Shown piece by piece: positions 1-64,000 of a stretch of DNA of 64,000 nt. The notes under the pieces are model-generated. The model saw only the letters and a program-made list of their open reading frames with translations. It did no database searches and was not told the origin of the DNA. The position numbers were made by a program, and so were the translations under genes. Source of the stretch: Paecilomyces variotii (lineage: Eukaryota); the NCBI GenBank assembly GCA_004022145.1, contig RCNU01000007.1. The stretch is one strand, 5' to 3'. The first letter of the stretch is position 1; each line of letters opens with the position of its first letter.

Positions 1-197
1 GTGCCTGCATAATTGCAAACTTGATACAGTCTTGTGCAGGTTGAGCAAGATGGTCGTTCCCCTGGACACCGCGTCTTCTTCCTCCTGTATGGATTAGTGG
101 ACATCCATGGCTGCAGATATATTTAATCTTCTCACCTGCAATTCTCACAGGCCTGGTGCATGCGTTTGGCTACGCGGGATCTATTTGATGATGACAT
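1..197 (-). CDS. Zn(II)2Cys6 fungal transcription factor, 5' end only (gene runs off the left edge)
   Basis: ATG at 197, exon 197-136, intron 135-85 (GTGAGA...CTAAT...CAG), exon 84-1. The spliced translation MSSSNRSRVAKRMHQACENCRRKKTRCPGERPSCSTCTRLYQVCNYAG has the six-Cys CX2CX6CX6CX2CX6C spacing. Not in the ORF track. Confidence 0.93.
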
Positions 198-715
198 GAT
201 GGCCGATCATGATCCTTCTCTAATCAACACTACCTTTATCGCGTTGTAGGTTGGCGGGCGGGGTTGGTACCTACTACCTTAGGATCGCCTGTCAATGCGG
301 TTCACGTAATCAACTTGAGGCGAGCCATAGCGAGTTGAATCAACGAATTATTGAGAAAATCAAGCTCGAAGCTGTACTGCTTGTACAGGACGTTTTTAGA
401 GGAGGCAATCTGACAGAGGAAGTGCATGAGGTTGGCGACCTTGGAACGGTGGACTTGCTGGGCCGCTCACTTACGATACGGCATCGTCGGCTCAGACACG
501 GTATTTACCGGAGAATTACTTACCAGTAGTCAACACTACAGCTGCATCTACACCTACCTAGGTATTCTGCATGCTGCTTGATCGATGGAATTTTGTACTC
601 TTCGCTATTATACCTACATCTCCAGGCTATGAGAAACCAGTTATAAATGTGATTAAAAGTCCTTGACGGTCGATATGTTACCAAGCACAACAGATTTTAT
701 TATTCGACTTCGTGG

Positions 716-2034
716 CTACCAGGCCAGCTGCGCAGCTTTCTCTGGCTCACAAGCAAGGCCGGAGCAAAACGCGATATCTTCATCAGTAGCTTGCAGTCCT
801 GCCAAGGGTTGACTAGCCGGCCAGATTTCCCGGTTCTCTGCTGCCTCCTTTTCCCGATGCTCTTTCACAACTTTTCGAACGACGCTCTGAAAATATAGAG
901 GACCCTTTTCTAATTCAGGATGAAGCTGCCCGTTAACGAAAACCCCTGCCTTTAAATTTCTCTGTGTGTTGTTGCACAAGATCTTATCTTCATTCAGCAC
1001 GCGCTTGAAGAATGAATCGACGTGCTCGAATTCTTCATCAGTAGCGTCCTTATGACGATACACTTCATACTCCATCGAAACAGTTGTCACTGACGTGGGA
1101 ACACATCGCATGAGATAGAAGAAATGCGGTCTGTAGAATTGTCAATGCACATAACACAAACATTATCTACCTCATCCACTTACGAAACAGTCATGCAGGA
1201 ATTTGGGAAATAATAGGTGCTGGCGACCTTGACGTCCTCGGACTCTTTAATACCAGCTTTCGGTCTGGAGAAGTGCTGGATATGCCCGCCTTTGGGTTCG
1301 ACATAATAGTACGAGAGATCCGCTATATTCGCAACATCTGGATGTGCAACTGTGCAATGGTAGCACTCATTGTAATTGTCGGCGAGGGTTTTCCAGTTAT
1401 AGTCGCCTTTCATCTCCCACGTGTGATCGAATCTGTACTGGCTGAAATCGAAATTCCGGAACCTCTCTTGTCTATCCACCCCAATAAAATCATCATTCCA
1501 TGCAACAGTCGGTGTTGATGATGCGTCTAGGTTCACCCAGACGAAACCGCAAGCATCGACATGAACATGGATTGGCAAAAGTCCGTGGTTCTCCCTTTGG
1601 AAGCCTGGGACGTCTTCAAATCGAGGAGCTTTCGCAAGCTTTCCATTTATCCCATATGACCAGCCGTGGTACTTGCAAGCAAAGATTCTAGCGTTCCCTT
1701 GGTCTTCAGTCACGACTGGATACGCCCGATGGCGACAGACGTTGTGGAAACCATTCAGGTTGCCATCGCGATCAAGACAGAGGACAAAAGAAAAGCCTGC
1801 TTCTTCAAATCGAAGGAAATCTCCCGGCTTGGTGAATCTCAATTTATGCGTGATGAACAACCATTTCTTGGAAAATATGGCGCGTCTCTCCAGCTCATAC
1901 ATCTGCGGAGAGCGGTACCAAGAGGCTGGCAGAGCTCTCAGTTGTGCGTCACTTGATTCTGGGGTTATAGGAGAGCTTTCCTCTCCTATATTGAGGCCTC
2001 CATAGCCAAAGAATGATTTTACCGTGGAGACCAT
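716..2034 (-). CDS. Rieske [2Fe-2S] non-heme iron oxygenase, choline/carnitine monooxygenase-like (421 aa)
   Basis: Exons 2034-1184 and 1130-716 are joined by a 53-nt GTAAGT..CTACAG intron that restores the frame. Rieske motif CRHR..CKYHGW, mononuclear Fe motif NYNECYHCTVAH, and a later EDKILC Asp ligand. Confidence 0.93.
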
Positions 2035-2219
2035 GATATAAAGATGAGAATAAACGTGATTAGAGGTTAGCTGGAGAGAGAATTTGTTCAGGAAGAGAGG
2101 ACTAAGGCCACTATAGATAAAAACGATGAGATTGAAATACCCGGGTGACTATAGCCGTAGCTACCACATCATTACAATGCATTGTCCCATCCATTACTGC
2201 TGATATAGATGCCGTATCA

Positions 2220-2500
2220 TCTCACCGGCCCCACCCGGACGCAACTCGGACAACCCCGTTCCCGGAACACATGAAGCTACTAGTTAAGTATGTAGTACCT
2301 GCCACGGAGGAGACGGACCGCATATCCAAGGTCTCATCACAAGCTGTCAAACAAGATAGTCAATATAGACTTCACGAATAAGAATACATTGATATGCCTG
2401 TGTGTGTCTTGCGTTGTTTCCGCGTCATGGGTCAACGGGCGTATCTGGATCTATCTCCGGTCATGTGAGCGGAGGAGCGCCGGTGCCTGTACAACTCGGC
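2220..2500. promoter_or_regulatory. CGG/CCG-rich patches in the divergent Rieske/monooxygenase promoter; candidate Zn2Cys6 binding sites
   Basis: ccggccccacccggacgcaactcggacaaccccgttcccgg (2225-2265) and ccggtcatgtgagcggaggagcgccgg (about 2457-2483) lie in the 672-bp shared promoter. Confidence 0.35.
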
Positions 2501-2706
2501 CATGCAGGTGGATAGATTAGTGTATGAAGTTGATAGTCATGTCTGGGAGAGATAATCTGTGGTGCCGCTTTTGGGATTGACAACGATAACCCAGTGTAAT
2601 CACGTATTTCCCCTCCCTCTTTGATTACTCCCTCGCTTTCTCACAGATACTACACATTCGTCTCACCAAAGAGAGAACGAGGATTATTCGGCGATATCTT
2701 CCAAAT

Positions 2707-4780
2707 ATGGCAGGGGAGTATACATCTGAACGCTGTGGTCAATCCCAAAAACCGTTGAGATGTATCATTATAGGAGCAGGGTCAGTAGAATATCAACCCC
2801 CGACTGTAGCGATGATGAACTAACATCACATAACATATACTTCAGAGTATCAGGAATTTTGATGGGTATAATAGACTCTGTTTTTAGTCACAAAATGGAT
2901 ACTGATATCAACTCTAGCCTACAAGCTCCGAGAAGCTTTCAGTGACCGAGTTGACATACATATTTTCGAAAAGAACGACGACGTAGGGGGCACATGGCTA
3001 GAAAACCGGTATCCAGGTCAGACTGAGACCTAGTGATCTTTTCTGCCCTTTGACTGATGTCTTGAAGGGTGTGCATGTGACGTCCCCAGCCATATTTACC
3101 AATATACCTTCTGTCCAAACCCATATTGGTCAAAAGTGTAAGTCGCTGTCCAGATATGGCTACAGATTCACTGACAAGATCAGTTATGTCTCTTCGTCAG
3201 AGATACAAACATACCTGAAAGCTGTTGTTTCACATTACGGCATTGATGCTTATATCCAATTCAACAGCAAAGTGGAACGTGCGGTATGGGAGGAGCATCG
3301 TTCTCAGTGGTCAGTCTCCGTTGAGGGGAAAGGGGTATTCGAATGCGATGTCCTCGTGAACGCAGGAGGCATTCTCAATAACCCCAAATTTCCCAGTCTC
3401 AACAACCTGAATAGCTTCAAGGGTAAATTAGCTCATACAGCCGCATGGGATGATGCTATTGATGCCAAGGACAAAATAGTGGCTATTGTGGGCGCTGGCG
3501 CAAGCGCTATACAAACGCTTCCGGAAATACAGTCAATTGCTTCGCACGTTGACATATACATTCGCACGCCATCTTGGATTACAGGACCATTTGGTAGTAA
3601 GCTCCAGGGTGAACAGAATCATACTTACACCGAGGCAGAAAAAGAACGATTCCGAGATGATCTGGAGTACTACCTGCGCGTCCGGAAGGATATGGAGGCA
3701 TCCTTCACCGGCATGCATCGTAATTTCTTCAAAGGCAGCAACGAACAGAGACAATGGAGAACAAAGCTCGAGACACACATGCGCGAGTTGATCCATTCTG
3801 AGCACTTGCAGCAGAATCTTATCCCTTCTTTTGAAGCTGGCTGTCGACGCACAAGTCCTGGCGAGCGCTACCTTGCAGCGCTGCAGAAAGATAACGTTGA
3901 GCCCGTATTTACACCCATCCAAGAAATTACACCAAGCGGTATACGCGACTGCAATGGAGTTGAGAGGGCTGTCGACATCATTGTTGCTGCAACTGGATTC
4001 GACACATCTTTTCGCCCACGCTTCCCAATTATCGGCCGAAATGGTATTGACTTACGCGAGTTGTGGAAGGATGACCCAACTTCATACTGCGGACTGGCTG
4101 TCAGCGGATTTCCAAACTACCTCATCTTCTTGGGTCCCAACACGCCAATCGCTAATGGGAGTCTTATGGGCTCATTGGAAGCAACAGCAGACTATTTTAT
4201 CCGCGTGCTTCGCAAAACGATCACTCAACATGTGGCGTCCTTCGATATCCGCGCTGATGTCCAGTCTGATTTCAATGCCCATACGCAAGATTTCATGCGC
4301 CACATGGTGTGGACGGGGTCTTGTCGGTCATGGTACAAGACCGCAGAGGGAAAAATAACTGCTGTCTGGCCAGGGAGTGGTCTGCATTATCGAGAGTTCC
4401 TTCAGAGCGACCGCTGGGAAGATTGGAATTGGCAGTACACGAAGAATCGATTTGAGTACTGGGGTCTAGGACTTGCAAGTATAGAGACCTCTGGTGACAA
4501 AGATAAGGATCTCAGTTACTACATTCAGTCACATCCGAACCTACCAAAGGAGGCTTTGGAAAGAGTTGCTCGTGGCAGCTACATTTGCAGTGATAGTGAG
4601 ACAGATGATAGCTTGGGGGAACAGATGCTGAAAGGAATCGTGTCCTCCCCAGATGCAGGAGCAGCATCAAGTCAGGCGTCAGACATATCGTGGGAAGAAG
4701 ACGGTGCTAAGGAAACGGCTCCCAGAAAAATCTTCGCTGCCACACAGCTGGTGTCGGAAAAAGATGCTATACATCTATAG
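2707..4780 (+). CDS. FAD/NADPH-dependent flavin monooxygenase (type I Baeyer-Villiger-like)
   Basis: ATG 2707, introns 2781-2845, 2866-2917, 3017-3067, 3138-3183. The spliced N-terminus reads [37 protein letters not shown]. BVMO fingerprint FKGKLAHTAAWD, second Rossmann motif VGAGASA, and ATGFD. Confidence 0.92.
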
Positions 4781-5008
4781 CCTTGATAGAGAAATATTAG
4801 TTTGATTGGAGCTCAGAGACAAACGTGAGCTGCAGCCCGCTTCCGCAAGCTGCCCCATCTCAGGCCCTTTCACATCGTACTGTACTGAAGACAAGGTCTG
4901 TAGGGCATTCGATCGCATGAGTAGCGCTTTGAATACAGATAGAGGGAGTTTTGCAACGCAGTTTTGGCATCGGCATATCCCCTATACGGGTAAGGTTTGC
5001 GCCTTGGC

Positions 5009-6199
5009 ATGAAGATACGCCAACCTCTTGCAGATAGTTCGCCGAACTCCACTAACGCCAAAGCCTTCACGTCGCTGACGCGTTACGCGGTGCAGGAGAA
5101 TGTGATCACGTACTGTACATTCTTCGGTAGGAGATCGCGACCGATTATTATTATAGAATTGCTGCTCGTCATCAGAAAGATCGCAGGAGGGTAGAAATGA
5201 GCCGGCCAATAACCATATTGAAGTCTGACACACCAAATTCCTACGCCAACCGTCGGTATCACGAACTAACATATTCCGTCTAGCAGTCCTTTACCTACGT
5301 TTCGCGATAGCTCTGGCCTGCTGCAACTAGGACCTTCAAATCGAAGGCAACGTGTTTATTTCTCGGAGGAAGAAGAGGTGCAAATCATTCGTTGGTTACT
5401 GAGTCGACGCCACGAGTATGCCGAGAAAAGAGTTCCGCGCGCAGAATTTTGGGAAAGATGTGGCAACTGGATGCAGCAACAGTTCGGAAGAGCTTATGCT
5501 CGTGTCGATCGGTCAATTGGGCAAATAGAGAAGAGGAGAAGACGTGAGATCGATGCTGCAATCCAAGCTTCAGGTGTTGCTGCGTCAGACACACATTGGA
5601 AGCAAGCGGTGGATAGTTGGATCGAATTTATCGACAAACTAAAGCAAACCGAACGCAAGGAGAGAGAGGAGCGGTTTGCTGCTAGACAAAATAATATCCA
5701 TCGGGGTCCACGGGGAGGCAGGAGGGGGAGGAAGAGGCGACGAACTGAAGAATTGGACTCGCAGTCTCCTACACCAGAATCCTCACCGTCACCTGAACCG
5801 CCTAGTAGTAGGAGCTCCTCGAGATCTTTTAGACAAGCTCAGACTGCAATCACGGCGCAGAATCTCCCTCTTATCCTGTCATCATTTTCATCCAGCTTCG
5901 TGAAAAGTATGGAACCAATGGTTCGGCACATGCAGGAGGCTCGGAGCCAGGATATCCAGGAGCTCAAACAGGAGTTTAAGAATCAAAACGAGGTTCTAGG
6001 AAGACGGTTGGAACAGCTATTTTCCGCGCGTTTTGATCGCCTAGAGGGTCGGCTAGAGGGTCAGCTTGCAGAGTTTCAAAATACGATGAAGGGTCAGCTT
6101 GCAGAGTATCAAAATACGATGCAGCGTCGGGTGGAAGAGATTCAGGATACGCTGCAGAGTATAATGGAGATTTTAAAGAATAGGCAGAAGAATATTTGA
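5009..6199 (+). CDS. hypothetical protein with Myb/SANT-like N-terminal helix region, basic NLS-like patch and C-terminal coiled coil
   Basis: Open frame 5284-6199 (YFSEEEEVQIIRWLL..FWERC; GRRGRKRRR; heptads). A probable intron 5191-5283 (GTAGAA..ACTAAC..TAG) links in frame to ATG 5009. The 5' structure is uncertain. Confidence 0.55.
6058..6123 (+). repeat. 33-nt in-frame tandem duplication (GQLAEFQNTMK / GQLAEYQNTMQ)
   Basis: gggtcagcttgcagagtttcaaaatacgatgaa / gggtcagcttgcagagtatcaaaatacgatgca, 2 mismatches. A 12-nt ctagagggtc(g/a)g repeat overlaps its start. Confidence 0.9.
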
Positions 6200-6922
6200 T
6201 TTGGTAGCAAGAACGGCCTCATTCAGCTCCTGTACCTTGAGTATACTGCAGTAATTGCCTCTTACCTGATTTAGCCAGCGTTGGGGAAGCGGGACAGAGA
6301 TAGCCGCTATCATTGAGCAATCTCGCCAAGGAGTCAAGGACTCTATAGAATCATAGATCATCATTTCTCTGCCCGAGATAGGCAACCGTAATCTCTCCAC
6401 AGCTACACTCAGCGAATCGACATTGAATTCCACTGCATCGCGGCAAGCCGGAACCGCGCCTGAATCCGCCTCCACGCGGGGAATTTGCGCCTCGGGTCTG
6501 GGGCACGGGTCAACTAAGGATACTTAAGCGTGCTGCGGTGGTAATTTATGAGACTAGTTCATGACTACTATTTCCAGGAACGGTATTTTTGACACGGATC
6601 TTGGACACTTTCCGCCATGAAATTTTGAGTGGTCAACTGCTCAGACCGGCTATCTGTTTATGGATACATGCCCGAGAAATGATTCAATCCAGGGGAATGA
6701 GAAGGAGGTACGGTCCCAACATAGCAGCACGCCACTGGTACTCACAAGTGGCCGCCCTCTTTCTTTGCAGAGATGTACTTTGTCCGTGGTATGTTTCAGC
6801 TTACATGGTCCTCCGATTTCCAAGCTTGTAGTCAAAGCGTGGATGGACTGTGGAGGATGTGCGTCGGCAGTAATTGCTATGGAATACATAGTACTAAAAA
6901 CCTGTGGAGATGATTGTCCCTC

Positions 6923-7798
6923 TCAAGCGGAGGCGGCGCCTCCTAATGTGATCTCTAACTTTTTCAAGTAGAACCTCTGGGGATAAGAGCGAATGGACTT
7001 TGGGAACGTAGGATAGACGGCAACAGCGAAGCCCAGAGTTACTCTGTACAAGGCTCTGCGAGCCTTCGATGATTTAAGTCCATATCCTTTCCGGACATTT
7101 GGTGGAAGCATTTCGCTCGTTAGAACCCGCAGAAATGGTTTCATAAATCGTATCCAACCGGGTAACCTTTTGAAGTTGAGGACTAGATCCTTCTCTAGTC
7201 CTCTGAAGGGGCAATCACGTATGTTCACAATAGTATCATCCCAGTACGTCCAGAACTTCTGACGATCCTTTGGCCACAGCTCTGGAGGAATGTTGAGTGC
7301 GCTGACTAGCAGAGTATATTCTTCATAGACTCGCTCCGCGGTGCGGTAGTCGACTCTTCCGTATATCCTCTGGTATATATCCGTAGCAGTTGCATAGAGG
7401 GTAGCGGTAACCCAGAGACGGAATATAGGATCGCTGCCATTCAGAAGATGTCCGCCGCGATTAAGCATGTCTAAGAGGGACTTTCTCTGTGCCTTGCTGC
7501 CAAATGTCAAGCAGAAGATGTAGCTTGTCGTCGTCTGAATATTTTCCAGGAGATGGACTGCCAAATCCTCGCTCGCTTGTGGCTCCTTGATGACGCCTGG
7601 TATGGCTGCTTGTAGCAGGATCGCGACCCCTCCACCCATGAAAAGAATACCTTCTTGCAGTATGTCCGGGAGCTCCTTCATCTTGCTGAGAGCCTCCAGC
7701 AAATCCGAATGAGAAGACACAGAAGGATTGCTGTTGATATCCACATCAGGCTTTTCCATCTTCTCTTTTGTCGTCGTTTCTTCCATTTTACTCGCCAT
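6923..7798 (-). CDS. DUF2236 / MpaB-Lcp (ER-bound oxygenase-like) family protein, divergent
   Basis: Intronless 291-aa ORF with EGILFMGGGVAILLQAAIPGV, LWVTATLY, PPELWPKDRQKFWTYWD and LPPNVRKGYGL, all typical of fungal DUF2236 proteins. Confidence 0.78.
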   Translation of the reverse strand: MASKMEETTTKEKMEKPDVDINSNPSVSSHSDLLEALSKMKELPDILQEGILFMGGGVAILLQAAIPGVIKEPQASEDLAVHLLENIQTTTSYIFCLTFGSKAQRKSLLDMLNRGGHLLNGSDPIFRLWVTATLYATATDIYQRIYGRVDYRTAERVYEEYTLLVSALNIPPELWPKDRQKFWTYWDDTIVNIRDCPFRGLEKDLVLNFKRLPGWIRFMKPFLRVLTSEMLPPNVRKGYGLKSSKARRALYRVTLGFAVAVYPTFPKSIRSYPQRFYLKKLEITLGGAASA

Positions 7799-8684
7799 CT
7801 TGTCACTGCCTTTCCGCTGTAAGAAGCTGGATTCGAGTTCTCGTGTGGTGCTCAGTGATCGAAGTTGCAGATGGGACAGAAGTAAATGCAGAACAAGAAG
7901 CAGGAGAATCAGGTCAGCAACGAGCTAATGGTGCTCAGTCGCTCGCAAATGCGATTTGATGCCAAGCTGAAGTATTTAGGCCGATCTTAACTGAACGCTC
8001 ATAACAAGCAATCGAGTGTTAGTATGAAAGAAAATAGCCCGACCGTGTGAACATTGTCCAGGAAAGGACGATCCCTCCGCCTTCTTCGCAGATACAGCAT
8101 TGGTTCCTGGCCCATAGCTTTGTCCTTTCCCTTGCAATCCAACATGGATAACCTGTTCTCCAGCGCGGCTGGATGACCCGAAGATCTACTCCGTACTCCA
8201 TAGAGGTGGAGAACTTCAGCGACGTTGGGAACAAACAAATAGGATTCCTTTTCTAATCAAGCAGGAGTTCGATTGCTGCTATTGCCTAGTCCAAGCTCCG
8301 GTCGAGTACCGGCGCCGTTAGGGCGGCCAAGTGTGTGCTGATCTTCGTTTCCGCTTCTTGTGTGACAATGTCTGCAAAATTACAGAGTACAACCTTACTT
8401 ATCCCAACCTGCCCAAAGTAAGACGATCACTGGCAGATTTTGTGAAGGCGGAAGGCGCCCCGCGAGATTAGTCTCAGAGTTTACTGCAGATACTGATGGG
8501 GGCGTAACGATTTTAAAAGAGCGGGCGCTCGTCCCCAGATCTTGTGCATGTTTACTATACTTAACTACCCCAGAAAAGTCTGTCCCCAGGGTCATCCTGA
8601 CAACGATCGCGCCAAAGTCCATGCTGGTCATGATTCTGTAGCGCCTTTGTCTCCTGAACACCAGGTCCTTGGACGTTTGTCATC

Positions 8685-10175
8685 ATGAGCTCCCACGAAA
8701 AGGACGACAGCAAGGCATATATGAAAGACAAAGAGTCCAAATATGTCATTGGCGCAAACCGGGGCCCGTTAGCAGCTACTCTCGGGGATAAAGGTATGAA
8801 GGGCCACAGAAAAGATCTTATTCTGCTCCCCATCGCACTGACGCCGTCACAGAAAGCGAGGTTGCGGGGGCCGCATACGTAGAAGGTGCTGATGGCACGT
8901 CTACTCATGCCAAAGGGAAAAAGATCAAGCGCCATTTCCGCCGCTTCTGGTTTTGCTATGTCCTGCTTGCAATAATACTGGCTGCAATACTTCTGCCTAT
9001 CCTGTGAGTGTCGCCCCTGTCCATGACCATTCTTTTGCAATCCTGACATTGGAATAAGATTTGTTTTTATTGTCCCCGCCATTGCACAAGATGTACTTGA
9101 TAAATCGAAGCTCGTGATCACAGAAGCGCATATCATGCAACCTCGACCAGACTCTGTGGTACTGACCATGTTGTCTGCTCTGAACCTTGCTGGGTTCTCA
9201 GTCTACATGGATGCCATGACTCTCGGTCTCTTTGTTCCACAAGTTGGCCCTAGCCCATTCGTCAACCTTTACCTACCGGCCACGAAGGTGCATGGGAATA
9301 CCACACTTGGCGTTTCTAATCAATTCACGCCGATCATAAACCATACAGGCTGGCAGGCGTTCGTGGATAATGCTGTGAACCTTGATGTAGGCGTGGTGGG
9401 GATGGAAGGCAAATCAACAGTGCACATGGGGAAGCTACATGCTAACTTGAATATGTACAAAGAGGTCCCATCAAATGGTAGGAACAGATATTGCCACAAG
9501 GTTCCCGCGAGCACCATTCTGACTATCGCACCTAGCTCTCAATCAGTTCAAAGGATTTGCAATCGAAGACTCCAGATTGCTTCTGCCACCCGAGGCCGAC
9601 GGTACGAACCTTCTCGCCAATGCTTCATTGCCCAACCCGTCAGTAATGACGCTGGAGATTGTAAGTACTCGTGTTCTCGCTATCCATGGAGCGACTGTAA
9701 GGCTTACAATGCCCAGGGAAATACAACCTTAAACTTGCTGAGCGGAGATCTGGTGATCGGAAACGCTACGATAAACGACCTTGTTATCCGGCCCGGCAAT
9801 AACAGTGCACCTGTTCGTGGCTTTTTAGATCTGCACAAGATTATACAGAATCTATCTAGTATCCTACAGACTCAGCGGAGTGCGATTCAGAATGGCTATA
9901 TCGAACTCACTTCTATCGGGACAGGCGTCACTTACGAGGGCGTTACCGTTCCCTATTACGAGAAGGTGCTGAAAAATCTCACTCTTAAGGCACAGGTGCC
10001 TATCGCGGGATTAATTATCAACACAATCCACGGGATAAACCAGAGGAATGGATCCCATCTCCTGTCATCATTAAACTTGACGGATAGCTTGGGTGACGGT
10101 AGCGCTGATTCGCTCAAATCACTCAATCACACGAAGCTGGTGGACAAACTAATAGAAAATTATGGGAAGCTGTGA
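8685..10175 (+). CDS. DUF3712 family single-pass membrane protein
   Basis: ATG 8685 with introns at about 8794-8852, 9004-9058, 9478-9534 and 9661-9716. The spliced product has KRHFRRFWFCY, a TM (VLLAIILAAILLPILFVFIVPAIAQ), then LPNPSVMTLEIGNTTLNL..IGNATINDLVIRPGNN. Confidence 0.8.
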
Positions 10176-10458
10176 TGGAGGTTGGGAGCTTTTACGTGAT
10201 TCACGACTGGTTTATGACCGTACGTACATGCTTTATGTGAGTACATAGACTATTTTAAGGGGCTGAGGTGGTTCAGTGCCTGTAATCTCTAATATACGCC
10301 GATAGCACAAATCATGAGACATATTTTGTTTAAGCTGACCTCACTAATTCTTTGCTGGTATGCTGCATGGTTCATCCTGCGGCGGATTCAAACAGTATGC
10401 CGTAGCTATATCTTGAGTCGTGTCGAGCGTCTTCATTTATACATAGACCCCTCTACCG

Positions 10459-11059
10459 TCAAGTCATATAAAGTGCAATGGCGCTCGAGTAGGCAGAGTC
10501 AACATCTGAAGTAACAGAAGCGATGTTGCTAGCATTTGTCGCAGTCACTTTCTGTTCCAACGCGCGAGCAAGTTGATCCGTGAGGGTACGCAGTGACTCC
10601 AACCGGGCGAATGCCACGCCACCTTGATTGGCAGATACGAGTTTGGAATGCTATATACATTAGCACTTATGTCCTAGCAGATAATAATAAGATAGGATGC
10701 AGAATACCTACCTTTGCGCTTATATCGTTCAAGGATCTAAGAATCATAGGTTCGAGTGCAACAGATGCTTCTGTGACAGTGACGCTATCAGTCGGGTCGA
10801 ACGTAGCAGACTTGTTTGTGTCGAGTATGGTCTTGTTCAGGTCTCTCATGACAGTCCATGTGCTGTCTGAGAGAGGAATGGTATCGGAGCGACTACCATC
10901 GAAGTTCAGTATATTTGAGTCTAGAAGTGCGAGGTTCTTGCTGATAGTATCCAGATCGGAGAGGACTGTGGCAGCTTCGCGCTTGAAAAGAGGTGCGCTG
11001 AAAGAAACCCCAATCATGAGACTAGCCACTATGGCTTGGAATAGTTGGCATGCCACCAT
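10459..11059 (-). CDS. secreted HsbA / Mp1p-like hydrophobic surface-binding protein (179 aa)
   Basis: Signal peptide, KR processing site, EAATVLSDLDTIS. Intron 10711-10651. Exon 2 (HSKLVSANQGG..DVDSAYSSAIALYMT*) completes an HsbA-like helical domain. Confidence 0.8.
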
Positions 11060-12381
11060 TTTGTTTGGTATGATACCATGAAAATGGAATGGATGGAATT
11101 TTTCAAGTCTGCGTGATGGAGGAGGAAAAGAAACACCACGTTATTGATAACCCAACTTCTCTCTTCGAGGGGCTCAATGTTAAAATACCTAGCCATGGAC
11201 AACCCAATGCCCGCTAGGGAAAAAGAAAGATTTAGTTACTACATACGTACGTTTGATGAGTAACAACAGACAATGATGACCACTTCTACAGTGCCTCCGT
11301 CGCACAAATAGTTGGATCACTGTCATCACTTCGTTTCCATTTTCAGGGTCCTACGCCGTCGAAGACCATCCCAGATGGACAATCTATTCCCTATCGAGAA
11401 ACTCACTCATCATGATTATTTCCCTTTGTCACCAAAGTATATCAATTGACCTTTTGATTGGGCGGACCTGATCCAAAGGGAAGATCGCCCTGCATATACG
11501 TTCAAATGAGAGTGATGGTAGTTCCAGGATTATGAGTATATGCATTTTTATTGCTGGCATTATAGCTTACTGATAGCTCGATGAGAACCTCCAGGTCAGG
11601 GAGGCGGGACTTTCAGATACTTCTTTTGTCAGCATGCGGAAGTTGTTCACTGACTATTTCAGGGATCTCCAATAATGAAAATCAGTCAGCGGGGTAGACG
11701 GATTTTCCAGGAGCCTGTGCCGCGGGGACAAACCCGGTCCACGGAGGCGTAAGGAGACAAAGTCGAAGTTCGGGGATGTATAGAAGGGAGTTATAAGGAA
11801 TAAGATGCCTTGAGGAGATTTATCTCCATAGCTGGATTCCATTGAACAAAAGTAGTAAACTAAAAGGTGAAGGGATTGATGAAAGGCCTTGTCACGTCGG
11901 CCTGATGTTGCCAGGTTGCAGATCCAGGAGGACAATGGTGAGATGGATAGGGTAGGTACACCTTCGCAATGTGTGACAAAGGTAGCAAGAAGTTGAATAC
12001 TGGATCTCCGTACTCATACTACATAGTGATTTGATGAGGTCTCGGATACAGAAATGCCACGTGTATAAACAGACCAATAATATAGTTAGGCGCATGCTAT
12101 TTTGTGATTGAGAACAGTGAGATCCAGCAACACGCGATCTAAAAATGATAACCATTGACAATAATGCCTTTCTATGCCGCAGTTGTATTGAGTCAGTCAT
12201 AAGCTTACCATCTTGTTCAGGTGTTGCGTCGCTTGATAGACTAAGCTGTGGGGACGTAGTTCAAACCCCTCGCGGAGTCGCAGAAGCGCCGCCCGTACAA
12301 TTTCCCCTGGCTGTAGTCTCGAACCTCGTCACCAACGCAAAAAGGCACACCACTCCCTGTCGCATCTCTTCGGCATACATT

Positions 12382-13347
12382 ATGGCGATCACGTAAATAC
12401 TCTATCCTGCTGCCACTACCGACTGATCGTTACTAACGTGTTCTGCAGCTATCTCATCCTTCTGTCAAGACAAGGCAAAGTGGTACGTCTCGTGGCCCAC
12501 CGCACTACTTGCCCCGTTGACTCCAGCTCACCAAACAAATTCTTTCCAGCGCCTTGCCAAATGGTTCACCACTCTTTCTCCTAAGGAGAAGGCCAAGATT
12601 ATCAAAGATGTCACTCAGCTCGTTCTGTCACGACGGACGCGCATGTGCAACTTCCTCGAATACAAAGGTAGGCATGCTGGAATTGTTATTGACTGGACTC
12701 GACTTATTCGTTCACCAGACTCAAAGATAGTGTACCGACGTTATGCCTCCTTATTCTTTATCGCCGGTTGCGCCTCGACCGATAATGAACTGATTACACT
12801 CGAGATCGTGCATCGTTACGTGGAGCAGATGGACAAGTACTATGGCAATGTGTGCGAGCTAGACATCATCTTCAACTTTCAGAAGGCATATTTCATCCTA
12901 GATGAACTACTGTTGGCCGGGGAGATGCAGGAGAGCAGCAAGAAGAACGTGCTAAGGTGCATCAGCCAGCAGGACAGCCTGGAAGATATGGAGGTGAGTG
13001 AGATGTGATTTCTCTTTTGGCGCCGAGAGATGCATCGCGGACTCTGTTGTGATCAGTCGGAGGGATGCTGGCCTTGCTACATCTTCATCCTGGTTACTGT
13101 ACAGCTCGGTTCCAGATGCCTCATGTCCTTTTTGGCATACATTTCTTCCGGTTGTGTCCTGCTTGGTTCCCTGATCACTGGTCTTGCTGTTTCTATCTGC
13201 TTCCACCCGTGTCGTCTTCCACAGGCTCCCTTTCTTGGTGGAGTCGAGTCCTGTCAATGGAATAGCTCATTAGCACAATTTCGACACCGAGCTAATCTCC
13301 GTTGCGCACCTCAGGTCGAGGAAGATGTTGTGACCAAGATTATGTGA
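12382..13347 (+). CDS. APS1: AP-1 adaptor complex sigma subunit (156 aa)
   Basis: Exons 12382-12392, 12449-12482, 12550-12667, 12719-12993, 13315-13347. Reads [49 protein letters not shown]. Confidence 0.95.
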
Positions 13348-13845
13348 TTATCCGCCGGCGGATGTGTCTTGCGTTTCTTCTTTATGCTACGCGGTGGATT
13401 ACGGGCGTTGGACATACATAGGCGTTTCATTACCTACTTGACTGTCACTAATTGAGAGACGTTCTACTGCTTTCAGGACACAGAGGAGATCCTTGCGAAC
13501 ATGAAAGAATTGGGTATCCGGTAAGACCGGCCAGGCCTGGGAGGAGCCAAAGGCATTCCATGACGTTGAGCGATCGCATCCGTGCTGGCCCATTGTCTGC
13601 TCTCCTCCAGTGTCGCTTCCGGTCGTGGAGTGTGAAGTAATCGCGCCATATCAGTGGTCCAGGCCGCAACCACGTGATGGATCTCCCCTCGGCTGTCGCA
13701 ACCGCGCATCTCCACCCCGTGATCGTATCACCTCCCATATCTTATCCCCTGTCCCTGCTGTGTCTTCCATCTCCTATCTTCTCCATGGCCCTGTCCATCA
13801 GATTTTCTGTTTGTTAGATACACTTGTGATTTGCCAGTCGATCGC

Positions 13846-13997
13846 GTAAGCGTTGTCCTTGCAGCCAGCCTGGAAAGCCTTATCGCCGATCGTCGCGCTA
13901 CAACCGGCTATCAACGACACTACAACTTCCCGGGATTCACAACCAGGCGCGCAGCAGCCAGCTGTTTCGCTGACGATATTCTTGTCGCATCTATCAG
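13846..13997 (+). other. probable 5'-UTR intron of MAF1
   Basis: GTAAGC donor at 13846, GCTGAC branch at about 13969, CAG acceptor at 13997. Lies upstream of the MAF1 ATG with no coding exon before it. Confidence 0.55.
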
Positions 13998-14128
13998 ATC
14001 ATCTATCAGTTGCGACTTGATCTCCCGACTTCACATATTCTGGTGTGATCCCGCCTTGATTGCTTCACCGCTTGTCCGATAAGCCACGTCACCAGTCATT
14101 GCAGGATAACAGTTGCAGACTCACCAAC

Positions 14129-15205
14129 ATGAAGGTTGGTAACAATAGTCTCACAGAGAATCAACGATGATTGCACTGGTCTTGGAGCTTTTTAACTGAC
14201 ATATGGCACGTCCAGTTCCTACCTCTTCGCGAGTTTGAGGACGTCACGGGTGCTCTCAATTTCGACACGGTGGACTGCCACGTCGTTGGAGGATGCGATC
14301 TCTACACTACAAAGGCAGCTGGGGGAGACCGGAAACTATACAAGAACATCGAACAGTCATTGGAATCCCAGTACGAGAGCTTGTTGCGCCTCTCGGCATC
14401 ACTGTCTCCGCCGAACGCGTCCGACGCGGCAATCTCCCTCAACCTTTCGAGATCGAGTCCCTTTGGGCCCTTGAGCGAGCACTCCAGTCGACGCACCTTT
14501 GCGTATCTTATCGCAACACTCAATGCGAGTCATCCTGACTACGATTTCTCTCACATCCTGCGCCCGACCGACTTCCGCCGCGAAAGGAGCCTCAAGAGGG
14601 TCATGAATACCATTGATACTACGCTTTTCAACCTCAAGCCTCGTCTTACAAGCGACCGGACTCCTCCGTCTCCCACGACCACCACAGCCCCATATGCTCC
14701 AGATGCTACTCCCACATGGGGGCCGAGGATGTGGCGGATAATCGACGAGCAAATGTCCTTGAAGGAATGTGCCGTATATTCGTACTCTCCGGAAGAAGAT
14801 CCATCAGATGCAGATGACGGTGCTATTTGGAGTCTGAACTACTTCTTTTTCAACAAGAACCGAAAGCGCGTCTGTTACATCTATCTCCGGGGGATCAGTA
14901 TTCTCAGCCATTCTCCTCCAGATGGGACTGAAACACCGGTTGGCAAAAGGACAGTTGACGATGGTTACTTGACCCCTGACCTTGGAGCGCGGAAACGCGC
15001 TAGGTACTGGCTCGGTGAGCGTCCCGGTTTCAGGAACAAGGACCCATACGATCATGAAGCAGTTACTCAAACCCCAGATCGCCGTGAGTCCGTTGACGAA
15101 TATGACAATTACGTCCTGAGCGATGAAGACTTCAGGTCAAGATCTGGAAGTAATGGCGCAGTACGTGCCATGAGCGAGGAGATAGCCGATTCGATGGAAG
15201 TTTAA
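14129..15205 (+). CDS. MAF1: RNA polymerase III repressor Maf1
   Basis: ATGAAG micro-exon 14129-14134, intron 14135-14215, then FLPL..GGCDLYTTKAAGGDRKLYK, FAYLIATLNASHPDYDFS and WSLNYFFFNKNRKRV. Confidence 0.95.
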
Positions 15206-16592
15206 GTATCCTTATTTACGTCTGCCATTCATATGAACCTGAAACGGACCCCAAGCGGTGTACGCTGCAGGAGCTACTTGATACACGGTTGCGGTCCGTT
15301 TCTTGCCTTTTGAAATGCGTGCTGGAAACACGGGCGTTCGGCGGTTGGTGGGAGCGGCCGTCTGAACCATTGACTACAACTACTCTTTCTTTTCTTTCTA
15401 GTTCTTGTGATACCATGATTTATGCATTAGTGGCACACGCCGCGAAGTAATGGGAGTCCATTATAATGGTGGGGTCAATGGGCATTTGGAGGCTGGCTGG
15501 AGCGGCGTTGGTGCTTGTTAATGCAACGTTGTACGTGTATATGTGTCTTTTTCCCATCTTTCCTATCGTCGTTTCGTTGGGGGCCGATGGAAATCGAACT
15601 CTAGCTTGCCTTTCCTAAGTCTACAACTCGATATGATTCTTGAATGTACAAATTCTTAACTCATTGAAAGAGAGCATATTCCATCATAACATTGTTACGG
15701 ACTAACGGAGCGTGCGGAGTAAAGAAGCGTGAAATCGCACTTCGAATCGGGTATTCTTCCGATCTATCTGATAAGAGGCTGACGCGTCTTGCTCTTGCCG
15801 ACTGCTCCGCCCATGTCATGATATCATCGTCATAATTAGCAATTCGTCGGATTCTTTCTCTCACGGTCAACTTCTGGATTTCTCACCTCTTCTCCTCCTA
15901 AACCCTTAATCTTCACAATGAAATGACTCCACGACAGTAGCTTCATCTCATGCTCAAAATAAACTTACAGACAGACTGTAAACTAACATCACCATACACG
16001 CATAATGAAGCAGTATCGATCTCATGGTAGAACTCCATGCCAGTTGCTGTTGGTTCGCGCAGAGCGTGTACTGAATGGCCAATGCAAAACACACAATCCC
16101 ATCTAAGCATATACGTCTCTTCCAAACCACCTCCACGAATAGGCGTCTATCATAGATGGAAAATCAAAGATTGTAGACAATTCTATCATCTCTACTCAGA
16201 CTCGCTGATCTAGCTTCCTACACAGGATGGGCCATCTTCATCAGTGAGCCTCATTCGAGAGTGATACAGTCGGGCAATAGTTAACCAAAGAGTTCATGCT
16301 CCTGTGGCGTAACTAATGCGGCTCGTTTGCCACGGTAAATTCGCGTAGATCAGCTGTCGATCAGGTACAGTCAGGTACAATAAAACCCAAATCCCAGTTT
16401 CCATGTGCGATGGACGATGTGTGATGGGGCTATATCCTGAGTCACAATCTATAGCCAAGTGGGCGGTCGAAGCTACCCCGCGATAGATGCAGTCTAGCGA
16501 TAAGAGCCCTGAGCAAATAGCCACTACTCACTTTAATGTCAGTAGGATTTTCCTATGCGATCTTACTACCTGTCTAGACTAGGTAGACAACA

Positions 16593-18152
16593 ATGTCCAC
16601 TCATCAGGGACCGATCCCTGTGTCGGACTCAACCCTGCCCTTCTGGCGGACGTCACCCCATGGACTAGACAAACACCGCTCCACGCCAGATCTTCCCACA
16701 GAGTGCGACATCCTCATCGTTGGAGCCGGGTTCTCAGGAGCTTCCTTGGCTTATCACATCTACGATGGCAACCCATCTCCGCCATCTGTGCTGATTCTGG
16801 AGGCACGTGAAGCATGTTCTGGAGCAACAGGTCGGAATGGTACGCTCAAAATGACCTCTCTTCCTTTCGAAATCATAGTCGTGAGTTCACAAATAGATGG
16901 CTCACTAGGTTCATAGGAGGACATATAAAACCAGACATATTCTACAGTATTCCGAAAAACTCCAAGAGATACGGACCAAAAGCAGCATCCCAGCTAGCTC
17001 GGTTCGAAGCATCCCAGTTGACCGCGATCAAGAATCTGGTACAAAAAGAACAGATAGATTGCGATTTCGTCCTGACCAGAACATGCGATGCTATCATAGA
17101 TCCAAGCGTGGCTAAGGATGCAGAAAAGGCGTTCCACGACTTAATACAAGAGGGTACAGCCGACTTGGACGATGTTCAGTTTATATCGGGGAAGTATGCT
17201 GAGAGGGTGAGAAAAGGATTATATCCTCCAGTGCGGCATTTGCTGATAGGTCTTTTTTTTTTCTAGATCTCAGGGGTAAAGGGAGCTGTGGCTTGTTTTA
17301 CCTTCACAGCAGGCCACCTCTGGCCGTATAAACTGGTAATGCATTTACTGAACTCCGTCATCAAGAGGGGAGCCAACTTACAGACCATGACTCCTGTGAT
17401 TGAAGTATCTGATCGTCCGCTCCCTGGCGGCCGATGGCTCGTAAAGACAGAGAGAGGAAATGTAAAAGCAAGGAAAGTGATATTTGCGACTAACGCATAT
17501 ACGTCGCGACTGGCGCCGGAGTTCAGCAATAAGATCATCCCAGTGAGAGGTAACTGCAGCCGGATAGTGGTTCCAGAAGGGAAATCTATTCCTTACCTCC
17601 CATTCACCTACTGCATTCGGTACACACCCTCGCTCTATGACTACTTGATTCCACGGCCAGATGGAAGCATCGTAGTCGGTGGCGGTCGATTTAGCTTCTG
17701 GCGCGATATACCACAATGGTACAACGTGGCGGATGACAGCAAACTTATCGAATCCGGGAAAGATTACTTCAACGGCCTTATGCAAAGGACATTTGTCGGC
17801 TGGGAAGACAGCGATGCATATACGGATAAAGTGTGGTCAGGCAGTATGTCGTACGGATTGATATAACTACGAGGTTCTCTTGCTGACCGTGGTTACAGTT
17901 ATGGGAGAAAGTTCCGATCTGATGCCCTATGTCGGTCATGTGCCTGGCAAGGAAGGACAGGCCATATTGGCTGGTTTCTCTGGGCACGGGATGCCTGTGA
18001 TCTTCCTTGCGGCGAAAGGACTGGTGCAGATGCTTTGTGATGGGAAGTCATTCGAGGAGACGGGACTTCCTCCGATGTTCGAGGTTACGGAAGAACGCAT
18101 GGAAAGCGAGAAAAATGAGATCTTGGATGATCTCCCAACTCCGTCGACATGA
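16593..18152 (+). CDS. FAD-dependent oxidoreductase (DAO / glycine-D-amino-acid oxidase superfamily)
   Basis: IVGAGFSG and LEAREACSGATGRNGGH across intron 16840-16916. Further introns 17207-17266 and 17844-17898. Later motifs GHLWPYKL, VIFATNAYT and AGFSGHGMP. Confidence 0.9.
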
Positions 18153-18529
18153 TTGTAGCCAGTGTTCAAGCAGGTATGGTCTTATCTAACGATCAATGAA
18201 CGTTTTAGGATATACTCACATTCGCAAGGGTAGATCTGCCTTTATATGTTGATATTGTAGGAATTTCAATGCGAACGCTCTAACCTTGTTGACTCGTGCC
18301 GCAATCCCCAAACCCTAAAGAAAGCTTTGCCTCCTCCTCCTGACGTAAGTAATACTCATTATGGCGAATCCTCTTGTTCCAAATTGATTAGTACTCCCAT
18401 AATCTCTAGCAAACTGGTAATTGCGATGATGATAAAGCCATATATTATACCATCTTAGCACTCCATACAGCAGGAACACTATCTCAATATAAAAAACCTT
18501 AAACTACAAACAACATCTACGAAAAGGCC

Positions 18530-19179
18530 ATGCGCAACTTGATGCCGAAATATCTCTTTCCATATCGTTTCCCTTTCTCTCGCTATCACCTTATCCAGTC
18601 CCGATCATACAGTGTTCCCATCAGCGCTGCTGACAGAAATTATAACGCGCCCGTCAGCTCTGCGGAACAGACAGCTGAGATAGTCCCCCCGAAAGATTTC
18701 GCCTGTATTTTTCTGATTTCTACATTAATTCCAAGTTTTGGAAACTGACCGTAACTCCAGACCAAAGAAAGCCAGATGAACGTCCCATCAGCCCCGAAGA
18801 GAAAACGGAGGAAATTATTCCTAGTTCAAAACCCCCAGGTAGGATACCTAATCTAATAACTATCCGCGATGTCTCATTTGAAACAAACCCGTTTTAACGC
18901 ATAGTTCCAGAACAAAAAGAGGACGGAAGGACCAGATATGCAGGAGACATTGGTCTACGAGAGGTCTCCCCGCTCGCGATGCTTCTTCTAGCGGGAGGCG
19001 CAGCGTGTGGCGTAAGCGGTTACTTTTACCTTTCTGCGTTCGAACGAAGCCAGGACCGCGAGCTGGGACGTATTATGGCTGTTATTGATAAGCAAGATGA
19101 ATTGCAGCGGGTTAATATCGAGAAGCATGAGCGTGAAATTGGCGAGTTAAGAGAAAGGGTTGCTCGTATGGAGAAATAG
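18530..19179 (+). CDS. orphan small protein (175 aa): mitochondrial presequence-like N-terminus, one TM, C-terminal coiled coil
   Basis: Exons 18530-18704, 18761-18838 and 18905-19179 give a continuous frame with canonical phase-1 introns. Arg-rich acid-free N-terminus ending in SRSYS; TM LAMLLLAGGAACGVSGYFYL. Confidence 0.62.
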
Positions 19180-19364
19180 CGGGGGTAAACAACGGCATTT
19201 GCATATTCTCTTAGTGGGCTAGGTACGATCTACATAGATAGTCTTCTAAGAGATACGGGGTATTATTGCTTTGCTGGTAAGACTCTCCGCGTAAAGCTGG
19301 GCTGAAGGGGACGCAATAAAATCAATTATTTCTGAGGGATTTGTCAGGCCATAATACGCCATCG

Positions 19365-19388
19365 AAGAAGAAGAAGAAGAAGAAGAAG
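19365..19388 (+). repeat. (GAA)n microsatellite
   Basis: About 8 perfect GAA units in intergenic DNA. Confidence 0.85.
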
Positions 19389-19838
19389 GGATTCTTGAGG
19401 GATTCGGAGATGGTTGAGGGGAAAAAGTTACTGGAAGTTCAAATATATACTTGTATCACGTGCCGATAAGTAACAAGGCTGCGTCCGCACTATTACTTAA
19501 GCTTTTATCTGGGAAACCAACCCATAATCTGCTCACTGGGATGTATACTGTAACAGAGATAATTTTCCCCCATAGCTGTTGAGGTAAAACTCATCTTTGG
19601 CCTTGATGCAAGCATAGATAATAGCGTGGTATCATCCGATAACATTGTTCTGTTTACTGTGATAGCGGGAGGATGGTCTGTGCACCCCGACTCCGCGGAA
19701 AGCTGCCCACTCCATACCTCCGCCGCGCGCAAGGTGTCAGCTTCCCTAGACATCACCACAACATCCAGCGGCTAATCAGACAAGGGGCCAGCTCCTATAT
19801 TTATTTCATTTGAGGCCTGTTGTACCGCATAATACAGA

Positions 19839-21861
19839 ATGGCCGACGACGAGGCAAAGGCAAAGGCGGAGAAGCTCGCGGCTGCTAAGAAGAGGGTGAG
19901 CTGGCCCGTTCACAGTAGTCGGATTTTCGAACCTGTGTACTAATATAGACGCTCTTTTCTAGGTCGCGCAGCTGCAGAAGCAAAAGAAAAAATCAAGCAA
20001 GAAGAGCGCAGCTGCAGAGACAGCTGGGGACACGACACCAGCCGAGGAACCCCCTAAAGAGGATAAAGACCATGCGGCAGAAACCACGGAGAACGCAGAG
20101 AAAGAGAAGGCAGACGAGCCAGAGGAAAAGGTGGAAGAATCGGCTACGGAGCCTATGCCAGAAGCTCCTACATCTCCCGGCCCTGAGGCAGAACCAGGAA
20201 ACGTGAAAGCAGACACCGTAAGTGATGCACGTCGGAGACAGCCCTCCATCTCTGTGCAGTCTAAAATGCGATCATCTTCATTCCGCAATTCATCGATCTC
20301 CTTTGGAAGCTCCTCCCCGAACCCTCTAGCCAGCATCAAGTCGCCGCCTCTTCCTCCTTTGACTCCTGATGGTGACAGCGTACAGGAGGTTTATCGAAAA
20401 CAAGCCAGCAGAATCGAAGAACTCGAGAAGGAGAATAAGAAACTTGAGAAGGATCTTGAAGAGGCAAACGGGAGATGGAAAAAGACAGAAGAGCAACTGG
20501 AAGATCTCCGGGAGGCGAGCGTGGACGTTGCAGAACTGAAGGACAAGCTGAGCAAGGCCGAGGAGAGAGCATCGGAGGTTGATAAGTTGGTGAGTAGACA
20601 CAGAAAGACTACACGCCTTCAATTACCCAGGACTCAGCTAACTAGGTATCTGATACAGAAAGTTGAGATTTCCTCGTTACAACGCCAGAATTCGCATCTC
20701 CACAAGACACACAAATCCACAGCCAGCATAGCCGGTACATCGCAATCTCCATCGGATCTCGTGCAGCAGCTGGAATCCAAGTCTTCTACCATTGAGGCAA
20801 TGGAATTGGAGATATCTAATTTACGAGCCCAATTGAACTCTCAGTCGACCACGAGCAGCTCACATGAAGAGCAGATTTCTGCTTTGGAGGAGAAGCTCTC
20901 CCGCAGTGAAGCTGCTTTGCAGAAGACGCAAGCTGAACTCACAGATGCCAAGAATGCCCTCACACGAGCAGCTGAGAAAGCAGTTAACGAGGGCGTCAAC
21001 AAGACCTCTACGGAGACATTAATTAAGAGCCAGGAGCGCGAGATCAACGAGCTCAAGGAGGCGAAGGCTGCAGCAGACAAGAAGATTGAGACCCTTGAAA
21101 AGAAGCTCCAGGCACTGGGCAACCTACACAAGGAGTCCGAGTCTCGAAACCAGGTACGGCTGCGCGAAGCCGAAAAGGCAGAAAAGGATGTTGCCCATCT
21201 GCGGAAGAAACTGGTGACGATCGAGAACGAAAATCTACGACTCAAAGAGGAACGTGAGCGAGCACGCAAGCGAGAAGCCGTTGGCGAGGACAACGAAGGG
21301 CTTGATGAGCTGGAAGACGAAGAACGGGCGCGCCTTGAGCGAAGAGTCCGTGAGCTCGAGGGAGAAGTCTTCGACCTCCGCCGTGGAGTTTGGAAAGAGC
21401 GCCGAATAGAATTACAAGGGGAAGAAGAACATGCGATAACATCCCCGGCTGCCACCGCTGCCAATACCTTCGACGATGTAGATCTCATCGGTGGTGTTCC
21501 TGACCATTCTCGCCGCCGCAGCACCGCAGGCCGATCTCAGCATTCCTCTATAACGGCCGCTCTCTCAAGCGGTCTTGCAGCTTTCACCGGAGGAAATAAC
21601 GGATGGAATCGTCCTCCATCTCGTCAACACCCCCCAGCTACCCGAGGAAGCTTGGAACTTCTCTCCGAGAACGATGACGATTTCGACGAAGAGGCTTTCG
21701 CGCGTGCACAGGCAGAAGAAGAGTCCCGTAAGCGTGTCGAATGGGTCCGCGAGGTCAAGTCGAAGCTCAACAACTGGAAGGGGTGGCGCCTCGACCTAGT
21801 AGACAGCAGAGCCGGTGCTGAGGGCGCAGGCGTCGGCATGGGAGAGATATTCGAGATTTGA
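19839..21861 (+). CDS. coiled-coil golgin-like protein (Bug1/GM130-like; 'M protein repeat protein')
   Basis: MADDEAKAKAEKLAAAKKR|VAQLQKQKKK with introns 19896-19962 and 20590-20658. Long heptad region; hydrophobic C-terminus WKGWRLDLVD..GEIFEI. Confidence 0.8.
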
Positions 21862-22308
21862 AGGACTCTAGTATCTAGTGTCTAATGACCTATATTTTCT
21901 TTCGTGTAGTGGTCTCGGGTGGTCTGTATTATTATATATGCTTGCTGTTCATGAGGAGGACAGATTAAGTAGTTACGACATGGGTTTTTAAACGAATGAT
22001 ATCCCGCGGATTTTCTTGGATTTTTTTTTTCCACAACACAGATATCTATGGACTGATACTTTTCTCTCGATAAGGCCCAAAAAGATAAAAGGTCTTGCTC
22101 GCCTATGCCAGTTTCTTAGGTAGGTAGATAGATAGTTATAGCAATACAGAGATATCTCAAACGACGCTTGAAAAAACAACAGAACATGAAAACATAGAAC
22201 TCCACACCATTTACTCCATGCATCAATGCGCATATAATACTTCCAAAACAAGAGCATCTCCCCCAAAAAGGGAAGGAGGCGCTGATTTTATCTGAAGGCG
22301 AAGCGGTT

Positions 22309-23721
22309 TTATTCGTCATCTTCATTCGAATGTCTACCATTCAGCACTCCTTCAGACTTCCCCGTTGCTCTTCTTCGTCCCACGACTTCAACGAGCCATC
22401 CACTGAGCTGGTACAACCAACCACCCGTGACCATGACTCCAGAGACAACGTTTACTAAGCGAACAATGAGGCCGAGAAAGCTGCCGCGCTCTTCATTGAT
22501 GAGTAGCAGGATAGGTTCGATGTTGTATTTGAAAAACACGCCGGGAATATTATATGGATTTTCTGGAATAGCGTGTGACTGGCTCGTCGCGGCGTACTGG
22601 TTCGTATAGACGAGATTCCTGTTGCGGCGGGAGGATGGAGAAGGGAGGGCATCTGGTGAGATGCTGCCTTTGGAGAAGACGGTCGGGACAATGCTGACAT
22701 AGTATTGGTATCTATAGTAGTGTTGGTCGGTGGTTGACATGGTCTTGTCGAGAGGGTTGAGGATCGAGGGATAATGAGGTCCGAAGGAAAGCTCAGTGAT
22801 CATGTGTGAGAAGTTGAAAGCTATTCATGTCAACAGATCATCAGTATTTATCTCGATTAAATTGAATAGCAAACCAAGGAGCAAGTAGAACGTACTCTTG
22901 TGATCGAGATGAGCCCCGAAATCCTGGTACCCATGTCCTCTGGCGGTGATATGGAAATCACCCTGGACCTTATTCCCCTCCAGACTGCCATAGATACGAC
23001 AAGAATCAACAACATCCCCTCTCCTCAGACGCGGTCCTTTGGGGAACTTCCTCCACGGGTTCTTCCTCACTTCACCCAACACATGACGGACATGGACATC
23101 TTCCTCCTGCGCCGACAATCGCGCCGTATCTTCATTATTGAGCGTCTGGTACTCATGGATACCATGGTACATCTCCTTGTTGCGCTTGTCCATCCACAGC
23201 TTCCAACTCGTGTCCTCCCTAGTTAACATGTCACCGGCAAGGATACGGTCGCCCGCAGCGTCTTGGATATTGATCCTGACATTATTGCAGGGCATTGCGA
23301 CGACCATATCCAAATTGAGTTGTAATTCATGTGAGACACCCTTCTCGACGCTGAAGTGATGGTTCTCGTGGCCGCGGAACCAGGCGCGGAACTCGGAGAA
23401 GCTGAGAATAGTACATATTACGAGGATGACGACCGTCCATTGTCCGCCGCGTCGAGACGGAGATGTGTAGTCAGGTTTTGTCTTTGCTAGATGTATGTAC
23501 ATGCTCTGGTCAGCGGAAGCTCTATTATCGGGCGGGCGTCGATAGCAGTTGGAACTCAAAGCACCCCCGAAACCAGGCCTCACGCCACTGAATTCCAAGA
23601 TACTGAGTCAATGATATATACAGTACTTACGGAAAGCATCGAATGTCTTCAATCCAGACCCAATTCCAGCTTTCTCCCCGAAGAGATCTTCATCGAGGCC
23701 GTGCGCGGCGAACCCGTTCAT
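22309..23721 (-). CDS. ERV41: COPII vesicle ER-Golgi cycling protein Erv41 (ERGIC2 family)
   Basis: ATG 23721, introns 23630-23487 and 22895-22821. LKTFDAFPKTKP..RRGGQWT plus TM, CRIYGSLEGNKVQGDFHITARGHGY, NFSHMITELSFG, PGVFFKYNIEPI plus TM. Confidence 0.88.
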
Positions 23722-24849
23722 CGCGACGGACCAGTGCTCAGCATACAGTGGATGGAAACATGAAGAAACCGGCTGGGATGAAAAGACGCAAATAAAATTA
23801 AGGAGAGAGACCGAGGAGGGAATGCGAAGGTCAGGACCTGTGTAGCATAAGCGTCTGAAAGGCGACGTTCCTAGGGACTGTATTAGACGAGATATCAATA
23901 ATAATAAGCGCGGAGAGGCCAAGTATTCCGGAACGCGCTGCGGAACCTGCCGCGAAGTACTAGAAGCCCGCATAGAAACCCCTCCGTATTGCAAGGAGAC
24001 ATAAAACTGCTTGCGAGCTTTCCTGTCTTTCAGTTTGTGTTTATCGACCGAGATATCTGACAGTGACATGCACAAATGTCTTCCATTGCCAACCACTGTC
24101 GCGTCTTGCTTACCACTCTATGATTACTCTTCTATCTATGCTCGGTTTCTTCGAGTACGAACACTACATGCTAAGAGTAAAGCTCGTCAGCCTTTGAGGC
24201 AGTGGCCGATATCACAAATATTTCTACATATCGCAGGTTGTATGTTAAGTATTTCCAATGATAGCGGGCAGTCTCTAAGCTCGCTGTAAACGGTCAACAG
24301 TCATGCATTCACGCTCCCCTGGCGCAACAGGTCTATGCCCCTCACATACGTGATGAGCGGCAAAAATGTAACTCATACCCTTTCCCAAAAAAATATGTGA
24401 ACGAAGGCGAAAATGCTTGTACAATGATGATCAAGTAAGCGATGATTGTCAACTTACTTCCCAGGACTGTGTGATTAACAGCAAGACAGATGATGGATAT
24501 GGAAGATGAGGAACAACGGCGCAGCGTGGAAAGGGGGAACCAGGGTTCAAGAACTTCAAAGTCATAAGAGGATCACGGAGTAATTGCGCGGACCGAAAGA
24601 GAAAAAGAAAACACATTTCGCCTTTCACAACAGATGCAGGTGTTCAAACAGGGGTATAGGACGGATTCTCCCGGCGATCGATCGCTCTCTTGTCGAATCC
24701 AATTCAGTTTAATCATTACTCGGAAGGCAAAGCACTGACATCCCTAACCCGTCTATGCTGCATAATGACAGTAGAGAAGAGAACTGCAAAATCAAAACGT
24801 TTATTAAAAATGTATAAGAAAGAAAAAAGCGACTCAACGCAGCCAGCGG

Positions 24850-27800
24850 CTATCTCGATCTCTGTGCCACAGTTAGCTTGGAGTTTCTGGCGCCGGAGAA
24901 TTGTACCAATGGTCACAAACTTACCAGACTTGTTGCTGCCGCTGCCGCCGCGAGATCAGATTTCGAACTGACGTTCCTCGCAGCGACTCTCGGCAGGGCA
25001 GATCCAGATAGAGAACCACCGTTGGATGCTTTTCTCACCGATGACGGTGCCTGCGCACCATTTGGTGCTCTCTTCACAGGCGTCTGTTTCATGGGAGAGT
25101 TGTTGGACAAGTCGTTCTTCACCGCCGTGCCGTTCCTGAGACTGGTGCCCGGGGGCTCCGGAAGAGGGCGCGACGATGGTGTAGACATTGTGTGCACACG
25201 CTTCACAGGAGAGCTTGTGTTGGAGCTAAGATAGAGCCGCGATCGACTCGGGGCTTTGATGCCAGTGATAAATTCATGGTTCAGGGCGTCAGTCGGACTG
25301 AGCCGGCGGGAGGGATCCCATCGGAGGCAACCCGCAACGAAATCAAGGAAGGGCTCATTGTCACACTTGAGAGCCTGCTTGAGATCCTTTGAGCTTGGTC
25401 TGCGTCGGCGTCCTTTCGAGGACACAGTCAACCGCGGTTTGCCCAACGAGTCGAAGAACAGCTTCTTGCGGGTGCTCTTTTCTATCAAATGTTTCTCCGG
25501 CGGTCCGAATACTTCCATGATACAGGCCAGCTGTTCCTGCTCATTTTCTCCAGGGAATATGGGGTATCCGGTGTATAGCTCAGCGAGGATACATCCCAAA
25601 CTCCACATATCAATCGGCAGGCCATACGACATGCCAAGGATAACCTCGGGGGAACGGTAGAATCGACTCTGGATGTAGGTATACACCTTTTCATGCTCAA
25701 AACAACTCGAACCGAAGTCGATTACCCTGATTTCAGGCCGCATGGGATGAACGAGAAGAATATTCTCCGGCTTCAGGTCACAATGGATAACCTTTTTGCT
25801 TTGTAGGAGGATGAGCGTGCTGAGAAGCTGCTTGGTAAAGGTACGGATCAGTTTCAGAGAGAATCCTCTGAAATCGTGGGCTTTTATGAATTCGTAAAGG
25901 TTCATGCCAAGTAGCTCAGTCGAGATACACAGATGACCTCTGAAATAGAAACTCTGGGTGAAGTTCACTACGCTATGGCGACGATGAGGATCCTGTACCA
26001 TCGGGTTAGCAACTCAGGCAGTAAAGGCAGAGGAGCGATAACTGGCTTACCCATTCTTTTAGCTTCTGAAGAATGTTGACTTCAACGAGCGCCTGCTGGT
26101 GAAACCTCTTCTTGTTACGGATGATCTTAACTGCAACGAGGCCTCCCGTCTTGTGATCCACACATCTCACGACCTGGCCAAAACTTCCCTTGCCCAGGAC
26201 ATCAACGACTTCGTAACGGTAAGCCAAGTGATCGCCTATGACGATATTATAGTCGCCTCGGTCGTCATCATAGCCAAAGTTTGCCGATTGCGATTTGAGG
26301 TCTCCAACGTGCTTCTTAGCTTTCTGCGTCCCGCAGAAATAGATATCCTTGAAGTCGATGATCTCTCCTCGTTCAAATATGTTGAGGCTCGCCATCTTTA
26401 GGGCCTGGCCTGGACTGACTCGCTCTTTAGGGCTTGCTCGGCGATGCAGTTCGTCAAGCTGCTTGGCAGCTGTCTCGAAATCTTTCCGTTTGCTTCCCAG
26501 CCGCCTCATTTCCTCTTCCGCAGCAAGATCATCAGGGTCCACGTTCGGGTCTAAAGGACGCTGTCTAAGAGCAGAACTTGATTTCGCCGAGCTGAGGATT
26601 TTGTGGACAGGGGACAGGATCGACGATGCGGAGCGGTTATGTGAAACCTCCGTTCCACCGCTATCCGTCGTCGACGGACTAGGGTCAAGACCCCGACACT
26701 TATCACTACCAACGTTGTGGCTCTTTGCCGTCACAGTGTTTGAAATGCCCGACATTGAAGACTTCCGTCTAGCTTTGGCAGCAGACTTCAGAGTTGGACT
26801 CGTGTTGGAAGCAGTAGACAAGTTGTTCCAAGTAGCAGATGCCGGAAGTCGAGGTGGTGGCATGTTATCGTACTTGACTGGGTCTCCCTCAGTCCCCGCG
26901 GTAGCTTGTGCCTTTGAGGTGCTGCTTTTCCTGGTCAGATTGAGCCTGGTCCTCAAGGACGAACCGGAAACACTACTGGTTTCCGGGTCCGTAGGACTGG
27001 ATAATTGACTAAGCGTTTCAGTATTGGAAGAGAATGCTGAACTCTGTGTCTGGGGACGCGGTCCAATTGGCTTCGCCGGGAGTGAGCTTTGCGCAGTGTC
27101 TGCGGTGCTTTTGTGTACTATGTCGCCGTTGGTCTTTGGCAACGACGTGATGTACGGAGACGAGGTCCTGTCCTCGTTCGAGAGCTCACGTTGTCCGAGT
27201 GCACTGGAGCTGCTGGCTGGTCTGAAGCCACTCGTAGTCGAACTAAGGACAAAGTGTGATGTGCTGCTCCTGACCAACGTTTTGGGCATAGGGTCTGGTT
27301 CACCATATATGTCGAAAAATCCTGCCTTTGATGCAGTTAAAGGTGTGCTTGGAGTCTTCGATGTATTGAGATTTGGAGGGGTAGTATAGGTACCCAGGTC
27401 TGCTTGCGACGAGGCGTCGCGATCTTTCAGGGCCTCGATCTTAGCAGCCACTGGTGTACTCAGAGGTAGTAGATTCAAAGGCGGAAGCTTGAGGGGCTGA
27501 AGATTCTTCTTCCCCATAGGGGCAGCTGATCTCACCTTGGCCTCAGGAGTCTTCGGTGCCCGTCGGCTTGAAGGAACGGCAGGATTGTCCTGGCTAGGAC
27601 CAGCCGTGTTACCGCTAGAGTCAGAGTTGCGCTTGGAACCCACATTTTGCACAGCAAGCTCGGATGGTATCGTAGTCGAGTTATGGAAATTAGGGAATAC
27701 TGGGTCGTTCTCGCCCTTTGGTGACTCAAACGCTTTGGGAATAGCAGGCACCGGGGGAACTTCCTCCGCCTCAGGAGCAGCCATGCTTTCCACACGGGGT

Positions 27801-29400
27801 TTCGGTGTTGGCAGCCGCGAGGTTGAGAGATTCTGCGAGAGTCGAGGCTGCAAGGAGCCATTCGAATTTCGTATTGAATTGTAGCTCGTGGCAGACGACA
27901 GAGACATGCCAGAGCTGTAGGATTTGCGGTTGGGGTCGGGCGTCGTTCTAGTGGAAGACGGCGTCACGCTTTTCCTTGGTAGCATTGATGGTGATTGAGC
28001 AGACGAACGAGGACGTGAAGGCACCCTCTCCGGTTGAGTTGGGGGAGTATGAGGCACTGGAGGAGCCTGAGGCATCATAGACATTCTCTGCATCCGCCTA
28101 GCATCCGTGGGGCTTATCGTACGTGCACCAAGACCCGTAGCATGAGGTGGCATAACGGATACCCTCTTGGCGGAAGAAGGGGTTGTTGGCTGGCTTGCTC
28201 CAGTCTTTGAAGGCGTCGTCCAGGAGGATCTTGAATGTTCAGAACCTGACGGAGTCAAAAGGTTGTCTCGGGGCTCTCTCGAAGGCGGTAGCAGCGATTT
28301 CGCTTTCAGGTTGCGCGGCGCTGGAAGCTTGGAGTCGTCACCATTGCCGTCAATATTTGATGGTCGAGTACGAAACGTAGGATTCCCTTGGTCTGGATTA
28401 TTCGTGTCGTTGCTGGATTTCCGGCTTACCAGACTGGGCCGTCTCCGTGCAACTCCTCCAGCAGTATTGTCAAGCGGAATCGTTCCAGGTCCAACCGACT
28501 TTCGGGGCGCCTTCGTAGGAATAGGGTTGGAAGAGGGTGCCGGCGCTAGACTCTGTCGACGTCGTCGAAAGGTTGCAGGAGCAGGCGGAGGGGGCATCTG
28601 CCCAGCCTGACCTCCGGTATCAGCTGGTCGGTTTCTAGAACCACTTCCTGCCGATTGAGCTCCGGGGCCAGGGCCGACTTTAGCCCAAGGGTTGTTGGAT
28701 TTGAACGTGGTAGTCTTGTTGTCATAACCTCCCCCACCACCTGCGTGTCCAGGCATGGGGAAATGATTCAAAGTTGGTTCCCCCATAATGCTATTATGGA
28801 AATCGTCAAAGTTGATAGGAGCCAGGAATTCAGAGCTGTCCGGTGGAGTCTGTTGATTCTCCACCCTTTGCCATGTCCCAAGGCTGAGCCGTGGATTACT
28901 GCTGATGGAGTGGCTTTCACTAGAGTCGTTAGTCGAATCGAGAGATGAGTTGACAGAATGCAAGAAACTGGTGGAGGTGTGTCTGGAAGGATTAAAATAA
29001 CGGATGGTCAGTCATGTTCTGACAAAGAATGGAAACGGGGGGGAATATACCGTTTGACAGGACTTCCTTGAGGGCGCGGGCCTAAGGGTGCTTTCTGCTC
29101 TCGAGTTGAGGGTTGTCTCCGAACCACGCTGCCGCGTCTGCCGCCCGCGGCATTCGAAGGGAAGGATGTCGCATTCAAATCAGACCCTTTGGATGGAGGC
29201 CTCTGCAGTCTTCTTCGTCCGGGTCCCTCCGCTGTGCTGTCCGTCGTCTTCTCACTTGCGGTGGACGCTTGGCTCGACATCACAGTTTGCATACCTCCAG
29301 ATACAGAATCATCGTTGCGAGACAGATTGGATGTCCTCGAGTCAGTGGTGCGCGATTGTGCAGAACTGGGAATTTGCTGCGAAGCCACCTTGGCTGACAT
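24850..29400 (-). CDS. pom1: DYRK-family dual-specificity protein kinase, Pom1-like
   Basis: Exons 29400-29051, 28982-26051, 25992-24925, 24861-24850. Long S/P-rich N-terminus, DH box GYDDDRGDY, GKGSFGQV, HCDLKPEN, YTYIQSRFYRSPE. Confidence 0.92.
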
Positions 29401-30212
29401 GATTTTGATGTTTTCGAAGACGGTTAGCAGACCGATAGATCGAAATTGTTAATTCCACCAAGTGCGGGGGATCCAACGCAAAAAACCAAACCCCACACAA
29501 GATACAGTCGCAGCAGCATCCACTGGACGGCTGTTGAGATGGTCTCAGGATGTTAGAGAGGCTGGTCAACAAAGTCGCGACCTGCAGCTGTCACCGGTCC
29601 ATCGCGGGGAGAAACGCAGGCAATAAGCTCGAACGGTGAACCGGTGGCGGTTCTGGAAGGGAAGACGCAAGAGCTACTCGACCGAATGGACTATGCGTTG
29701 ACTCGAGAGCTCGTCACGTAGAACTGGGGGCGACACAGGAGGTGGTTGAGTGGTGAAAACAAGCCCGTGGAGAGCTTGCTGCTGTCGCTTGGGGTTGTCG
29801 TTAGGGAAACCCAAGCATATCAGACGGAGTAATTGGTGAAGTAGGGCAACGACGACACGGCAGGCTAGCAGTCCACGAGGAGGGCAAGATGCGATGGCAC
29901 AGAGATGACAATTGCCAGTGTGCAAGGCCAGTCTGGACAGGATCTGGTGGTAAACAACCAGGCACGACTTGTTGGCCTGTCTATCTCGTCGTGCTGGTGC
30001 GTGCCCCTGGATCGTCGGACTTCTTTTGCACCTAGCGGCAAAGCAGGCTGCAAACAACGCAAACGGCAATCACTTAGTTATCACCTCCGCATCGTTGTCT
30101 ATCGCTCCCGAGGTCTTCTTTTGCCTCTTCTTCTGATGCGGGCATCTGTATTTTTTGTAGCAATGGTCCCCTCTTTTCCGTGATACTGCGCCATCATCTC
30201 TCAGGTGTCGCG

Positions 30213-31990
30213 ATGGAAGAACATTCAGCTGACGCTGTGGTCAACCGGGATGAACCCATCCCGGTGCTTGGAGAACCCAATGACGGCAGTGCATCGCGAC
30301 GCAAGAGAGACAGTTGGATTGGGAGGCTCTCTTTCGACCGCCAGAAAGAGCATCAGGAGACGCTGGGATCCCATGGGCCAACGTCTATTCAGGACCGTCT
30401 CCTCTCCATGTAAGCTCCCATTTAGGCTCTACAGGGTTATCTATATTCTACATGCGCATCTTGCATAGATGACTGACTGGTAGCTCAGGATCCTGCAGCA
30501 AGTCATTCCAGCAGACACCGAAGATGACAGTGTTACCGCAGAGGATGCGAACCCACACGGGAAGGCCAGACGGCCGGATTTCAGTCTGCCTCTAATGGCG
30601 AACAACTTTCGCCGTTTCAATGCGAGGTATGATAATTTCCATACTCCCGTGGTCCAGATGATTGATGGCTAAGAAAGATCGTAGAATCGGCATAGTCTTC
30701 GTCTTCCAGAACAGGCTCGAACGTCTAGTTAGTTGGCGCAAACCGACACATACGCTCTCTTTTCTCTGTCTCTATTCATTTGTGTGTTTAGACCCCTATC
30801 TATTAGCCATCCTACCCATAGCCGTTGCACTGCTCTTCATCATGGTGCCGGCCTTCTTGGCTCGTCATCCGCCTCCTCCCTCCAATTCGACATCAAGTAC
30901 GACGCCCTACTATTCATACGAAGGGCCCGCTCTTGCTCCAGCAAAGACTATCAAGCCAGCAAGCGAGACATCAAAGGACTTCCTCCGCAACATGCGCGAT
31001 CTGCAGAATTGCATGGCCGACTTTGCCAATGGACATGATAACGTGGTCTCCTTAGTGGCTCCGGCCACCAACTTCTCGGACGAGAAATTCTCTTCCACTC
31101 TGTTTTTGGTGCTTTATGTCGTAATGGCCGTGTTATTCTTGACGGCGCATCATCTACCGTGGCGCTTCATCTTGCTTATCGGTGGCAATGCTGGCATCAT
31201 CGCCAACCACCCTGGCGTGCAGGAATTTATCAGGCAATGTATGGCAAGTATAAAGGAAGGTCAGTCCGACGAGGGTCACGACTACAAGCGATCAGAGAAG
31301 TCCGTCATCTCTAGAGTGCCTTCGTCCCCGTCGGCACTAATATCCTCCCTAAACAACATGGTCGATATCTCATTGGATTCCTCCCCAGAAGAGCGTGAAG
31401 TCGAGATCTTTGAGCTTCAGTATCGACCATTCTCCTTGTATTCTGCCTCCCCGGAATGGGAGCATGTTCTTTTCAGCCCGACACCGTATGATCCACTGTC
31501 CCCGTCCCGCATTGCTGGTGACCGTCCCCGGGGGTGTCGTTTCTTTGAGGACGTTCGACCACCGACAGGCTGGGCCTGGAAGAATAAAAAGTGGGAGTTA
31601 GATCTGGATTGCCGTGAATGGGTGGTCGAACGCATGGTCACTGGCGTTGGATTCGAAGCGCCCGATGAGAACTTTGGTAGCGGCGGTAATGGAGAAGAAG
31701 TGGGTGGCTGGGTCTGGGACCTGGCTCCTGTATCTGACGTGCCGGACACGGAAACTGATCTCAACTCAACTATTTACGGTGCCTGCCAAGAGCCGGATAC
31801 TACATCCAAGTCTGGTCGGAAAGTGAAGCAGGAATCCAAAGACAAGGGAAAAGCTGCTAGCCGCGACTGGGAAGAAGTCGTTTCTCATGGTGTCGGAGAA
31901 TGGAGGCGCAGAAGATGGGTGCGAATCGTCCAGAGAGTTGGTATTCCACCTGTCGAAAAAGACCGGGACACTGAGACGGATAGAGATTAA
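30213..31990 (+). CDS. Pex24/Pex28/Pex29-family peroxin (reticulon-like plus dysferlin domain)
   Basis: ATG 30213, introns 30410-30488 and 30627-30684. FSLPLMANNFRRFNARIGIVF, SKDFLRNMRDLQNCM, EVEIFELQ, WRRRRWVR. Confidence 0.9.
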
Positions 31991-32990
31991 TTTCTCCGTA
32001 GTGCCTCGGCCATCTTCCCTACAGTATGGTGCGCAGACTGCATAAAGACGGCTTCTACCTCTATGAATTACGATCCATAACATCGAACCACTCTCTGAAT
32101 AACCTTCCAAGAGCCATCTCTTGCATCTAGTCTATAGATAGTAGAAGTATGACACTCAGCATGCAGGGATTTTACCCTAGCTAATTCGAAAGCAACTAAG
32201 TATGGGGTAACCGCGATCTTTCTGCGGCCCAAAGGTCTCTTATCGAACCTTGCAGCCCCTATGACCGTCTGGCACATCTTCCCGTCGAAGAGAACAGTAT
32301 ATAGTTACTGCACACATAAAGAGTGAATTCATATACTATCGTTCAGTTTGTCCCAAAACAGCTACCATCCCTACCGATAATATCGCCAGTAATAAGATAT
32401 GGGATAAAATTCCCTCAACTTGCATGTGGACCTGGATTCATCCGCGGGCTATTTGAGCAACACAGTGAGGCCGAACCGTCCGTTGTTTGAAACACTGGAC
32501 CCAAGCAGATCCAGCCGCCATGTGGGACGTTATAGCTTATCAGTTCCAAGGAAAACTAGCGAACAATCCATCCATAATGTTGACAGCGGAATCTGCCTTT
32601 ATCTAGTTAGTTACTTAGCGGTGAGAAGCTTGCTTCGATTACTAGCTGCCGGCAGAACCGGCCTATATCCTAGGGGGTGCTAAACACTAGCCACAGTCGG
32701 TAAGAAACTAGTATTCTAATATGTATGCAATAATAATAGAAAAGAAATAACCTTAACATAGTCGAGTAATAATAGAGAGTATCCCTCATTCTTCGCATAT
32801 TATCTTAAAATACGTTCACGAGGATAAGAGGAAACCTGCACCAGAGGAAGGGGTTAATAATAATTAATGAACGAAAATTAGAATGGATCTCAGTGTCCAT
32901 ACCTGGTTATTGTTGTTGATGTCATTGTTAGTTCGACACGTAGGGCACAAGTGCTGAAGAAACCCTTCAAATGATCTTGGTAAATCGAAC

Positions 32991-33936
32991 TCAAGATATG
33001 CTTTCTCCAGGCGTATCTGTAACCAAAGAGATGAGCGACCTGAAAGCTGCATTTATTAAACACAAATGGTTTTCTCCTGACTCACACATATTCCAGCTGA
33101 TCTGAAGAATATACGAGACATAGCTGATCAGTTTCAGATTGCTCGTCTCTGGAACCGGAATTGTTTTTCTGATTGGAAGAGGGAGGCGACGTTGGCGACT
33201 CGAGTGAAGTGCAAACGTCATGAAACTGGAAGGCAAGACACCAGCCTGTTGAAAGTCAACTACCCAAAGCTGACCATTGCTATCCACTGGAAAATTATCG
33301 CGATGGAGATCCGAGTAATAGCACATCAGGGGTTCGTTGCTGAAATCCACCTTGTCGTTGTCCGGTTCACGTTGGACTTTTCTGACGCAGCTCAGAGTCT
33401 TTATGTCAGTTTAGCATTATGTATCTTTTAGATAGAAGTCGAATGAAGCTACTAACCCCGTTGATAAAATCTCCCAGTTCAAAAGCAGAAGAAAAGTGAA
33501 AGGGGGCCTCGCGGTCCCTGAAAAAGAAGTGTCTAATACGGCCTCCGGATATGCTTCCAAAGACGCCAGCAGGTGGAGGAATGCTGATTAATTCTGAAAC
33601 GGCCTGCGCTATCTGTTCATCAGAAGCTTTGTCTTTGATATCGATATGCTCCATGAGGATGTAAGTCAATCCCAGTTCAGTCTCAAAAGCGTGATATATC
33701 TCTGGGATTCGAATAACTGAATCACGTTTCTTCATTATCTGCTCATAGAAAAATAGCTGAGTGTGTGCTTCGTCCATACTCGCGTTGTTGTATTTGATGA
33801 AAATATCTTTGTCATCGGTGGAGTAGGTTATGTGATTATGGCGGAAGCCTTTTTTCTTGCAGAGCTTGATAACGGTAGCCTTACTGGGCAGATTAGCTAT
33901 CGAGGGGTTCAGAATCTCGCTTGTCGTAATAAGCAT
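32991..33936 (-). CDS. APH/choline-kinase-like phosphotransferase
   Basis: ATG 33936, intron 33456-33399, possible further intron from 33085. IFIKY, RIPEIYHAF, YILMEHI, DLHRDNF, WVVDFQQAG. Confidence 0.72.
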
Positions 33937-34044
33937 CGTTGTGTATGGATGATGCTGATACCGGTTTTTGATATACAAGGTGTCAATTAGTATGCGGTGA
34001 CAGATGTGTGCAGATGTGTGTGAATGTAAGAGTGACAGGAGAGT

Positions 34045-34290
34045 AAGTTAAAATCAGCCCGAAACCTAAGGCATCCAAAATCCCATAACGTTACCTCCAG
34101 TATTGTTTAAGCTTCTCAAGATGGACGATGGGTCCGTATTGAAGCTTCAAGTATCTTACAGTGTCTGCAATTCTTATCTATCTGTTCGATTCTATAACCT
34201 GGTGGAAACCTGCAGCGGTCTGATGATCTTGGTACACAAATTATCGCTAAGTTCTAGGTTCTCGGACATCAAAGATAGACAGCGTCTGAA
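34045..34290 (-). pseudogene. degenerate coding fragment with TAG/TAA stops (RIP-like)
   Basis: After a CTAAC..TTTGCAG acceptor the frame reads QTLSIFDVREPRT*R*FVYQDHQTAAGFHQVIESNR*IRIADTVRYLKLQYGPIVHLEKLKQYWR*RYGILDALG. All stops are TAG or TAA, one transition from Q or W codons. Confidence 0.4.
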
Positions 34291-35228
34291 CTGCAAATAC
34301 ACAAAAAGGATGTTAGAGTAGGAGTAGAAGAAGGTAGTCCACTGCTAGAAAACTTTATATCAATGCAATTACTTATTAGCTTTAACCTTAGTTTTAACCA
34401 TACCCCTTGTCTCATTAGTAGGATCTTTTTAATATTTCGAAATATAATTACAGTACAAGACTGAGAGTTATCTATCCAACATTAGACCGCGAGCGAGAAA
34501 TTTCTTCAACTGCTAAATATTTTATCATGCCTCGTATTTTAGCAGGCCGCGTTTCTCCTTAAGTATTGGGGGAGTATATTATTGCATCGAGTAGCTAGTC
34601 CGTACTGACACTATCAATTCATCTAGGTCATTCAGCTTCATCATGCCAATACGGATTTCAAATAACTATGGTCTGGTGATCTCACTTGAGCTGTTTAGGG
34701 CCGGAAACGGGGAACTACACTTGTGCCTTTGTGATATATATTTAGGGCGGGGATGTGATAGAACAGAAAATGTATAGCTTAACATTGTTTCTTCAGAAGC
34801 TACTTTACTTTTCATTTTAGAGCAGAGTTCAGCAGTGACAGGCAAAAAACCCGTACAAAAGGTAGAACCTAGCCATTACTTCTACACAGGGGCAGGCTCG
34901 GACACAGCAATGTTATCAGGGAGTCTGTCGAGTATCCGGGCGGGCGTCCATACTTCAAGGTCCATAGAAGCCATGCCTACCAGATGATAATAACCCAGAC
35001 AACCTACCATGTCATCTACAGAAAAAACATCTCAAATATTGCTTTGTTTCATTTCACTGATTGACCGACTATACAATAATCTAGGTCATCTCTCGATCAA
35101 GACATATGATCATAATACATGAAAGGACATAGAAAATATGAGCATGTGCTCACCCCACACGCCAAATTCCACATGCCGCCTGAAAAGGATACTTACTAGC
35201 TCTTTAAGCTGTAGTATATTGTACACAG

Positions 35229-36346
35229 TTAGAAGACCGCCGCTGCGAACGCAAGCAGGGCCACAAATGCCCCCTGTCCAGAGTAGGGCGGTGCAGCATT
35301 CGCGGTGCGAGACAATCCAGTATGAGGCAAAGTGCCAAATACAGTGGTATGAACCAGGCTCGGGGAGACAGCAGCGTTGGAAGAATCCCCGACGGCCATG
35401 GTGACAACGGAGACGGGGTACAAGGTGTTGGGAGTGGAGCTCTTGGTCGTGGCGAGCATCATCTGGATTGTCTTGGTAGTGTAAACGGTTGATCGATAAG
35501 ACGCAAGGACGACTGTAGTCTTTGAAGTCGAACTGCCGTGCCGGACAATGGTGGAGGGCCGAATAGTCTTAGTGGGTATGAAAGCAGGGCAGCCAGGGTC
35601 ATTGACGGTTGTGGGATCTGGGGTGGTTGACTTGGTGATTGTATTCCTCGGAGTAGGCGTGACCACAGTAGACATGCGAAAAGTTCCCGAAGTCAAGTCC
35701 GGAACGGCAGTACCCTGAGTAGCTGTACCAAGAGAAGACAATTCCGGTTCAGCAGGGTTATCCAGAGGCTCCAGATTGGAGAGCAGCGTCTCTGGGAGAG
35801 AGATGCTGGAGCCATCTAGGTAATACCCGGTGCCATTGAAGGCGCAGACGGCATCTCCAGCGCTCTCAGAAGATTGATAGCCTAGGTCCCGTTAGTCGAT
35901 GCGTAACTGTTTTCTCATCACACTGCTTTCTGGAAGATACACTTCGTCCTACACAACCCAGGGGCTACTTACAGAGAGCCGACTGCTTAAAGTCATCGGG
36001 CAGGGCATTAACGAGTCTGTATGTCACATGAGTCAGTGTTCTACTTTTTATACATTAATATCGGGATGAGGCAACATACTGCGCGTTACACCAGTGGAAC
36101 TCAGCAACAGACAACGAAAGGCAAGAGATGAGGGTCGCAGTTTCCATGGATTTGCCATCACAGTAAGTTCCCCCAACTTTGGAACAGATAAAAGTGCCGG
36201 TAGAAGGATCCAGACCACTGTAAGGTAAGCTTATATCCAACAATCTACCACATGACAAGGAAAGTCGGTACTTACCCGCCAATCTGTCCCTGGACAGGGG
36301 CACCAAAGGTGATGATCCACGCCAATATAAACGCGATGAAGTCCAT
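35229..36346 (-). CDS. secreted, probably GPI-anchored cell-surface protein with a small Cys-rich N-terminal domain and S/T-rich stalk
   Basis: ATG 36346, signal peptide MDFIAFILAWIITFGAPVQG, three introns (36275-36218, about 36079-36017, about 35970-35882). Six Cys (FICSK..YCDG..ISC..WCN..LCYQ..AVCAFNG), Thr-rich region, hydrophobic tail NAAPPYSGQGAFVALLAFAAAVF. Confidence 0.82.
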
Positions 36347-37055
36347 TTTGGCAAGATTGCTTAATCAGAAGGTATTTTGGTATCAAGAAACGCGTGAAAT
36401 TGCACCAGGAGGCAGTATGCAGATGAACCAACGTATGCCAAAGGAGTGTGGGTGTTTGAGAATGAGTGACGCGTTGGGAAGAGAAACAAAAGAAGACAAG
36501 GTGAAAGCAAAAGATAGCGCGATTTATGTTATTTTGATGCATCTCTTATTGGAAAAGATGGGACGAGCTGGCAGACTCTGAGCTGCATAGGTCACGGGTT
36601 ATATCAAAAGCGGTGACCTATTGACTGTACCGCTCAGCTTCAGGAGTAAAGTCGTTATTAACAAAGCTACAGTTTTCCATAATGGATATGAAAAGAATGT
36701 GCATAGATGTTATATGCCTTGACTGTTGGAGGGTTGGCTTATACGGTTCGTATTCCTTGGTGGTGAGAGTGATGCAGTGATATTGAGGTATATAGTGGCT
36801 GATATCATTAGCAATGACCTACGCAAGCGCCTTCAAGGATGCACCATACAGCGCAGAACATTTAGACAGATGGAGTCTACCATGGGTACCCGCGGATATG
36901 GGCACCATCTCTGGTAAGACTAGAAAAAGGGCAAAGCACTCCAGAAGCAGATGATAAGGATTCTATAAGGACCCATTTATGTACTAGACTTTTGACCATG
37001 ACCCTAACGCCCGTGTCGCCCAATTTAATTCAGATATGCAGCAGCAGAAGAAACA

Positions 37056-37830
37056 TTATTGCTGACTATGACTTTGCTTCCACTTCTTAATCCTCCGCCC
37101 GATATCACCTGCGGTTTGCTGCATAGGGTTCAACTTCCTGTCCCTGACCATGGCCTGAATATTATCACCGTGCTTGTTGATCAACCGCTCAATCCACTCT
37201 TGTTCCCGGGTACTTTGCTGACGAGGCTTCTTTTTCTTCACTAGCTCCTCTTCCTGAGCTGCCTGCAGCTCCAATTGCCTCACGATAGGGTTTTCTGAGA
37301 CCTGGCGTCTTGTCCGCACTTCCTCTTCCAGGTCTGATAGGTCGTTCAATGGATCGTTGAGTGGGTTGTCTCTTCGGACTTTGCGCCCCGCAACCTCGAT
37401 CTCATTATCGTTGATGACGCGCAGGATCTTGCCGGTCTCTGGGTCCCTCTCGACACGGGCTTCGCCCAGGGAAAGATTTGTAGCAGCGGCTTTGGCGCTT
37501 CCATTAATGTGAAGAGAATCAGAGGTCGTTTCGATAGGATTTCCTCCTGTTCGCTTCTCGACACCACCGGTGGGGGCATTCAGGCGCGATGACAGACCTA
37601 GTCGGCGGTAATTTTGTATGAGTGTCAATTTCTTATCCCTAGATGCAGATATTAGAATTGTGGCGCAATATCAAGATCGGATACGACAATATGCTGCCTT
37701 ACCAGTTCTCCGCGATGAGGGCATTGCCCAGCACATCGATCTTTTTATTGCCGTGAGGCAAAGTCTTGCGCTTGCGCCTGACCTTCGGCACTGCCGATCT
37801 ATTCTTTTTCTTTTGTAGTTCGCGACCCAT
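37056..37830 (-). CDS. NOP16: nucleolar protein 16 (60S ribosome biogenesis)
   Basis: [36 protein letters not shown] across intron 37702-37639. C-terminal [29 protein letters not shown]. Confidence 0.93.
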
Positions 37831-38085
37831 CTTGGCTCCAGGAATAAAGAGAAAAAATGTGCCCTCGACTGGATGCAATAAGTCAGATATCTGCAGCACT
37901 GAAAATAATGTCTTATCGATTGAGCGGTTCAACTTTTTTGGATGTTTGCAGAAGGACTTGGCATGTTTGCATCGCTAGTTCTACTTAGCCGTGCGCCGAT
38001 GTTAGTCCGATCCGCCTGTATCAGATCAGATACAACGGAATCGTCCCTGCTCCAACATCCCCAGTTGACGCGACCGGTGGATGCA

Positions 38086-39547
38086 ATGGCTGTCAAGACA
38101 TTTTCCACAATGCGCAAGGCATTGTTTGGCCTGGTGCTTGGAGTGGTCCTCTTTTCTGTCCTGGCCGCTGCTGGTGTAACCCCCGCCCGTGCTGATGTTG
38201 CTGTCGGAGAGCTCTCCGTGGGACAGATCGAGGGGCAATTGCAGGTAGGCACTCTGGTCTCTAGACATTGTATATCCTTGATATAATAGTAACTGGTGCC
38301 CCATTAGGAATGTTCCTTTGTTCAGGCACTCAATGAGCACAAGCGTGCAACAAACCCAGAAACCGCAAGTCTGACATCGCGCATCTTTGCTGTTCTCTTC
38401 CCTGGTAGCCCTGCGGTTAATTCGATCCTGGCGACTCTCTATATTTCTGGACCACCTAGTGCGTACAATATGGCCGGCTAAATGCTATCTGCCTGACCGT
38501 TGCGTTGACTGTTGTCAGATTTCCTTCTTGCACTATGTCCGCCTAATATCGACCCCTCATCCCTCTCCGTTATGGTAGCATTCGCAGTCGGTGGACTCTT
38601 GGGTGACACTCTTTTCCACCTGCTTCCGGAGATCTTCCTGGGAGAAGATTCCCCAGATCACGTGCGGTTCGTGATGGTCGAGCCTAACAAGAACCTGCTT
38701 CTTGGCTTGGCCATAATGGTGGGCTTCTTGACGTTTGTCGCTATGGACAAGTCACTGCGCATTGCTACTGGAGGGGACGGTGGTCACGACCATGGCCACG
38801 CCCATGCGCATCAATCCACGGTGGAAGATAGTGCTGTGACAACTAGCTCGAAGTCCAACAAGGACAACAGTGGCAGCGAGCTGAAGCAGCGGAAGTCCAA
38901 GACAGAAGCCGGCGCGCCTAAACACGAAGAGCATGAGGAGAAAGAGATCAGCCAGAGCGTCAAGCTTGGTGGCTACCTGAATCTGATTGCTGACTTCACC
39001 CACAACATCACTGATGGCTTGGCACTATCATCTTCTTTCTATGCATCCCCGACCATAGGTGCCACAACCACCGTCGCTGTTTTCTTCCATGAGATTCCTC
39101 ATGAAGTGGGAGATTTCGCCTTGCTCATCCAATCCGGCTTCTCGAAGCGTAAGGCTATGGGAGCGCAGTTCGTCACCGCTGTAGGGGCGTTCCTCGGAAC
39201 ATGTATCGGTATTGCCGTGCAGGAGTTCGGCGGAGGGAACTCATCGGACGCGTCTGCGGCGACATCTGCTACCGGTCTTCTCGGAACCAGTCTGACATGG
39301 GGTGATATGCTTCTACCGTTTACTGCCGGAACGTTCCTTTATGTGGGCACTGTGGCTGTTATCCCGGAGCTCCTCGAAACCGGCAAGGACAAAGGCGCCG
39401 AGCTTCGCAAGACAGCTACTCAATTTTTGGCCATGGCGGTCGGCGCTGGAATCATGCTAGGGTAAGTTTATTCGACAGGGACCTTGTTTAAGCCGTGAGT
39501 TCAATTGCAACTTTGCTGACAACAATCACAGAATTTCTTGGGATTAA
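38086..39547 (+). CDS. YKE4: ZIP (LIV-1/ZIP7-type) zinc transporter, YKE4-like
   Basis: Introns 38245-38307, 38459-38518, 39462-39531. FAVGGLLGDTLFHLLPE, His-rich loop HDHGHAHAH, NLIADFTHNITDG, FFHEIPHEVGDF. Confidence 0.9.
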
Positions 39548-40467
39548 TCTAAGAACAAGTCATCTATCTGACATGCAGCGCTCAATCGCTCGACCATGTT
39601 ACATCCAACTAATGCAACCCATCGAAGGATAGTCCCTGCATCATCCGCAAGAATATAACTTCGTGTACTATAACCCCTGTTTATAAACATAGACAAGGTC
39701 ATCAATCTAGAAGTAGCACAAGGCCAATCGAGAAACAGACGTGGCACGATGCAATCTACAAGGGTCAAGTCAGCTTGATTTATAATCACATCATGCTTAT
39801 CGTAACATGGCGATTGGAGTGGCACGGCATATGAAAGACAATAAACCTAATGTATAACCAGATTCTACGATATCATGGCTACCTATAACGTGACAGTAGG
39901 ATAATGTAACCCGCGGGAATTAGGACTTGGAATATTCTTACGTCTACCACTATGCAGCATGTATGTAATAAGCAGTAAATGAACCGCGATAACGACGTAG
40001 GTTGCCTAATAACAGGCAAGGTATCCTCGTAACCAGACGAGCAAGTAGCTCAGAACAGTACCGTCGAACATACCGCGGCACAACACCGTGGGACGTAGTA
40101 CAGTAGAATACGCCATTTAGTCTCATTTCGAAAGATTTAGCTTTATCCTTTTCAGGATCATATACATCATGAAACTGTCAATATAAAGTAATTTGGAAAA
40201 TGAATACACAGTTGAACTTATATATATCTATGTATGAGCCTGAGGCTGTTTTCACGAACGACATTGCTAACTTGCTATTTGAAACAACAATGCATGTTAT
40301 ATCATTGTTTCCATATGTTGCGAGTAATAAGAAACGTTTTTCGAATGCCAAAATAATGAACAGGCAAAGAACAGTACAACCTCGTAAAAGAGACATATAA
40401 GACCATGCACACATGCATTTAGTAAACAATGATGGCACAAGAAAATGCAACCGATCTCACAACAATC

Positions 40468-41842
40468 TTACTCCCTAATCCAATCGAATAGTCGATATGC
40501 TAGAGCACGAGAGGGATATTCAACCAATCTATAGAACAGCTCTGCGATGGGAACGACAGCTGCTAGACAGACTATGAAGACTGTGAACACAGAACCTTCC
40601 GAGGGCCAGTGTTTCTCCTGGTTCAGGTGGACGAAAAGTTTGATTCCCGCAGTGTATATAATGATGCTTTGGACTAGGAGCCAGCCTGTCGTAGATTGAG
40701 GTTAGCCTAGGCTGAAATAAAAGAGTGAATATGTTATGGAGTAACTCACTAAGCGACCTGCTTCCAAGGTAGACGAGAACTGAATTCCTCAATAGCCGCT
40801 GGAGGAAGTCATAGGTCTCCACGGCGAAGAAGATGGCTACCAGGATTAGGTAAATGTCATCTCTGGCCTGAGGCTGGGCCGGATCATATTTGTTATTCAA
40901 ACCGCCAGTGTAGTAGAGACCTGCATGTGCAATGATCTCTGAATCTACATCCTGTGGTTTCCATCCAGTCCAGATGAATTGCATTATCAAGCCAGCCGCC
41001 ATGAGTGCCGAGTATAGGATCCACGACGGAAAATAGATGTTTCTGGATCTCCAGATGGGTATTCCCCTTCGTGCCTTTTCCTTAAAGTTCATGTTGAACA
41101 CCATGTCGGCGAGAATCAGGCCGGTCACGGTAAACCATGCCCATGACTGAACCCACCAAGCGGTGATAATGAACAGGACGGAGCCCTTAACACGCCATGA
41201 GTTCCTCGTGTAAGGAATGATGAGCATCGCCATATAAACCGTGTAACTCTGCATGTAGATCACATTCACAACCCAGAGTAGTTGCGAAGGGAAGGCATAA
41301 CTGCCAGCAGATGTTGCAAAGTTCTGCGTAATCCAGAACATGTTGAAGACAGAATTGAAATACACGAGTGTATTTGGCATGTAATAGGGCGTGTCGAAGG
41401 ATACATTTCCGGTGAGGGACTTGTAATTGTCAATGTATGCCGTTCCCATTTTCCAGAACATGAGCTTCACGACGGCCAGGGAGACGGCCACAGGAAACCA
41501 GAGACGAAGCCCACGTCGGAAGACAGAGCCTGCGATTCCGGACTTGTCTGGGTTCTTGAGAAAGGGTAGACATATTGTCCTAGCAGATACAAGGATGAAG
41601 AAAGAATAGATGAGGTTGTCATTCCAAAAGAGAACGGAAAGGGTCTTTTTCAAGTAGATCTGATAAGCTGGCCCATAGATGTTGGCGGTTCCTTTGACAG
41701 CCCCTGGGACGAGTGTCTGCAGAAAGACCCAAAGAAAAGATTCTATAACAAATACTCCTCTGAGTCCATAGAGGTAAGAACTCTCCTTGTCGGGGACAGC
41801 TGGGTATCGAGGGCGGACAATTTCATGCAGTAGTACCTTCAT
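40468..41842 (-). CDS. acyltransferase-3 (OafA/IcaC-like) polytopic membrane protein
   Basis: Exons 41842-40750 and 40685-40468 (intron GTGAGT..GCTAAC..CAG). YLYGLRG, FFILVS, FRRGLRLWFP, LWVVNVIY, YLGSRSLSWLLVQ, FYRLVEYPS. Confidence 0.85.
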
Positions 41843-44131
41843 CTTGCCGATTGCCCTGACAGTTCGCTGTTAGGTCGTCGAAAGTACCTCAGAGGGGAGC
41901 TTTCTTTATCACAACAGTTTGTCCATGTCGCATATACTTTCCCATCCATTACACTTCAATGAGGTATAGCACTTCTACTGAGCCCCAGCAAGGTCTAGAC
42001 TATCAGCTGTTTCTTCGGCAATTGTTTACTCCACTGTCCCTCAATCCCGGATTCACGGAGCTGACCACCCGCCTTCTGCTGCTCGCAGGGCTGGATTACC
42101 GGACATTTGAACTAAGACATGTCCAATCGATAGGCTGAACATGCACTGCTCAAACTATACGACACGGACTGACAGTAGGAAACCCATATACAAGCCACAT
42201 AAATGCCGTAGGAATGGAACGAAGCTGCACCCCCTCTCACTCACCGGTAGTACCTTCTGGCCGTTGAGGCCCTTGGCCAGCATATCCATGTCCAGATGGC
42301 GTCCCTCGTATTCAGCACGCCACTAAAGATGGCCGATGTGGCAGATGCAATTGCTAACTCGTCCTGACAATGCTAATACTGATCTAATTGTAGCACTTTG
42401 TCGGGATCGAGACGAGAATCCGGCTGTCGCTCGCTAAATCAACATCGGGCCGTCGTTGGACTTTGTTCTCTATACCCATTACCAGTGTTTGACAACATTT
42501 TCACGAGCCCAGAGCAGGACCGCGAGAAGACTAACCTGCTCTTGCTCAAAATAGGGACATTGAGCCAGTCTGATTATCTAGAAAGCTCTCCGGCGCTTTT
42601 AACAATATGCATACTTATCTTTCGGGTTTCACTGATGGGATTCCATCCAGAATGTGTCCGAGACTAAAGTCTAGGGGCCTCCCAATCGGGCTGAATGGCT
42701 CAACTGGGATGAGTTGGCACTATGGCAGTTACCATCCCCAGTCAAGATAGATAGCCTATTGTCCGTTTAGAGTCCAGAAGAGCTGACATATTCATGCCTC
42801 CTCGGAAAGCTGAAGAGGCTGGAACACGCCAACCTGTAGGGTCCCCGCCGGTCACGAACGCCGAGTCTCGGACCGACTGCACAACGATGCTCATTTCACT
42901 ACTATGCCAGCTCAGTTGGCGCATCATAGTGCGATTTGCCGATAAGGCTAGGATGGCTGATTCGGACAGAATTGCCGTGGCTTGCATGCAGGGCGGCGGA
43001 TGCCTCAGGTAGCGCCGGAAGACAACAAACTACTGCGCGGACACGCCGCGCTAGGTACGGAGTAGATTGTGTTGATTGATTCAGCCTAGTTTTCTAATCG
43101 AGAGTTCGTTTCGAATTAGGTCCGCGGGATGCCATGTGGTCGAGACATCTGGTCTCTGTGGTTGGGCCCTTGCTGTCCATATTAGAACGTGATGATTGTC
43201 TGCTTATTCTCACTAATATAGCGCTCCGCCATCCTCCCAACGTGGAATCTAGCCTTCATATACCTAGGCATTAGGTCCCTAGGCCGAGACCATAAGTATG
43301 TCCTTAAGCGAGGCGGAGAGCCCGTTACCCGACAGTACGGAAGAAGGTCCATGCTGTCAGACTCTGCCGGAACGGAGTCGAGAACGAAAAAGCAACATGA
43401 GACTTGGGATCGGTGGATCGGTGTGAACGAGCTCGCTCTCTTCACCGCTGCCAGGTGTCAGCAGAAGAGCCTCATTTCGCTTCTTGCTACCGGATCTGTA
43501 CAAGAAGGACTTGGCCTCAATGTTTTCTGGATGACTCCGTGTCCGGTCCTGAATGTCAGATGTGATAAAAGCCTCGTATAAGAAAATACGCTAACGTCGT
43601 CCCCCTGGAAGGTTCCAAGCAGATGGGAAATGACAATCGTAAAGCTTGGGTCGTCACTCTCGGGCCTATCCGGGCCACATGGCCCACGGTTCATGAGGAA
43701 TTATAGTTCCTGGTCAGCTCGAGGTTGATCGCGGCTGATCGTCAATATCATAGTCTGTGCTTCTTAATTCCTGCCTTTTAGCCGAGATGATGGCGTAGTA
43801 ACTTGGCCTTCAGCTTTCTTGACTAGGTCCATGGCGTAGAGTAGTGTACTAGAGTCGATTTCTACGGGGATGTCCGAAGATTAACCCCGCTTCGAGGGAA
43901 GCAACAACGGAGATGATGATCAAGTAGTCTATCTAGATAGGTACGCTAACGCACACTGCAACTTGCAGAATAGGCTTTTTAGCAGTTCTCAACGGCAGGT
44001 TCTAGCCCAACCAAAACGCTCTTCGTGGCAATGGATAGCGTCTTGATCGGTTACATGAACATGACGCTAATGTCTTGCAAAGTAGTCTCTAAATTGAACA
44101 GTTCAATATCGTACGAGGGGTCGTGTCATAA

Positions 44132-44179
44132 AGTTCTATCATTTGTATGGAATATAGTTCTATCAACTGTATGGAATGT
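44132..44179 (+). repeat. 24-nt imperfect tandem duplication just 3' of the GT2 stop
   Basis: agttctatcatttgtatggaatat / agttctatcaactgtatggaatgt. Confidence 0.8.
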
Positions 44180-44219
44180 AATGATACCGTCTCTTCGGCT
44201 AAAGTGTCTGCGCAGGCCT

Positions 44220-45791
44220 TCACCCACGAGCAGTCGTGTTCCAGGAAGTATATTTGCTAACCTGTCGGGCGTGGCCGTAAAGACCAACGACTGCGGTTAC
44301 GACCAGGTAGATGGGGTAAAGGATCGAGAACATGATGATCATCGGCAAGGAGATGAACTCGGATTTTGCTCGATCTGTGATCCACAGGGTTGCCACAAGA
44401 CAGATAGCACTGAAAAGGAGAGCACGTCAGCATCCGCGGATTACAACAGTCAATAACGGAAATCTTCCATACCTGACAATAAACAGCCACTGGGATATCG
44501 GGTACTGGAAATATATCAAGCGTGCAAATGCTATCGGGTTCTTCGGGAAATGAAGGATGATGACGCTGAGAACAAGGCAGCAGTACTGCGTCACAAGGTA
44601 GTAGCTCATCTCTCGAATAAGCAGGAGTGATAAAAGCCCAAAGCGCATCTTCTTGTTCCGGCTGCCCTGAGTGGGCTTGTTGAACGTCAAGATGACATGT
44701 CGCATACTGGCCGCGGCCCATCCCTGGGCCCAGCGAAGGCGCTGATTCCAGAGCGCCAGCCAGGTAACAGGAGCAAGCTCATAGGAAACCACGTTCAAGT
44801 CGTGCTCGATATGTGCACCACGAGCGAGCGAGCGTAGGCTAGAATCGATGTCTTCAGTCAACATCTTGTCGTCCATCCTCACTTCTCGAAGGAACGGCGA
44901 CCTCCAATATCCGTTTGAACCGGTAAAGAGAGCAAACCCCCACAGAGCAGAGCGACCAGGGTGAGAAACCGCATAGATCTTGTCAAATTCCACTGATATC
45001 ATTCCTGTCATGAAAGACACAGCAGCATTGAAAACCACGCATCGTCCCTGAACGATATCAATCTTCGGATTCGACATGAAGCGTTCAATCGCCCACCGTG
45101 GTCCGTAAGGATGGGTGTAATGATCACAGTCGAATATGGCAATGACATCGGACCCGGTGTCCAGGGTGAGGAAATAGTTGAGATTGTGCGCCTTAGACGT
45201 GGAGTTCGGCACCTGCACGATACGAAGGTTTGAATGCTCTCTTGAAAGCTCTCGTAGCTCCGTTTCCAAAGGCTCTATGGGGGTAGGGGTGTTGTACACC
45301 ACATTGATCGTGATCTTGTCTTTTGGGTAGATGATCTTTTCCAATGCATAGTGCACGCGGTCAAGAATGATATCCTTCTCGTTTGGGAGATATGCCACGA
45401 TTATCAAGTCCAATTTCAGCAGTTGGTCGTCTGGAGTGGGAAACACCCATCCGTTGGCTTCAACTTTCATTCGGGCTTTTCTCGCATCTCTCGCAGGGCC
45501 CATACACATGAAGGCCTCAACGAAAGAGTTGCCCGCGATGTAGAAGTTGGTTGTGAGACATATAAACCAGAAGATCTCGATGAGTTTTGTGCTGCAGACC
45601 ATGTATATGCAGGTCGAGAAGAAGAAATAAGATGCAACTAGAAGAAATGGCGTCCAATCTTGAATGAAGTCTGCTACCTTCTTTAATGCGGCTTGTAGAG
45701 AAGAGAATCGCGGTCGAGTGCCCCTCAGGTCAATCTCAGAACAGGCCATCGGCCTGGCCGTAACAGTAAGAGTGGACTTTTCAGGAGCCAT
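44220..45791 (-). CDS. processive glycosyltransferase family 2 (cellulose-synthase-like beta-glycan synthase)
   Basis: ATG 45791, intron 44472-44410. Two N-terminal TMs, AYLPNE, SKAHNLN, IFDCDH (DxD), VQG, GSNG, LTEDID, QRLRWAQG (QxxRW), C-terminal TMs and a WNTTAR tail. Confidence 0.93.
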
Positions 45792-47570
45792 GGCAAGAAA
45801 GACAGTCAATTGGATGTGTGAGAAAGAAATTGCACAATTGACAAGTAGATGAAGGAATCGTCCTGATTATGTCCTGGTGATGATGATACCAGTCTAGTTT
45901 TCCGAGATTAGAAGGCAGTCAACATGCTGAACGGGGCCCAGACCTTCAGATGCAAAAAATATAGTCTTTCATGATGATGGCATCACACATCGCTTTGCGA
46001 CTAACCATCCATTGGTTGGACTTCACCGGGGAGGATAGTATTATGGCTCGGCTGTATAGTCCCGTAAGACAGTTGCTGACAGCTACATTAGGGCCAGGGT
46101 TCAGAAAGTCTCAGGGGAGAGATACACAGTCTGTACAGCGCCTTGTAGATGTGCACCGCCGCCATTGGACACAGTTGGGATGGGTCCGCATCAATCTCCC
46201 AAGTCACCAACACGAGAGCGAATCTGGTGTTCAGAAGTGTTGAGCCACGCCAATTTTAGTGCCAGGCTGGACTTACACTGTACAGATGTGTAGCGAGGAT
46301 ATCGTATCTTCACTTAGCTTTTTCTTTGGCGTCTCCGATCCTGGGCTTTTTCTGACAAGCCACTGGGCTGGGACGCCACCCCGTAAACAGAGCGCCCAAC
46401 GAGCGCCGGTCCGTAAATTAGCACGCAAATAGAGTCTGGACTTTAGTCTTCTAAGCACTGCATACTAAAACATAAGCTATTCATAGTGTCTTTACCATGT
46501 GTTGTCGTGTTGGAGGCATGATCGCTGCGCATGGAGTGTCTACCTTATTGTTTGCATCGGACAAACCTCTAGTCAGCTCGGGTTGATCAGTTCGCGCTAG
46601 ACATGGCGCACTAAGGATCGTATCTACTTCCTTCCAAGCGAGATTCCAAGACCTCTGTCTGAAAGGTGCATCTGTAGCGATTCCTGAACGAGGAAATAGT
46701 GCGGTCATGAAATGAAGTCACCTTGATCATGGATCGGCTTAGGCTAGAGTATGATAGAGCACCTTGAGTATAGAGCTTGAAGTATTCGACATTTCCTTTC
46801 AAGTCGTTCACAAAGTCTATTTGGGTTATCTATCCATGTCATAATCGCCCAGTAAATTGGTCTCGGCACATGGGTAGCGTTCATTTCTCGATGATCTGAA
46901 ATGGAGATCCAAGAACCTCCCACGTTATGGCTTTTGGTACGAACCAATTTCGCATTGCCATACTAACAGTGGGCCCATACTTGAGGAACAAGCCATTTTC
47001 CTTTGGAGTTAGAAAACGCTACATGCAGGTTCGCATCACGCCCGGCGAACGCCGTTCCGGTCATTGGTGACAATCCATATTACCCAGCCTAGCGGTGTAA
47101 GAAGCAGCCACCCGGACTACAACCTGCATAATCAGCCCTAGGAAACGAGCAAGAGAGCTATTGATGAAACAAACCCTATCAATGCCTTGGAACATGTCTG
47201 TGAAAAAGAATTGCCGTGACTATACCTGTCGAGATGGCCGGGTTGAACGGAGTGCCCGAGGACATAGCGCTCAAATAGATCATGCTACCAGGTGGATACA
47301 GTCCAGGATGTGGAGATAGAGACGTTCGAACCCAAGAGAAAGCTGAACTGAGTATTAGGCGTTAAGTGTCGCAGCTAGTCATGGTCTAGAACTATACGGC
47401 CAGGGCTGGCTATTGTATCTCAACTTGTATGCCTTCTCTCCACTGGTGTCGGCTAATTTGAGCTTTTCTGCTCTCCCCATCTTTGCCTCTGGATGGGACT
47501 CTATACAGGAATCTCTGAGCATTATCTCTAGCTTATATTAGAGATATAGGTCCTTCATAGGTCCTATCTG

Positions 47571-50500
47571 ATGACTTGTTTCGGGATACTGAGGGCCCCT
47601 TTCTCTCCACGTTGCTCCATGATGAAGTTTAGATTCCCCATCCCACTACTTCTGTCCTTATATCTTTTACCTTCTGCGGTCATTGGTAAAGACAGTGATG
47701 TTTTGATCTCAGGGACAAACAACACAGACTGTTCCTGTGGTTACTACGATGAATCGACAAAAAACCTCTTTACAGACTCGATCATTGTATATTTCAATGA
47801 AACTTCTTCATTGGACTTGACCGGCTTCGCTGGACAGACATACAAGAACCCTTACGAGAAAGGATGGAACGATCAATATCGTCAAGGGGCCGACCTCTCC
47901 CATTTGCAGATAGTCAATGACTCCTCCTCGCCAGAATTTCCGCAATCGCTAGCAATCAACATCTCCAAACCGACCGCCGACCATCTCGTTATGGGTGGCT
48001 CCATACAGACGTTGAGACATGACATTCACTACGGAACGTTCAGGACGTTCCTCAAGTCCCCTCGTCAGTGGACAGGCGGAAGTGCAATTTCGATGGAGCT
48101 TCTCTATAATGAGACCGAAACCTTCAGTCTGAACCTGTTGAGCACCGAAGAACCGTCAACTGCTCGAATCACGATGTTGATGAACCGCGAGTTCCCAGAT
48201 AATATCTACGGTGTCAACTACACCACTCTGACAAACAAATCCACCTCCCCGTGGGAGTTCATGGAGTATCGAGTGGATTGGACGAAGGACTGGCTCAACT
48301 ATACTCTTGGCGATAAGGTCTGGCGCTCTGCATCGAGGAGGGAAATCAAAGGATTGCCTAGTGTTCCCGGGCCATTACATATCAAGCATTGGTCAACCGG
48401 AGACTTCTTCTCGATGCAGGGGCCCCCATGGGCAGAGACGACTGCAAATGTAGGCTGGGTTCGACTATTCTTCAATACGACCTCGATGAGTGACTATGCA
48501 CGCAAGGCGTTCGACACCACATGTCGGGTTGATGCCGCGTGCAGAGTCGACGACATGAAACTTCGCGGTTATACATCTTACGCCCAAAACGCAACGACGA
48601 AATGGAAGCAGAATCCCCCTTCCGCCGGCCAACGCATCCCGGCAATTGTCATCTCTGTCTTGTCCGGAGCCCTCAGCTTCTTTCTATTACTGAATGCATT
48701 CTTAAGAAGACAGCCATGGGCGTTGCTGAGACCCGAGAAACGCTACGGAGCTCCGTTCATAAGAAGCTTGTTTCCTGCGGGCACGACGTCCTCCACAGAA
48801 ATGATCACTCTGCCCACTCCACCTCCAATAGAGGGCATTTCTGGACTGGCGACGCCATCAGGAAATGTGTCTGGTGTTGCTACGCCTTTAGGGCAGCCTC
48901 CTGCGATGCCTTCAGACTGGGTGAATGACGATATATCAACTCTGAGGATGTCATTGGCTCCTAGCAAAGCTTTCAGTGAACTAGAAATTCAACCGGTAGT
49001 CGGTATTTCTCCTTTGAGAACCTCGTTCACTCCTAGCAAAAGCTCTACGGGATGGGAAATTCAGCCAGTTACAGACGACACATCAACTCTGAGATTTTCT
49101 TCCACTCCAAGCAAAGGCTTTAACGAGTTGGAAATAGGGTCGGTAGCGGAGACCTCCATGAAGGCCTCGAAGGAAGAGAACACGACAATAACTGAACTGA
49201 AAGATGTTACAGCCCAGCGTGATCCGGCTCCTAATGCAGATGGTACCGCCGCTGCTGCACCTGCTGCGAAGAAGCGCGTCGACTATCTCGCCGGGCTGGT
49301 AGCAATAAGTTCTCTCCTAGTCACACAGATTCATTTCGGACTTACCTTCATCCCTGCTGCAATAAACCCTGGAGCATATCTGCATTACGAGAGTGAGATC
49401 TGGGCTAGAAAGACTGTTACCCCGTACCTGCTGAATCTCATCTGGATCGGACCGTTCCTCATGACCTCCAGTCGGTTCCTGGCAGCCAACTATCTCAAAA
49501 ACGGTAACCTGAGGTCATTGGCAGAGAAAACAGTTGGACGGACTCCGCGCCTGATCATCCCTATAACCGCTATTGCCCTCATCGAGTATTTCTTCATGGA
49601 TGCAGGCGCAACAAAATGGCTAATGTACCTTCCCTCCATTACATGGTCCACCTGGCCCTTCGCTGTTGGCTATACGAACTTCGGCACCTTCATTAGCGAG
49701 GTGATCGAACTGATGTTCCTGATTCCGAATGCAGCCCCTCAGATCACATTCAACTATTGTACGGGTGTGTTGTGGACGATTCCCGTGCAGCTCCAAGGCT
49801 CATGGCAAGTAATGCTCGGGGTCATTGTTATCCGTGAGATTAAAACCCCATGGAAGCGGTTCGGATACTATGCCTTCTGCATCGTCAACAACTGGTACGC
49901 TCTATCCTGGGGGTCCTACTTCTGGCTCGGCCTAATGATGGCCGATCTGGACATCACGTATAAATGGAGAAAATGGCTGTACGCACGCCCTTTCGTCTAC
50001 TATCCCTTAATCCTCTTCTGTGCCGCACTTGGCTTCGGCGGCCTATCACTCGATTTGGCCACACAATGGACAGAGGTCAACTATGCCACCTATGAATACG
50101 ACATCCATCCAGACCCAGCCACTGGCCGACCGATTGCACAAACCTCCGGTGCAGGATACCCACAATACTACGTGCCCAAACTACACGGATTAGTCTTCTC
50201 GCTCGGTTTCCAAGCACTCGTTGAACTGAGCCCCTTGGTCCAAAAGATGCTCTCGTTCAAGTTATTCGTGCTCATCTTCCCGCACATCTTCACCATCTAC
50301 CTCATCCACGGCTTCGTGTACTGGAGTCTTGGCGCGACTATTTGCGTACAACTCTCTGCACTCGGACTCCCTTACTGGGCCAATATTCTGATCGTAGCCG
50401 TGTGCTGCTACTCTGTCATACTTCTGTCTCTTCCACTTCTAACCCCCGTCGTGGAGACGCTAGGCAAGAACATGACGGCGGATATATGGCGATTCGCACA

Positions 50501-50651
50501 TGAGAAACCGCCGATTAGGAAACCGACTCTGTATCCATTTGATCAGAATCTTATCCTTAATCGTGAAGACGGACTGGTTGAAACGACGAAGGTGAGAGAG
50601 AAAGCGCTGGGAAAGAGAGCATCGGGTGGTTCTTCTGTGGATAATGTCTAG
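47571..50651 (+). CDS. fusion protein: signal peptide + GH16/concanavalin-like domain (degenerate active site) + TM + S/T/P linker + acyltransferase-3 domain
   Basis: Intronless 1026-aa ORF, likely start at ATG 47619/47622. CSCGYYD, DIHYGTFR, FMEYRVDWT, HIKHWSTGD..GPP, TM IPAIVISVLSGALSFFLLLNAFL, then RVDYLAGL..HF, GRTPRL, GVLWTIPVQLQGS, FTIYLIHG. Confidence 0.9.
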   Translation: MTCFGILRAPFSPRCSMMKFRFPIPLLLSLYLLPSAVIGKDSDVLISGTNNTDCSCGYYDESTKNLFTDSIIVYFNETSSLDLTGFAGQTYKNPYEKGWNDQYRQGADLSHLQIVNDSSSPEFPQSLAINISKPTADHLVMGGSIQTLRHDIHYGTFRTFLKSPRQWTGGSAISMELLYNETETFSLNLLSTEEPSTARITMLMNREFPDNIYGVNYTTLTNKSTSPWEFMEYRVDWTKDWLNYTLGDKVWRSASRREIKGLPSVPGPLHIKHWSTGDFFSMQGPPWAETTANVGWVRLFFNTTSMSDYARKAFDTTCRVDAACRVDDMKLRGYTSYAQNATTKWKQNPPSAGQRIPAIVISVLSGALSFFLLLNAFLRRQPWALLRPEKRYGAPFIRSLFPAGTTSSTEMITLPTPPPIEGISGLATPSGNVSGVATPLGQPPAMPSDWVNDDISTLRMSLAPSKAFSELEIQPVVGISPLRTSFTPSKSSTGWEIQPVTDDTSTLRFSSTPSKGFNELEIGSVAETSMKASKEENTTITELKDVTAQRDPAPNADGTAAAAPAAKKRVDYLAGLVAISSLLVTQIHFGLTFIPAAINPGAYLHYESEIWARKTVTPYLLNLIWIGPFLMTSSRFLAANYLKNGNLRSLAEKTVGRTPRLIIPITAIALIEYFFMDAGATKWLMYLPSITWSTWPFAVGYTNFGTFISEVIELMFLIPNAAPQITFNYCTGVLWTIPVQLQGSWQVMLGVIVIREIKTPWKRFGYYAFCIVNNWYALSWGSYFWLGLMMADLDITYKWRKWLYARPFVYYPLILFCAALGFGGLSLDLATQWTEVNYATYEYDIHPDPATGRPIAQTSGAGYPQYYVPKLHGLVFSLGFQALVELSPLVQKMLSFKLFVLIFPHIFTIYLIHGFVYWSLGATICVQLSALGLPYWANILIVAVCCYSVILLSLPLLTPVVETLGKNMTADIWRFAHEKPPIRKPTLYPFDQNLILNREDGLVETTKVREKALGKRASGGSSVDNV
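48927..49148 (+). repeat. three about 24-25 aa internal repeats in the linker of the fusion protein
   Basis: ISTLRMSLAPSKAFSELEIQPVVG / ISPLRTSFTPSKSSTGWEIQPVTDD / TSTLRFSSTPSKGFNELEIGSVAE. Confidence 0.85.
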
Positions 50652-50997
50652 CGTCGGGTGTTGTGTTAACTAGGTATCTAGCCTTGTCTTTCCACATTTA
50701 GATGTGTTTATCTTTTTAAAGCAGTAGTAAGTATAGAGTTGCATCTATGTGAAACTTGTCACTATCCATCTCGATCATGGCATAGTGGAACTTTCTATCA
50801 TTGGCCGGCTCCTAGTTAGTAATCGAACAAGCAAGCTTCTCGGCTCTTGCCTCTTGAATCCCAACTTGCTTTCACCTCAGTGACAACTTGCTTTCGCATG
50901 AGCATAGCTTCGGTTCCAGGATTTTATCAGTGTGAACGGTTTCGCGTTTATTAATCGCACATACCTCCGTTCTGAGCCAAAGTACTAGGTATTCAAT

Positions 50998-51353
50998 ATG
51001 GCGCCGCCGGGTTTCTCTCCTGCCTGTCCGATACCCCTCGTCATCGATCCGCAGACAAGAATCAAGGAACTCAAAGACGCGCTTACGGAGGACTGCTGGC
51101 AATACCAGAAAGCAAACATCTTAAAACTCATTGAACTATACGAAAGTGGAGAACTAAAACCTCCCTCTTACGATACGACTATTTGGCTTTGTGATGGAAA
51201 GGTGTTAGATAAAGAACCTGGACTTGATGACGTTCCTAGAGGTTCTGTGCTTTGGGCTGAGGTTAGTTATTATATTAAGCATGATTGACCATTGCTTTTC
51301 TAATCATTATGTAGGGGCTCGGTATGCAGATCTCCCCGGTAATTGCCCAGTAG
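50998..51353 (+). CDS. small hypothetical protein (about 100 aa)
   Basis: ATG 50998, intron 51262-51314 (GTTAGT..CTAAT..TAG), short last exon GLGMQISPVIAQ*. Confidence 0.65.
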
Positions 51354-51542
51354 CGGTACACATGTGGACAAATTGTCAGCTGGGGTTTAGACCCTAGACC
51401 CGCAAGGTTGGAAGCGCCCCATCTTTGTTTGAGGTAGGAAGACTGGAAGACTCCTTGACCTAATTTATTGGGTCTTCGACCTGCTGTTCTTTGGCGCGAC
51501 TGGGGTGCCTTAAGGTTAAAGCCAAACCGAATCCATTTCAGA

Positions 51543-52874
51543 TCAATCAACAACAGTGAACTCGACAAAATTGGATGACGGGACCATTATAACCGGCCTT
51601 CCATCATTATCAGGAGGGTCAACGACATGATCATTTAGCCAACATGGTAGTTTCACCACTGTCTTCGCATGCTCTTCACGATCACCCCAAACCCACCAGT
51701 CAACGCAGCCACCCCAGTACTGGTATCGATATGTGTCGCCAATCACTGTATCGGGATGCAAGTCGAAATAGCCCAGGGAACGGTGTTTGACGAAAGTTTC
51801 TCCTGGTTTGAGGCTGAGGAAAAGCGTAGAATCCGTAACGTTAACCTCAACGTCAGGTTCATCTACAATCATCCAACCCGGATTCCGTTCGTCGTCGAAA
51901 TAAGTCTTCCACTGTGTAGGATCCTCGTCTGAATTCTTCAACGGATTATAATCGTGGCAGCGGCGCAGCAGTCGAAAGTTATCACTTAAGAAAGGGTAGT
52001 TGTGTATGATGATCGGCTTTGTATCAGCACAGATAGTAGCATCGTGATCCTCGTTTGTCAGACCATCATATGTGGTCTTCACTGTAATACGGATCTTTTC
52101 CGTTTTAGAAATCTTCGATGGGCCTTCCAGAGATACACTTATACAAGGGGTTCCAGGGCTGTAAAAGAGTATCAGTCACGGGAAAGACGAAAATTACCTT
52201 GGAGGGTTTCTCACATTCGTTCCGATTTCTCCACCCGAGGATCGTCGGGTTCAAAGTCCGAACGTTCTTCCACCTCTACGCAGGTAAAAGAACAGCAGGC
52301 TCCCCCCGGGATGACAACAGGGGGTAGTCCCGAGTTAACCCCAATTTCTTGATCCCAATGCTCACGTAAGGTGCCCCAAGCCCACAAGGCATATTCAGCT
52401 CCCGGCCAGAATAGCTCATACCTCTCACCAGCGACCACGTGGTCCCAGAAGGGACACGGGTGGCCTATGTTTCTTCGGAGAGTTTGGCCAGGCAGGAGTT
52501 CTTCCGTCTCAACTTCGTATCCTGTAAGCTTGAAGGTCTGGGGAGGTGGCGATTTGGGCGTTCCCTCAACCATTTTCAGACCGTCTGGCGTGTGTTGAAA
52601 GAGCATGAAGCCAGAAGGACCCCATCCATCACGCACGACATTCCAGCGGAAGATACAAGGCTTGTCACAGTCATCTTCTGCTCGACGGATAGTGATAATA
52701 AACCCTCTCGGTTTATCTAGTGATATGACTGAACTAGTAGGCTCAACCTCCATAGATAGTCTGGGCGTATTTGGACTAGGAGATTTGTTAGTTTGGAACA
52801 ATGGGCAGGCAGGGAGAATCTCACGGTCTATCATGTTCAAAGAATCTGATATTTGATTCAAGCTCAGGATTCAT
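51543..52874 (-). CDS. hypothetical protein with two homologous Trp-rich beta domains
   Basis: ATG 52874 and introns 52824-52776 and 52214-52159 join the two ORFs in frame. LLPGQTL..VAGERYELFWPG..WAWG is repeated as LKPGETF..VIGDTYRYQYWGG..WVWG. Confidence 0.8.
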
Positions 52875-53197
52875 GGCAGGTTAAACGAAAGGTAAGGGGA
52901 AAGTAGGGAAGGTAAGAAGAATTAGGAAAAGAAAGAGATGGGGGAAGATAGAGGGGGGGAGAGAGAGACTCGTTACCCGTTGAACTAGTATTTACTTATG
53001 TGGGGTGGTGTATGGTAGAACCCTTTCTCAGTGATCTTTTATTCTAAATGTTGGCTAGCACATGTCAAACAGCGGATCACATTTACTGATGGAAAATGGC
53101 AAAACATGAGTTAGAATAATTTATGATCTATATCCTAACAGTCAAAAAAGAATCACTGACAGAGTCTATATAAGCTCAAATCAAGTTGATATATATA

Positions 53198-54189
53198 TCA
53201 CCCTAAAAGCGGCTGTCTTTCTTCTTCCTCCGCATATCTTATCTATTACAAAGACAACCACAACAAAATTCCTTACCCCAGAGCAAAGACTGCATCGTTA
53301 ACAGCGATAAACCTGACCATATAGTACTATATATTGATAATCAGAATAATTAAGTGTCCACCATCTAGGTATAGATCCTATAGCGCAACAACTCTGGGAA
53401 CCTAGGAAATAGCTGAGATTATAAAAGCCGCTATCTGAAGCTTAAGTCCCGTTAAAATTTAAGTTTATGAGGGCATACGGGCTTATTTTATTATTCCTAT
53501 AATAAAAGGTATAGTCGTAAGAAATAACAGGAGAATAACAGCATATAGGCCCTAGAAGAGAATAATTGGGTCTCGCTTATACTCAGGGCAATTCGGATAG
53601 TATGGAGGACAGAAGATATCTATCACTGCGTCTGCTATCACAGGGACTATAGATAGAATAAGAAAGCCGGAATAAATAAATATTATCAGAGCTTTGCGAA
53701 GGCGACTAGTGGGTTTATAGGAGAGGTTGAGCCCCAATCTGGATATTTTAGTCAGTCTCTAGTCAGTTTTTGATTACCAAGAAGGAATGTTTTAAGCTCA
53801 CAGGATGTTCCACAATGCCCATACGCCCAACACCTGGACAAAATTGACCCAGTCAAATGCATTACGTGGATGGTGAGTCCAGTAGCCTGTCTCAATAGGG
53901 AGATTGATAGTATAAAAGAAAACAAAAAGTAGATGCTCCGTGGAACAAATAGCATTGAAAAGTAGGTAGCACAATGAAATATCTCTAGTACCCTTGTCTA
54001 GCCACGCGTGACATATATGAGGGACGAAGGAGGTGAAGACCAAAGCAAGGACAATACTAGTTGTCCGTTAGCTTTTCCTGGAAAATGCATTATTCTAGCT
54101 CCCGAGAGGAGTACCCACAAACTGATAATGACTAGCAGCATCTTGTGCGGTTACTATGAGGACTCGGAAGTAATAAGGTCAATAAACAT
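53198..54189 (-). pseudogene. inactivated multi-TM (PQ-loop-like) membrane protein gene
   Basis: MFIDLITSESS**PHKMLLV.., FTSFVPHI..DISLCYLLFNAICSTEH.., ending ERQPLLG*. Multiple in-frame TAG/TAA stops, AT/TpA-rich composition, and intron signals still visible. Confidence 0.75.
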
Positions 54190-54604
54190 GAAAATAATGA
54201 AATGAAAGGTAAGAGAGGTGGGCGTATAATGAAGAAAGATGGAGCATGGGCTAAAAAAAAAAGTAAATCAACAAGTACTTATCTCGGACAAAGAGCCGGA
54301 GCTACAGTGAAATGAATACTAGTGTATTCGATCAGGTATAAATGTGGCTTTAAATCATACCTAATTTGTCCAAACAAATAAGATAGACTAACCTGATAGG
54401 GTAAGTGCTTCCAATAGCCTAGGAGTCAATATACCTAAGGTACCTGGTCCTGTTAACTACCACCAAGAAGATATTATGACACTCGGTATAGATAAAGCTA
54501 AACGCAACGCTTCTTTCCTAACAATCTCTTATTATCAGCTTTAAGTACTGGTCTTGCTTATAAATACTGTCCGCAGCAGCGATACATCCCACCCGGCGCC
54601 CTTA

Positions 54605-57044
54605 ATGTCCTCCCTCCTGAACGGTGCCCCTCTAGCATCCACTGACGACTGTCCAACGAACAATCCCGCCACACTATCCGATGTCCGGGCTGTCCTGGCG
54701 GCGCTGCATGAGCGCGAATCTAAAGTTACAGCTCGGCTGGATGCCTTGCTGGAGACGCAATCGAACCTAAGCCGCGAGCTGAGGAGGCTGGATTTGTTGG
54801 GAGCGGGATTGGGATCCGCTCCTACGTGCACCATTGGGAACAAGATGCTCGCTGGCGCGGCGGATACAGCCAGACGTTTAAGTTATCGTGTGAAGGCGCT
54901 GGATCTGGAGAAGATGAGGGTTGAAGACACCCTTGGGGTTGTGGAGCAGGTTGCTGAGCTCAAGGCTTGTGTTCATGGTGTCGTGGGCTCCATGGGAGCT
55001 CCCCAGGATTGGGAGGCTGCGGCGGGGTATATTTCGCGGGCGAATAAAGTGCCCGAGGAGGTTATAAAAGGAGGATTTGCGTCGGATATCGTGCCGAGCG
55101 TTGAGATACCGGATCCACCTTGGGTGACGCTCGAGATTGCGAAGGAAAGCCTTTGCAACTTGTTCGTACGAGAATTCGAGGAAGCAGTCAAAGAAGGGGA
55201 TACTGTTAAGGTGACGAGGTATTTCAAGCTGTTCCCGCCTATTGGGAGGGATGACACCGGCCTCGATGTCTACGGACGTTATGTCTGCCAGGGCGCCGCT
55301 GACGCGGCTCGCGAGAGGTTGAGGAATGCGCCGACGACCGCGGCTCAAAAGGAGGAAACAGGGTTGTTTTATGTGAATGCTCTTATAAAATTATTCGAGC
55401 ATATCGCACAGATTGTAGAGGGCCATGGAAAACTGGTTGAGCAGTATTACGGGGCGGGAAAGATGGTCAATGTCATTGAGCGCTTGCAAATGGAGGCTGA
55501 TGTTCAGGGAGGCATTATACTCGATTCGTGGAACAATGCCAGGGACGTGGAGAGATGGGTGAGGGACATAAAGTGTTATCCCTCTTCCCTTCTTGTTCAG
55601 AATTCCCTCCCGCTACCGAGAAGTGGTACGCCCAGGACGAATTCTCCGACTACGGGGCGAGGAGCAAATAATATGAGAAATAGCAAAGATGAAGGCGTGA
55701 ATTCGAAGGAGGTGGAACGCCTTCTTAATGAAATTGCAGCTATGCTTGGCACATGGTCATTTTATGTGCGGTTTATAACCCGGAAATGCAGAGTAAGTCC
55801 CACGAATATAACAACCTAGCCTGTCTAAAGCACTCATTATCAAATAGGATCTCCTTGACTTCAACAGCAATGCAGCCGCTATACCTGACGTCCTCGCAAA
55901 ATCCAACCTCATCCGCAAAATATCCGCGAAACTCATAACCCCATACAATACCATGACGACGTTCTTTTTCTGCCGCTCCATGGAAAGAGCTTTCCAGATA
56001 GATGAGTACCCTTCGGGTCTCTCCCTTGACCTGAACAAACCCATCAATGCCAATTCCCCATTCATAATCCTAGCCGTCGACGACGTCTTCTTCATCGTCA
56101 ATACCATAATCCGAAAGTCCCTAGCTACCTCACAGAAGGAGATTTTCGCCCATGTTATAACGACAATAGGCCGCTTTCTGGGCTCCGATTTTGTCGGCAT
56201 AATCCGGCGCAAGATGCGCGACGAAACATATCCCAAGCCCCTTATTCAGGGCGGTTTCCCACCTGAAGACAAGATCATCTCGTTCATCGTATTGATCAAC
56301 AGCCTGGACATGGCAAACGAATACCTTACCCGTATTGTCTCTACAAACCTGGGCGTCAACCTCGACCTCGAAAACTCCCTTACTAAATCATCTCCCATTC
56401 ACGATGCCTTTCCCGTGATCAAAGACGCGTCGTTTATCGCCGACTCACTGTCTAACCTCCTTAAATCATTCACTGCCAAGACTACAGAGCTATTGAACGA
56501 GGGCTTACAAGCTCTCTTCAACAACGTCGTCAAACTCAGACTCCGTCGACTCATTTCCGACACATTTCGGGATGCAGATTACTCTCTCACCGAGGAAGAA
56601 TTCGGCGACCTTGCCGCAGACGATGATGAAGGCAAAGGATCCTCAGACCACGTGGCCCGCATATTCGAGAATGGATGGGATCAACTTATGCGGCCAATTG
56701 CTCGGATCATGACTAGTAAGACATTTACCCTCCTGCTCGACATCACAGCACGATATCTTGCCAATAACGTCCTGGAGAAGAGGGTCTGGAGCCACGCTAA
56801 ACGGATGAGCGCATTTGGCGCTGTCCGTATGGAGAGGGATTTCTTCAATATCGCTAATGTGGTGACGAGGGAGGATTTCTCTGTTAGAGAGGTGTTTGCA
56901 AAGGTCTCGCAGATTCTTATGGTGGTGAATATGGAGGAGGAGGAGTGGGATGAGGTGAACAATGAGGACGGCGGCGAGGATGGTATTTTGTGGGTGTTGA
57001 CCAGGGAGGAGAGAGCTAGAGCTAGGGCGTTAGTGAGGGGGTAA
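54605..57044 (+). CDS. COG4: conserved oligomeric Golgi complex subunit 4-like protein
   Basis: ATG 54605, and intron 55793-55847 joins the two ORFs in frame. VEQVAELKACVHGVVGSMGAPQDWEAAAGY, TRYFKLFP, ERLQMEADVQGGIILD, VDDVFFIV, GAVRMERDF. Confidence 0.88.
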
Positions 57045-57796
57045 TGACAGTTGAGACGAAAATCAAGGTGATGTGATATACAATATATATATCACCCTAA
57101 AAGCGCCTGTCTTTCTCCTTGCATCCGCACGTCTAATCTACCGCAAAGATAACAGCCAATAGTATACCCCACCGAAGCTTATCATATGGACCCCCTGTGT
57201 CCACAACAGGATTAGTCCAAGTTGGTATAAGTCTAGAACGAGCTGGCTAGGTAGATACTTGGAGAACTGGGGTTCCCCATAATTACCTGCGGAGGAACAT
57301 CATCACTATCGAAGGTCTATTTTCTCCGCAAAAAGGATCTGGCGACTGTATACCATTATATTGTTTTATATATTGCTGCTTCCTAATAACTATCACTTTG
57401 GAGTAATGGGCAAAAACCAGTGGACGGAAATAAAGCAGCTGGTAACGAATATTTGAGACATGTAATGGATAGGTAACAACTGAGAAAATACAGGGCTGTT
57501 TGTCGGTGCACAAAGCAAACGCCAGGTGTGATCTGTCAATCATCTGTTTGCAGCAGATTCTCTGTATGCTAAAGATAAATATAGATGGAAGCCCCCTCAG
57601 ACGTAGAAACAATTCAAACTGTTCAGGCAAGACTATCCTTCCATGCTGTGCAATATTCGACAATATTCCCGGTCCGCGAGGTAGATGCTCAGAATCAGAT
57701 GAGATATTGCTTCAGAGAAATATATTCCCAATCCATCAATCCATACTGACTTGAAAACGGCATATTACAGAAATCATGAAAGACAGTACCAATGCC

Positions 57797-58276
57797 CTAT
57801 GAAGTGGGTATCCCGCTTGAAATAAGATCATGGTTCTTTAGAGCGGGAATTGCCTTATGTTCCGTCCATTCAGTGCATTTCATCAACGGCTTCCGAGGTT
57901 CCCCAGGCTCGTAGAATGTCAGAGGATTCCAAGACTTGACTGGCTCTGTTCTCATGGTCTTAGAGTTGAACGCCTTCTGCTTTGGAGGAGGAGGGACATT
58001 TTTGAGAATCTCGTCCCAGGCGTGAGGATACGTCGATGCCGCGGTGTAACCGATAAGCTCTTTGGAGTAGAGACTCTCCGATCTGTCAGGATTGGGGTAT
58101 GGCTTTGACTCATAGTGCATGCCGCTGACGATGTCGCCAGTGACGTGGTGCTTGATGCCGCTGCCAGGCCCTTGAGCGTTTGTCTCGACGAAAATGACAG
58201 TGTGATACCGGCGAGGTGGCATATCGGGATCCTGCATGGCGAGATTGGACTTCACTTTGTAAACTTTGTATGACAT
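57797..58276 (-). CDS. hypothetical protein, possible permuted papain-like (His...Cys) fold
   Basis: Intronless 159-aa ORF from ATG 58276 with YHTVIFVET, HHVTGD and a C-terminal KCTEWT motif. Confidence 0.7.
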   Translation of the reverse strand: MSYKVYKVKSNLAMQDPDMPPRRYHTVIFVETNAQGPGSGIKHHVTGDIVSGMHYESKPYPNPDRSESLYSKELIGYTAASTYPHAWDEILKNVPPPPKQKAFNSKTMRTEPVKSWNPLTFYEPGEPRKPLMKCTEWTEHKAIPALKNHDLISSGIPTS

Positions 58277-58732
58277 ATTGAAGTTGGAGAAATTTCGCAA
58301 TTCTAGTGTAGGGAAACCAAATAAAGACTACCAGTGAGCGGGAGCTGAACGCGAGAAGAAATGCTGATGAAGAAGATGAGTAGATTCTGCCAACTAGGTA
58401 TGGATGGCACATCTCAGCTCTTTAATACTTCTCTGCCCACCAGAGAAATAAGCACTATAGGGACGATCACAGCAGTAAAGGAAAAGGTGATTGTAATCGA
58501 TGTGCAGCATGGAAGCTTTGTCGATTATTCTTTACCAATCAATCTATCTAAGAAGAAGACGTGAAGGTCGAAGTATATGCATCGGTTAATACTTGTTCCG
58601 GCCCGCTACTGTAAGTACTGTACGTTAATGTCGCCTATCAACACGGTGAAGCTGATGAACTTTCAAACTTACTTCCACCTTAAGCAGGAGCTCCTATTTG
58701 TCTTGTAATGGGCTCAGACTATCGTCGACAGA

Positions 58733-59647
58733 ATGTCACTAGGGTCTATTCCAGCTCTCCCTTGGTTTCGCGATGAGCATGAACTGCCGCGCCGGCTTCC
58801 AACGATAGAGGAGATCGAAGCAGCTTCCACAGAATTTCCCTGCATATTCGATTCAAGTTCTCGACGGGTTATCCGTATCGACGAAGTTTTCGTTGTCAAA
58901 TATGGACCTGCAGTCTTTGAGAATGAAGGTCACGCATTGCTAGCTATAGAGAAGACACAGAGCATCCCTGCTCCTCGTCTCTATGCCATGTATCGACAAG
59001 ATGAGAAGCTGTATATCATCATGGAGTACATACCCGGTCACCGTCTTAGTGACATATGGCCATCGTTGTCGGAAACTGGAAAATTAACCATCGCGAACCA
59101 CCTGCGCGAGATATTCGACAAGTTACGGGCTCTCCCGTCGCCTGGGACTTTCGGCGGTGTTCTGGGGGGGCCACTTCCGCACCGCTACTTTTTCTCCTAC
59201 GAGAAAGACCCCTATATTACCGGACCCTTCAACACAGAGGATGATGTCTATCGCGCTCTTGTCTTTAAATCTAAGAAGAATTGGGATATGTGTGCGCGAC
59301 GGGCTTACGTGGCAGAGCTCTTCGATCGCCACCGGCAGGATATGTTGAGCGGTCATAATAGCGTATTCACGCACGCAGATTTTCAGCGGAAAAACATCCT
59401 TGTTCGAGAGCGGTACGATTCGTCCAGCAGCATCGATGGCAGCGATTCGAAGAGATCGTTCGAAGTCGCTGCTGTTCTAGATTGGGAATTTGCAGGCTGG
59501 TATCCCAGCCATTGGGAATACTCGCGATGTTTCACTTATTTTGACTGGTCAGATGATTGGCTTGAGAAAATGGAAAGAATCCTTAATCCATGTGTACCCC
59601 AGGCTGCACTGATGAGGTTAGTAGGACAGGATCTAAACCAATTTTAG
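58733..59647 (+). CDS. APH-family phosphotransferase / kinase-like protein
   Basis: FVVKYG..NEG, IPAPRLYA, YIIMEYIPG, FTHADFQRKNILV, VLDWEFAGWYPSHWEY. Confidence 0.9.
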   Translation: MSLGSIPALPWFRDEHELPRRLPTIEEIEAASTEFPCIFDSSSRRVIRIDEVFVVKYGPAVFENEGHALLAIEKTQSIPAPRLYAMYRQDEKLYIIMEYIPGHRLSDIWPSLSETGKLTIANHLREIFDKLRALPSPGTFGGVLGGPLPHRYFFSYEKDPYITGPFNTEDDVYRALVFKSKKNWDMCARRAYVAELFDRHRQDMLSGHNSVFTHADFQRKNILVRERYDSSSSIDGSDSKRSFEVAAVLDWEFAGWYPSHWEYSRCFTYFDWSDDWLEKMERILNPCVPQAALMRLVGQDLNQF

Positions 59648-59728
59648 CGTTGCGGAATTAGCTATCCACTCCAGATAGAATAAAATAAACATCAAAATAA
59701 ACCAGGAGATGATAAGAAGAAAACCTAG

Positions 59729-60320
59729 TACCGCTGGGTATCCAAGAATGTTCAATTCCCATACAACAGAGTGCAATACAGCTTCGTTCCGTTTATTGGG
59801 GATGGGATAAGGTGGACCGTTCTGACGTCTGGTTGACAACCGCTGAGGACTGGGATGAATGGCTTGGTGATGTCCCTCAATAGTGTCATCCAAGCTGCGG
59901 TCCTTGATGCGAACAACCTGGTTGGCAGAAATGTCACTCGCTTCGTCGACGTGGATCCCAGTTTCGAGGGCCACCGCTGGTGTGAACCGGGCGTGAAAGA
60001 GCCAGATCCCAGTGACACAAGTACTGCCTTTTTCCTCAGCAGTTGGCCGGACGTTCTAGAGGAAGACACGATTTCGACATGGGTATGGTTATTGATATCT
60101 GTTAAAGCCGTTGTGTTCACTTTAGTGACAAGAGCTCAACAGCTCTTACCCCCTTTGAGTTCGATGTCGTTGCAGATGACCCGGATTCGTTATGAGAACT
60201 GAACTTTGTCAGCCACCCGAATGTGTTGGTAAGAGGGTCCCCGAACAATCGCCTGTTTCTAATGCAGGTCCACAGGTAGTGCGGGATATGACGAAGATGC
60301 ATTTGTTTCACCTTGTAAGT
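59729..60320 (+). pseudogene. 5'-truncated, frameshifted SGNH/GDSL-type lipase/esterase remnant
   Basis: TAGYPRMFNSHTTECNTASF, then DVWLTT/LRTGMNGLVMSLNSVI with a frameshift, then FVDVDPSFEGHRWCEPGVKEPD. No GDS block or start is visible. Confidence 0.65.
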
Positions 60321-62605
60321 ATGCACCATCTCCTGCAGGGAGAATTCATCATATGCCTTTCAAAACTAGAGATTCGAGACCACCTTTAGACAGAGCTAGA
60401 TGCGTCCGCTTTTGCGCTCTAGAGGAATAAAAAAAGTACACAATGATGGCTGCTGAATTATGATGGCAGACGCGCGTACGGTGTAGACGAACAGTGGCTG
60501 ACGCAATCGTTGCTTGGTAAGGATATTACGACAGACCTAGAATAGTCCGCTTTGTAGCAATATACCTCATGTAGAGAAGTAGAAGACATTTTATCAGTCG
60601 AATGCGATCGATCTGCCTGGGCTAGAACGGATACAGTAGAATCATGCCTCCTAGAGCGATGTGATAAAGAAAGGCCACGCGAGAAGTGGGCTGGAATCAG
60701 TCACGCACGCAGAGCACGCTCACCATGTCTCAGGTCTTTCCTGCATGGGTGGCGTTGCGGGCCGTCGGATCGCAGGTATAATCTCGATGAAGCGGATCTC
60801 GAGCAGTCCCTCACGGGACGAGCAGGACCCTTGCCGGCCAGGATTGTGGTGGCATCCGTTTCAGAATAGTGTACGTCCGTAGATAGAGAACAGACCGGCC
60901 GCCGGGCCACCGGAGACAGCACTCGAAGAGTGTGGTGTACAGCCTGGAAGGCAAGCTCGATATTAAAAGGGCCGCAGGGTAGATAGAGGTTGAAACCAGG
61001 TTCTTGTCAGTCCCTGCCTCTACCGGGTGCCCTGAGCTTCACATCTCTCGTGGTCGACGAGAATATCTATCGATTGTTATCATCTGCAGTCTCCCACACT
61101 TGGATGACCGCGATTCCCAATATTCCTCCGCAATTGTTTTCTGGCATCCTGTGGATCTGCGGTACGTATCTATTTAGATTTTCCTCTATTATTTTTATTT
61201 TGATTTTGTGTTTTTTTGTGCCGCTCGATCAGCATCGACGTGGACCAGAATTGGCCGATCATGGGACTTGTTGTAAATCCGGGGTGACGGGCAGGCCAAG
61301 TCCCACCAGTTCACCCTGAATTTTGAAACCACAAGCCACTGGCTGCTTTTTGAATTATCTATTCCTTTGGTCGCCTCTCAGGACCGTCCGATCCGCCAGG
61401 ATATTATTATTATTGTGTTCCCAATTCCCATGGTGCATGGTTCCATTTCACTGCCTCTGGTTCTGCGGGTTTGTCAGCTTCCTTCGTCCTCGGATGGTCG
61501 GCCCGTTTGTAGCCAGCTGCATGCATGTCATAGAGAGGATATCCTTGGCTGGTATGTATTATTATTATTATGAATATGTGCCAATGTGGTGACTTGATCC
61601 ATCCTATCCGATCATCCGGTCTCCGTCTTGCGATCGGATGTATGTTGGCGGACCAACCACAGGCAGGGGAGCTGTCTGACCTCGTTGCTGGGGATAGCAA
61701 TGGACATCATCTTGCTGGTCAGGCGGAGATATTGTGCCGTCTTTGAGCCATTTTTGATACTGTGCCTATGCACGAGGACGGGATCATCTCATAGCCTAGT
61801 TGACTGCGATCTAGTGTGCGTATGGTGCTGATGATAATAATAACAATACGACCTGCTGTCATTGACTCTGTCGGATGCCTTGGACCGTTGGACGCCACTT
61901 TGAGCTTTCCGCATCAGTTTTCTCCTCTTTCTCCCCTTCTGCTACGCCATTTGCCCTGACTAGATAGTGGCGCCTCCATCCGTTGTACCATATGCTGACT
62001 ATCTACTGGCTGAGTGTCAGTGTCGATATCGCCTGCGAACACCGCCCGATAAGGCCACCTGTCACACAGACTCACAGCATCGTGACTCGAGAAATCGAGA
62101 ATTCAGGCGGAGTGGTTTTCATCTCCATCTGCTTTCCACTGGCATCGCACTGGCTTGAGTGAGTTTCTTCTGCTGTCATTTCTTCCATTTTCTCTTCCAT
62201 GCTGTTCCCTGTTCCCTTGCGTTCCCGTGGAAAGAGTTTCCGCCCATCTCCACCGCATGGTTGGCAGCGCAGCCACCGTATCGAGTGTTTCCGGGGTATT
62301 CACTCTCTGGCTGGCAGTTTGCCGTATTCGAGGTGAATAATACCAAGATACGTGTAACCATACGGTATGCGCCGGCACGGGACTAAGGCAACTAAGGCAA
62401 CTAAGGCGGCTCCATGACGACATGAGGCAGAACTGGTGCCAATAATAATAATTAATTATTCTGGCTCAATCCAGAAGCCAAACAGCCAGACGATTATCCC
62501 GAATGCCAACTTACTGAATCGAGCATAGGATCGAAATCCTCTCTCCACGGCGGAGATCCACCGTCTTCGCTGGGAAAAAACGGCGGTGGTGGGGAGGATC
62601 CGAGG

Positions 62606-63919
62606 ATGGATAAAACAATCAAAGCGTCCAGCACCACCGCTCCCTCCTCCTATTCCTCCCTCTCCTCGGCGTATCCTTCTTCGATCAGCTCGGTTTCGCC
62701 TCCGCGACTCAGTAGTGCCAGTAAGTACTTAGACGATCCCTCTGTTGTTGTTTACTTGCGTATGATTATTATTGTCTCCCAACCCCTCTTTCTCTGCACT
62801 GCAGGAGCCAAGTCATCCTATCTCCTGTCGACCCTTCCCATCATGCATATCTCTGCAATAATGGAAATCCGCTGGACGATGGGGAATGCTCTTGTCCTGC
62901 TGCGGGCATTCCTTTGCTAACCACTTTCTCCACTGCTAGCACATCTCGTGTCTCCCCCACGTCGACAGCATTCATCGGATCGACTGAAACGCCAGGCCCG
63001 CGAACAGCTTGAGGGCTTGATAAAGAAGCACGGCCATCCCACCATCGTCTGCTCGTCCTCGTCTTTACGGAGCTTGACTTCAACTTCGCCTCCTGGACGT
63101 CCATCCTATCTGCCATCTCCCGAACTTTGTCCGGCTACGACCACCGTTGACGCGGACGACGATACTCTCGGTATTGATTCCGCAGGCACTCGTCCGATTC
63201 CCATCCCCAAGGCGGCTTCCACCCGCGAGCTGGACGACGTCCCTGTCACTCCGTTGACCGGCCGCTTCGACGAAGTACATTTCCTCTACGCGCAGCAGTG
63301 TCCACGCCGCAAAGACCAGAAACTATCCACCAAGAAGCGCACCCGGAGACCTCGAGTCTCCTCGCGAGTGAAGTCCGACCACAAGATGCACAGTGGCGGT
63401 TCGACCCAACTGTACGCACCCGCTACCATGGCGCAGTCCGGTCGCCCGATGTCTTCCCAGAACTCCTCCAAAGGTGCCTCCGGCGTCCCGCTGAGTCTCC
63501 CTCGGTTCCATCCGGCTGTCTATCAGTCCTCGACAGGAGCTCATAGCACGGCTTCGCGACCGTCATCTCCCCACCAACAGAGACCGCAGGCATACCGGAT
63601 GTCGTCTGGTTCTCGAGACACCCTCCGTCAATACCGGGAACTGATCACCAATGGCGTCCTCTCCCGGAATGCTCAAGGAGTCATCACCACCAAGCCGGCG
63701 GCTCCCCGTCTCGATCCGCTCGGTAGCCCGGGACCAGTGACGCCGCTGGTACTCGAGGAAGGAGACAGCTACCTCAGCGCGGGCGCGGCTAATGGCTCAG
63801 AGCAGTCCGGCTCGATGAAGACGCTCGCTCCGTCTCCCGAATTGGTCGAGAAGCTGATTCAGAGAGAAAACGAGCGAATCCGGCTCCAGAAGCAGCGACA
63901 GGAGCTCAAGGGCCGGTGA
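62606..63919 (+). CDS. low-complexity (S/P/R-rich) hypothetical protein with conserved-looking motifs
   Basis: Exon 62606-62720 (phase 1), intron 62721-62939 (GTAAGT..GCTAAC..TAG), exon 62940-63919. Motifs LPRFHPAVY and PRLDPLGSPGPVTPLVLE. Confidence 0.75.
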
Positions 63920-64000
63920 GCTGATTGCGATCTGAAAAATTATCTCCTAGTGTCGTCCGGATTGGACGGCTATCTGCAAAGTATTAAAATATACCCGCAG

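Follow-up and report, generated by a model that had tools for sequence, protein, structure and literature searches.

A conserved three-gene locus of ascomycete fungi that probably makes and decorates an extracellular sugar polymer

Results

Three neighbouring genes in a 64,000-nt stretch of Paecilomyces variotii DNA (the window) encode a GT2-type membrane synthase, a stand-alone AT3-clan membrane protein (AT3s) and a fusion of a GH16-fold head with a second AT3 domain, and this trio stays together across many ascomycete fungi. Judged from sequence, the trio probably makes and decorates an extracellular sugar polymer. We favour, with moderate confidence, the reading that it is one conserved functional module of Pezizomycotina, which produces a glycan of bacterial, synthase-dependent type for the wall or the extracellular space, modifying it on emergence. 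No published description of the trio was found in literature searches.

Organization and transcription of the locus

The positions of the three genes were confirmed by mapping the closest public proteins to the window with tblastn, and the placements of AT3s and the fusion set the outer limits, 40468 and 50651, as two stop codons. As the initial annotation had stated, no other gene is recognisable between them: the nine small ORFs (80–157 aa) lying between the trio genes had no Pfam match at E ≤ 0.1, and an Rfam search of 39500–51500 detected no family. The spacer between AT3s and the GT2 gene (41843..44219, assigned to no strand) contains ORFs without Pfam match, is transcribed up to 43063 in RNA run X1 (record 2 covers 40749–43063), and has a length of about 1–2 kb in other fungi. 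A shared divergent intergenic region (45792..47618, no strand) separates the oppositely oriented GT2 and fusion genes, and low-depth spliced minus-strand RNA was found in it at 46440–46610 in run X1. All three genes were covered by spliced contigs of this one run, which as contigs show expression and neither levels nor co-regulation. Reading of the frames gave one intron each in the AT3s and GT2 genes, and the contigs skipped exactly 40685–40748 and 44410–44472, with the CT..AC ends expected for the minus strand.

The GT2 synthase

The GT2 gene (44220..45791, minus strand, 502 aa, intron 44410–44472) was delimited by tblastn, reading frames and a spliced contig; P0121 (502 aa, 'CAZyme family GT2 [Paecilomyces variotii]', 99%) was placed at 45791–44223, minus strand. 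The protein matched PF13632 at 1.3e-17 and PF13641 at 6.5e-12, DCDH, TED and QRLRW were read directly in its frame, and the DxD/TED/QRLRW motifs (D221, D223, T312-E313-D314 and Q350–W354) did not vary in any of the 24 family members aligned, bearing out its earlier assignment to GT2. The PgaC_IcaA HMM aligned over its positions 43–407 of 407 (3e-24), and since it scored 85.7 bits, with the cut-off at 422, the protein is not a PgaC_IcaA equivalog. The CelA HMM matched P0121 at 7e-14, and the best solved relative was BcsA (1.6e-5). Hydrophobic segments were found at residues 49–67, 395–413, 428–446 and 463–481, that is, three of them follow QRLRW, and the C-terminal end lies about 20 residues past the last one. 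In the atlas, an Ascomycota cluster named 'Hyaluronan synthase, putative' ranked 18th, behind cyanobacterial GT2 clusters, and is taken as a lead only.

The fusion protein

The single-exon fusion gene (47619..50651, plus strand, 1010 aa) encodes a signal peptide, a GH16-fold domain, a TM segment, a linker and an AT3 domain, and P0001 (1010 aa, 99%) was placed at 47619–50648, plus strand, in one exon. Homologues numbered 433 at E ≤ 0.001, the best 120 of the 433 spanning 829–1422 aa, and among 29 aligned members PF00722 was found in 25 and PF01757 in 16 at E ≤ 0.001. On the window's own fusion, PF00722 matched the N-terminal part at 3.5e-4 (20.5 bits vs. a gathering score of 22) and PF01757 the C-terminal part at 0.011, the AT3 and GH16 Pfam scores of the window's own proteins falling below the gathering thresholds. 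PF01757 matched P0001 at 8.8e-4 over HMM positions 9–324 of 326, and its best match among fusions was 7e-9.

The proposed secretory topology was upheld, as a hydrophobic N-terminus is followed by a part bearing 10 N-x-S/T sequons and four invariant cysteines (Cys 38, 40, 302 and 308), and then by a single TM segment (48636..48692, plus strand, residues 340–358, hydropathy 2.41) found in all aligned members. The Ser/Thr/Pro-rich linker of about 190 aa (48693..49274, plus strand, defined by composition and alignment; T 13%, S 13%, P 12%) is poorly conserved, variable in length and unalignable across members, and would be cytosolic because one TM segment comes after the secreted domain.

The ectodomain (47721..48608, plus strand, about residues 35–330) was modelled with a pLDDT of 77.2. 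Its top Foldseek matches were GH16 lichenases (1u0a_A, 9.6e-12, TMt 0.72), Crh5 (6ibu_B) matched at 7.8e-10, and Crf1 was its best sequence match among solved structures (family profile, E 1e-5). The catalytic strand of EG16 aligned with A182/V-I184/T-M186, so the ectodomain carries A-x-(V/I)-x-(T/M) in place of the catalytic E-x-D-x-E, with Ala invariant at the nucleophile position. On this alignment, the GH16-like domain is a pseudo-enzyme without the catalytic Glu-Asp-Glu, and it probably binds glycan. The annotated fusion of a GH16-like domain through a TM to an AT3 was thus retained for its fold, TM segment and PF01757 match, while all three catalytic residues are gone.

The AT3 membrane domain (49275..50498, plus strand, about residues 553–960, PF01757) has invariant R641, R644 and P648 (R-x-x-R-L-x-x-P), S617 and R619, and further invariant H589, E593, H830, D832, H889 and H897.

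The stand-alone AT3-like protein

AT3s (40468..41842, minus strand, 436 aa) comprises exon 1 (40749–41842), an intron (40685–40748) and exon 2 (40468–40684 including the stop), as determined by tblastn, frames and a spliced contig; P0241 (436 aa, 96% identical) was placed at 41842–40739 and 40692–40471, minus strand. The ORF had no Pfam match of its own, and 3 of 25 family members matched PF01757 weakly. With the fusion membrane domain, it aligned at 23% identity by BLASTP (E 3e-10) and at 98.8% probability by hhalign (E 7.4e-17, 355 columns), so by sequence comparison AT3s is a paralogue of that domain. The best fold matches of its model were 8jkv_A (Z 11.5, titled only 'membrane proteins'), HGSNAT (8tu9_B, Z 11.1) and GWT1 (8xik_A, Z 8.5), each spanning about residues 18–424, Z values in a range that in helical bundles is not decisive alone. 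Because of paralogy and fold (HGSNAT, GWT1) together, AT3s was placed in the AT3 clan.

Both AT3-like parts are divergent. A loop His is common to the two paralogues and invariant (AT3s H306/fusion H830), and the C-terminal His, which the fusion and all five bacterial AT3 proteins keep, is replaced by Gln in AT3s. The TM helix 1 His following the LDGxR arginine, essential in OafA, is missing from AT3s and from two of the five bacterial proteins, and is shifted in the fusion. The earlier call of a stand-alone acyltransferase-3 therefore stood in part, for the paralogy and the AT3-like fold, and is weakened by the divergence, the empty Pfam scan and the Gln at the C-terminal His position.

Linkage across fungi and GT2-AT3 pairs in prokaryotes

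Of the 55 metagenome loci left after dereplication, 17 have flanks of 6 kb or more on each side. The trio was complete in 15 of 15 well-flanked loci whose GT2 is at least 45% identical, while the two with a GT2 below 45% carried none of the genes. Unlinked orthologues in most genomes, the outcome named as refuting in the initial annotation, were thus not seen. Three arrangements were seen among 20 complete loci (15, 4 and 1), the GT2 and fusion genes being head-to-head in 19 of the 20. No fourth conserved gene was found in the flanks of trio loci, nor a conserved deacetylase, epimerase or export partner nearby. The varying order and the missing fourth gene speak for selective maintenance of the trio and against synteny by mere inheritance. 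Named matches come from Eurotio-, Dothideo-, Leotio- and Lecanoromycetes. Locus tags run consecutively in named fungi from several of the classes, and linked tags were found in Sarea resinae (M1819_002080/81/82), Rasamsonia (VTN77DRAFT_6504/05), Coniosporium (H2199_003213/14), Monilinia (EYC80_000891/892), Stromatinia (EAF04_000833/835) and Cryomyces (LTR16_000989/991).

Homologous GT2s of filamentous cyanobacteria and Actinomycetota, 32–46% identical to the fungal GT2, had a same-strand adjoining AT3 (PF01757) gene in 17 of 80 loci, upstream in 10 cyanobacterial and downstream in 7 actinobacterial ones. Since these relatives adjoin AT3, the GT2-AT3 pairing appears homologous and not just analogous, which strengthens the bacterial operon logic originally invoked. 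The HMM of the bacterial GT2-adjacent AT3 proteins matched the fusion ORFs of loci L034 (1e-4) and L005 (3.4e-4), and hhalign of the fungal AT3 profiles against them gave probabilities of only 8.5% and 16.8%, although collinear over 300–328 columns; the fungal AT3 and GH16 HMMs had no match in the bacterial flanks. The prokaryotic pairs differ from the trio in having no GH16-like partner, in their canonical AT3 proteins (PF01757 at 1e-15 to 7e-29) and in the BcsB carried by some of the GT2s (L148); more distant relatives from the representative library have BcsB, REC-GGDEF or PgaA-porin extensions. Functional data on these pairs were not found.

Discussion

We infer polymer formation, beta linkage and O-acylation by the trio as follows. 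The GT2, which by family would be an integral membrane synthase of PgaC/IcaA/BcsA architecture, may polymerise a cytosolic UDP-sugar and thread the chain through its own TM pore; a beta-linked chain is proposed because GT2 enzymes invert. HGSNAT and bacterial AT3 proteins carry acyl groups across the membrane, and the fusion AT3 domain, assigned by fold and family, would do so with an acyl group that is most likely acetyl from cytosolic acyl-CoA. The dead GH16-fold head could bind the glycan and retain the growing chain at the exit site of the AT3, a function filled by the SGNH domain in bacterial AT3-SGNH acyltransferases. In the least certain step, AT3s might add a second acyl decoration, or act as a non-catalytic partner of the fusion or the synthase.

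The trio resembles the PNAG systems, icaADBC of staphylococci and pgaABCD of E. coli, in a GT2 synthase flanked by membrane helices, for which PgaC_IcaA is the best NCBIfam match, and in a multi-pass AT3-type membrane protein encoded beside it, IcaC being AT3-like. It differs in lacking a conserved IcaD/PgaD, deacetylase (IcaB/PgaB) or porin nearby, in its eukaryotic host, and in its two AT3 paralogues, one fused to a GH16-fold head. OafA/OafB and OatA likewise join an AT3 membrane domain to an outer domain, an SGNH domain that meets the glycan, whereas the outer domain of the fusion is N-terminal, GH16-folded and without hydrolase or transferase catalytic residues, and no SGNH is present. The ectodomain shares the fold of Crh/Crf1 transglycosylases and GH16 lichenases (Foldseek 1e-11 to 1e-9, probability 1.0), but lacks E-x-D-x-E and is TM-tethered to an AT3 instead of GPI-anchored or secreted. 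HGSNAT and GWT1, eukaryotic acyl-CoA-dependent transmembrane acyltransferases acting on lysosomal glycosaminoglycan and GPI inositol, respectively, aligned with almost the entire AT3s model (283 residues each), though at 10–12% sequence identity. The Aspergillus galactosaminogalactan cluster (gtb3/agd3/ega3/sph3/uge3) is likewise described as co-located fungal exopolysaccharide genes with bacterial parallels (PMC4817252), but its protein families differ, and none of them occurs in the trio, in agreement with the initial annotation.

Four other explanations were weighed. The AT3-like proteins may not be acyltransferases at all, the glycan staying unmodified, both AT3-fold proteins assisting the synthase as pore, scaffold or anchor, as the non-enzymatic IcaD/PgaD and BcsB do in bacteria, and the dead GH16 tethering the polymer to membrane or wall. 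AT3s without both His positions, the TM1 Arg of the fusion replaced by Ala558, His572 present in only 26 of 29 members and the already inactive GH16 domain point this way, as does a related lineage with a pseudo-GT2, from which loss of catalysis would be frequent in the trio system. We nevertheless regard it as unlikely, because R-x-x-R-L-x-x-P, the second-helix Ser and the Y-L-x-H His are invariant in the fusion and conserved in five bacterial AT3 proteins, the loop His is invariant in both paralogues, and PF01757 is detected in 16 of 29 fusions. A short secreted oligosaccharide signal as product, e.g. an O-acetylated chito-oligosaccharide from a NodC-like GT2, instead of a structural polymer, seems very unlikely. 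NodC belongs to the same GT2 group, the relatives P0365 and P0423 of the representative library match the NodC HMM at 7e-11 and 4e-10, the AT3 proteins NodX and NolL serve in O-acetylation in rhizobia, and fungi secrete lipo-chitooligosaccharides; however, P0121 had no NodC match at E ≤ 1e-5 while matching PgaC_IcaA and CelA, no N-acyltransferase or deacetylase in the roles of NodA/NodB is conserved nearby, and a membrane-tethered, putatively glycan-binding head fits a polymer better than a diffusible signal.

Compared with the modified-polymer module that we prefer, it is clearly improbable that the GT2 is the named Cps2 paralogue of Cps1/CpsA or the mixed-linkage glucan synthase Tft1/CelA, with only its neighbours new. 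These are also membrane GT2 enzymes of filamentous ascomycetes, Tft1 producing mixed-linkage glucan (PMC9500679, PMC5653360, PMC4344333). In the passages searched for 'acyltransferase', the word had 0 occurrences and no AT3/GH16 neighbours were mentioned. Cps2, as described in passages of PMC9500679, is uncharacterised, occurs in 'Leotiomyceta' only and is patchy, being absent from 14 of 39 species, a distribution that resembles the range of the trio GT2 family among named matches, but it is reported as lacking in Sclerotinia sclerotiorum, where the fusion gene P0082 is present. Cps1 is described in PMC9500679 as having a single TM helix on the N-terminal side, two on the C-terminal side, and its W motif in a cytosolic tail at the C-terminus, a topology that does not fit the trio GT2, with QRLRW before three hydrophobic segments. 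Aspergillus, Fusarium, Trichoderma and Metarhizium are reported to have orthologues of Tft1 (passages of PMC4344333), whereas none of these four genera appeared in species-named rows among the best 120 GT2 matches, and the atlas ranking, a lead only, points away from both enzymes as well. The trio GT2 is thus distinct from Cps1 as described and, judged from published descriptions, probably separate from Cps2 and Tft1. As gene order in fungi does not usually follow function, adjacency by chance or merely inherited synteny, without functional link, was also considered, and is extremely improbable given that the trio is kept in every well-flanked locus above the identity limit with nothing else common to the flanks, that the genes are always together in three arrangements, and that the GT2-AT3 pairing recurs in bacteria.

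Gene models and transcription of the three genes

The initial annotation had placed three consecutive genes at 40468..50651, and they were confirmed there by mapping the closest public proteins onto the DNA and reading the frames, the limits of the region being exactly the two outer stop codons. The stand-alone AT3 gene lies on the minus strand (41842–40749 and 40684–40468), has one intron and encodes a multi-pass membrane protein of 436 aa. The GT2 synthase gene, also on the minus strand (45791–44220), encodes 502 aa with one intron (44410–44472), and the fusion gene is a single plus-strand exon (47619–50651) encoding 1010 aa. The window proteins are 96–99% identical to Paecilomyces variotii entries. 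That no other gene is recognizable between the three also held, as the nine small ORFs found there had no Pfam match and no Rfam family was found between the genes.

The contigs of sequencing run X1 omit the introns of the stand-alone AT3 and GT2 genes at CT..AC borders, together with nine more stretches, within the trio or close to it, whose ends are of the intron type, indicating that X1 is RNA and that all three genes are transcribed there; as the contigs of one run, they show transcription, and neither levels nor co-regulation. Runs X2, X3, and X5, labeled as food-fermentation "metatranscriptome", were rejected as expression evidence. Their contigs are 95–99% alike, unspliced, and span introns and intergenic DNA (38000–53000), so they look like genomic DNA of a related strain.

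Two further transcribed stretches were seen in X1. The RNA contig of the stand-alone AT3 gene extends 1.2 kb upstream of the ATG, to 43063, and this stretch (41843–43063), the ORFs of which had no Pfam match, represents either an exceptionally long 5′ leader or an independent transcript. Minus-strand spliced RNA, at a depth of about 4, was found in the divergent promoter at 46440–46610 with introns 46441–46495 and 46542–46609, and could represent an upstream 5′ exon that the GT2 gene uses as an alternative.

Linkage of the three genes in fungi

Co-occurrence of the three genes in other genomes was the key test named in the initial annotation. JGI metagenome contigs were scanned with the GT2 alignment, giving 80 loci that were dereplicated to 55 groups, 17 of which had at least 6 kb of flank on both sides. 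Among these 17, the stand-alone AT3 gene and both the GH16 and AT3 parts of the fusion were present within 10 kb in 15 of 15 groups whose GT2 was at least 45% identical, so the linkage was kept in every one of them. Neither of the two groups with a GT2 below 45% identity carried any partner, and one of these was clearly bacterial. With a flank of at least 4.5 kb, 18 of 19 groups carried the trio, the sole miss being cut by the contig end. The order fusion (−), GT2 (+), stand-alone AT3 (+), as in the window, was found in 15 of the 20 complete groups, and two other orders in 4 and 1. When all flank ORFs were clustered, no fourth gene common to at least five loci was found outside the trio, and no deacetylase or export gene was found conserved in the flanks. 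The gene order was thus shuffled without separation while the neighborhoods changed, which is what selection on a functional module predicts.

Consecutive locus tags were further found in Sarea, Rasamsonia, Coniosporium, Monilinia, Stromatinia, Cryomyces, Caeruleum, and Lecanora. The module is spread over at least four classes of Pezizomycotina, in lichen-forming fungi, food-spoilage molds, and plant pathogens, the last including Botrytis, Sclerotinia, Monilinia, Pyrenophora, Ascochyta, and Botryosphaeriaceae. The three-gene module is real and strongly conserved, and it is apparently uncharacterized so far: public records name its proteins hypothetical, "GH16 domain-containing", "glycosyltransferase family 2", or "acyltransferase 3 domain-containing", and in the literature searched, to which most subscription journals do not belong, no paper on a fungal GT2/AT3/GH16 cluster was found. 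The exopolysaccharide clusters of Actinoplanes are of the Wzx/Wzy and GtrA types in the excerpt of PMC13390465 and were set aside as not relevant.

The GT2 synthase and its relation to named fungal lineages

The GT2 protein scored 64.7 bits with PF13632 (Glyco_trans_2_3) and 46.4 bits with PF13641 (Glyco_tranf_2_3), passing the gathering score of 27. The DxD, TED, and QRLRW motifs attributed to it could be read in the sequence as DCDH, TED, and QRLRW, and D221, D223, T312-E313-D314, and Q350–W354 are invariant in 24 of 24 aligned homologs. The cellulose synthase BcsA, which is the best relative with a solved structure (E 1.6e-5), has the same motifs at the aligned positions; D, DxD, TED, and Q-x-x-R-W we take to be the motif list of membrane GT2 synthases of the BcsA, PgaC, and HAS type. 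One strong hydrophobic segment is predicted before the catalytic domain (49–67) and three after QRLRW (395–413, 428–446, and 463–481), and these flanking TM helices could form a translocation pore.

Among the NCBI curated models, the best one for the public GT2 protein P0121 was PgaC/IcaA (TIGR03937), with 85.7 bits, below the cut-off of 422.3. This model was matched from position 43 to its end at 407, and a match to the model end at such a score indicates a PgaC/IcaA build but not an equivalog. The cellulose synthase models TIGR03030 and NF008558 gave 50.8 and 42.3 bits, also below their cut-offs of 699 and 992, and no PilZ domain was reported by Pfam. By its resemblance to this family, the GT2 is probably processive and would export its own product.

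The non-chitin GT2 synthases of filamentous ascomycetes named in the excerpts of three papers are Cps1/CpsA, Cps2, and Tft1/CelA, the last for mixed-linkage glucan (PMC9500679, PMC5653360, PMC4344333), and the window GT2 might belong to the Cps2 or the Tft1/CelA lineage. According to the excerpt of PMC9500679, Cps1 has a single TM helix at the N-terminus and two at the C-terminus, and its W motif lies in a C-terminal tail on the cytosolic side. This published topology does not match that of the window GT2, in which three hydrophobic segments follow QRLRW (350–354) and the C-terminus, at residue 502, is 21 residues past the last of them. Cps2 is described in the same excerpt as a "Leotiomyceta" paralog of Cps1, patchy and never seen expressed in Botrytis (PMC9500679); it is reported absent from Sclerotinia sclerotiorum, a species in which the fusion gene is present. 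For Tft1, the genera named in the excerpt of PMC4344333 are Aspergillus, Fusarium, Trichoderma, and Metarhizium, and these four were absent from the species-named rows of the 120 best GT2 matches. In the atlas, the Ascomycota cluster "hyaluronan synthase, putative" ranked behind cyanobacterial clusters. On these descriptions and this taxon range, the window GT2 is unlikely to belong to an already named lineage.

Two more distant kinds of GT2-like sequence were also observed. One is the single-exon eukaryotic gene at L069:3456–5021, a metagenome locus, which encodes a GT2 that is 36% identical to that of the window over the full length; its neighborhood holds no AT3 or GH16 gene, a glucosidase II beta-subunit-like gene adjoins it, and it is part of an outgroup lineage. 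The other is a divergent paralogous "pseudo-GT2" family (P0389, P0407, P0422, P0425, P0471, P0472, P0482, and P0415), 27–30% identical to the window GT2 over the whole length, in which AYLPNE, DxD, TED, and QxxRW are lost and Pfam GT2 matches are weak or absent. In its member P0415 (1423 aa, predicted), the pseudo-GT2 runs into a GH16-like/TM/AT3 homolog that is 37% identical to the fusion. P0415 may be a genuine fusion or may come from the merging of gene models, and because of the latter possibility it was set aside as a "Rosetta stone" joining GT2 with the GH16/AT3 protein. These sequences hint that some organisms have a second, degenerate copy of the module.

The GH16-fold head of the fusion protein

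The N-terminal 345 residues of the fusion have a hydrophobic signal-like start, contain four invariant Cys and 10 N-x-S/T sequons, and lead into a single strong TM segment, indicating that the GH16-like head is extracytoplasmic. The head matched PF00722 with 20.5 bits against a gathering score of 22, and 25 of the 29 family members matched it at E ≤ 0.001 (best 1.3e-8); the family profile also finds Crf1 at E 1e-5. Its structural model (pLDDT 77.2) matched GH16 lichenases, laminarinases, and the chitin-glucan transglycosylase Crh5 in Foldseek at E 1e-11 to 1e-9 with a probability of 1.0, including 1u0a_A at 9.6e-12 (TMt 0.72), 1gbg at 1.7e-11, and 6ibu_B at 7.8e-10. The modeled head thus has a beta-jelly-roll GH16 fold.

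The catalytic residues of the family are gone. In the profile alignment to grapevine VvEG16, the catalytic strand D-E-I-D-F-E is paired with t-a-w-v-s-t, the residue at the nucleophile position is Ala182 in 29 of 29 family members, positions 184 (V/I) and 186 (T/M) are never acidic, and no catalytic E-x-D-x-(x)-E was found on the cleft strand of the head. The segment "SMELLYNE" (E160...E165) was rejected as the catalytic strand, as E160 is unconserved, N164 starts an N-x-T sequon, and the profile alignment places the strand at A182–M186; this alignment also ruled out an active transglycosylase role. So the proposed GH16-like/AT3 fusion stood in its fold, its TM segment, and its secretory topology, and needs correcting in that the head is a predicted GH16-fold pseudo-enzyme, for which glycan binding would be the natural role. 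A poorly conserved Ser/Thr/Pro-rich linker of about 190 residues connects the TM segment to the AT3 domain, and no description of an architecture joining a GH16-fold pseudo-enzyme to an AT3 was found in the papers searched.

The two AT3-like membrane domains

Two AT3 proteins had been proposed, and they are supported by different evidence. For the fusion it came from Pfam: the C-terminal 450 residues of the window's own protein matched PF01757 at E 0.011 (15.2 bits), and P0001, the public fusion protein closest to it, at E 8.8e-4 (18.9 bits, HMM positions 9–324), both below the gathering score of 31, and 16 of the 29 aligned family members matched at E ≤ 0.001 (best 7e-9). The stand-alone protein itself matched no Pfam family even at E 10, and only paralogy and fold assign it to AT3; among its relatives, 3 of 25 matched PF01757 weakly (best 0.0084) and 3 of 25 matched DUF418 (best 2e-4). 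Compared with the membrane domain of the fusion, it gave a BLASTP E of 3e-10 and, in hhalign, a probability of 98.8% (E 7.4e-17, 355 columns), so that it clearly reads as a paralog of that domain.

The AlphaFold model of the stand-alone AT3 has a pLDDT of 71.8. Its top three VIA-align matches, each spanning residues 18–424, were 8jkv_A (Z 11.5), titled only "membrane proteins", HGSNAT (8tu9_B, Z 11.1), and GWT1 (Z 8.5), and the next match was partial (Z 6.6). HGSNAT is an acetyl-CoA-dependent transmembrane acetyltransferase and GWT1 an acyltransferase. Such Z values, which for helical bundles are not proof alone, are in line with both the sequence evidence and the atlas neighbors, as PF01757 was present in 14% and 90% of the members of the nearest clusters. 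The GPCRs that filled the top rows of Foldseek against the PDB had TM-scores of 0.1–0.2 without any match at E ≤ 0.001, and were rejected as noise. The profile of the stand-alone AT3 gave no match to PDB sequences at E ≤ 10, and hhalign of the fungal AT3 profiles with the single E. coli AT3 protein WecH was uninformative (probability 0.2%).

Five bacterial GT2-adjacent AT3s served as the motif reference, with LDGxR, a Ser in helix 2, RRxxRLxP, W-x-L-S-x-E, and S-Y-S-x-Y-x-x-H. In the fusion, S617 (helix 2), R641-x-x-R644-L-x-x-P648, and Y894-L-x-H897 are invariant, while the Arg of LDGxR is changed to Ala558 and the Glu to Gln724, a correspondence taken from an hhalign alignment of 8.5% probability. 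The stand-alone AT3 keeps G-L-R28-G and F-R-R-x-x-R-L-x-x-P117, and has no His after R28 and a Gln at the His position of Y-L-x-H. One invariant loop His is common to both proteins (H306 in the stand-alone AT3, H830 in the fusion). In both, the TM helix 1 His on which OafA depends is absent or displaced; its absence was not treated as disqualifying, because it is also missing in two of the five bacterial AT3s. Taken together, the AT3 domain of the fusion looks catalytically competent, and the stand-alone AT3 may or may not be so.

Bacterial relatives of the synthase

The GT2 relatives in the representative library, 40–49% identical over the catalytic core, are long multi-domain proteins, and those scanned with Pfam have domains of bacterial type (REC and GGDEF, BcsB, or a TPR-PgaA porin). 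A scan with one genome per species gave 80 prokaryotic loci, mostly from filamentous cyanobacteria and Actinomycetota, with GT2s 32–46% identical to that of the window. The appeal of the initial annotation to a bacterial GT2-plus-AT3 logic was borne out by these loci, as a same-strand AT3 gene adjoins the GT2 in at least 17 of the 80, upstream in 10 cyanobacterial and downstream in 7 actinobacterial ones; this count is a lower bound because the HMM used for the search, built from five neighboring AT3s, is narrow. Examples are the pairs at L123:6657–10432, L131:6209–9200, and L148:7355–11819, and in L148 the ORF at the GT2 match carries BcsB.

The bacterial AT3 HMM matched fungal fusion ORFs weakly (1e-4 and 3.4e-4), and fungal vs. 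bacterial AT3 profile–profile alignments were collinear at low probability (8.5% and 16.8%). HMMs of the fungal stand-alone AT3, fusion, and GH16 domain gave no match at E ≤ 1 among the 1616 ORFs of the 80 loci, and the GH16-fold head had no counterpart in the bacterial flanks. That the bacterial kin of the synthase share the GT2–AT3 pairing speaks for functional coupling, and an old transfer of a bacterial pair into fungi becomes plausible. Judged by its sequences, the trio follows the bacterial exopolysaccharide scheme of a synthase plus an AT3, in a fungal form that is new and has its own fusion architecture.

A proposed mechanism and product

The initial annotation had read the locus as making an O-acylated beta-glycan, an interpretation that appears supported as far as computation goes, once corrected on the GH16 domain. 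In the mechanism proposed here, the GT2 would polymerize and extrude a beta-linked chain, cytosolic acyl-CoA would supply an acyl group that the AT3 domain of the fusion delivers to the outer face, the emerging chain would be caught by the dead GH16 head and offered for O-acylation, and the stand-alone AT3 would serve as a second decoration enzyme or a non-catalytic partner. The families, folds, motifs, paralogy, linkage, transcription, and bacterial pairing were observed; each chemical step, like the identity of the sugar, is an inference.

To our knowledge, apart from chitin, beta-1,3-glucan, alpha-1,3-glucan, galactosaminogalactan, and mixed-linkage glucan, there are few polysaccharides of fungi for which the synthase is known, and co-located polysaccharide genes are rare in fungi. 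A compact and strictly co-inherited trio predicts a decorated extracellular glycan not yet tied to genes. It bears on the makers of pustulan-like beta-1,6-glucans or other minor wall or matrix polymers, on fungal glycan O-acylation outside the Cas1 route, and on a possible domestication of a bacterial exopolysaccharide operon in fungi.

A more specific product can be proposed on two grounds. The best-fitting curated synthase model, PgaC/IcaA, is that of a beta-1,6 polymerase, and fusion homologs are found in taxa with reported pustulan or exocellular beta-1,6-glucans: they are named in Lasallia pustulata (P0006), in Phyllosticta citricarpa (P0109), and, within Botryosphaeriales, in Neofusicoccum, Diplodia, and Macrophomina (P0037, P0090, P0093). 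Pustulan is the dominant glucan of Umbilicariaceae, and O-acetylated pustulan-type glucans appear in a title of Nishikawa 1970 (reference list of PMC7164778). According to the introduction of PMC6268985, G. citricarpa and L. theobromae have exocellular beta-1,6-glucans. The trio would then be the genetic basis of a pustulan-type, partly O-acetylated beta-1,6-glucan, derived from a bacterial GT2–AT3 operon that one early representative of Pezizomycotina acquired. The PgaC-like GT2 would be responsible for the 1,6 linkage and the AT3 domain for the acetyl groups, and the beta-glucan would be held by the dead GH16 head; candidate polymers would be lichen pustulan and the exocellular beta-1,6-glucans of Phyllosticta/Guignardia citricarpa and Lasiodiplodia. 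The match between taxa and polymers is a correlation only, the cluster being also present in many fungi for which we know of no such polymer, and we regard this product as a long shot.

Genes surrounding the trio

On the plus strand at 38000–39600 lies a ZIP zinc transporter gene (PF02535, 3.4e-62) with three introns (38243–38305, 38459–38518, and 39461–39530) confirmed by X1 contigs; its position beside the trio is not conserved in other fungi. Downstream of the fusion, within 50989–52870, are a plus-strand spliced gene with an intron at 51260–51312 and two minus-strand ORFs at 51543–52175 and 52211–52870, with introns 52159–52214 and 52776–52824, all without a Pfam match. The two minus-strand ORFs are similar by eye, which suggests a small duplicated family.
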